Shown one piece after another: positions 1 through 35,957 of a DNA stretch of 35,957 bases (within the stretch, counting starts at the first letter, position 1; every line of letters begins with the position of its first letter). The DNA lies in sequence record SRR20825010_214; one strand, given 5' to 3'. The notes beneath the pieces were generated by a model that did not search any database, was not told the origin of the DNA, and was given only the letters and a program-made list of their open reading frames with translations. Made by a program: the position numbers and the translations under genes.

Positions 1-1
1 T

Positions 2-295
2 GCACCAGGCCAAAAGGTGGTAATTGTGGAAGACCTAGTTTCTACAGGAGGAAGTTCCTTAAAAGCCGCAGAAGCACTAAAAGCCGCGGGTTATGAAGTA
101 TTGGGAATGGTGGCCATCTTTACGTATGGTTTCCCATTAGCAGACGATAATTTTGAGAAAGCAGGCATCAAGCTTCATTGCTTAAGTAACTATTCTGTTA
201 TGCTAGAGAAGGCCAAAGAACTCGGTTATGTGAACCAAGACGATTTGGCCTCTTTGGAAAAATGGAGACAAGACCCCGCTAACTGGAAAGGTTAA
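2..295 (+). CDS. pyrE: Orotate phosphoribosyltransferase, C-terminal part (5' truncated by window edge)
   Basis: Frame open from position 2 (APGQKVVIVEDLVSTGGSS). PRPP-binding motif VEDLVSTGGS and Bacteroidetes-type C-terminus (IFTYGF...WRQDPANW). Confidence 0.92.
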   Translation, partial: APGQKVVIVEDLVSTGGSSLKAAEALKAAGYEVLGMVAIFTYGFPLADDNFEKAGIKLHCLSNYSVMLEKAKELGYVNQDDLASLEKWRQDPANWKG

Positions 296-318
296 TCCGC
301 AATGCACTAATCTAAAAT

Positions 319-1422
319 ATGCCTAAAGACAAACTGAGGCTTCTTTTCATTACTTACCAAGGCGGCTTGGCTGGCTCTACCAACTCCATTGCCTATTTGG
401 CAAAAGGATTGGCTGAAAAGGGGCATGAGGTTTTTGTCGGTTGCAAAGAAGGCATGCTCATTTGGGATTTACTGGAAGGCAGCAAAGCCCATAGAATCCC
501 GATGACCTTCAAAGGGAAATTCGATACTGAAAACTGGCGACAGATCAGAGATGCAGTTAAGGCACATGGCATTCAAGTGATCAATGCCCAATCGAGTTAT
601 GATCGGTATACAGCCATTTTTGCCAAGCTGCGATACAAACTCAAAGTAGAAACTGTTCACACCCGAAGACAAAACCCATTAAGTGCTGGCGGCTGGTTAC
701 AGAAATGGTTTTATGTCAAAAACACGGCTGGAATTGTGGTGATTAGCGAAGGGCTAAAAACTATTTTTGTTGATAAAGGCTACCCAAAAGATCATCTAAA
801 AGTAATTCACAACGGCATTCCCGCAGAGCGCTTAACACAATGGAATGAAGAATCTGTGGATGCTTTCAGATCAAAGCTTGACGTTCAACCGGATGAGAAA
901 ATTATCGGTTGTGTTTCTCGTTTCAAAGAGCAGCCGCAAATTATTGAAGCCGTTGCCCAGCTGAATAACCCAAGTATTAAGCTCGTTTTTGCAGGAATAG
1001 AACAAAGCCAGCTTACGCCTTACATTCAACAATTCGGTCTTAAAAATGAAGTGATTTGCTTGGGCGATGTCTCCGGAAAAGAAGTCCTCAACCTCTACCG
1101 TGTATTCGACATCAACATTCTTGCGTCAACAATGGATGGCTTTGGCTTGGTCCTGATTGAAGCAATGGCCATGAAATGCCCCGTAATTGCCACCAACTTT
1201 GGAGGCATAGCCGATGTAGTTCAAAACAACTACAATGGCTTTCTCTTTGAAAACGGAGATATTACAGTACTTGCTTCAAAAATCAAGGAATTGCTCTCCA
1301 ACCAAGCCACCAGAGAGAAGTTTATCGAAAACGGATTAATTACCGCCTTCGAGACTTTCAGCATGAGGAATACAATTAACAACTATGAGGAATACTTCTA
1401 TAGTTTATTAGCCAAAAACTAG
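319..1422 (+). CDS. Glycosyltransferase family 4 (GT-B fold)
   Basis: N-terminal GGLAGS, LAKGLAEKGHEV, VIHNGI, and C-terminal DGFGLVLIEAMAMKCPVIATNFGG signature. Confidence 0.9.
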   Translation: MPKDKLRLLFITYQGGLAGSTNSIAYLAKGLAEKGHEVFVGCKEGMLIWDLLEGSKAHRIPMTFKGKFDTENWRQIRDAVKAHGIQVINAQSSYDRYTAIFAKLRYKLKVETVHTRRQNPLSAGGWLQKWFYVKNTAGIVVISEGLKTIFVDKGYPKDHLKVIHNGIPAERLTQWNEESVDAFRSKLDVQPDEKIIGCVSRFKEQPQIIEAVAQLNNPSIKLVFAGIEQSQLTPYIQQFGLKNEVICLGDVSGKEVLNLYRVFDINILASTMDGFGLVLIEAMAMKCPVIATNFGGIADVVQNNYNGFLFENGDITVLASKIKELLSNQATREKFIENGLITAFETFSMRNTINNYEEYFYSLLAKN

Positions 1423-1459
1423 AATCAAAGCTTAAATTGCAGGTTGAAAACTATGCAGA

Positions 1460-3730
1460 ATGGATTACCTCTCTTCCCTTAATGAACCTCAATACGAAGG
1501 AGTAGTGAATACGGAAGGCCCCACTATGATTATTGCTGGTGCGGGCTCCGGAAAAACAAGAGTACTCACCTACCGAATCGCTTATCTAATGCAGGAAAAA
1601 GGGGTTGATCCGTTCAATATTCTTTCCCTCACCTTTACCAATAAGGCCGCAAAAGAAATGCGCGAAAGGATTGAAGGCGTAGTAGGTTCCAATGCAAGAA
1701 ACCTTTGGATGGGGACTTTCCACTCTGTTTTTGCCAGAATTCTAAGGGCAGAGGCAGGTAAATTAGGTTACCCAAGTAATTTCACCATTTATGATACGGA
1801 CGATTCTAAGTCTCTGATCAGAAATATTGTAAAAGAATATGGCTTAGACGATAAAACCTATAAGCCCAATACCGTACTCAGCAGGATTTCGAGCGCGAAG
1901 AACAGATTGATTTCTTGGCAGGAATACACCACCAACCCCATTTACAAAGCTGATGATGATGCGGCCATGAAGCCAGAAATGGGCATGCTTTACAAGGCCT
2001 ATAGTTTGCGTTGCAAAAAAGCAGACGCCATGGATTTTGATGACTTGCTTTTCAATACCAACGTGCTTTTCAGAGACCATTTAGACGTATTGAACAAATA
2101 CCAACATCGATTCAGATACGTGTTGGTGGATGAGTTTCAAGACACAAACGTTTCTCAATATTTGATTACCAAGAAGCTTTCAGCTGTCAATCAAAACATA
2201 GCGGTTGTTGGCGATGACGCGCAAAGTATTTATGCTTTCCGTGGAGCAGATATTGAAAACATTCTGAATTTTGAAAAAGACTTTCCAGACCTAAAGGTCA
2301 TCAAACTGGAGCAGAACTATCGTTCTACCCAAAACATAGTTAACGCTGCAAATTCGGTAATTGGAAGAAACAAAGGCCAGCTAAAAAAAACCGTTTGGAC
2401 CGCCAACAACGATGGCAACCAAATTGAGTTGATCAAATCGGTTTCGGACAATGAAGAAGGCCGCTTTGTGGCCTCAGAGATTTTTGAAAAAAAAGCCAAT
2501 CACAATTATAAAAACGAAGATTTCGCTATTCTGTACCGTACAAATAGCCAGTCACGTTCAATTGAAGAAGCCTTAAGAAAATCCGGCATTGCCTACCGCA
2601 TTTATGGTGGTCTTTCCTTCTACCAAAGGAAAGAAATTAAGGATTTGATGGGCTACCTTAGGTTTGCCATCAACCCTAACGATGAACAATCTTTCAGAAG
2701 AATCATCAACTTGCCAAAACGAGGTATTGGCCCTACTTCGGTAGAGAAAATTGTAGTTGCTGCTTTTGAGCATGACATTCCCCTTTGGGAAGTGCTTATC
2801 AATATCAACTCCTTTTTACCCGGTCGCGCTGCGAATGCTATCAACGATTTTGTTACGTTGATTAAGAGTTTTAAAATTTATGTCGAAAGCAAAGATGCCT
2901 TTGAAACGGCCAGTCATATTGCCAAAAACTCTGGATTACTAAAAGAGTTGTACGCAGACAAAACGATTGAAGGCCTGAACCGCTATGAAAACGTTCAGGA
3001 ATTATTGAACGCCATCAAAGAATTTGTCGACACTCCTGAGGTGGAAGACAAATCGCTGAATAACTTCATGCAGGACATTGCTTTATTAACGGACAATGAC
3101 AAGGATAATGAAGAGACGGATGTAGTTACTTTAATGACCATTCACTCGGCCAAAGGACTTGAATTTAAGAATGTATTCATTGTGGGCTTGGAAGAAGATC
3201 TCTTCCCTTCGCAAATGATGATGAGCAGCAGGGCTGATTTAGAAGAAGAGAGGCGTTTATTCTACGTGGCAATCACTAGGGCAAAAGAAAACCTCTATTT
3301 CTCCTATGCGCTATCACGCTATCGCTACGGGCGTTTACTCAATTGTGAACCTAGTCGATTTATTGAAGAAGTAGACCCGAGTTACATTAAGGTCAATACA
3401 AAATACGGAAGCCGAGAACAAAAGCCTTCAAGCTTTAGTCCAAGTAGAAATGCACCCGAGGTAGGCTCAAACTATGCTCGGAATTTAATTGCGAATAGAA
3501 ATGCTGCGCCCAAAAAGCCGATGTCATATCATAAGCCTTCGGATAATTTTAGCCCGAGTGATATTTCAAACCTCAAAGAAGGAATGAAAGTAGAACATCC
3601 AAAATTCGGTTTTGGCAAGGTTCATAAAATGGATGTAGAAGGCTCAAACAAAAAAGCGAAAGTGATATTTGAGAGCTTTGGCGAAAAAACCTTGTTATTA
3701 AGCTTTGCAAAGCTGAGGATTGTGGAATAA
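1460..3730 (+). CDS. pcrA: ATP-dependent DNA helicase PcrA/UvrD
   Basis: AGAGSGKT Walker A, VDEFQD, VGDDAQSIY, LEQNYRST, MTIHSAKGLEF, EERRLFYVAITRA; C-terminal Tudor-like HPKFGFG tail. Confidence 0.95.
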   Translation: MDYLSSLNEPQYEGVVNTEGPTMIIAGAGSGKTRVLTYRIAYLMQEKGVDPFNILSLTFTNKAAKEMRERIEGVVGSNARNLWMGTFHSVFARILRAEAGKLGYPSNFTIYDTDDSKSLIRNIVKEYGLDDKTYKPNTVLSRISSAKNRLISWQEYTTNPIYKADDDAAMKPEMGMLYKAYSLRCKKADAMDFDDLLFNTNVLFRDHLDVLNKYQHRFRYVLVDEFQDTNVSQYLITKKLSAVNQNIAVVGDDAQSIYAFRGADIENILNFEKDFPDLKVIKLEQNYRSTQNIVNAANSVIGRNKGQLKKTVWTANNDGNQIELIKSVSDNEEGRFVASEIFEKKANHNYKNEDFAILYRTNSQSRSIEEALRKSGIAYRIYGGLSFYQRKEIKDLMGYLRFAINPNDEQSFRRIINLPKRGIGPTSVEKIVVAAFEHDIPLWEVLININSFLPGRAANAINDFVTLIKSFKIYVESKDAFETASHIAKNSGLLKELYADKTIEGLNRYENVQELLNAIKEFVDTPEVEDKSLNNFMQDIALLTDNDKDNEETDVVTLMTIHSAKGLEFKNVFIVGLEEDLFPSQMMMSSRADLEEERRLFYVAITRAKENLYFSYALSRYRYGRLLNCEPSRFIEEVDPSYIKVNTKYGSREQKPSSFSPSRNAPEVGSNYARNLIANRNAAPKKPMSYHKPSDNFSPSDISNLKEGMKVEHPKFGFGKVHKMDVEGSNKKAKVIFESFGEKTLLLSFAKLRIVE

Positions 3731-3901
3731 AAAAGAATTAACTTACTGCCATAACAACCCTGCGCGTTATGCGTTAAGTTTACAGCAAGTCCGAAAGAAG
3801 GATCATTTTTATAAAACGGTGCTCAAACCGATGAATATCTACGATCAAATAGACCTTCTTCTTCCAGAATAATTGTTAATTTCGTAGTGAAAAGTAAAAA
3901 C

Positions 3902-4540
3902 ATGAGTTTAGAATATAATACCCAAAGAGAAGATGTAATCCAGAAGGAATACGGTAGAAACGTACAGAAACTGGTTGAATATATCAAAACCGTTGAAGAC
4001 AAAGAGAAGCGCAACCAATATGCACAAACGCTCACTGACCTTATGCGTCAGATCAACCCAAATTTGCTTCGCGAAAATGCCGAATACGATCAAAAAGTAT
4101 GGGATGATTTATACATCATGTCTCGTTTTGATTTAGACGTTGAGTCTCCTTTTCCAATGCCTGAAAAAGAGTCGATTGGTAAGAAACCACAACGCATGGA
4201 GTACAAAACCGATGAAATCAAGTTCCGCCATTATGGTAGAAACTTAGAGACAATGGTGAAATTGGCAGTTAAAATGGAAGATGATGAATCTCGAGAAACT
4301 GCTATTATTCACATCGGTCGTTTAATGAAAAGTTTCTTTTCTAACTGGAACAAAGACAATATTGAAGACGAAGTTATTGCTCAACACATTCATAGAATGT
4401 CCAAAGGTCAATTGGTAGTCAATATTGAGAAAATCAAAGAAGAAGGCCTTTTCAACACTAGCGTAAGAGAAAGAAGACCCTCTTCTGGGTCATCTAACCA
4501 AAACAGAAAAAAGAATTATACAAAACGTAGACGCGCATAA
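3902..4540 (+). CDS. DUF4290 family protein
   Basis: LEYNT...EYGRNVQKLV, KVWDDLYIMS.FDLDVESPFP, RHYGRN; typical Bacteroidetes gene upstream of murA. ATG 3902 preferred over GTG 3887. Confidence 0.85.
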   Translation: MSLEYNTQREDVIQKEYGRNVQKLVEYIKTVEDKEKRNQYAQTLTDLMRQINPNLLRENAEYDQKVWDDLYIMSRFDLDVESPFPMPEKESIGKKPQRMEYKTDEIKFRHYGRNLETMVKLAVKMEDDESRETAIIHIGRLMKSFFSNWNKDNIEDEVIAQHIHRMSKGQLVVNIEKIKEEGLFNTSVRERRPSSGSSNQNRKKNYTKRRRA

Positions 4541-4543
4541 TTA

Positions 4544-5848
4544 ATGGCATCTTTTGTAATTGAAGGCGGTACTAAACTGAATGGAGAAATAACTCCGCAG
4601 GGTGCCAAAAACGAAGCATTGCAAATTCTGTGTGCTGTTTTAATCACTTCTGAACCTGTTACACTTCACAAAGTTCCCGACATACGTGATGTAAACAAAC
4701 TCATTGAATTACTTGGCGCCATGGGTGTAGAAGTGCAATTCTTGGGGGGTGAGAGTTACCGCTTTTGTGCAAAGAATGTAAATATTGATTACCTAGAAAC
4801 TGAAGAGTTCCGAACAAAAGCTTCATCGCTACGTGGTTCGGTAATGATTCTAGGACCGCTTTTGGCTCGTTTTGGTAAAGCAAAGATATCTAAACCAGGT
4901 GGTGATAAAATTGGTCGAAGAAGGCTAGACACCCACTTTATAGGTTTTCAAAAACTAGGTGCACGCTTTCTTTACGAATCTGAAACAGGCATGTACCATA
5001 TTGATGCTTCCCAACTAAAAGGCACTTATATGCTTTTAGAAGAAGCCTCTGTTACCGGCACTGCTAATATCTTGATGGCTGCCGTAATGGCAAAGGGCAA
5101 AACCACCATTTATAATGCTGCCTGCGAGCCTTACTTACAACAGCTTTGCGCCATGTTGAATAGAATGGGTGCGAAAATCACTGGAGTAGGTTCTAACTTA
5201 TTACATATCGAAGGTGTTGATTCGCTTATTGGAACCGAGCATACCATGCTGCCTGATATGATTGAAATTGGTAGTTTTATTGGTATGGCTGCCATGACAC
5301 AATCTGAAATTACTATTAAGGATTGCCGAATCGATCAGCTAGGTTTGATCCCCGATACTTTTAAGAAAATGGGGGTTCAAATGGAGTTTAGAGGTGATGA
5401 CATCTTTATCCCAGGTCAAGACCACTATGAAATTGAAACCTTCATTGATGGTTCTATTATGAATATTTCAGATGCCATTTGGCCAGGGCTAACGCCTGAT
5501 CTTTTGAGTATTATTTTGGTAATGGCTACCCAAGCCAAAGGAACAGTTTTAGTACATCAGAAAATGTTTGAAAGCCGCTTGTTCTTTGTGGACAAGTTGA
5601 TCGACATGGGTGCTCAAATCATTCTATGCGATCCACACAGGGCCACCGTCATTGGTTTAAACCGCCAGCAGAAATTAAAGGGAATTCGAATGACTTCACC
5701 TGATATTCGTGCTGGACAAGCCTTGCTGATTGCCGCACTTTCTGCCGAAGGCACCAGTGTGATTGACAATGTTGAACAAATAGACAGAGGCTATCAGCAC
5801 ATAGACAAGCGATTGAATGCTTTAGGCGCTAAGATTCAAAGACAATAA
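4544..5848 (+). CDS. murA: UDP-N-acetylglucosamine 1-carboxyvinyltransferase
   Basis: GAKNEAL, PGGDKIGRR, SVTGTAN, EPY, MFESR, SPDIRAG, IDRGY motifs. Confidence 0.97.
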   Translation: MASFVIEGGTKLNGEITPQGAKNEALQILCAVLITSEPVTLHKVPDIRDVNKLIELLGAMGVEVQFLGGESYRFCAKNVNIDYLETEEFRTKASSLRGSVMILGPLLARFGKAKISKPGGDKIGRRRLDTHFIGFQKLGARFLYESETGMYHIDASQLKGTYMLLEEASVTGTANILMAAVMAKGKTTIYNAACEPYLQQLCAMLNRMGAKITGVGSNLLHIEGVDSLIGTEHTMLPDMIEIGSFIGMAAMTQSEITIKDCRIDQLGLIPDTFKKMGVQMEFRGDDIFIPGQDHYEIETFIDGSIMNISDAIWPGLTPDLLSIILVMATQAKGTVLVHQKMFESRLFFVDKLIDMGAQIILCDPHRATVIGLNRQQKLKGIRMTSPDIRAGQALLIAALSAEGTSVIDNVEQIDRGYQHIDKRLNALGAKIQRQ

Positions 5849-5915
5849 GGTTTAAGAAGCCATTCATGTTATATTGAGCTAATATTCAGGTTCAACCTAA
5901 GTACTCAAAAACTGC

Positions 5916-6650
5916 ATGAGCAAAAAACACCACGAAGCCCACTTACACGGTAGAACATCGTTCTTCTCGAAATTCCAAGAATACATTGGAGAGTTCATTT
6001 ATGGAGGAATTGATGGTAGTGTTACCACTTTCGCTGTTGTGGCAGGCGCTGCAGGTGCTCACTTAGACAGTTCCGTAGTCATCATTCTCGGTTTTGCCAA
6101 CCTTTTTGCCGATGGTTTCGCCATGTCCGTGGGGAGTTATCTTTCCACCAAATCAGAAAAACAGAATTACGATAAACATAAGGCTATTGAATATTGGGAA
6201 GTAGATCACTTGCCAGAAAAAGAACGCGAGGAAATCAGTGAAATCTATCAAGCCAAGGGTTTTGAAGGTGAACTTTTGGAGCAAGTGGTAGATAAAATCA
6301 CTGAAGATAAAGATCGTTGGGTAGACGTAATGATGAAGGAAGAGTTGGAGATGATAGAAGAAACCAAGTCGCCTTTTCAAATGGGGCTTGTGACTTTTAT
6401 CTCTTTCTTAATTATGGGCTTTATTCCGCTGATTGTTTACGTGATTGATTACACACAAGGACTCGATGCCAATCTATTCCTTTATTCTTCCATTCTGACC
6501 TTTGTCGCTTTTGGTGTCATCGGATATGCAAAGAGTTATGTGACCTCTACCAGCCGAGTGCGAGGCGTCTTTGAAACCCTTTTCTTAGGTGGGTCCGCTG
6601 CTATTTTGGCCTATTACGTAGGTGTAATTCTCGAAAAAATGATTTCCTAA
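5916..6650 (+). CDS. VIT1/CCC1 family Fe2+/Mn2+ transporter
   Basis: YGGIDGSVTTFAVVAG, LGFANLFADGFAMSVGSYLS, acidic cytoplasmic insert (EREEISEIY...MMKEEL); His-rich N-terminus. Confidence 0.9.
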   Translation: MSKKHHEAHLHGRTSFFSKFQEYIGEFIYGGIDGSVTTFAVVAGAAGAHLDSSVVIILGFANLFADGFAMSVGSYLSTKSEKQNYDKHKAIEYWEVDHLPEKEREEISEIYQAKGFEGELLEQVVDKITEDKDRWVDVMMKEELEMIEETKSPFQMGLVTFISFLIMGFIPLIVYVIDYTQGLDANLFLYSSILTFVAFGVIGYAKSYVTSTSRVRGVFETLFLGGSAAILAYYVGVILEKMIS

Positions 6651-6722
6651 GCATCCATAGACATCTTTCTTTGTCAATTATAAAGCAATTGCTTTATATT
6701 CAATGTCAAACTTAGTAACAGA

Positions 6723-7424
6723 ATGAAATTCGGAACTTCACGCAGACTCAGCAAGGTCAAAAAAGCGGATGTAATCACCTACATGATTGAGATCTTCATT
6801 GTAATTTTTGGGATTACAGTGGCCTATCAACTCAATGTGATTTATGAGGACTCCAAGGATCTTAAGCTAGAAAAAGGCGCAATTGAAAAGGTACATACGG
6901 AGCTAGAATTGAATATAACCGAGTTTGAATCGTTGGCAGATGAACGTTTGGAACTACTTGAAAATGAGAACCAGTTGGCTCAAATCCTTTACTCTGACGG
7001 TTATCTCTATACTGAAGGTAGCTTAGAAAATGAAGAAATATCTAAGTACCTCTTCGCTATTAATAAAACATATAAGTCCAACCTCCAGTTTGAGGGACTA
7101 AACTTTTACCTGAACACCAACTACACCACCAGTAATTCCGAGCTCAAGAATGACCTGATCACTTTAAAAAATAAATACACGGCATTAAAAGAAGTCGCCC
7201 AATATCACGTCAGTATGAAGGAGAAGTATTACAACGATTTCTTGATCAAAGATGTAGATTTTGGTTTACAGAAAGTAGTCAATTTTGATCGAATCAAAAG
7301 TGTAGAATTCAAGAACTTAATCCTTAATCTGATTGAAAATGAAATCGAGTTAAACAGACTTTTGCAAGAAGCATATGAGGTAGCTCTCGATATAGACGAG
7401 AACCTCGAAGCCAAAATTCGTTAA
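6723..7424 (+). CDS. Hypothetical membrane-anchored helical protein (DUF6090-like)
   Basis: Single N-terminal TM segment YMIEIFIVIFGITVAYQLN followed by a helical/coiled region. Confidence 0.65.
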   Translation: MKFGTSRRLSKVKKADVITYMIEIFIVIFGITVAYQLNVIYEDSKDLKLEKGAIEKVHTELELNITEFESLADERLELLENENQLAQILYSDGYLYTEGSLENEEISKYLFAINKTYKSNLQFEGLNFYLNTNYTTSNSELKNDLITLKNKYTALKEVAQYHVSMKEKYYNDFLIKDVDFGLQKVVNFDRIKSVEFKNLILNLIENEIELNRLLQEAYEVALDIDENLEAKIR

Positions 7425-7468
7425 CAAGCCTATTACTCCTTTCTGTAGGGATTTTTTCAATAGAAAAC

Positions 7469-8728
7469 CTAAGCCACAAATCCCACACCGACCGTGTTAT
7501 TGGTGAACTCATCAATTAAAATAAAAGCTCCATTGTTTCTATTTTGCTGATAGGAGTCGGCTAAAATTACTTTGGAAGACTTCAAAACTACTTCTCCGAT
7601 ATCGTTCAATTGAAAATCTGAGCCCCCTGACTCCACCAACAGACGCTCCGTATTTACCTTATGGTTCAAACTCAGCACTTTCACTCTCGATTCATTCACT
7701 CCATGTTGTAACTTATAAGTTTTCCCAACCACCAATGGATTACTATCCATCCAGCAAACATCTGAAGTAACCTCATTCCCAAAGTTTAGACTCCCCTCCT
7801 TCACTAACATATCACCTCTGCTGGCTCCAATATCATCTTTCAATAGAATACTCACCGACTCTCCTGCAATAGCCTCCTCCAGTTCTGATTTGTATTTATA
7901 AATGGCACTAATCTCTGATATGGCACCCGAAGGCAAAACGGTGACCTTATCTCCTACTTTGAATACACCACTAGCCACTTTGCCAGCATAACCTCTATAA
8001 TCGTGATACGCCTTTGTTTTGGGTCTAATGACTTGCTGGACAGGAAGCCTTGATGGCAACTCTCTCTGCTGAGCTTTGACTTCAATAGCCTCCAGTACTT
8101 CCATCAGCGAATCACCCAAGTACCAAGGCATTTGTTCACTGCTCTCAACTATATTTTGACTGTAAAGCGAGCTAATGGGCAGGAAAGAAATATCAATTTC
8201 TGTCAACGAAGCGTTAGCTACTAAAACTTTCACTTCATTTACAATACTTTCAAAACGCGCTTGTTCATAACTGACTAAATCCATTTTATTGACACAAACC
8301 ACCACTTTAGGTACGCGTAAAAGATGCGCAATGTAAAGGTGTCTTCTCGTCTGTTCTACCAATCCATTTCTGGCGTCAATCAGAATCAACGATACATCAG
8401 CATTACTTGCCCCCGTCACCATATTTCGGGTGTATTCAATATGACCTGGAGTATCAGCAATAATGTATTTTCTCGATTTCGTGGCGAAATAAATATGTGC
8501 CACATCAATCGTAATTCCTTGCTCTCTTTCTGCCACCAATCCATCTGTCAGTAATGAAAGGTCCGTATAATCCAGTCCCTTTCTTCGGCTGCTTTCTTCA
8601 ATGGCCAATAGCTTATCGGTAGTAATGGATTTGGTATCAAAGAGCAGTCTGCCAATTAGAGTGCTTTTCCCATCGTCTACACTTCCAGCCGTAGCAATGC
8701 GTAATACTTGTTTATTAGAAATATCCAT
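7469..8728 (-). CDS. cysN: Sulfate adenylyltransferase subunit 1 (no fused CysC)
   Basis: GSVDDGKSTLIGRLL, EREQGITIDVA, DTPGH, NKMD. True start probably ATG 8728 (MDISNK), overlapping the cysD stop by 14 nt. Confidence 0.95.
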   Translation of the reverse strand: MDISNKQVLRIATAGSVDDGKSTLIGRLLFDTKSITTDKLLAIEESSRRKGLDYTDLSLLTDGLVAEREQGITIDVAHIYFATKSRKYIIADTPGHIEYTRNMVTGASNADVSLILIDARNGLVEQTRRHLYIAHLLRVPKVVVCVNKMDLVSYEQARFESIVNEVKVLVANASLTEIDISFLPISSLYSQNIVESSEQMPWYLGDSLMEVLEAIEVKAQQRELPSRLPVQQVIRPKTKAYHDYRGYAGKVASGVFKVGDKVTVLPSGAISEISAIYKYKSELEEAIAGESVSILLKDDIGASRGDMLVKEGSLNFGNEVTSDVCWMDSNPLVVGKTYKLQHGVNESRVKVLSLNHKVNTERLLVESGGSDFQLNDIGEVVLKSSKVILADSYQQNRNNGAFILIDEFTNNTVGVGFVA

Positions 8729-9620
8729 ATTGTTTTCTTTTTTCCATAGCGGCTTCCGAACGTTTATCATCAATTCTAGCACCGCGTTCGGAAATAGTGG
8801 CACTCAAAATCTCTTCAATTACTGTTTCAATTTGGTCGGCTTCAGATTCTACCGCTGCCGTACAGGTCATGTCGCCTACAGTGCGAAAGCGGACCGTGCG
8901 CGTTACTATTTTTTCGTTTTCATCTTTATTGATGAAAGATGAATTTGGCCAAATCATGCCGTCACGTTGAAAAACTTCGCGTTGATGGGCGTAGTAAATG
9001 GAAGGGATTTCAAGACCTTCTTCTCTGATGTAATTCCAAACATCAATTTCTGTCCAATTAGAGATGGGGAATGCACGCACATTTTCACCCACATGTACTC
9101 TTCCATTGAGCATATCAAAAAGTTCAGGGCGTTGTTGCTTGGAGTCCCATTGCCCAAAATCATCTCGCACCGAAAATACGCGTTCTTTAGCCCGGGCCTT
9201 TTCTTCATCTCGTCTCGCTCCGCCTATGCAGGCGTCAAACTTGAATTCTTCAATAGCAGACAATAAAGTCACGGTTTGAAGTGCGTTTCTACTGGCGTAC
9301 TTCCCAGATTCCTCCACTGCTATTTTCTTGTCAATTGAATCTTGCACATAACGCACATGCAAATCGAGTCCCAACTCTTCTACCAAGGCATCACGAAAGG
9401 CAATGGTCTCTGGAAAATTATGTCCGGTATCCACGTGTAACAGTGGGAATGGAATTTTACCAGGGTAAAACGCCTTTTCGGCCAAACGTACCAAAGTGAT
9501 AGAATCCTTACCTCCTGAAAACAACAACACAGGTCGCTCAAACTGAGCAGCCACTTCCCTCATGATATAAATAGATTCATCTTCCAACTCGCGTGGAAAC
9601 TGTCCATCAAAAACATTCAT
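8715..9620 (-). CDS. cysD: Sulfate adenylyltransferase subunit 2
   Basis: LFSGGKDS, HVDTGHNF, GGARRDEEKARAKER, QRPEL, VRFRTVGD, MEKRKQYGYF. Confidence 0.97.
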   Translation of the reverse strand: MNVFDGQFPRELEDESIYIMREVAAQFERPVLLFSGGKDSITLVRLAEKAFYPGKIPFPLLHVDTGHNFPETIAFRDALVEELGLDLHVRYVQDSIDKKIAVEESGKYASRNALQTVTLLSAIEEFKFDACIGGARRDEEKARAKERVFSVRDDFGQWDSKQQRPELFDMLNGRVHVGENVRAFPISNWTEIDVWNYIREEGLEIPSIYYAHQREVFQRDGMIWPNSSFINKDENEKIVTRTVRFRTVGDMTCTAAVESEADQIETVIEEILSATISERGARIDDKRSEAAMEKRKQYGYF

Positions 9621-9626
9621 AATTGC

Positions 9627-10337
9627 TTATTTCTTAATTGTAATTGCGTGTAATCCACATTCCTTTTGTGAGTTCTCCCACCACCATCGACCTGCTCGTG
9701 CAGGCTCGTCAGGGCTTATTGCCCGAGTGCATGGCTGGCAACCAATACTCACAAAGCCCTTATTATGAAGCGAATTGTAGGGCACTTTGTATTTTTCGAG
9801 ATAAGCCAGTATGGCCTCATAACTCCAATTCAGAATGGGATTATATTTTATTACCTGATTGGCTTCATCCCATTCGAACAAATCTAAATGTTGACGATTT
9901 TGTGATTGGGCAGCTCGTAAACCTGTGATCCAAATTTTAGTGTTTCTCAGTGCACGTTTTAATAGTACCACCTTTCTTATGAAACAGCATTCCTTTCTAT
10001 TTTCAACCGACTCGTAAAAGCTGAAAAAACCCTTCTCCCTAACCAAAGGCTCAACATCTTCTGCCTTTGGAAAATAGGTTGTTATTTCTTGTGCGTAACG
10101 CCCTCGCGTCTTTTCCATTAAATCGTAAGTTTCAGGAAACAGGCGTCCAGTATCTAAAGTAAAAACCTCTACCTCCAACTGATTACGGAAAATGATATCA
10201 GCTATGACTTGGTCTTCTTGTCCTAAGGCGCTTGAAAACTTAACCTGAGAAGGAAATTCGTTGGTCAGTGTTGAGATTACCTCCTCTATCGAAAGTCCAC
10301 TAAATCGGTGATTATATTCTTCTATTCTATCCTTCAT
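9627..10337 (-). CDS. cysH: APS/PAPS reductase (Fe-S, APS-reductase type)
   Basis: LDTGRLFPETY, ECCFIRK, SIGCQPCTR, RAGRWWWE, KECGLH. Confidence 0.95.
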   Translation of the reverse strand: MKDRIEEYNHRFSGLSIEEVISTLTNEFPSQVKFSSALGQEDQVIADIIFRNQLEVEVFTLDTGRLFPETYDLMEKTRGRYAQEITTYFPKAEDVEPLVREKGFFSFYESVENRKECCFIRKVVLLKRALRNTKIWITGLRAAQSQNRQHLDLFEWDEANQVIKYNPILNWSYEAILAYLEKYKVPYNSLHNKGFVSIGCQPCTRAISPDEPARAGRWWWENSQKECGLHAITIKK

Positions 10338-10341
10338 CTTT

Positions 10342-10587
10342 CTACTTTTTCAGTTTAACAGAAGACCAAGCACGCTCATGAAAATAGTAGAGCACTATTT
10401 TGCTAAAAACCTCAACCGAGCCAATGGAAAGGGCCAAACTCACCTCGCCAATTATAAAATAAGAGATCATTATGGTATCGATCGTACCTACAATTCGCCA
10501 GCTAACGGTTTTCAGAATGCTTTTGAGATTACTATCACGTAGCTCCTGCTTTTCTATTTCCCCTTTTACGACCGAGTCTAAAAGCAT
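10342..10587 (-). CDS. DUF2061 small membrane protein
   Basis: KSILKTVSWRIVGTIDT...YYFHERAW signature. ATG 10587 preferred because GTG 10620 overlaps the -7 promoter box. Confidence 0.88.
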   Translation of the reverse strand: MLLDSVVKGEIEKQELRDSNLKSILKTVSWRIVGTIDTIMISYFIIGEVSLALSIGSVEVFSKIVLYYFHERAWSSVKLKK

Positions 10588-10619
10588 AGTAGTTCCCTTT
10601 TGTTGAAATATTGATATCA

Positions 10620-10654
10620 CAAAAGTATATATTTCCTACCATTTTAGTAGACTA
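10620..10654 (-). promoter_or_regulatory. Bacteroidetes -7 box plus candidate Rrf2 operator for the DUF2061-cysHDN operon
   Basis: Minus strand TACTTTTG (10627-10620) preceded by the imperfect palindrome GTCTAC-TAAAATG-GTAGGA. Confidence 0.6.
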
Positions 10655-10670
10655 ATAAGTTAAATTTTTT

Positions 10671-11084
10671 TTAATGCTTTCTCAACACATCCATTAATGA
10701 CTTGTTCTCCAACACTTTAAGCGTATTATCACGCACCTCGCTCATGACAACATTTAGCCCACAAATGTCTTCTTGACAGTTTTCACATCGTTCATAATAG
10801 TTTAGACTTACACATGGAAGCAATGCAATAGGGCCATCGAGTAACCTAATAATTTTTGCTAGGCCAATCTCCTCGGGCGGTTTAATAAGGTAATAGCCTC
10901 CACCCTTTCCCTTCTTACTTCCCAAAATCCCAGACTTCTTTAATTCCAAAAGAATATTCTCTAAGAATTTCAATGAGATTTTTCTCTCTTCTGAAATTTC
11001 AGAAATGAGTACAGGTCCCTTGTCTTGGTTTTCGGCCAAGTAGGTTAGAGCATGGAACGCGTATTGGGTTTTTTTAGATAGCAC
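10671..11084 (-). CDS. Rrf2 family transcriptional regulator (CymR/IscR-like)
   Basis: YAFHAL, ISLKFLENILLELKKSG, SKKGKGGGYYL, IIRLLDGPIALLPC; four C-terminal Cys residues. Confidence 0.92.
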   Translation of the reverse strand: MLSKKTQYAFHALTYLAENQDKGPVLISEISEERKISLKFLENILLELKKSGILGSKKGKGGGYYLIKPPEEIGLAKIIRLLDGPIALLPCVSLNYYERCENCQEDICGLNVVMSEVRDNTLKVLENKSLMDVLRKH

Positions 11085-11125
11085 TTTTGGATATTAATTA
11101 ACGAAGTTATCAAAAATAAGGATTG

Positions 11126-11152
11126 AAAATAAAAAAGGAGCCTAAAGCTCCC
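11126..11152 (-). terminator. Intrinsic terminator of dnaN
   Basis: Minus strand GGAGC-TTTAG-GCTCC followed by TTTTTTATTTT. Confidence 0.7.
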
Positions 11153-11179
11153 TTCCTTATCTTTTTGCTTAATGATGAA

Positions 11180-12301
11180 TTAGTAGTTATTCAACATTAC
11201 TGGCATTACCAGCATTAGAATATCTTCGCTTTCATCTTTATCTCCAGGAATCAAAAGACCAGCACGGTTAGGCGCTGACATTTGAAGCGTCACTTCTTTA
11301 GTATGAAGATTGCTCAACATTTCCACCAAAAACTTGGCATTGAACCCAATTTCGATATCCTCTCCCTCATGCTCACAAGCCAAAGTTTCCTTTGCTTCGT
11401 TAGAGAAATCTAAATCTTCGGCAGAAACAGTCAGTTCGCTACCTGTGATTTTCAACCTAATTTGGTGTGTAGTTTTGTTGGCGTAAATCGAAATCCTCTT
11501 CAGTGAACCTAAGAGTTCGCTTTTGTTGATTTTCATTTCGATTGGGTTGTCGGAAGGAATTACATTTTCATAATCAGGAAAACGCTCATCAATCAAACGA
11601 CAAATCATTTTAATTGCATTGAAGTGGAAGTAGGCATTCGATGCATTGTATTCAACCACCACATTCGAGTTCTCTGACGGCAAAGTAGACTTCAACAAGT
11701 TTAAAGCTTTGCGAGGAATAATGATTGACATCCCTGTATCGGAAGCTACATCTACTCTTCTGTAACGTACCAAACGGTGACCGTCAGTGGCTACAAAAGT
11801 AGTGTTTGTTTCTGCCAGTTTTACGTAAACCCCGGTCATTGCTGGTCGCAACTCATCATTGCTCGTGGCAAAGATGGTATTGTTGATCGCGCTACTCAAT
11901 ACCTCTGTAGACATGTCCACTTGATAGGCATCAGTCACTTCTGGTACTTTAGGAAAATCAGTGGCATTTTCTCCAGCCAATTTATATCTACCATTATCAG
12001 AGTTGATTTCAACGCTATACGTTTCATTGTCAATAGTAAACGTAACAGGCTGCTCTGGTAAATTCTTAAGGGTATCCATAAGGATACGAGCAGGAACCGC
12101 TATGCTTCCATTTTCCTTTGCTTCCACATCAATCTCTGTAATCATAGAGGTTTGAAGATCGGAAGCCGTGATGGTCAACAATCCATCTTTAATTTCGAAT
12201 AAAAAGTTTTCAAGGATTGGCACTACTGGATTAGTAGTGATTACTCCATTGATATTGGAAAGGCGTTTTAGCAATTCTGCTGAAGAAACGATAAACTTCA
12301 T
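11180..12301 (-). CDS. dnaN: DNA polymerase III beta sliding clamp
   Basis: PILENFLF, ASDLQ, RPAMTGV, VATDGHRL, RFPDYENVIP, IGFNAKFL, LVMPV. Confidence 0.97.
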   Translation of the reverse strand: MKFIVSSAELLKRLSNINGVITTNPVVPILENFLFEIKDGLLTITASDLQTSMITEIDVEAKENGSIAVPARILMDTLKNLPEQPVTFTIDNETYSVEINSDNGRYKLAGENATDFPKVPEVTDAYQVDMSTEVLSSAINNTIFATSNDELRPAMTGVYVKLAETNTTFVATDGHRLVRYRRVDVASDTGMSIIIPRKALNLLKSTLPSENSNVVVEYNASNAYFHFNAIKMICRLIDERFPDYENVIPSDNPIEMKINKSELLGSLKRISIYANKTTHQIRLKITGSELTVSAEDLDFSNEAKETLACEHEGEDIEIGFNAKFLVEMLSNLHTKEVTLQMSAPNRAGLLIPGDKDESEDILMLVMPVMLNNY

Positions 12302-12476
12302 AAAAACCGGGTTTATTACAGTGGGTACTTTAAGCGCATAAAGTTAAAAATAAAATCAATACTCGGTATCAAAACCTAGCTTTTTGGCACAAAGGATAAA
12401 TTTACTTGTTCACTTACCTCAAACCTAGTACTTACCTCCATTTAAAACTCCTTTTCATCAATACTATTGAGACCTC

Positions 12477-13775
12477 CTAGGACGTAATTTTCTTTGGTTT
12501 TGGCGGGCGATTTAAGAAATCTAATATGGTTTGATACACGTATTCTAAATCTTCGTCACTAATTACATAGGGAGGAATCAAATAAAGTACATTACCTAGG
12601 GGACGTAATAAAACACCTTTGCTAATAAAATATGGATAGAGGTAGTGGCGTGCCTCATTGAAATAAGAAGTGTCCTTCTCAGTATTCATTTCAAAGGCCA
12701 GGATTGTACCGAGGACTCTCGCATTTCTTACCATAGAATGACTTTCTATTACCTTCATAAACGAAAGGTGACTATGGTTTAACCTCAATCTATTCTCTTT
12801 ACTTTCTTTAGTAAGTAATAAATCCAATGAAGCATTTGCGGCTGCACAGGTCATTGGATTAGCTGTAAATGAGTGGCCGTGAAAGAAGGTTTTCATCAAG
12901 TCATTTGAACGATAAGCCGCTTGAATTTTTTCCGTGCATGTGGTGACCCCCATGGCAATTGCACCTCCCGTTAGCCCTTTTGACAAACAAAAAACATCTG
13001 GCTTATTAGTGAGCCAATCAGAAGCAAACAACTTCCCTGTTCTGCCAAATCCTGTCATGACTTCATCGGCAATACAGGCCACATCATAACGCTGTGCCAG
13101 AGCAATCATCTTATCGAGCAAAGCAATACTGTAGACACGCATACCTGATGCACCTTGAATGATGGGCTCGAAGATAAAAGCAGCTACATCACCTTTTTTC
13201 ACCAAAGCTTTAAACTGCTGATAAACCGCCTCTTCTTTTCCTTTTTCTGGGAAATCAATAAAACTGACATCGAACAAATAGGGATCAAATGGCTCAGTAA
13301 ATGGCCCCCTCTCCCCTACCGACATGGCACCAAAGGTGTCCCCATGGTATGCGCCATCGATAGCTATAATTTTCCTTTTATTAATGCCTTGATTGTAGAA
13401 ATACTGGAAAGCCATTTTTATGGCCACTTCCGTAGCCGTACTTCCATTATCCGAGTAAAAAACTTTTGATTGATTCTCTGGCAGTATTTCCAACAAGCGT
13501 TCCGCCAATAGAATGGCTGGTTCGTGTGTAAATCCAGCAAAGATTACGTGCTCCAATTTTGCAGCCTGATCGGCAATCGCTTTGGCAATGTGTGGATGAC
13601 TATGTCCATGTAAGTTTACCCACCAAGAAGAGATGGCATCAATAATTTTTATTCCGTCACTGGTGAATAGATTGACTCCTTCAGCCCGCTCTATCATTAG
13701 TGGGCTTTCCATTCCCCTTAAGGGAGTAAAAGGATGCCAAATCACCGCACCATCTCTTTTTATCCAATCACTCAT
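12477..13775 (-). CDS. bioA: Adenosylmethionine-8-amino-7-oxononanoate aminotransferase
   Basis: IWHPFT, DAISSWWVNLHGH, YHGDTFG, IADEVMTGFGRTG, LSKGLTGG, HGHSFTANP, LLRPLGN. Confidence 0.96.
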   Translation of the reverse strand: MSDWIKRDGAVIWHPFTPLRGMESPLMIERAEGVNLFTSDGIKIIDAISSWWVNLHGHSHPHIAKAIADQAAKLEHVIFAGFTHEPAILLAERLLEILPENQSKVFYSDNGSTATEVAIKMAFQYFYNQGINKRKIIAIDGAYHGDTFGAMSVGERGPFTEPFDPYLFDVSFIDFPEKGKEEAVYQQFKALVKKGDVAAFIFEPIIQGASGMRVYSIALLDKMIALAQRYDVACIADEVMTGFGRTGKLFASDWLTNKPDVFCLSKGLTGGAIAMGVTTCTEKIQAAYRSNDLMKTFFHGHSFTANPMTCAAANASLDLLLTKESKENRLRLNHSHLSFMKVIESHSMVRNARVLGTILAFEMNTEKDTSYFNEARHYLYPYFISKGVLLRPLGNVLYLIPPYVISDEDLEYVYQTILDFLNRPPKPKKITS

Positions 13776-14379
13776 ACCAACTCAACATCAATTCGTCTGC
13801 CCAATACTTAATTACCTCTTTATTGATCAAACTTAGTTTTGGCAACCTTAGCAATACCTTATAGCCAGATTTCTGTTCGATAATGTTTTCACTTTCAAAA
13901 TTAGACTCTCCATTAAAAATCATACCCAACACAGGGATTTCATTTCGTTTTAAATAGTCTACTGTCAGTAATGTATGATTAATGCAGCCCAGATAGAGAT
14001 TCACCACCAAAATAACTGGAGCTGACAATTCTTTGGCTATATCAATCACATATTCATCTTGATTAATCGGCACCAAAACACCTCCAGCACCTTCAATTAC
14101 AATATCATTTATGGTTTCAGGAAGAACAAAATCATCCAATTGTATTGCTAAATGTTCGAACTTGGCTGCGGAATGTGGTGAAGCTGGGATTTTGAAGACG
14201 TGAGTTTCGGGATGAAATCGGGTAATCTCATTACTTACCAATTCTTTAACCTTGGTGGTATCCATTGGTATCCCTGCTTGAATTGGTTTCCAATAATCGG
14301 CTTTTAATGCTTCTACTAAAACTGAAGAAACCAACGTTTTCCCACTGTCGGTACCTATGGCCGTTACAAAATAATTCAT
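13768..14379 (-). CDS. bioD: Dethiobiotin synthase
   Basis: TAIGTDSGKT, WKPIQAG, ASPH, IEGAGG, YLGCINHTLL. Confidence 0.95.
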   Translation of the reverse strand: MNYFVTAIGTDSGKTLVSSVLVEALKADYWKPIQAGIPMDTTKVKELVSNEITRFHPETHVFKIPASPHSAAKFEHLAIQLDDFVLPETINDIVIEGAGGVLVPINQDEYVIDIAKELSAPVILVVNLYLGCINHTLLTVDYLKRNEIPVLGMIFNGESNFESENIIEQKSGYKVLLRLPKLSLINKEVIKYWADELMLSWYE

Positions 14380-14383
14380 GGTG

Positions 14384-14391
14384 CAAAGCTA
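14384..14391 (-). promoter_or_regulatory. Bacteroidetes -7 promoter box for bioD
   Basis: Minus strand TAGCTTTG (TAnnTTTG), 4 nt upstream of the bioD ATG. Confidence 0.6.
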
Positions 14392-14401
14392 TGAACGAAA
14401 C

Positions 14402-16471
14402 TTAAGACACAAAAGGAAAACGCCTTTGCCCTACTTCAATAAGTTTATCTCTCAGGGCGTCAAGCTTGATGGGTTTTATCAAGTAATCGTCCATGCCATT
14501 TTCGATTGCATTTTTAACATCCTCATCAAACGCACTGGCTGAAATACCAATAATATATGGTGAGGAATTGAGGTTAAGCTCACGGATTTTCCTAGTGGCT
14601 TCAATACCATCCATTGCTGGCATTTGAACATCCATTAAAACAACATCATAAGAATTATCCAGCATTTGAGATAATACTTCTAGCCCTGTTTTGGCCAGGT
14701 CTGGGATATAGCCCATACGTTCTAAAATTAGGCAAATGAGCTTACTATTAATCTTGTTGTCCTCTGCTAAAAGAATTTTTAAAGGGTATTTCCCTGAGAG
14801 TACATCTCCCAATTTATCCACTTCATAGCGACTTGTCTCAATTACCCCTCCTTTTTCCTGCTCTATCATTTCACCAATAGCTAGTCTCATGAAGACGTTA
14901 AAAGTGAATAGAGAGCCTTTCCCTAATTCACTTTGAATAGAAACCTTACCGTTATATAATTTCAATAAGTTTTTTACAATCGCCAATCCTAAGCCACTGC
15001 CGCCAAATCTTCTGGAGTTTGAAGATTCTACTTGGGTAAATTCTTTAAAGAGGTTTTTAACTTCCTCTTTCGCTACTCCTATACCCGTATCTTGAATTTT
15101 GAACTCGATATTAGCTGTATCTCCTTTCAATTCAATTATAGAGATTTTAACCGACACAAAACCTCGCTCGGTAAACTTAACCGCATTAGAGAGTAAATTG
15201 ACCAGTATTTGTCCAAGTCTGTTTCTATCGGCATAGAAAAACTCAGGTACATTTTCATCAATGTATAAATTCAAACCCACCTTTTTACCCTTGGCCTCAT
15301 AGGCCACAAGGTTTAAAGATTCCTCTACAATCCTTTTCAAGCCAAACACCGATTCTTCTAGCATCACTTTCCCCGATTCAATTCTGGAATAGTCAAGAAT
15401 GTCATTTATAATTCGAAGTAATGTTTCCCCACTTACTTTTATGGTTTCTACATAATCGCGTTGTTCTGTGTTGAGCAATGTCTCATTCAAGAGATTAGTC
15501 ATTCCTATTACCCCATTCATCGGAGTTCTGATCTCATGACTCATGGTAGCCAAAAAGGTGCTCTTGGCATGATTAGCGCTTTCTGCGGCTTCCTTGGCAA
15601 GCTTCAAGCCTTCTTCCAATTGCTTTTGAGCTGATATATCGCGCATCATCAAAAGGATTCTATCATCGGTAAGTTTAATAAACCGCCCTTCGCAAACATG
15701 CTCCCTTTTGTTCAAGATCAGTTTAAATTCAACCGTTTGCATTTCTTCGGTAAGGTGAGCCTTTTCTAAACTTTCAGACATTAGTGGGACAATATCTTCA
15801 GGAAAAACACTCACTATATTCTCTCCCAATCGCTTTTCGACAGAAAGCTGTGTGGTTATCTCATTCTTTGCGTGATAGTTCAGGAGGAAACCTCTTTTAT
15901 CAAAAGTAAACATAGTGTCAGGAATCGCATCTAAGATTAAGATCTGTTCCTTTTCAAACTTCTTGATTTCTAATTCTGCATTGTAAATTCCTGTTATATT
16001 TTTTGCGATTCCGGTTACTGAAACCAATTCGCCTTGATCGTTAAAAATGGGTTTGTGAAACACTTCCAGCATATGAGGAAGCCCTCTTGCATCATTGACT
16101 TCTACAAAATAAGGAGGAACAGAATCGTACTTCCCGGAAAGAAAACCATCAATTCTTTCGCGCGCTTTTATATTAATAGGGTTGTCAGAATAGCTTGTAC
16201 TATAGTGAGCGAGTCTTACATTCGGGTTTCTCCCCATTACCCTCACTACATTCATCGATGAATAGTTTACTATTCCCTTTGTGTCGAATTTAAACAGAAA
16301 GTCAGAAGTGTGCTCTAGAAAAAAATCTAAGTGGAACTGATTCTCTTCATTTTTCTCTATTAACTGATTGATCTCTTTTTGTAAATGAGACTTGTGCTTA
16401 TGCGTTTCAAATAGAAAATAGGCTAATACAAATGCTAAGATTACCGCTAAGGAAAGTATAAAATAGATCAT
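14402..16471 (-). CDS. Hybrid sensor histidine kinase (TM-PAS-PAS-HisKA-HATPase-REC)
   Basis: FLATMSHEIRTPMNG, NLLSNAVKFT, DTGIG, GGSGLGL, LLAEDN, LMDVQMP, DDYLIKP. Confidence 0.93.
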   Translation of the reverse strand: MIYFILSLAVILAFVLAYFLFETHKHKSHLQKEINQLIEKNEENQFHLDFFLEHTSDFLFKFDTKGIVNYSSMNVVRVMGRNPNVRLAHYSTSYSDNPINIKARERIDGFLSGKYDSVPPYFVEVNDARGLPHMLEVFHKPIFNDQGELVSVTGIAKNITGIYNAELEIKKFEKEQILILDAIPDTMFTFDKRGFLLNYHAKNEITTQLSVEKRLGENIVSVFPEDIVPLMSESLEKAHLTEEMQTVEFKLILNKREHVCEGRFIKLTDDRILLMMRDISAQKQLEEGLKLAKEAAESANHAKSTFLATMSHEIRTPMNGVIGMTNLLNETLLNTEQRDYVETIKVSGETLLRIINDILDYSRIESGKVMLEESVFGLKRIVEESLNLVAYEAKGKKVGLNLYIDENVPEFFYADRNRLGQILVNLLSNAVKFTERGFVSVKISIIELKGDTANIEFKIQDTGIGVAKEEVKNLFKEFTQVESSNSRRFGGSGLGLAIVKNLLKLYNGKVSIQSELGKGSLFTFNVFMRLAIGEMIEQEKGGVIETSRYEVDKLGDVLSGKYPLKILLAEDNKINSKLICLILERMGYIPDLAKTGLEVLSQMLDNSYDVVLMDVQMPAMDGIEATRKIRELNLNSSPYIIGISASAFDEDVKNAIENGMDDYLIKPIKLDALRDKLIEVGQRRFPFVS

Positions 16472-16555
16472 GTTACGTGTTAGCTATAGCAGATATTCAA
16501 TAACAAAAATACAGAACTACTTATACATTTATACTCTATAAAAAATGTTTCTAGT

Positions 16556-16786
16556 CTAAGGGATAGCTTTACGTAACGACTTTGCCATGTCGTCAAAGCG
16601 TTCAATTGCTTCGGTAATAAAAGTTTCATTCAGTATTTCGTCAAGCTCTTGCTCTAGCACATCAAGCTCACTTACCTTGAAAGTTTGTTCAAAACCACCG
16701 TTCTCCAACTTAATGAGGAACTTGCCATTCCATGAAAAAACGGTGATTTTACACTTGTTATTAGGTATTTCTTTAACAATTCTCAC
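16556..16786 (-). CDS. Conserved hypothetical protein
   Basis: 76-aa ORF co-oriented with osmC (KITVFSWNGKFLIKLE.G.FEQTFK), plausible operon spacing. Confidence 0.7.
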   Translation of the reverse strand: MRIVKEIPNNKCKITVFSWNGKFLIKLENGGFEQTFKVSELDVLEQELDEILNETFITEAIERFDDMAKSLRKAIP

Positions 16787-16796
16787 AAGCTAAGCT

Positions 16797-17201
16797 TTAG
16801 GCCCTGTTAACGATAAATTTATGGTCTACTTCAGCACTTAATGAACCTGCAACTGAACAGTATTTTGTAGCCGCTAAATGCCCCATTTTCTCGAATTCCT
16901 CTTCGGTTACATCAGGAGAGTTTACTGTAAAAATTAGAGTAATATGAGTAAAGCCTCTTGGGTGTTCATCTCTTCGGGTACCATCAGCTACAACGGTAAG
17001 ACCATTAACGGTTTTCTTACGTTTTTTCAACATTTGAACCAGGTCCACCGAAGCGCAAGCAGCAAGGCTAGAAAGCAACAATTGAGTGGGCGACATGTGC
17101 TTTTTCTTATCGGCAGAGTACATATCAATATCTAAAACATTGCCCTCTTCATTGACCGATTGAAATTCGTAATCATCCTTGAACGTTGTGGTAACTCTCA
17201 T
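16797..17201 (-). CDS. OsmC/YhfA family protein
   Basis: SPTQLLLSSLAACASVD and KYCSV two-Cys signature. Confidence 0.9.
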   Translation of the reverse strand: MRVTTTFKDDYEFQSVNEEGNVLDIDMYSADKKKHMSPTQLLLSSLAACASVDLVQMLKKRKKTVNGLTVVADGTRRDEHPRGFTHITLIFTVNSPDVTEEEFEKMGHLAATKYCSVAGSLSAEVDHKFIVNRA

Positions 17202-17307
17202 ATTGCATGGTTTTATTAAAGTTCAAAATTAAATCAATTATGCAGTTAACCACACAATATTGACATAAGTTTTAGGGTTGTGTGACAAGTACCAACCTAG
17301 AGATAAC

Positions 17308-18327
17308 ATGACTCAAATACGTATTACGGCAAGCCTGATGGCTGCATTTTTATTTATGATCATACAAAGTTGTGGTGGAAACAGCGATACCACACCACAG
17401 CTACAAGTAACCATCGAAAATCAGTTCACAAACCTTCCATCCAATGTCTCTGTATTTTTTAAAGTACAGGATGGCGCAGGAAAAGGAAAGGCTGGTTTAA
17501 AAGAAGCGGATTTCAACATCTACGAAAACGGAAGTCTAATCTCAGAGTTTGAGGCGGTAAGAAAAATACAGCCCAATGAACAGGTTTTAGACTACAACAT
17601 TATGCTTTTACTTGATTTGAGCGGAAGTATTTTAAGCAGCCAGAATCTTGTTCCTTTAAAGTCTGCCGCCAAAAGCTTTATTGATGAGGTAGTTCCTTCT
17701 GAAGGGGAGGCGTCTTCCGGAGCAGTAAAAGTAGAGATCTGGTGGTTTGATGGTTCTCAGAACATTAAGCAGTTGCAGCCCATCACTTCTAATACCACTA
17801 CCTTAAAAAATGCCATAGACAATATCAATGCGTCCATGAGCTCAGACAATTCCACCAACCTTTATGGCGCGGTGATACAAAGCGTTGGAATAGCAACGCA
17901 ACGCCTCAGTCAGTCTCAAGAACTGGATAAGTTTGGATCGAATTCGGTAGTGATCTTTACCGATGGAACCGATCAAGCCAATCGTTCAACGAAAGGTCAG
18001 GCATTAGAGGCCGTTAGAAAAGCTGACCCTTCCATTTCCTTCTATACAATAGGGCTTGGAGGTGAAATTGACGAACCAGTATTGAAAGAGATAGGGAAAA
18101 CCAGCTTCGTATCAGCTATAAACATTGGTGAGTTGTTAGATAAGTTCAAAGAGATTGGTGATTTGATCAACAGCAAAGCCAACAGTTACTACTTACTAGA
18201 ATACTGCTCTCCGAAACGTTCAGGTAGTAATCAACTCACCATTGAAGTGGTGCAAGGCAACCTGAGAGGAAGTGCCAAAACTATTTTTGACGCTTCAGAT
18301 TTTAATGGCAGTTGTAATATACAGTAA
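17308..18327 (+). CDS. VWA-domain lipoprotein
   Basis: Lipobox IIQS-C after a hydrophobic stretch from ATG 17308; MIDAS DLSGS...STNLY...FTDG; YTIGLG. Confidence 0.8.
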   Translation: MTQIRITASLMAAFLFMIIQSCGGNSDTTPQLQVTIENQFTNLPSNVSVFFKVQDGAGKGKAGLKEADFNIYENGSLISEFEAVRKIQPNEQVLDYNIMLLLDLSGSILSSQNLVPLKSAAKSFIDEVVPSEGEASSGAVKVEIWWFDGSQNIKQLQPITSNTTTLKNAIDNINASMSSDNSTNLYGAVIQSVGIATQRLSQSQELDKFGSNSVVIFTDGTDQANRSTKGQALEAVRKADPSISFYTIGLGGEIDEPVLKEIGKTSFVSAINIGELLDKFKEIGDLINSKANSYYLLEYCSPKRSGSNQLTIEVVQGNLRGSAKTIFDASDFNGSCNIQ

Positions 18328-18362
18328 TTTGAAAAAACGCAAGGAATATTGATCCATCAAGG

Positions 18363-18403
18363 AATGAATTAGGGACATTATCAGAGTCTGTCCCTAATTC
18401 ATT
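18363..18403. repeat. 15-bp perfect inverted repeat between convergent genes (terminator or REP-like)
   Basis: AATGAATTAGGGACA-N11-TGTCCCTAATTCATT. Confidence 0.8.
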
Positions 18404-18450
18404 TACTTGAAGTTTTAATGACTTTTGGTGACCTTTTAAGGTCTTCAATA

Positions 18451-18813
18451 TTAAACAACTTGGCTTTTCGCTCTTTTTCTCATTTCAAAGAAGATAAACA
18501 AATTGAAAAAGTGCATTGCTCCGAGAATCAGAATAATCGCTCCTACACTTTTGCTTAGTGTTTTCATCAATTCTACGGTACTACCAACCTCTCCCATATT
18601 CTGAAGTGTAAATACAGCATAGCCAATGTTAATGAGGTAAAATCCAACAACTAGTAGTTGATTGACACTATCGGCAAGCGGCTCATTACCGTGATAGATA
18701 TCCACCAAAAAAATACGCCCATTCTTGAATAGCGTTCTAGCTACCCAAGTAGTAAGACCAATGGTAAGTACCAAATAGATACTGTAAGCGAGCATTGTAT
18801 AATCTAAGTTCAT
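18451..18813 (-). CDS. Conserved small membrane protein
   Basis: Three TM segments; LFKNGRIFL, LADSVNQLLVVGFYLINIGY, LGAMHFFN. Usually found near GbsR-like regulators. Confidence 0.8.
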   Translation of the reverse strand: MNLDYTMLAYSIYLVLTIGLTTWVARTLFKNGRIFLVDIYHGNEPLADSVNQLLVVGFYLINIGYAVFTLQNMGEVGSTVELMKTLSKSVGAIILILGAMHFFNLFIFFEMRKRAKSQVV

Positions 18814-18825
18814 AATTGTAAAGGG

Positions 18826-19236
18826 TTAATGTGAATTATTAATTTTGGCCACTTTCATGGCTATTTTAATTTGATAAAGTCGATAGATAATGGTGAATTG
18901 ATATATGCCTGTACCCCATGGCACTCCCAAGGCCCAAAAAAGAAAGATTGTGTCATCCCATCCGAAACTTTGGGAAAGAATAAAAAGCACCATAGCATAG
19001 GCAACTGTAGCAATCCAGTAAGTCCTAAATCCATTCTCAGCCCAAACTGGGTAACTACGATCCGTTAAGGCAAAATAAAACCCTACAAGCAATTGCATGA
19101 TGCCTAAAGGCAGCTCAGCCCATGATAAAAGCATTAGATTTTCATTTGAAAAATCACTCGCAAACGAGAATAGGATAAAAATGGCGATCCAAGTCAAAAT
19201 TCCAGAAGTAGCGAAGTATAGCTTATAGTGTTCCAT
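18826..19236 (-). CDS. Hypothetical membrane protein (paralog of 21156-21524)
   Basis: About four TM segments; PxW-x5-RxYWxxTxxY motif. Confidence 0.7.
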   Translation of the reverse strand: MEHYKLYFATSGILTWIAIFILFSFASDFSNENLMLLSWAELPLGIMQLLVGFYFALTDRSYPVWAENGFRTYWIATVAYAMVLFILSQSFGWDDTIFLFWALGVPWGTGIYQFTIIYRLYQIKIAMKVAKINNSH

Positions 19237-19253
19237 ATCTTACTATTTTCAGT

Positions 19254-20159
19254 TCAGTCAATTAAACTCTTTAGAGCTCCTGATAATTCTGGGTATTTAA
19301 AAGTAAACCCCTCCTCTTCCAATCTCTTCGATCTTACGTATCTACCATAAATCGCCAACTCAGGGTCGGTTTTAAAAACATATTTCGCCCCAAACTTTAT
19401 CATGAATAATGGCAATGAAAGCCCAATTAAGGGTCTCATTCTACTTCTCAGCTCTTTCATGAACTCCTGATTTGATACTGGCTTTGGAGCGCTTGCTATA
19501 TAGAATCCATCATATTTATGGTCGACTATTGCTTCATGAATCATATTATTCAAGTCATGCTCGTGGATCCAGCTCATCCCCTGTTTTCCGTTTCCAACTT
19601 TGCCACCTAAACCAAGGTTGACGATCCTTTTCAAGCTGGTTAAAGCACCTCCGTTTCGCCCAATCACAAAGCTTGTTCGCAACCTAACACCTCTCGTGTT
19701 TTCGGGTAAGGCGGCTAAAAACGTTTTCTCCCAAGCCTTCCCAACAAATGGTGCCAAACCATAACCTGTTGAAGAGTTTTCATCGCAAACTTGAGCAACA
19801 GAATCTCCATAGATGTGAGCAGTAGACATTTGAACCCAAACCTTTGGAGGATTCTTGACCGATTTTAATGCTTCACCAATCACTTTTGTAGAATCTACCC
19901 TTGACCTCAATATTTCGTCACAATGATCAGGCGTTTTGATGCAGTCAACAGACCTGCCTGCCAAATTCACAATGGCGGTGGCTCCGTCTAAAACTTCACA
20001 CCAATCACCGAGAGTAACACCATCCCATTGCACAAAGTCGAAGTCCAAATCAGGTTTGTTGCGGGCTACTAAAATTGGTTGATACCCTTTTTCTTTTAAG
20101 AATTTAGCCAAGCTAATCCCTAAAAAGCCTGTTCCTCCTGTAATTACGATCTTTTTCAT
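19254..20159 (-). CDS. TIGR01777 family NAD-dependent epimerase-like protein (YfcH/SDR39U1)
   Basis: KIVITGGTGFLG, VNLAG, ILRSRVDST, GLGGKVGNGKQGMSWIH, GFTFKYP. ATG 20159 preferred. Confidence 0.9.
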   Translation of the reverse strand: MKKIVITGGTGFLGISLAKFLKEKGYQPILVARNKPDLDFDFVQWDGVTLGDWCEVLDGATAIVNLAGRSVDCIKTPDHCDEILRSRVDSTKVIGEALKSVKNPPKVWVQMSTAHIYGDSVAQVCDENSSTGYGLAPFVGKAWEKTFLAALPENTRGVRLRTSFVIGRNGGALTSLKRIVNLGLGGKVGNGKQGMSWIHEHDLNNMIHEAIVDHKYDGFYIASAPKPVSNQEFMKELRSRMRPLIGLSLPLFMIKFGAKYVFKTDPELAIYGRYVRSKRLEEEGFTFKYPELSGALKSLID

Positions 20160-20175
20160 AATGCTCTGTTTATTA

Positions 20176-21117
20176 TTAGAAATCATTGTCCGTTATATTA
20201 TTCTGAAGATTGCCCAAGTCTCTTTCTAGATTGGAAAACACGAACTCATGTTCTTGCTGAATCCCAATTCTTTCTAAAGGCTCCCAATAAACCCTTGGGT
20301 AAAGTTCCGATGTGTAAGTTGTAATTCTGGTCACCTTGCAGCTATCAAGCCCAATTGGCTCAAAAAGGTAAATGGCCTCTTCGAAACCCAGCCAGTTTCT
20401 CCCGGTAAGTTCATAGTCAATCACATCCATTCTCAAGACTTCTCCTCTTTTAAATTCTGTGACTCTTTCGATGATTCTTCCACCCTCGAAATAGCAGATA
20501 CGTAAGGCTCCCACCTCTTCCCTTTCCAAAATGCACTTATGAGGCACTGGCAAATCGAGCTTCATTAAAAATGGTTTTTCAGCAATAAGCGTATCGACAG
20601 ATTTAATGGCATCGAAAACCTGAGTGGGCGTATAGGGCAAAATAATCTCGGTACTCACTTCTATCACTTCCCTTTTGTTATCGCTTAATGAGTTTTCGAT
20701 AGGAACAGCCAAGAGAAATATCAAAAAAGGAATAAGGCTCATTTTAAGGCTAACTTCTTGCTTTATTCTTTGATACCTTGTTCTCAAGTGAGTGATTATA
20801 GCACCGATAAAAATAAAAGGAACGATGATTGGCAGACACATAATCACACAAACAAAGCCCTCCAACCCACCAATGAGTAGCAGCATTAAAAACAATAGAA
20901 ACACAAAAGTAAAACCAGAGATAGCGATCTTCTTTTTCGGTAAGACACCAATTGAAATACCAATTACGATAGGAAGTAAAACAAATATTACCCACCCGTA
21001 AAGCGCCAAGCCGAAGTGTAGAAAGCCAAAACCTACTGACAAGAAAACTGAGCTCAAAATGATTGACCATCGAAAACTCTTGTCTGCCCAAATGTTATAG
21101 AAGTTTATATTTTTCAT
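20176..21117 (-). CDS. Membrane protein with C-terminal SRPBCC/polyketide-cyclase-like domain
   Basis: Five N-terminal TMs with LEGFVCVIMCLP; C-terminal EVSTEI...GALRICYF...VTRITTY.SEL.PR.YW. Confidence 0.75.
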   Translation of the reverse strand: MKNINFYNIWADKSFRWSIILSSVFLSVGFGFLHFGLALYGWVIFVLLPIVIGISIGVLPKKKIAISGFTFVFLLFLMLLLIGGLEGFVCVIMCLPIIVPFIFIGAIITHLRTRYQRIKQEVSLKMSLIPFLIFLLAVPIENSLSDNKREVIEVSTEIILPYTPTQVFDAIKSVDTLIAEKPFLMKLDLPVPHKCILEREEVGALRICYFEGGRIIERVTEFKRGEVLRMDVIDYELTGRNWLGFEEAIYLFEPIGLDSCKVTRITTYTSELYPRVYWEPLERIGIQQEHEFVFSNLERDLGNLQNNITDNDF

Positions 21118-21119
21118 AG

Positions 21120-21141
21120 TTTCAATAATTTATGAAAGTTA
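21120..21141. promoter_or_regulatory. Second copy of candidate GbsR-like operator
   Basis: TTTCAATAATTTATGAAAGTTA, 19/22 identical to 22049-22070, just upstream of the ATG at 21117. Confidence 0.65.
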
Positions 21142-21155
21142 GTGATCAAATTTTT

Positions 21156-21524
21156 TTATCCCCTGAAAATATACCAATTCATATTAACCAATTGAGCCAT
21201 GCCTATTAAAATGCCTATTACAATGATGTAAACAAAATCATCTAGCCAAATAGGTACAAAGAAAGCTATTATATAGATTAAGGTAGTGACCCAATAAATC
21301 CTCATATTCCTTTTAAACCACTTAGGTCTAAGTTCCCATTTTAAGGAAAGACAAACAGAGTAGGCAACCATCATCATGCTAAAGCCTGTCAAAAACATTA
21401 GTCCAAGAATGGAATTAATCAGACCGCTATTATCTGACTCCACAAAATAACTATCAATCAAAAGTCCGATCAAAAACAAGAACGTTACATCCAGTATTAT
21501 AACTATGAAACCCGAAACTCTCAT
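21156..21524 (-). CDS. Hypothetical membrane protein (paralog of 18826-19236)
   Basis: About four TM segments; ATGA overlap with the upstream regulator; PxW-x5-RxYWxxTxxY motif. Confidence 0.7.
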   Translation of the reverse strand: MRVSGFIVIILDVTFLFLIGLLIDSYFVESDNSGLINSILGLMFLTGFSMMMVAYSVCLSLKWELRPKWFKRNMRIYWVTTLIYIIAFFVPIWLDDFVYIIVIGILIGMAQLVNMNWYIFRG

Positions 21525-22021
21525 TTTATCATCTTCATTAAAACCTGAAAGAACCAGTTCTTATCTGAGCGGATAAACTTGTCCAGCGCACCATCCACTT
21601 GCTTGGTAAAACCTTCCAAGTCTTTGGTTACTGTTTTGAAATGGGCAACTTCAGCCGTATCTCCTTCTACCTGTTGCATTTCCTCCAATACACGCATCAC
21701 AGGTTCAATCTCACGTCTCCTACGTTCTCTTGACACTTGACGCGCTAGCTCTAGCACATCCTTGCCTGTAGTGAAATACTCTTTACGCTCACCCGGCTTA
21801 TAGGCTTTAGATACAATACCCCAATCCATCAAGGCCCTGATGTTCATATTGGCATTCCCCCTAGAAATCTGAAGCTGTTCCATCACCTCTTCTGTAGAAA
21901 GTGCTTCTTCAGAAATCAATAACAAGGCATGAATTTGCCCCATGGCTTTATTAATACCCCAAGAAGAACCCAAAGTACCCCAAGCTTGAATAAATTTCTC
22001 CTTTCCTTCATCGTAATTCAT
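21521..22021 (-). CDS. GbsR/MarR family transcriptional regulator
   Basis: KFIQAWGTLGSSWGINKAMGQIHALLL, LQISRGNANMNIRALMDWG, PGERKEYF. ATG 22021. Confidence 0.9.
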   Translation of the reverse strand: MNYDEGKEKFIQAWGTLGSSWGINKAMGQIHALLLISEEALSTEEVMEQLQISRGNANMNIRALMDWGIVSKAYKPGERKEYFTTGKDVLELARQVSRERRRREIEPVMRVLEEMQQVEGDTAEVAHFKTVTKDLEGFTKQVDGALDKFIRSDKNWFFQVLMKMIK

Positions 22022-22024
22022 GTT

Positions 22025-22074
22025 CAAATATAATACAATTTATTTAACTTTCAATAAATATTGAAAGTTAAATA
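22025..22074 (-). promoter_or_regulatory. -7 box (TATATTTG) and 16-2-16 perfect palindrome, candidate GbsR-like operator
   Basis: TATTTAACTTTCAATA-AA-TATTGAAAGTTAAATA at 22041-22074; minus-strand TATATTTG at 22032-22025. Confidence 0.75.
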
Positions 22075-22153
22075 TTCTACTTATTCACTATTGAACATCA
22101 CAAGAGTTATCCTAACTTTAGTAGGAGATCAAAAGACAATTTTTGAAAATCAT

Positions 22154-22450
22154 ATGGAAGCTTACGAAACATTAACAGAAGGAATAAATGCTTTGCGTGA
22201 ACAAGGTTATACCGAAGATTTCAACCTTAAATACAACTGCCTTATCTGTGGAAAAGATGATTATGAAATTCTCCATGACCAATTCCAAGTTGATAAGTCG
22301 TTTCGGTTTGATGTAAATGAAGATCCAGCTGACCAAGCCGTACTTTATGCTATTTCTTCAGAAGACCATCAGCGTAAAGGAATTTTAGTCAACAGTTATG
22401 GCATTTATTCAGACCCAATCACTAACGAAATGCTAGACAAGTTAAAGTAA
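22154..22450 (+). CDS. Small conserved Bacteroidetes protein (often mislabelled 'phosphoribosylpyrophosphate synthetase')
   Basis: YETLTEGINALREQGYTEDF...FRFD...DPADQAVLYAISS...KGILVNSYG. ATG 22154. Confidence 0.8.
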   Translation: MEAYETLTEGINALREQGYTEDFNLKYNCLICGKDDYEILHDQFQVDKSFRFDVNEDPADQAVLYAISSEDHQRKGILVNSYGIYSDPITNEMLDKLK

Positions 22451-22540
22451 CCATGTATATTGTTCTGCTTCAGCATAGTATGCTCCATTCAAGGAAATTG
22501 AAATTTTAAACAAATCTTACCCGTCAAAGCTTAATACCGT

Positions 22541-23071
22541 ATGAAGAGAATTGTAGCGTTTGCAGGAAGCAACAGTAGTACATCCATTAATAAGCAGTTA
22601 GTAAAGTTTGCGCTTACTTACTTTGAAGGTTTTGAAATCAGGTTATTGGACCTCAATAATTTTGAAATGCCTATGTTTTCTGTGGACCGAGAAAAGGAAA
22701 ACGGATACCCTGACACCGCTTATCAATTCAGAAAAGAAATGGAGCAAGCCGATGCTATTATTTGCTCTTTAGCAGAACACAATAGAAACTATACAGCAGT
22801 CTTCAAAAACACCATCGACTGGTGTAGCAGAATAGACATTAATATTTTCGGAGATAAACCTACGCTATTGATGAGTACTTCCCCAGGTGGCTATGGCGCA
22901 GGAAATGCCATGAACTCAGGTAAAATCCTTTTACCCCGTTGTGGTTCAGAAATTATTGAGACTTTTTCACTTCCATCCTTTGAACAAAATTTTTCTGAAG
23001 GAAAGATCATAAACGAGACGTTGAGAACTGAATTAGAAGGGAAAATTTACACTTTTAAGAAAAAGCTCTAA
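22541..23071 (+). CDS. NADPH-dependent FMN reductase
   Basis: AFAGSNSSTSINKQL, SLAEHN, FKNTIDW, LLMSTSPG. Confidence 0.9.
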   Translation: MKRIVAFAGSNSSTSINKQLVKFALTYFEGFEIRLLDLNNFEMPMFSVDREKENGYPDTAYQFRKEMEQADAIICSLAEHNRNYTAVFKNTIDWCSRIDINIFGDKPTLLMSTSPGGYGAGNAMNSGKILLPRCGSEIIETFSLPSFEQNFSEGKIINETLRTELEGKIYTFKKKL

Positions 23072-23139
23072 ATCATTAACTAAAAAGAAAGCAGAATCAC
23101 TGGGTATTGTTTGATAAAATTATTCTTGAATATTTTATT

Positions 23140-23163
23140 AGTTAGGATTCCTTACTATATTTG
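23140..23163 (+). promoter_or_regulatory. Candidate MarR operator 1 overlapping a -7 box
   Basis: AGTTAGGATTCCTTACT (23140-23156) and TATATTTG (23156-23163). Confidence 0.75.
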
Positions 23164-23200
23164 AAACGACAATATTGTCATAACAAAAAATTCATCAAAC

Positions 23201-23434
23201 ATGTCAAAATCAATTTTCTATCACGCTGGCTGTCCTGTATGTATTAGTGCAGAACAAGACATTATCGATCTTATTGGAAAAACAAATGTAGAGGTCGTTC
23301 ATTTAGGCGAAGCCAAAAACAGAATCGATGAAGCTGAGAAAGCAGGCGTAAAATCGGTTCCTGCTTTACTCACTCCAAATAGAAACGTACTTCATCTTAA
23401 TTTTGGAGCTTCAATGGCTGATGTAAGGGGTTAA
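23201..23434 (+). CDS. Small thioredoxin/glutaredoxin-fold protein (CPVC)
   Basis: FYHAGCPVC redox motif and GVKSVP cis-Pro motif. Confidence 0.85.
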   Translation: MSKSIFYHAGCPVCISAEQDIIDLIGKTNVEVVHLGEAKNRIDEAEKAGVKSVPALLTPNRNVLHLNFGASMADVRG

Positions 23435-23449
23435 AAATATGATTTAAAA

Positions 23450-23485
23450 AGTTAGGAATCCTATCTTAAATTAAGATTCCTAACT
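23450..23485. promoter_or_regulatory. Candidate MarR operators 2 and 3 (tandem)
   Basis: AGTTAGGAATCCTATCT (23450-23466) and AATTAAGATTCCTAACT (23469-23485). Confidence 0.75.
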
Positions 23486-23516
23486 TAAATCAGGTTCATC
23501 ATAAAACTTAAGACAA

Positions 23517-23783
23517 ATGAAAATAGCAGTTTGGGACACCTATGTAACACGAGCGGATGGCATCATCATGCACTTTGACATCCTTGTTGATAGTACTTTA
23601 AAAGACCCTCAGAAAGTATTTCAATATGGACGAGCCTATTTGGCAAACAAACCTTTCGAAACAGAAAAATTAACTTCCAAAGAATGCGCTTTTTGTCATG
23701 TGGAGTCTCCCACAACAGAAGTTAGGAATGAAATCGAAGCGAAAGGGTTTTTAATCATTGAAATGGAAAATTGTGATGAGTAG
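23517..23783 (+). CDS. DUF2024 family protein
   Basis: MKIAVWDTYV...MHFDILV...ECAFCHVE...GFLIIEMENC. Confidence 0.88.
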   Translation: MKIAVWDTYVTRADGIIMHFDILVDSTLKDPQKVFQYGRAYLANKPFETEKLTSKECAFCHVESPTTEVRNEIEAKGFLIIEMENCDE

Positions 23784-23794
23784 TTTTTCCACTT

Positions 23795-23814
23795 AATTAG
23801 GATGACTAACTTTG
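23795..23814 (+). promoter_or_regulatory. Candidate MarR operator 4 overlapping a -7 box (autoregulation)
   Basis: AATTAGGATGACTAACT (23795-23811) and TAACTTTG (23807-23814). Confidence 0.65.
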
Positions 23815-23836
23815 TTGGTGTTCTATAAATCACCAA

Positions 23837-24427
23837 GTGAGTGTTTCTATGAGTAAGGAGTTGAATCATAACATTGTTATCGCCCTTGAAAGGATTTCAG
23901 AAGCTTTTAAGGCTTTACTTTGGGACAAAGCTAAATTATATGGACTAAGCCCTATTCAAATCCAGGTGTTGCTTTTTATTGCTCATCACAAACCTGAACT
24001 TTGCAACGTAAGCCATTTGGCTAAAGAGTTTAATCTTACAAAACCAACCATTAGCGATGCTGTAAAAGCCTTAAACAATAAGGGCTATATAAAAAAAGAA
24101 TACTCTTCTATTGATAGCCGAAGTTATACATTACTACTTTCAGCATCTGGGGAAGCGCTTATTCAAGCATTGAACACTTATTCACAACCACTCGAAAAGA
24201 TTCTAGACAAACAAGACGAACAGGGGCTCAATACACTTTACACCACGCTGACCAAACTTATATTTGAGCTCAATCGAAATGGGATATTGAGTGTTCAAAG
24301 AACATGCTTTGGATGTAAGTTTTATAGCAAAACGGATGACAGTCATTTTTGCGGATTTCTCCAAAAGAAACTAATTGCTACAGAAATTAGGATCGACTGC
24401 CCAGAGTTTGAGTCGGTAGACAATTAA
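23837..24427 (+). CDS. MarR family regulator with C-terminal Cys cluster
   Basis: GLSPIQIQVL, LAKEFNLTKPTISDAVKAL, DSRS wing; C-terminal RTCFGC...HFC...RIDCPE. Start GTG 23837 or ATG 23849. Confidence 0.9.
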   Translation: MSVSMSKELNHNIVIALERISEAFKALLWDKAKLYGLSPIQIQVLLFIAHHKPELCNVSHLAKEFNLTKPTISDAVKALNNKGYIKKEYSSIDSRSYTLLLSASGEALIQALNTYSQPLEKILDKQDEQGLNTLYTTLTKLIFELNRNGILSVQRTCFGCKFYSKTDDSHFCGFLQKKLIATEIRIDCPEFESVDN

Positions 24428-25032
24428 TATCCTTTTATCCCTGCCTCAATCGAAATAGGTAAATGATTGGGCTGAGGTACCATTGGGCATTCATACTTGT
24501 CGCTATAAGCACAATATGGGTTATAGAGTTTATTAAAGTCAATGACCCACGCTGTTCCTTCTGGAATACCCTCATAGTGCAAATAACGCCCTGCACCATA
24601 AGTACTCTCACCGGTGGTAGCATCAATCAAGGGTAAAAAAACATAGATCTTTTGACCTGGAAATGAAAACCGTTGAATCTTCAAATAGGCTTCTAAAGTA
24701 TAAGGCTCTCCATTTAGTTCGAAATGAAGAATACCTAAACGCTTATATAACTGCGTAGTTCCTTTGCTCGTGTTTAGCGGGAATGGTTTTGAGTCTGGAG
24801 TAGGCTCAAACCTCGCTTCTACTCGGTATGCCTCTTTAACAGCGAAGAAGTCGTGACCTTTAAATTCTTTTTGCTCATTAGCGGTCAAAGGAGATTTATC
24901 GGGGTTCAGGTACTCCTCATTTAGTTCATTTCTATACGCTTGAATTTCCTTTAGGTACTCCTGATTTTGGGCACTTACATAATGAAATGAAAGCAGAACA
25001 AAGAGTACAACCGAAAGTACTGATAAGCGCAT
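24424..25032 (-). CDS. DUF1684 family exported protein
   Basis: Signal peptide; SPL, D.TTGESTYGAGRYL, IDFNKLYNPYCAY...CP, IEAG. Confidence 0.9.
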   Translation of the reverse strand: MRLSVLSVVLFVLLSFHYVSAQNQEYLKEIQAYRNELNEEYLNPDKSPLTANEQKEFKGHDFFAVKEAYRVEARFEPTPDSKPFPLNTSKGTTQLYKRLGILHFELNGEPYTLEAYLKIQRFSFPGQKIYVFLPLIDATTGESTYGAGRYLHYEGIPEGTAWVIDFNKLYNPYCAYSDKYECPMVPQPNHLPISIEAGIKGY

Positions 25033-25129
25033 ATTGATTGTGTTATAAACTATACTGCCAATTCAATATTTGTACCGAAAGCAGCCGTGCTAAGATAATC
25101 AAACAATCAGAATTGAGCTTATACTGTAG

Positions 25130-25636
25130 CTAATGTTTCCGTTGTAGTATAATTGCCGAAATCATGCTCATGACAAACCCGATTAGAAACACTGTGGCGA
25201 ACATCAGGATTGTTCCACCTAATACACTAAACATAAAGCCATTGCTTTCCATTATGGCTGTGAATTTCGCTTCAAATTCGGGAGTCCCTAGCTCCAGACC
25301 TTCTGCATATGCGAAATACTGCTCATTGAAGTCTGGCATAATGATCGTCACGAAAACTACATTATAAATAGCGAAGGCAATTCCAGCCAAAACAGAAACC
25401 AAAGACCCTATTTTTAGACCCAAGCCAAAACTAAGCACCCCATCATTAATTTGATCTCGGTAATGGCGCATGGCGAAATAAACGGTAGTCATGGCGACAA
25501 TCATTGAAGTGTAACCCACAATTTCGCCTATGGCGAAACTATCCATTCCAAAGCCGGTAATGAGACCTGAAAGCAAAGGCACTCCGACTACAATTAGACT
25601 GGCAATCACTCCGTAACGAACTACAATATTTTTCAT
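25130..25636 (-). CDS. DUF4199 family membrane protein
   Basis: GEIVGYTSMIVAM..VYFAMRHYRD...G.LSFG.GLKIG...PDF. ATG 25636. Confidence 0.85.
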   Translation of the reverse strand: MKNIVVRYGVIASLIVVGVPLLSGLITGFGMDSFAIGEIVGYTSMIVAMTTVYFAMRHYRDQINDGVLSFGLGLKIGSLVSVLAGIAFAIYNVVFVTIIMPDFNEQYFAYAEGLELGTPEFEAKFTAIMESNGFMFSVLGGTILMFATVFLIGFVMSMISAIILQRKH

Positions 25637-25687
25637 GTTTACAATTTTTTGTACGTTCAAATCAAGCTCAGAATGACCAAAACTGAT

Positions 25688-25728
25688 TCATACTTTAGTA
25701 CCAAATACACATTACGACTTTAGTACTA
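25688..25728. promoter_or_regulatory. Two candidate LuxR-type operators upstream of DUF4199
   Basis: ACTTTAGTAC repeated at 25692 and 25717 (25-bp spacing); palindromic core TACT-TT-AGTA. Confidence 0.6.
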
Positions 25729-25760
25729 AGTTAGAATTTAGAACACTACAGCCTTAGAAA

Positions 25761-26192
25761 TTAAGCGATAATACGCCACTCTTTCCCTCGAATCACCGCT
25801 TGGGTTCTGCGCTTTACATCCAACTTTATAAAGAGATTGGAAATATGAGTCTTAATGGTGCTTTCAGAGATAAAAAGTTTTTCACCAATCTCTTGATTAG
25901 ACAAACCTTCTGAAATCAATTGTAATACTTCCAATTCTCTAACGCTAATACCTAAACTCTGAATTCTTTCTAAGTCAATATCCAAGGAAGGCTTTACCTC
26001 CACTATTTTCACTTTTTTTATTCCTCTGCCTAAATAAATACCCAAAGCCATGAGGATGATAGCCGCTGTTCCAATGACAAAATCGGCCGAAATTGAAGGA
26101 ATAAAGAGAGACGCATTTGTCAACTGAAATAGAATAAGCAGTGCCAGAATAATTAAGCCAAAACGCAGAACTGTTTTTAATAATGAGGACAT
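25761..26192 (-). CDS. Membrane-anchored LuxR-type HTH regulator (no receiver domain)
   Basis: Two N-terminal TMs; ISVRELEVLQLISEGLSNQEIGEKLFISESTIKTHISNLFIKLDVKRRTQA. Confidence 0.9.
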   Translation of the reverse strand: MSSLLKTVLRFGLIILALLILFQLTNASLFIPSISADFVIGTAAIILMALGIYLGRGIKKVKIVEVKPSLDIDLERIQSLGISVRELEVLQLISEGLSNQEIGEKLFISESTIKTHISNLFIKLDVKRRTQAVIRGKEWRIIA

Positions 26193-26195
26193 TGG

Positions 26196-27452
26196 TCAAG
26201 CAAATTTAAGGGTTTTCCAACTGAGAAACTTAGCCTCTAAAAATCTCTTCTCCGTGATATTCTGCGCTTGATCTATGGCCTTTTTTATATGAATGCTAGC
26301 GTTATTAAAATCTCCCAATGCAGCATACAGTTCAGCCTTCAGAGCTTGAAAAGATTGTACTTCTGATGATTCACCTTCAATTTCAGCCATAGCTTCCAAT
26401 GCTTTGCGAGCACCAAGCACTTTACTCATCACAAATATGCGGCTCATTTTCACAACAGGCGATGGTTTCAATTTCGTTAAACCATCGTACAGTTTAAAGA
26501 TTACCTTCCAGTTGGTCTTTTGATAGCTGGGAGCCACGGTATAATAGCTGGCAATGGCAGCTTCCAACTGGTATACAGATGTATTTTCAGCTTTGCTGGA
26601 TTCATGCATAAACTTCCAGCCCCATTGAATATAATCTTCTCTGTACAGACTTCGGTCCTGATGTTCCAATGTCACCAAGGACCCATCCTTACCCGTTCTT
26701 GCAGGGAAACGTGCTGCCTTAAAAAGCATCATGGCAATCAAGGCATTCAATTCACTAGTGTGGCAATTCTTGGCGTTGGTAAGAATAAAAGCCAACCGAA
26801 TCGCTTCTTCACAAAGTTCGTGACGAATCAATTCATCACCTTCCGTGGCTTTATAGCCTTCATTGAACAAAAGGTAAATTACTTGAAGCACGGCATCCAA
26901 CCTTTCATTAATCGCACCTCCTTCTGGAACCGAAAGCTCTCCTACTTCCGTCTTGAATTTTTGTTTGGCTCTGGTAATTGCCTTTTTTGACGCGTCTTCT
27001 TTCTTTAAAAGTGCCCTTGCAATTTCCTTTACACTAAGTCCGCAAAGTAGTTTTAAGCTTAGTATCAATTGCTCCTGAAGTTTCATTGAAGGATGACAAC
27101 AAGCGAAAATCATCCTGAGCTGGCCATCCACCAGTTGTCCTTCTTCTAACTCAATTTCAACTGAATCAGAATCAGCGGTGTCGTTTTGAGCTTTATATGC
27201 CACCGACTTATTTTGTCTTCTCAATTGATCAATCAATTGATTGTTGGCGACCCGATATAGCCAAGCCGAAGGATTCTCTGGCATGGATTGAAAACTCCAC
27301 AGTTTCGCTGCTTTAAGCAAAGACTCCTGAACGGCATCTTCGATGTGATCAATCAAAGCCGATGAATAGCGATTCGTAAAAACCGAAATCATTTTCGCAT
27401 ACTCTTGCCGAAAAAGATGATCGAGGACATTATTGGTTTCGGGCTTTGACAT
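26196..27452 (-). CDS. ECF sigma factor with long C-terminal (DUF6596/TPR) extension, ECF42-like
   Basis: EDAVQE, PENPSAWL, LRMIFACCHP, EIARALL, VIYLLFNEGY, LEHQDRS; TPR-like tail. Confidence 0.88.
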   Translation of the reverse strand: MSKPETNNVLDHLFRQEYAKMISVFTNRYSSALIDHIEDAVQESLLKAAKLWSFQSMPENPSAWLYRVANNQLIDQLRRQNKSVAYKAQNDTADSDSVEIELEEGQLVDGQLRMIFACCHPSMKLQEQLILSLKLLCGLSVKEIARALLKKEDASKKAITRAKQKFKTEVGELSVPEGGAINERLDAVLQVIYLLFNEGYKATEGDELIRHELCEEAIRLAFILTNAKNCHTSELNALIAMMLFKAARFPARTGKDGSLVTLEHQDRSLYREDYIQWGWKFMHESSKAENTSVYQLEAAIASYYTVAPSYQKTNWKVIFKLYDGLTKLKPSPVVKMSRIFVMSKVLGARKALEAMAEIEGESSEVQSFQALKAELYAALGDFNNASIHIKKAIDQAQNITEKRFLEAKFLSWKTLKFA

Positions 27453-27467
27453 TGATGCAAAATAACG

Positions 27468-27499
27468 AAAAAAGCCATCCGTCAGGCGACAGATGGCTT
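27468..27499 (-). terminator. Intrinsic terminator of the pfkB operon
   Basis: Minus strand AAGCCATCTGTC-GCCT-GACGGATGGCTT followed by TTTT. Confidence 0.85.
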
Positions 27500-27522
27500 C
27501 TAGTTCTTTCTAGTTCAAACAA

Positions 27523-28518
27523 CTACTTCAAGTGCCTTAATACTTCGTGTACCTCTGGCGTCTTCAATCTAGGTCCATATTGACTTACGATTTTTGAACT
27601 CGCTAAACTGGCTAATTTACCCGCCTCCGCATAAGACATACCGTTGGTGATTCCGTATAAGAACGCGCCAGCGTACATATCTCCAGCGCCATTGGTATCG
27701 ATTGCCCTTACATCATATGCTTCGATATCGATAAAAGTATCCCCATCAAAAATCATTGCTCCGTTTTTACCCTGAGTAATAACAAACCTTCTGGCATCCT
27801 TCTTCATGGCCTCACGTGCCTCTTCTAGGTTATCTTTGCCAGTGTAGGTTTTAGCCTCTTCTTCGTTGCAGAAAATCAAATCTACTGAAGCACCAATGAC
27901 ATCAGTAAACTGTGCTTTGAAGAAGTTAGCAATCGCAGGGTCTGAAAGAGTAATCGAAGTTTTCACACCATAATCTTCGGCTATTTTCTTGCCTTTCATC
28001 ATAGCTTCCACCCCATTTGGAGAAGTAGTTAAGTAGCCTTCTAAGTAAATATATTGCGAGTCCTTAATGGCATTTTCATCCAACTCCTTTACTGAGAAAT
28101 TTGATGTCGCACCCAAGAAAGTATTCATGGTTCTATCCGCATCTGGCGTAATCATCACCAAACACTTTCCAGTAACTCCTTCTTCTCTTTTCTGCTTATC
28201 AAGGTTGGTATCAACACCCGCCTCACGCATATCTTTCATATAGAAATCACCAAATTCATCGTTGGCTACCTTACACGAATAGAAAGACTTTCCTCCAAAC
28301 TGACTAATGGCAATCATAGAATTGGCCGCAGAACCACCCGACTTACGTATGGTATCAGTCTGCATCATTGAGTTAATCAACCTGGACTGAATTTCTTCAT
28401 CCACCAAGGTCATTAAACCTTTTTCTACTTTATGCTCTGTCAAGAATTGCTCATCGATCTTGAACTCAAGGTCAACCAAGGCATTTCCAATACCATATAC
28501 ATCGTACTTCTTTTTCAT
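27523..28518 (-). CDS. PfkB family kinase (adenosine kinase-like)
   Basis: GIGNALVD, GGSAAN, DRTMNTFLGA, YLEGY, NEEEA, IDTNGAGDMYAGAF. Confidence 0.92.
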   Translation of the reverse strand: MKKKYDVYGIGNALVDLEFKIDEQFLTEHKVEKGLMTLVDEEIQSRLINSMMQTDTIRKSGGSAANSMIAISQFGGKSFYSCKVANDEFGDFYMKDMREAGVDTNLDKQKREEGVTGKCLVMITPDADRTMNTFLGATSNFSVKELDENAIKDSQYIYLEGYLTTSPNGVEAMMKGKKIAEDYGVKTSITLSDPAIANFFKAQFTDVIGASVDLIFCNEEEAKTYTGKDNLEEAREAMKKDARRFVITQGKNGAMIFDGDTFIDIEAYDVRAIDTNGAGDMYAGAFLYGITNGMSYAEAGKLASLASSKIVSQYGPRLKTPEVHEVLRHLK

Positions 28519-28527
28519 ATGCTATTA

Positions 28528-29697
28528 TTAAATAAAGGATGCTCTTTTAAACTCCTTTGTTTCGTCAAATAATTTACGGTAAGTAATGTGCGTTTTTGCA
28601 ATTTGTGCACCGATTTGTTCGGCCACACGCATCATTTTTGGATTGAAATCTCCAATCCAGTTCATTTCTATATTCTCGTATTGAAAACCCTTTTTCCAAG
28701 CAAGGGTTTTCACAAATGAAACTACCAAACCTCCTTCAACCCCTTTTCGCTGGTGTGTAGGAACAACACCAAACACAATTCCCAAAGCCTTTTTGCATAC
28801 CCCCGTTTTGAGCATAAACATAAACTTAATCTTCGACCATAAATTCCACTGGCCATTCAGGTGCTTATAAAGTTGGTTTAATTCTGGAATTGAAATAAAA
28901 AATGCAACTGGTTCTCCTTTGAAAAAGGCAAACCAAACAATTTTAACATCGGTAATTGGTTTGAGTTGCTTAAATATATTGTGCGCCTGTGCCTCCGTCA
29001 TAGGTTTAACACCATTATGACCAGTCCAAGCCTCATTATAAACCTTCAAAAAGTATTTATGAGCAATTTTAAACTCATCCTTCCTAATATGCCTAAACTC
29101 ATAATCAGGATTATCCAAGCTACTTTGAGCTTTTACATAGAAGCGATCATCTAGCTCTACTTGACTGCCCACTGGGCGTTCGTAGGTGAACTGTTTAAAG
29201 TACTCCTTAAAGCCATAAGCTTCAAAGAGGTCTTTGTAATAGAGAAAATTATAAGGCATTTGATAATTAGGTTCTGAAAACCCATCAATTAAAAGCCCCC
29301 ACCAATTGTTGCGATCACCAAAGTTAATTGGGCCGTCCATGGCTTCCATCCCACGTTCTTCGAGCCATTTTTTGCCTGCATCAAAAAGCATAAATGCCGC
29401 CACTTGATCATCAATGCACTCAAAAAAGCCAATTCCGCCAGTAGGTTGCTCTTGTGCCTCGGATACTTTTTTAATGATAAAGGCAGCAAGCCTTCCAATC
29501 ACCACTCCCTTATCGTTCTTTAGAATCCATCGAATGGCCTCTCCATTTCTATAATTCTTGTTCTTGCTGGGGTCAAAAACAGCTTTAATATCCTTATCAA
29601 GGGGCCTTATCCAGTTTTCTTCATTCTTATAAAGCCTTACTGGCAATTGAATGAATTCCTTTTCAGAACGGCTATCGGTAACTTCAAATATCTGCAT
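28528..29697 (-). CDS. Tandem-GNAT protein of the YghO/bacterial ceramide synthase-like family
   Basis: FIQLP..LY, GRLAAF, GFFECIDD, MDGPINFG..WWGLL.DGF, YN..YY, PELNQ, GVVP.HQRKG, EMNWIGDFN. Confidence 0.7.
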   Translation of the reverse strand: MQIFEVTDSRSEKEFIQLPVRLYKNEENWIRPLDKDIKAVFDPSKNKNYRNGEAIRWILKNDKGVVIGRLAAFIIKKVSEAQEQPTGGIGFFECIDDQVAAFMLFDAGKKWLEERGMEAMDGPINFGDRNNWWGLLIDGFSEPNYQMPYNFLYYKDLFEAYGFKEYFKQFTYERPVGSQVELDDRFYVKAQSSLDNPDYEFRHIRKDEFKIAHKYFLKVYNEAWTGHNGVKPMTEAQAHNIFKQLKPITDVKIVWFAFFKGEPVAFFISIPELNQLYKHLNGQWNLWSKIKFMFMLKTGVCKKALGIVFGVVPTHQRKGVEGGLVVSFVKTLAWKKGFQYENIEMNWIGDFNPKMMRVAEQIGAQIAKTHITYRKLFDETKEFKRASFI

Positions 29698-29811
29698 GTA
29701 CGAATTGGGCAGCCCAAAAATAAATAGATATACCCAACATCAAAATGTTATGCGCAGGCTTTTGAAAAGAATGTGATCGAAGGCAAATTCTTATGCTGAA
29801 AAATTCATAGA

Positions 29812-30690
29812 CTACTTTTCAAGCCCCTTAGCCCTATCGGGGTAATCAGTGATGATTCCATCTACACCATCGGCCACCAATTGCTCCATATCTTTACGTT
29901 CATTTACAGTCCAAGGAATGACTTTCATTCCCTTTTCATGAATCAAATCGATATCTTCTTTATTCAGAAGTTTAAAATAAGGGCTGTACACTTCTGGCGT
30001 AAAGCCTAGGGCTTCTAAGTTGAAATCAACTCCTTTTGCATTTTCCACCAAAGCCACCAAACGCACTTCTGGGTTAGATTGATGTAAATGCTTCAGCACA
30101 TTAAAATCGAAGGACTGGATTGTAAAACGATCATTGGTCAGCCTTCTATTGATTACCTCTAAGACCAATTTAGAAAACTCAGCTACTTGAGGCTGGCTCA
30201 CATTGTATTCACTTTCTACGCTCTTGATTTCAATATTATACCCCACTTTAGGAAGGTTGTATTCTTTTAAATGATCCTCCACCATTGTAATAACATCTAT
30301 CAACAAAGGCTTTGCCGTTGCCGCTTTTTCTTGCTCAGGAAAACGTGCATTTCCTCTAGACCCGCAATCATAACCAACCACTTCCGAATGACCCATCTGA
30401 TAAATATTGAGCTCGCTTTCCTCTTCTTTAGTTACAGGCTCGCCATTCGGCTTACTACAAATTCCAGACAGCATATATGGATCATGGGACACCAATACTT
30501 GTTTGTCCTTGGTGATCACAACATCGAGTTCTAAAGTAGTTACTCCTTCGTCTAATGCTCTCATAAAAGCAGGAATTGAGTTTTCAGGCATTAGCCCTCT
30601 GGCGCCTCTGTGCCCTTGAATATCGAGAGGCGTTTGGACTTTGGAACAGCTTAAAGAAAGACAGAAAAGAAGTAGCACTGAAGTTTTCAT
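29812..30690 (-). CDS. glpQ: Glycerophosphodiester phosphodiesterase (lipoprotein)
   Basis: Lipobox LSLS-C; QGHRGARG..PENS, ELDV, SHD, NIEIK, IQSFD, WTVN, GVDGIITDYP. ATG 30690. Confidence 0.9.
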   Translation of the reverse strand: MKTSVLLLFCLSLSCSKVQTPLDIQGHRGARGLMPENSIPAFMRALDEGVTTLELDVVITKDKQVLVSHDPYMLSGICSKPNGEPVTKEEESELNIYQMGHSEVVGYDCGSRGNARFPEQEKAATAKPLLIDVITMVEDHLKEYNLPKVGYNIEIKSVESEYNVSQPQVAEFSKLVLEVINRRLTNDRFTIQSFDFNVLKHLHQSNPEVRLVALVENAKGVDFNLEALGFTPEVYSPYFKLLNKEDIDLIHEKGMKVIPWTVNERKDMEQLVADGVDGIITDYPDRAKGLEK

Positions 30691-30755
30691 AAATAGAATT
30701 TTAATCAAATTACGCAAAGGAAATTAAAAAAAGAGTTATGACATGATCAAGGTTG

Positions 30756-30788
30756 AAAAACACACCGCTTTGGATTGGAAAGCGGTGT
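30756..30788 (-). terminator. Intrinsic terminator of phoD
   Basis: ACACCGCTTT-N7-AAAGCGGTGT stem followed on the minus strand by GTTTTT. Confidence 0.8.
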
Positions 30789-30797
30789 ACCTCATGT

Positions 30798-31820
30798 TTA
30801 TCTCTCCCAGTCTACTTTGTGAGAATCGATCAAAACATTTTCTAATCCTCGCATTTCAAAAGTCACTTGAGGCTGAGAGTCAGACCAGTCGATTTTAATC
30901 AGACCAAAGCTTTTCACATCTACCAGCTTACTCACCCTAAATCCGTTGGGTTCAGAGGTATTCCCTTCAGAGCTATGTGTCAAACCACTTGAAGTGAAAT
31001 CGTAGAAAGCACCATAGCCAGGAATTACCGTTTTTGATATTTCTGAAATATGACGATCTCCACTTAAGTAGAAAGCATTTTTTGGTTGAGTAGTGGCAAT
31101 AAGCTTCATTAGTCTTTGCTTTGCCTTCGGAAAATTATTCCACTTTTCGTAGGGGTGTTCTTCAGGTAACAATTGTACTCCGCCAGCCAAAACATGAACA
31201 TCAGCATCACTATTGGTCAGTTCATTTTCTAGCCACTTCCATTGCGCTTCACCCAAAATATCTCCCTCTAAGTTCGGAATATACTTTCGATTTTCTCGTT
31301 TCAATTCATCTCTGAAGTAGCGCGCATCTAGCAATAGTATCTTTACTTTTTTGCCGTCTAAGCCATATTCATATGATTGATAACCGCCTTCTCTCTTCCA
31401 AGCTGGATTACTACGCTCAACATCTAAAAACTCAAACATCAGGTCGCGGCTTTCTTGTCGCTTGGCAAACTCTTTGCCGCCATCGTTCACCCCAAAATCA
31501 TGGTCATCCCAAATGCCGATGATGTCCATTTGCTTCATCATCTTCTGATAATCAGCATTTGACTTTTGCAGTTTGTACTTTTCGGCCATTAAAGCCATAT
31601 CCTGAGTATCCCCATAGATATTATCCCCCAACCAAATCCATAGGTCTGGGGTATTTTTCAGCACTTCGGGCCATAAATACTGCGGTGCTTCTTGGCGACT
31701 GCAAGAACCGATAGCAATGGTGGTCAGTACTTTATTTCGGCTCGCGTCTTGAGCAAAACCATTGATGGTCAAGAGTAAAGCAATTGCCGTAAATTTTACG
31801 ATTGTCAGTTTAGTTTTCAT
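30798..31820 (-). CDS. phoD: PhoD-like alkaline phosphatase/phosphodiesterase (short form, Sec signal)
   Basis: GSC, WLGDNIYGD, WDDHD, LLDARYFRD, LGEAQWKWL, LSGDRH, TSSGLTH; signal peptide ending GFA|Q. Confidence 0.88.
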   Translation of the reverse strand: MKTKLTIVKFTAIALLLTINGFAQDASRNKVLTTIAIGSCSRQEAPQYLWPEVLKNTPDLWIWLGDNIYGDTQDMALMAEKYKLQKSNADYQKMMKQMDIIGIWDDHDFGVNDGGKEFAKRQESRDLMFEFLDVERSNPAWKREGGYQSYEYGLDGKKVKILLLDARYFRDELKRENRKYIPNLEGDILGEAQWKWLENELTNSDADVHVLAGGVQLLPEEHPYEKWNNFPKAKQRLMKLIATTQPKNAFYLSGDRHISEISKTVIPGYGAFYDFTSSGLTHSSEGNTSEPNGFRVSKLVDVKSFGLIKIDWSDSQPQVTFEMRGLENVLIDSHKVDWER

Positions 31821-31865
31821 GCTGTAAAACTTCATTTTTTTACTCAGCTGAAAGTGAAAATCATC

Positions 31866-31902
31866 GTTAATAAATTGTTACAATTGAATCACAAAGCCTT
31901 AA
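31866..31902. promoter_or_regulatory. Pho-box-like 11-bp periodic repeats upstream of phoD
   Basis: GTTAA (31866), GTTAC (31877), ATCAC (31888); on the minus strand TAAC-N7-TAAC. Confidence 0.45.
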
Positions 31903-32200
31903 TTTCAGAGGCATGTAATAGATACACCATGAGTAAGAAGTTTTATTACTCATGTACTTCTTTCCGTTTATCAGTTTGACAAAGTAAACACCGTAGTTAT
32001 AACACGATAAGACACTCCCTTAATTAACTAAATCACTATGGACTGAAAGCACCATAGGTTTGAGGGAGAATGAGATTCTAGTGGTATCAAAATCAAGATG
32101 ATAGACAACAGATTGTAGAAGTTAAACAAAAGTCATTTATATATTATCTCGTGCATATTTTTAGAAAAAAAGCGAAATGCGCTAAAGTGGATAGTCCTAA

Positions 32201-32284
32201 CTCCTTTTTGTGACCAATAAACTATACTATTAAAAAGGTTTAAAACCGGAGAAATCATCCCGCTAGCAGGAAAGCAAAAAGGAG
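32201..32284. ncRNA. Probable 6S-Flavo-like structured ncRNA
   Basis: Perfect 10-bp closing stem CTCCTTTTTG/CAAAAAGGAG, inner TAAACT/GGTTTA stem, and an AGCAGGAAA segment. Resembles the 6S-Flavo motif as I recall it; strand not resolved. Confidence 0.55.
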
Positions 32285-32426
32285 GCATCTAATTCCTTGA
32301 TCAGAATAAACGCAAGCCTTAAAATCATCTGGCTATGGAGTTCACCTCTCTCTATCAAAAGGTATTTATACCAAAAAACCAGCAGATTTCCCTTTCATAA
32401 AAGCACCATAACCTTTAGGCCATTGC

Positions 32427-32669
32427 ATGAGTAAAGGAAAGCGGTTACTTTTTAATAGCACCTTGGAAGAGAAAACATTTGAACTGAAGGCACAACCCGC
32501 GCACAAAATAGCCGTGCCTCTATTTTTACTTACAGCCCTTTGCTACTTTATTCCTATTGTGTATTTCTATTTTAGCTGTTGTGAAAGCGACAGTACCTTT
32601 ATTTGGTTTGGTGGATTCTATTTGGTACTCGGCCTTATTTATTTGGTGAGGAAGCATTTCGGTAACTAA
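32427..32669 (+). CDS. Small hypothetical membrane protein (2 TM)
   Basis: 80-aa ORF with two hydrophobic segments and a basic C-terminus. Confidence 0.55.
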   Translation: MSKGKRLLFNSTLEEKTFELKAQPAHKIAVPLFLLTALCYFIPIVYFYFSCCESDSTFIWFGGFYLVLGLIYLVRKHFGN

Positions 32670-32782
32670 TAGGAGTATAAAAACCCTGAAATAGCCTCTC
32701 CTAAAAGTCTTTTCAAGAAAAAGTAAACCACCTCTATATCTTACTGGCTAATTAGCTTCAATGAGCTACTACACTTTCAATA

Positions 32783-32834
32783 TTCCTTACATTTATATAT
32801 TTAATAGGCTTAAAGAATTTATTTTCCTTACATT
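32783..32834 (+). promoter_or_regulatory. Direct repeat upstream of padR, candidate operator/promoter
   Basis: TTCCTTACATT at 32783 and 32824. Confidence 0.45.
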
Positions 32835-32857
32835 AGTATAAATAATCACTCAGGAAG

Positions 32858-33190
32858 ATGAAAGGGACATTTTTAGGCGAATTTGAAGAAGTAGTTTTAT
32901 TAGCCACCTGTTTGTTAGACGAAAATGCTTACGCCAACCTGGTGAAAGACGAAGTTGAAAAACACACAGAGCGAAACATCAACCTCAGTGCCATTCACTC
33001 CTCGCTTTACAGATTGGAAAAGAAAGGCTTTTTATCATCGGAGCTGGGTGAAGCAAGCAAAAAAAGAGGCGGTAAACGCAAACGTCTGTTCAAGCCTACC
33101 CCTTATGGGCTTCAGGCAGTTCAGCAAATCAAGGAAATACGTGAGTCGCTCTGGAACAATATGCCTCAAACGCTTTTCCAAAATTCCTGA
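32858..33190 (+). CDS. PadR family transcriptional regulator
   Basis: LGEFEEVVLL, SAIHSSLYRLEKKG, RGGKRKRLF..T..G. Confidence 0.92.
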   Translation: MKGTFLGEFEEVVLLATCLLDENAYANLVKDEVEKHTERNINLSAIHSSLYRLEKKGFLSSELGEASKKRGGKRKRLFKPTPYGLQAVQQIKEIRESLWNNMPQTLFQNS

Positions 33191-33193
33191 GCT

Positions 33194-35800
33194 ATGCAGC
33201 AGCCACCTAAGCTACCCTTGAAAATCCTTCGATTCTTCTGTGCTGAACATAGGCTGGAAGAAATTGAAGGTGATTTATTCGAGGAGTTTCAAGACCAAGT
33301 TCAATCAAAGGGCTATAAAAAAGCCAAGAGACTGTACTACTGGACTATCATCCGCTCATTTCGAAGTTACCTTTTCGACTACCAAAGTAACTCCACTCAT
33401 CCTTTAAGCTTTATTACCATGATTCGACACTATTTAAAAACAGCATTCAGAGGTATGTATAAGCATAAGAGCTTTACTGCTATTAATATTTTGGGTTTGA
33501 GTCTTGGTCTAGCCTGCTTTACTCTACTCTCACTATTTATCACAGATATAATTTTGAAGGACAACTTCATTCCGAACCGGGCCGAAATTTATCGGTTGGA
33601 AGTATTAAACCCGCTTGATCTCACAGATAAATATGAAGCCAGAACCCACCCTGATTTTGGAGTCATTCTAAATAGAAATTATCCGCAAATAGAAAATTAC
33701 CTTAGAATTAACGCGCTCAATAAAAACATGACAATCACCGTGAAAACAGGTGACAAGAAGGAATTCTATAAACAAAGGGGACTAGAAGCTGACTCATCGT
33801 TTTTCAGTTTCTTTCCTTTCGAGCTAATTACCGGAAATCAAAAAGAAGTACTCTCAGAACCTCATAGCATCATTGTTACCGAAAGTATGGCCACCGTGTT
33901 ATTTGGAGAGGAGGATCCAATTGGAAAGACTATTTATTTACCACGACAAGGAGGAGCCGATTATACAGTAAAGGGGGTTTTAAAAGATATTAAAGAAAAT
34001 TCCAGTATTCAGTTCGACTATATAATTTCCAATAATATCTCCTATGATATCGCATCTGGAGCCTACTCGCCTTCCGTTAACTATTTAATGCTTTCATCAG
34101 GAACTGGCACCAAAAAGCTAATAGCAGGTTTTAACAACACCATTACGGAAGCTGGGGCAGCAAAACGTTTACAAAACTTAAAATACAGACTTACTGAATT
34201 TGAAGAGGCTAAATTCGACACGGAGTCTTCTGACAACGTTATTCAGACCATAAACAAAGGCACAGTAGTACTCATTGCCATAGTGGCTTTGCTTATTTTA
34301 ATTTTAGCAGTATTTAATTACATCAACCTCACTGCGGCTCGTGCTCTTCAAAAAGGACAGGAAGCTGGAATACGAAAAATAATTGGGGCGGGCAGAGGCA
34401 GCTTTATTTTCCAGTTCTTGACGGAGTCACTCATCTTCTGCATAATATCAATGTTGGTTTCTCTCTTAGTGCTGGAAGTTTCATTGCCCTATTTCGAATC
34501 CATTCTTGGCAACCCTCTCCATTTCGACTATAAATCCAGCCTCCCATTCTTTCTAGTTTACGTTGGATTAATCGTTCTGTTGGCCCTGCTTTCAGCACTC
34601 TATCCCGCTTTGTTGGTATCGAGATTTAGGTTTAGCGAATTCCTCAAAGGAAAGGCCATGTCATCAACAAAAGGCAACATGCTGAGAAAAGGGCTGGTGG
34701 TTTTCCAATTCAGCATCTCCATAATTTTGACACTAGGAGCGGTCATGGTTCAAAAACAGCTGAGATATATTCAAAACGAAACTTTAAGCTACAACCCTGA
34801 GCAAATTCTTATTGTCGAACATGCGGTTTCTTCCAATCTCGATGACTTTAAAAAATCCTTAAAAGACATCCCTGAAGTATCCATATCAAGCCTTACCTCT
34901 AGTCCTCCAGGGGCCGAGAGTCTTTACGCTTCTGGCGCAATAGCTGAACTCGATATTCGAGGCTATTACCATCGGATTGACGCAGACTATATTGACATGC
35001 TCAAACTCAAAATCACAGAAGGGGAGAGCTTCGATAGCAAATTAACTTCGGATATTGATCAAGGTGTGATCATCAATGAGACAATGGCCAATATCATCAG
35101 ATCGAAAAACCCTATGAATCTTGAGTACCCCCTTTCTGGGAAATATTCATTTCTAGCTATCCCGACTAAAATCCGAGGAGTAGTAAAGGATTTTCATCTT
35201 GGCTCATTCCATAATGAAATACAACCTATGACACTGTTCTATCATGATTTTACTGGTTATTCCGGAGCAAGGGTTATGATTAAAGTGAGTACAACCAACA
35301 TCTCTGAAACGCTTGACAAAATCGAAACCAAATGGAATGAGTTTATACCCAACTCTGAGTTTGGAGTTGAGTTTATGGATGCGAAGTTCGATCAGCTTTA
35401 TACGACTGAAACCCGATTGGCGAGCATTTTCAATCTCTTCACTGGAGTCGCTTTGTTTATTTCTTGCCTAGGCCTCTTAGGGCTTATTGGCTTTATTACT
35501 GAGTCGAAAATCAAAGAAGTAGGCATTAGAAAGGTAATGGGCGCTTCAGTAGGACAAATCCTGTTTTTATTCACAGGACAGGTGTACAAACTGGTATTAT
35601 TGGCTTGTCTTGTGGGCATTCCCGTGGCCTATTGGCTTATCAATAGCTGGCTCGATAATTTCGCATATAAAACCAGCTTCTCATTGGACTTGGCACTCTT
35701 GGTGATGGTTTCCATGTTCGTCTTAACTAGCCTCACTATTATCCTTAAATCAGCTAAAGCCGCTACACATAATCCAGTGGACGCTTTGAGGAGCGATTAA
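33194..35800 (+). CDS. MacB/FtsX-type ABC transporter permease with N-terminal 'permease prefix' domain
   Basis: QPPKLPLKILRFFC...EEIEGDL prefix; INILGLSLGLA, NYINLTAA, GIRKIIGA, LVVFQF, KEVGIRKVMGAS, NPVDALRSD. Confidence 0.92.
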   Translation: MQQPPKLPLKILRFFCAEHRLEEIEGDLFEEFQDQVQSKGYKKAKRLYYWTIIRSFRSYLFDYQSNSTHPLSFITMIRHYLKTAFRGMYKHKSFTAINILGLSLGLACFTLLSLFITDIILKDNFIPNRAEIYRLEVLNPLDLTDKYEARTHPDFGVILNRNYPQIENYLRINALNKNMTITVKTGDKKEFYKQRGLEADSSFFSFFPFELITGNQKEVLSEPHSIIVTESMATVLFGEEDPIGKTIYLPRQGGADYTVKGVLKDIKENSSIQFDYIISNNISYDIASGAYSPSVNYLMLSSGTGTKKLIAGFNNTITEAGAAKRLQNLKYRLTEFEEAKFDTESSDNVIQTINKGTVVLIAIVALLILILAVFNYINLTAARALQKGQEAGIRKIIGAGRGSFIFQFLTESLIFCIISMLVSLLVLEVSLPYFESILGNPLHFDYKSSLPFFLVYVGLIVLLALLSALYPALLVSRFRFSEFLKGKAMSSTKGNMLRKGLVVFQFSISIILTLGAVMVQKQLRYIQNETLSYNPEQILIVEHAVSSNLDDFKKSLKDIPEVSISSLTSSPPGAESLYASGAIAELDIRGYYHRIDADYIDMLKLKITEGESFDSKLTSDIDQGVIINETMANIIRSKNPMNLEYPLSGKYSFLAIPTKIRGVVKDFHLGSFHNEIQPMTLFYHDFTGYSGARVMIKVSTTNISETLDKIETKWNEFIPNSEFGVEFMDAKFDQLYTTETRLASIFNLFTGVALFISCLGLLGLIGFITESKIKEVGIRKVMGASVGQILFLFTGQVYKLVLLACLVGIPVAYWLINSWLDNFAYKTSFSLDLALLVMVSMFVLTSLTIILKSAKAATHNPVDALRSD

Positions 35801-35821
35801 AAAATCGTTCTTTTTCTAAAC

Positions 35822-35863
35822 AAAAAACCAGTCACTCTTTTGAATGACTGGTTTCGTTTTTTT
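35822..35863. terminator. Bidirectional intrinsic terminator
   Basis: AAACCAGTCA-N10-TGACTGGTTT, flanked by an A run on the left and a T run on the right, between the convergent permease and tRNA. Confidence 0.85.
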
Positions 35864-35906
35864 GGTGGTACATACTGCCCCGAAGCTTCGGGGCGAACCG
35901 ATGACC
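35863..35906 (-). pseudogene. Degenerate duplicate of a tRNA 3' half with a palindromic insertion in the T-loop
   Basis: Minus strand GGTCATCGGTTCG-[CCCCGAAGCTTCGGGG]-CAGTATGTACCACCA versus tRNA GGTCACTGGTTCG-[AATC]-CAGTATGTCCCAC. Confidence 0.8.
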
Positions 35907-35928
35907 ATTTAAATTAGCCACATTCAAG

Positions 35929-35957
35929 TGGGACATACTGGATTCGAACCAGTGACC
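35929..35957 (-). tRNA. tRNA 3' portion (T-arm and acceptor strand), probably tRNA-Val; extends beyond the window
   Basis: Minus strand GGTC-ACTGG-TTCGAAT-CCAGT-ATGTCCC-A: perfect T-arm, discriminator A, C70 (so no Ala G3:U70). The anticodon is outside the window, so identity is inferred. Confidence 0.8.

Follow-up and report, generated by a model that had tools for sequence, protein, structure and literature searches.

Integrative elements classically insert at transfer RNA genes, and an isolated piece of a tRNA gene is as a rule taken for the scar of an integrase. The end of the DNA stretch analyzed here (35,957 nt of the sequence record SRR20825010_214, from a marine Roseivirga bacterium, hereafter the window) raises the question of what else could leave such a fragment, as the 3' end of a tRNA-Val gene is followed there by a second, partial copy of itself with a palindrome in its T-loop. 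Only 29 nt of the gene proper, namely the variable loop, T-arm, 3' acceptor strand and discriminator (35929..35957, minus strand), precede the cut made by the window end, and because of this truncation neither ARAGORN nor Rfam called a tRNA in the window. These nucleotides are identical or almost identical to the 3' end of the tRNA-Val(GAC) gene found by ARAGORN in the loci L001, L002, L003 and L004, the first of which is also matched by Rfam with 69.3 bits. The gene end is followed on the minus strand by a spacer of 22 nt (35907..35928), which contains no terminator, and by a partial duplicate of 44 nt (35863..35906), extending from the variable loop to the 3' end and a CCA. In minus-strand order the duplicate consists of GGTCATCGGTTCG (35906..35894), the palindromic insert CCCCGAAGCTTCGGGG (35893..35878) and CAGTATGTACCACCA (35877..35863), after which a terminator is situated. 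The preliminary description of the locus had recognised in it a second, displaced copy of a tRNA 3' end. This is borne out both by the tRNA-Val(GAC) orthologues and by a repeat search, in which the direct repeats shared by the fragment and the tRNA end were identical at 12 of 13 and 11 of 13 positions.

The terminator (35818..35861, 20-nt arms, 80% complementary) is intrinsic and bidirectional and is common to the tRNA-Val unit and to an FtsX-like gene on the plus strand, so that the fragment lies inside the tRNA-Val 3' trailer. The latter gene, located outside the element (33194..35800, plus strand), encodes a MacB/FtsX-type ABC transporter permease of 868 aa (PF02687, E 1.1e-23; PF12704, E 2.6e-21). 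Two sub-threshold small RNA matches returned by Rfam at the window end both covered the terminator hairpin only. The spacer gave no convincing match to parts of the cassettes described below, and its reading as a collapsed open reading frame (ATG..TAA within 35907-35928) was likewise rejected for want of a convincing match.

The insert of 16 nt (35878..35893), hereafter the plug, takes the place of AATC in the T-loop context GGTTCG-AATC-CAGT. Together with its flanks it makes up a perfect palindrome of 18 bp (35877-35894, 9+9 nt, 100%), which the repeat search recovered just as it had been described earlier. As single-stranded DNA the plug is predicted to fold into a 7-bp stem with an AGCT loop (centroid energy -8.5 kcal/mol, z -2.6). 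Its 14-mer core is single-copy in the window, where 11 of 100 shuffles gave at least one match at up to two mismatches; the within-window test is thus weak alone, and the significance of the palindrome comes from the relatives.

The permease gene served as an anchor for orthologous loci, being 86-88% identical to its counterparts in three Roseivirga genomes (Roseivirga echinicomitans, 88%; R. ehrenbergii, 86%; a Roseivirga MAG, 87%). In a genus-wide search of 36 genomes the tRNA-Val(GAC) locus was found in six. The fragment with its plug occupies the same position in five genomes besides the window (G001, G003, G004, G067 and G083); in G002 the tRNA-Val is directly followed by the terminator. 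Like the five further genomes, an independent public assembly supports the feature as real; it spans positions 35600-35957 and departs from the window at one position (T>G at 35869). The terminator is kept in all seven aligned sequences and the 22-nt spacer in all six that bear the fragment, in three of which the spacer and the start of the fragment form a GTGAC..GTCAC inverted repeat. The plugged tRNA-Val fragment is a real feature, old, vertically inherited and decaying; its distribution indicates descent through at least six Roseivirga species. The fragment-free allele of G002 may be a secondary deletion instead of an ancestral empty site. At the family level, a DNA search of 60 genomes besides G001 matched only the tRNA.

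The fragment is kept in place in six species, ahead of the terminator and within the transcription unit, which speaks for its being a selected part of the tRNA-Val unit. As a structure of the 3' trailer it could influence termination or processing; it could also be a decoy, RNA or DNA, that resembles a tRNA. The predicted stability of the hairpin agrees with such a role, as do one or two nearly full-length plugged tRNA-Val copies upstream of the intact gene in G001, G003 and G004, which carry a duplicated promoter spacer. The sequence of the fragment, however, argues against it. The arms of the palindrome vary among species without compensation (CCCCAAAG.., ..CTTTGGGG and CTCCTAAA..), the palindrome being perfect at this locus in the window copy only and containing a mismatch or wobble in the other five of six. 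The T-stem strands are unpaired in three of the six fragments. One of these is the window copy, whose strand ATCGG had led to its being regarded as chimeric; the strand is indeed unpaired there, but three of the fragments (G004, G067 and G083) retain the tRNA's own strand ACTGG, and ATCGG is hence a later mutation. The encoded CCA, to which attention had also been drawn, is present in the window but is otherwise found only in G001 (two of six fragments) and is incidental. Moreover, the plugged tRNA-Val copies are no longer recognised by the Rfam tRNA model, and G002 lacks the fragment altogether. Considering these facts, we regard a selected function as quite improbable; the copy in the window is a remnant in decay, for which no role at present is evident.

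Integrase attachment sites are classically recognised by a tRNA 3' end that is repeated in direct orientation, and the fragment had initially been read as the possible scar of a lost island or prophage integrated in the T-loop by a tyrosine integrase. Alignment of sister genomes, proposed as a way of finding empty alleles or an integrated island, did yield the fragment-free allele of G002, but in all six fragment-bearing genomes the repeats lie 22 nt apart. The nearest PF00589 match in G001 (C12:185890) is about 42 kb away from the locus (228.6-229.1 kb) and belongs to a housekeeping-type frame of 329 aa conserved in G003 and G004. Furthermore, an integrase crossover would leave an identical core, whereas here a 16-nt palindrome replaces AATC, and the same plug is met in D-loops, anticodon arms and 5' fragments of other tRNA copies, which crossover in a T-loop does not yield. 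With this evidence, an attachment-site scar has very little probability.

The palindrome itself is dispersed through the genus (whole-genome counts refer to the sister Roseivirga genomes only). The exact 14-mer core was found at 55 sites in 18 of the 36 genomes, against one site for the reversed control; with up to one mismatch it occurred at 11, 7, 18 and 10 sites in G001-G004, respectively (reversed control, 1-2). The copy count called for in the preliminary description thus gave a multi-copy sequence, with sites in tRNA loops and by nuclease genes. Flanks were read for all 46 sites of G001-G004. Eighteen of these proved to be loops of partial or disabled tRNA copies, so the early suggestion of a small sequence-defined palindromic element pointed in the right direction, its dispersed copies recurring in tRNA loops. 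The plugged T-loops belong to copies of tRNA-Val, Ala, Gly, Met and Thr, and the plugged D-loops to 5' fragments of tRNA-Arg and tRNA-Leu; plugged 5' pieces, with the plug in the D-loop or the anticodon arm, are also located upstream of tRNAs. An intact tRNA is present near every plug in a tRNA loop, within its transcription unit, with the exception of a lone tRNA-Met fragment (L021). Plugged fragments of tRNA-Arg, Leu, Gly, Thr and Met occur with no nuclease gene nearby.

This distribution bears on a purely local explanation by tandem duplication. The T-arm is quasi-palindromic, and template switching there would have created the palindrome in situ, not as a copy of any element. The T-loop TTCGAA is itself palindromic, and wherever a plugged T-loop was examined, CGAA or CGAG was found next to the plug on one strand, both of which would suit such an origin. 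Yet an identical 14-16-mer at 55 sites of the genus and in unrelated flanks, including contigs of other phyla, is not something that local sequence can generate. As judged from sequence comparison, the multi-copy distribution already refutes template switching as the sole explanation, and we give this origin hardly any credence.

The other 28 of the 46 sites (about 60%) lie outside tRNA copies, in several unrelated repeat families and in unique contexts. The repeat families AAGTCATGCTGTAAGC.. and TGTCATTGCGAG..CGAAGCAATCTC are each found both with and without the plug, and an IS3-like element is inserted beside plugs. That plugs sit at the apex of pre-existing hairpins is suggested by the tRNA loops and by cases of SRM repeats (see below), judged by eye only. 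Predicted minimum free energy pairing between plug flanks at Roseivirga sites amounted to 7.24 pairs, compared to 6.31 in shuffled sequences; the longest perfect inverted repeat between the 16-nt flanks was 3.93 versus 3.58 for Roseivirga and 4.88 versus 3.63 for metagenome sites.

A search of G001-G004 for the GIY-YIG nuclease domain (PF01541) gave 34 matches, 25 of them in small ORFs, and 13 of these 25 reside at a tRNA or tmRNA gene: the tmRNA and tRNA-Val(UAC) genes are occupied in all four genomes, tRNA-Asn in two and tRNA-Ala in one. The intact cassette is arranged in the order tRNA, terminator, ORF of 78-96 aa, partial copy of the same tRNA and, once again, terminator. In the tRNA copies the anticodon arm and/or the T-loop are swapped for hairpins of the CCCGA..TCGGG type. 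For instance, in L062 tRNA-Ala(GGC) and its terminator are followed by a GIY-YIG ORF of 82 aa and a tRNA-Ala copy, in which both the anticodon arm and the T-loop are replaced, and in L072 tRNA-Asn and the ORF precede a copy bearing two plugs. At tRNA-Val(UAC) the units are repeated in tandem, twice in L074 (G001) and three times in G065. PF01541 is the sole domain above cutoff in the single-domain ORFs of the sister genomes (78-119 aa); PF19835 (SegE) was detected sub-threshold in one of them (19.9 bits, cutoff 25), and NCBIfam gave no family above cutoff for the tRNA-adjacent ORFs. The nearest solved structures to the tRNA-adjacent proteins are those of UPF0213 (1ywl and 1zg2, E 8.5e-7). By blastp, two classes of proteins could be distinguished. 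Class A is tRNA-adjacent and includes, at 30-42% identity, the protein of the metagenome locus L146; class B, to which that of L135 belongs, is marked by an NPEW-type C-terminus and by its position within GTCATGCTGT.. repeats.

The cassettes differ among close relatives. The tRNA-Ala and tRNA-Asn loci are both polymorphic for the GIY-YIG gene. At tRNA-Ala the ORF is present in G001, and G003 and G004 possess the plugged copy alone between the same flanking genes, an ORF-less state like that found at tRNA-Val(GAC). The tRNA-Asn locus is naive in G001, contains a full cassette in G002 and G004, and in G003 and G067 retains a footprint made of the cassette terminator and the first 12 nt of the ORF. 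The T-loop of the tRNA-Asn copy is unplugged in G002 and plugged in G004; the hairpin is gained and lost separately from the duplication. A GIY-YIG ORF was detected by hmmsearch neither in the 36-kb window nor, among the seven sequences compared, at the tRNA-Val(GAC) locus.

The association of nuclease genes with altered tRNA copies extends beyond the genus. A class-A profile matched 37 of 60 other sampled Bacteroidia genomes; at 22 of the 29 best class-A loci a tRNA or tmRNA gene on the same strand is located within 600 nt upstream, and in at least 19 of those 22 a hairpin-substituted tRNA copy, identified by reading, lies 3' of the ORF. Scanning of metagenomes with a 21-mer returned 31 contigs. 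One of the metagenome loci, L146 on a distant high-GC contig, comprises tRNA-Met, an ORF homologous to those next to tRNA genes in Roseivirga (33-37% identity to three of them, at Ala, Asn and Val(UAC)) and a 3' copy whose T-loop GTT is replaced by the same 16-nt plug as in the window. In 17 of the 31 contigs, several of which are near-identical, the plug forms the apex of a longer hairpin, GTCAT..hairpin..ATCTC. In L135 hairpins of the GTCAT type stand on both sides of a GIY-YIG ORF, one with and the other without the plug. Palindromes of this kind had been described as scattered through Bacteroidetes genomes; this does not hold for the exact 16-mer, detected in 2 of 400 other Bacteroidota genomes sampled, in both cases at a non-tRNA site (one of them terminator-like) with neither a tRNA nor a GIY-YIG ORF at the locus. 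It is related hairpins of the TCCCG..CGGGA type that are common beside tRNA-linked nuclease genes in the class Bacteroidia.

Short dispersed palindromes present in tens of copies, nested in repeats and serving as landing sites of insertion sequences, are also characteristic of REP/REPIN elements, described together with RAYT (Y1) transposases (PMC3116915, PMC3733652). The plug might accordingly be an autonomous REP-like micro-element moved by another enzyme, such as a RAYT/Y1 transposase; the GIY-YIG genes would then be unrelated neighbours, and the plugs would merely build up in dead tRNA copies as in any neutral hairpin-rich DNA. The 28 of 46 sites situated outside tRNA copies in many unrelated contexts, the filled and empty pairs, in which the plug changes independently of its surroundings, the 4-8 PF01797 matches per Roseivirga genome, and the IS3-like element beside plugs, reminiscent of some insertion sequences at REPs, are all compatible with this possibility. 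The Y1 genes themselves, however, point elsewhere: none of the 12 strong Y1-transposase (PF01797) loci has a plug-like hairpin, and six of the 12 are flanked by one of two distinct REPs of their own. Plug-like hairpins are found at 10 of 27 distinct GIY-YIG loci, and two unrelated contigs from metagenomes carry the 16-mer next to a GIY-YIG ORF. Moreover, no GTAG or CGTC tag adjoins the window plug. A REP-like origin is therefore improbable in our estimation.

More instructive are the systems in which GIY-YIG nucleases meet hairpins or tRNA genes. The Ssn enzymes are single-domain GIY-YIG nucleases that cut single-stranded DNA beside hairpin repeats flanking their genes (PMC11893778); SsnA of Neisseria meningitidis has 94 aa and the NTS/SRM hairpin repeats (Chenal et al., 2025, PMC11893778), and the family is delimited by a length of up to 150 aa, the CDD model cd10448 and the SRM motif HGTCWY..hairpin..RNCYNB (PMC11893778). 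As far as these published features go, the Roseivirga proteins resemble them in their very small size and single domain (94 aa for SsnA, 78-119 aa in Roseivirga), and the short GC-rich hairpin repeats that flank the nuclease genes and dot the genomes are similar too. Furthermore, some Roseivirga genomes contain NTS-like repeats, CGTCAT..hairpin..GAATCT, with the 14-mer at their core, and the plug of the Bacteroidia locus L186, TCCCGCG-loop-CGCGGGA, equals the published core of the Neisseria NTS. The differences are also clear. In the main text of PMC11893778 tRNA is mentioned not once, although its supplementary locus lists may include tRNA-adjacent cases; in Roseivirga, unlike in that text, the hairpins are inside partial tRNA copies and the nuclease genes are behind tRNA or tmRNA genes. 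A regular expression for the published SRM motif had no matches in the window and one in 179 kb (window and metagenome loci), and by reading it is the hairpin core alone (YYVSBRH / WNVSBRG) that fits the plug. The tRNA-adjacent proteins, for their part, match UPF0213 structures. The opinion that palindromes of this kind had no described mechanism of spread needs correction, as Ssn enzymes and their dispersed hairpin repeats were reported in 2025 (PMC11893778), but it stands for tRNA genes as far as the main text of that report is concerned.

The second comparison is with SegB, a free-standing GIY-YIG homing endonuclease of the tRNA gene cluster of T-even phages (PMC2330249, PMC13096335), which recognises GGTTCRANTCC and cuts at tRNA gene 3' ends (PMC2330249) and drives tandem amplification in cis and in trans (PMC13096335). 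The recognition core as published is exactly the motif that the plug interrupts. In Roseivirga, too, nuclease genes are found at tRNA or tmRNA genes (13 of the 25 small ORFs), as they are across the class (22 of 29 loci), and the tandem arrays of two to three units seen in the genus resemble the described amplification of tRNA plus nuclease. SegB-like homing endonucleases possess a separate C-terminal DNA-binding domain (PMC3664794), unlike the Roseivirga ORFs, which are the bare catalytic domain with no second one. The Roseivirga host is a bacterial chromosome and not a phage, and hairpin-plugged partial tRNA copies do not figure in the SegB accounts cited. Fungal mitochondria offer the third parallel. 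GC-cluster and hairpin elements are known there as separate elements. Endonuclease ORFs that duplicate the 3' end of the invaded gene were described for atp6, atp9, cox2 and nad3 of Glomus and atp6 of Allomyces (PMC3630166), with a similar order of a replacement 3' end, an endonuclease ORF (of the GIY-YIG type in atp9) and a dead native 3' end downstream. Those ORFs, as presented in that account, invade organelle protein genes, and it describes no loop-specific hairpin substitution.

The architecture of the cassettes, their association with tRNA genes, their polymorphism and the decay of the copies are observed; how they work can be proposed by analogy with SegB, the Ssn enzymes and the mitochondrial endonuclease ORFs. 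A nuclease of the cassette family would break tRNA-gene DNA in or near the T-arm (phage SegB, by comparison, recognises GGTTCRANTCC), and recombinational repair would then duplicate part of the tRNA gene in cis or in trans in a SegB-like manner. The hairpin in the spare copy would break the T-loop motif, making the copy useless both as a tRNA and as a target, and most likely doubles as the recognition site of the nuclease on single-stranded DNA, similarly to the NTS/SRM repeats of Ssn. The hairpin of the Roseivirga cassettes is CCCCGAAGCTTCGGGG or a close variant. It should be taken into account that the intact tRNA beside a cassette retains the presumed target sequence, a feature for which a simple homing model offers no explanation. 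The bare catalytic domain of the nucleases, the plugged fragments with no nuclease gene nearby and the 28 of 46 sites outside tRNA copies also weigh against the proposal. We consider it the most plausible explanation of the window locus, with a probability of roughly 60%, that the plugged tRNA-Val fragment is an old relic of such small selfish tRNA/tmRNA nuclease cassettes, called ORF-less in view of the lack of a nuclease gene at the locus, a former ORF there being something we only infer. Alternatively, the fragment may have arisen in trans or be the product of a duplication of another kind, unrelated to the cassettes.

A bolder proposal, which we put forward as doubtful, concerns the hairpin itself. 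The plug would be a self-propagating module of 16-18 nt that overwrites the apexes of DNA hairpins with the help of Ssn-like single-domain GIY-YIG nucleases, and the NTS/SRM repeats would have arisen from plugged T-arms. In bacteria only distantly related to each other, the hairpins so overwritten might be arms of tRNA genes, SRM repeats or stems resembling terminators. In the published consensus, the NTS flanks GTCAT...GAATCYRG (PMC11893778) match the T-arm region of tRNA-Val, GTCAC...GAATCCAG. If this were true, tRNA genes would be the ancestral target of the nuclease family, and the plug would rank among the smallest known mobile DNA units.

Searches of the main texts of the open literature yielded no account in which a chromosomal mini GIY-YIG gene is accompanied by a hairpin-plugged tRNA copy. 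To this picture the window adds a hairpin variant specific to Roseivirga and a well-documented relic state. Taken together, the data point to a different source of tRNA fragments in bacterial chromosomes, namely tiny nuclease cassettes through which parts of tRNA genes are copied and the spare parts labelled with a defined hairpin. If the link between the two holds, it would tie the Ssn single-strand nucleases and their enigmatic hairpin repeats to tRNA genes, would supply natural nuclease/hairpin pairs for tools acting on single-stranded DNA, and would caution against annotating tRNA copies interrupted by a hairpin as intron-bearing genes or attachment sites.

In the partial tRNA-Val 3' duplicate of the window (35863-35906, minus strand), position 35869 is occupied by T, and by G in an independent public assembly (X1); with the G, the fragment regains the acceptor sequence of the tRNA itself, and the discrepancy therefore reflects either variation between strains or a variant of the assembly. 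In the relatives, one or two nearly full-length tRNA-Val(GAC) copies carrying the same T-loop plug, i.e., the 16-nt palindromic hairpin, are located upstream of the intact gene (loci L001, 12941-13030; L110, 1880-2150; L004, 12955-13045), and the promoter spacer of about 130 bp is duplicated together with them. Transcription of these copies is possible; the window stops short of the region matching them. At the tRNA-Arg(UCU) locus L049 (G003:C4, 150-330), three tandem 5' fragments, each comprising the acceptor strand and the D-arm, lie between the promoter and the mature 5' end; they are spaced by only about 5 nt, no ORF accompanies them, and all three possess a plug variant in place of the D-loop.

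At four independent sites an IS3-like element or its MITE was found 5-35 nt from a plug (L110, G003:C3, 2150-2279; L040 and L054 in G003; L038 in G004), the element end being ..GTATCGTCCTGAAATAGGTTGAC followed by the start of a transposase-like ORF. One copy of the element or MITE interrupts a plugged tRNA-Val copy within the anticodon stem. This proximity, together with the interrupted copy, suggests that plug hairpins are preferred targets of the IS3-like element. The Y1-transposase (RAYT-like, PF01797) genes of Roseivirga have two distinct REP families in their flanks, namely ATAGCCCACGGTTTAAACCGTGGGCTAT and GGATGGGC..GCCCATCC (L161-L167, genomes G001-G003); these REPs belong to the transposase genes and are both unrelated to the plug.

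A GIY-YIG gene of 78-89 aa is situated 200-300 nt downstream of the tmRNA gene in all four Roseivirga genomes, G001-G004 (L065, L063, L060 and L113, respectively), and the interval harbors several hairpins made of the tmRNA 3' end (CCACC..GGTGG) rather than of the usual plug. Class-B GIY-YIG genes (100-119 aa), which encode an NPEW-type C-terminus, are surrounded by repeats starting with AAGTCATGCTGTAAGC, found both with and without the plug (L075, 1350-2250; L031, L043, L044, L051, L052, L121). These repeats share the GTCAT motif with the published repeats related to Ssn, the single-domain GIY-YIG nucleases. According to the consensus printed in PMC11893778, the NTS repeat of Neisseria has the flanks GTCAT ... 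GAATCYRG, which, in a post hoc comparison with that consensus, are matched by the T-arm region of the window's tRNA-Val (GTCAC ... GAATCCAG; window 35894-35957). The match hints at plugged tRNA T-arms as a possible origin of the Ssn-related repeats.
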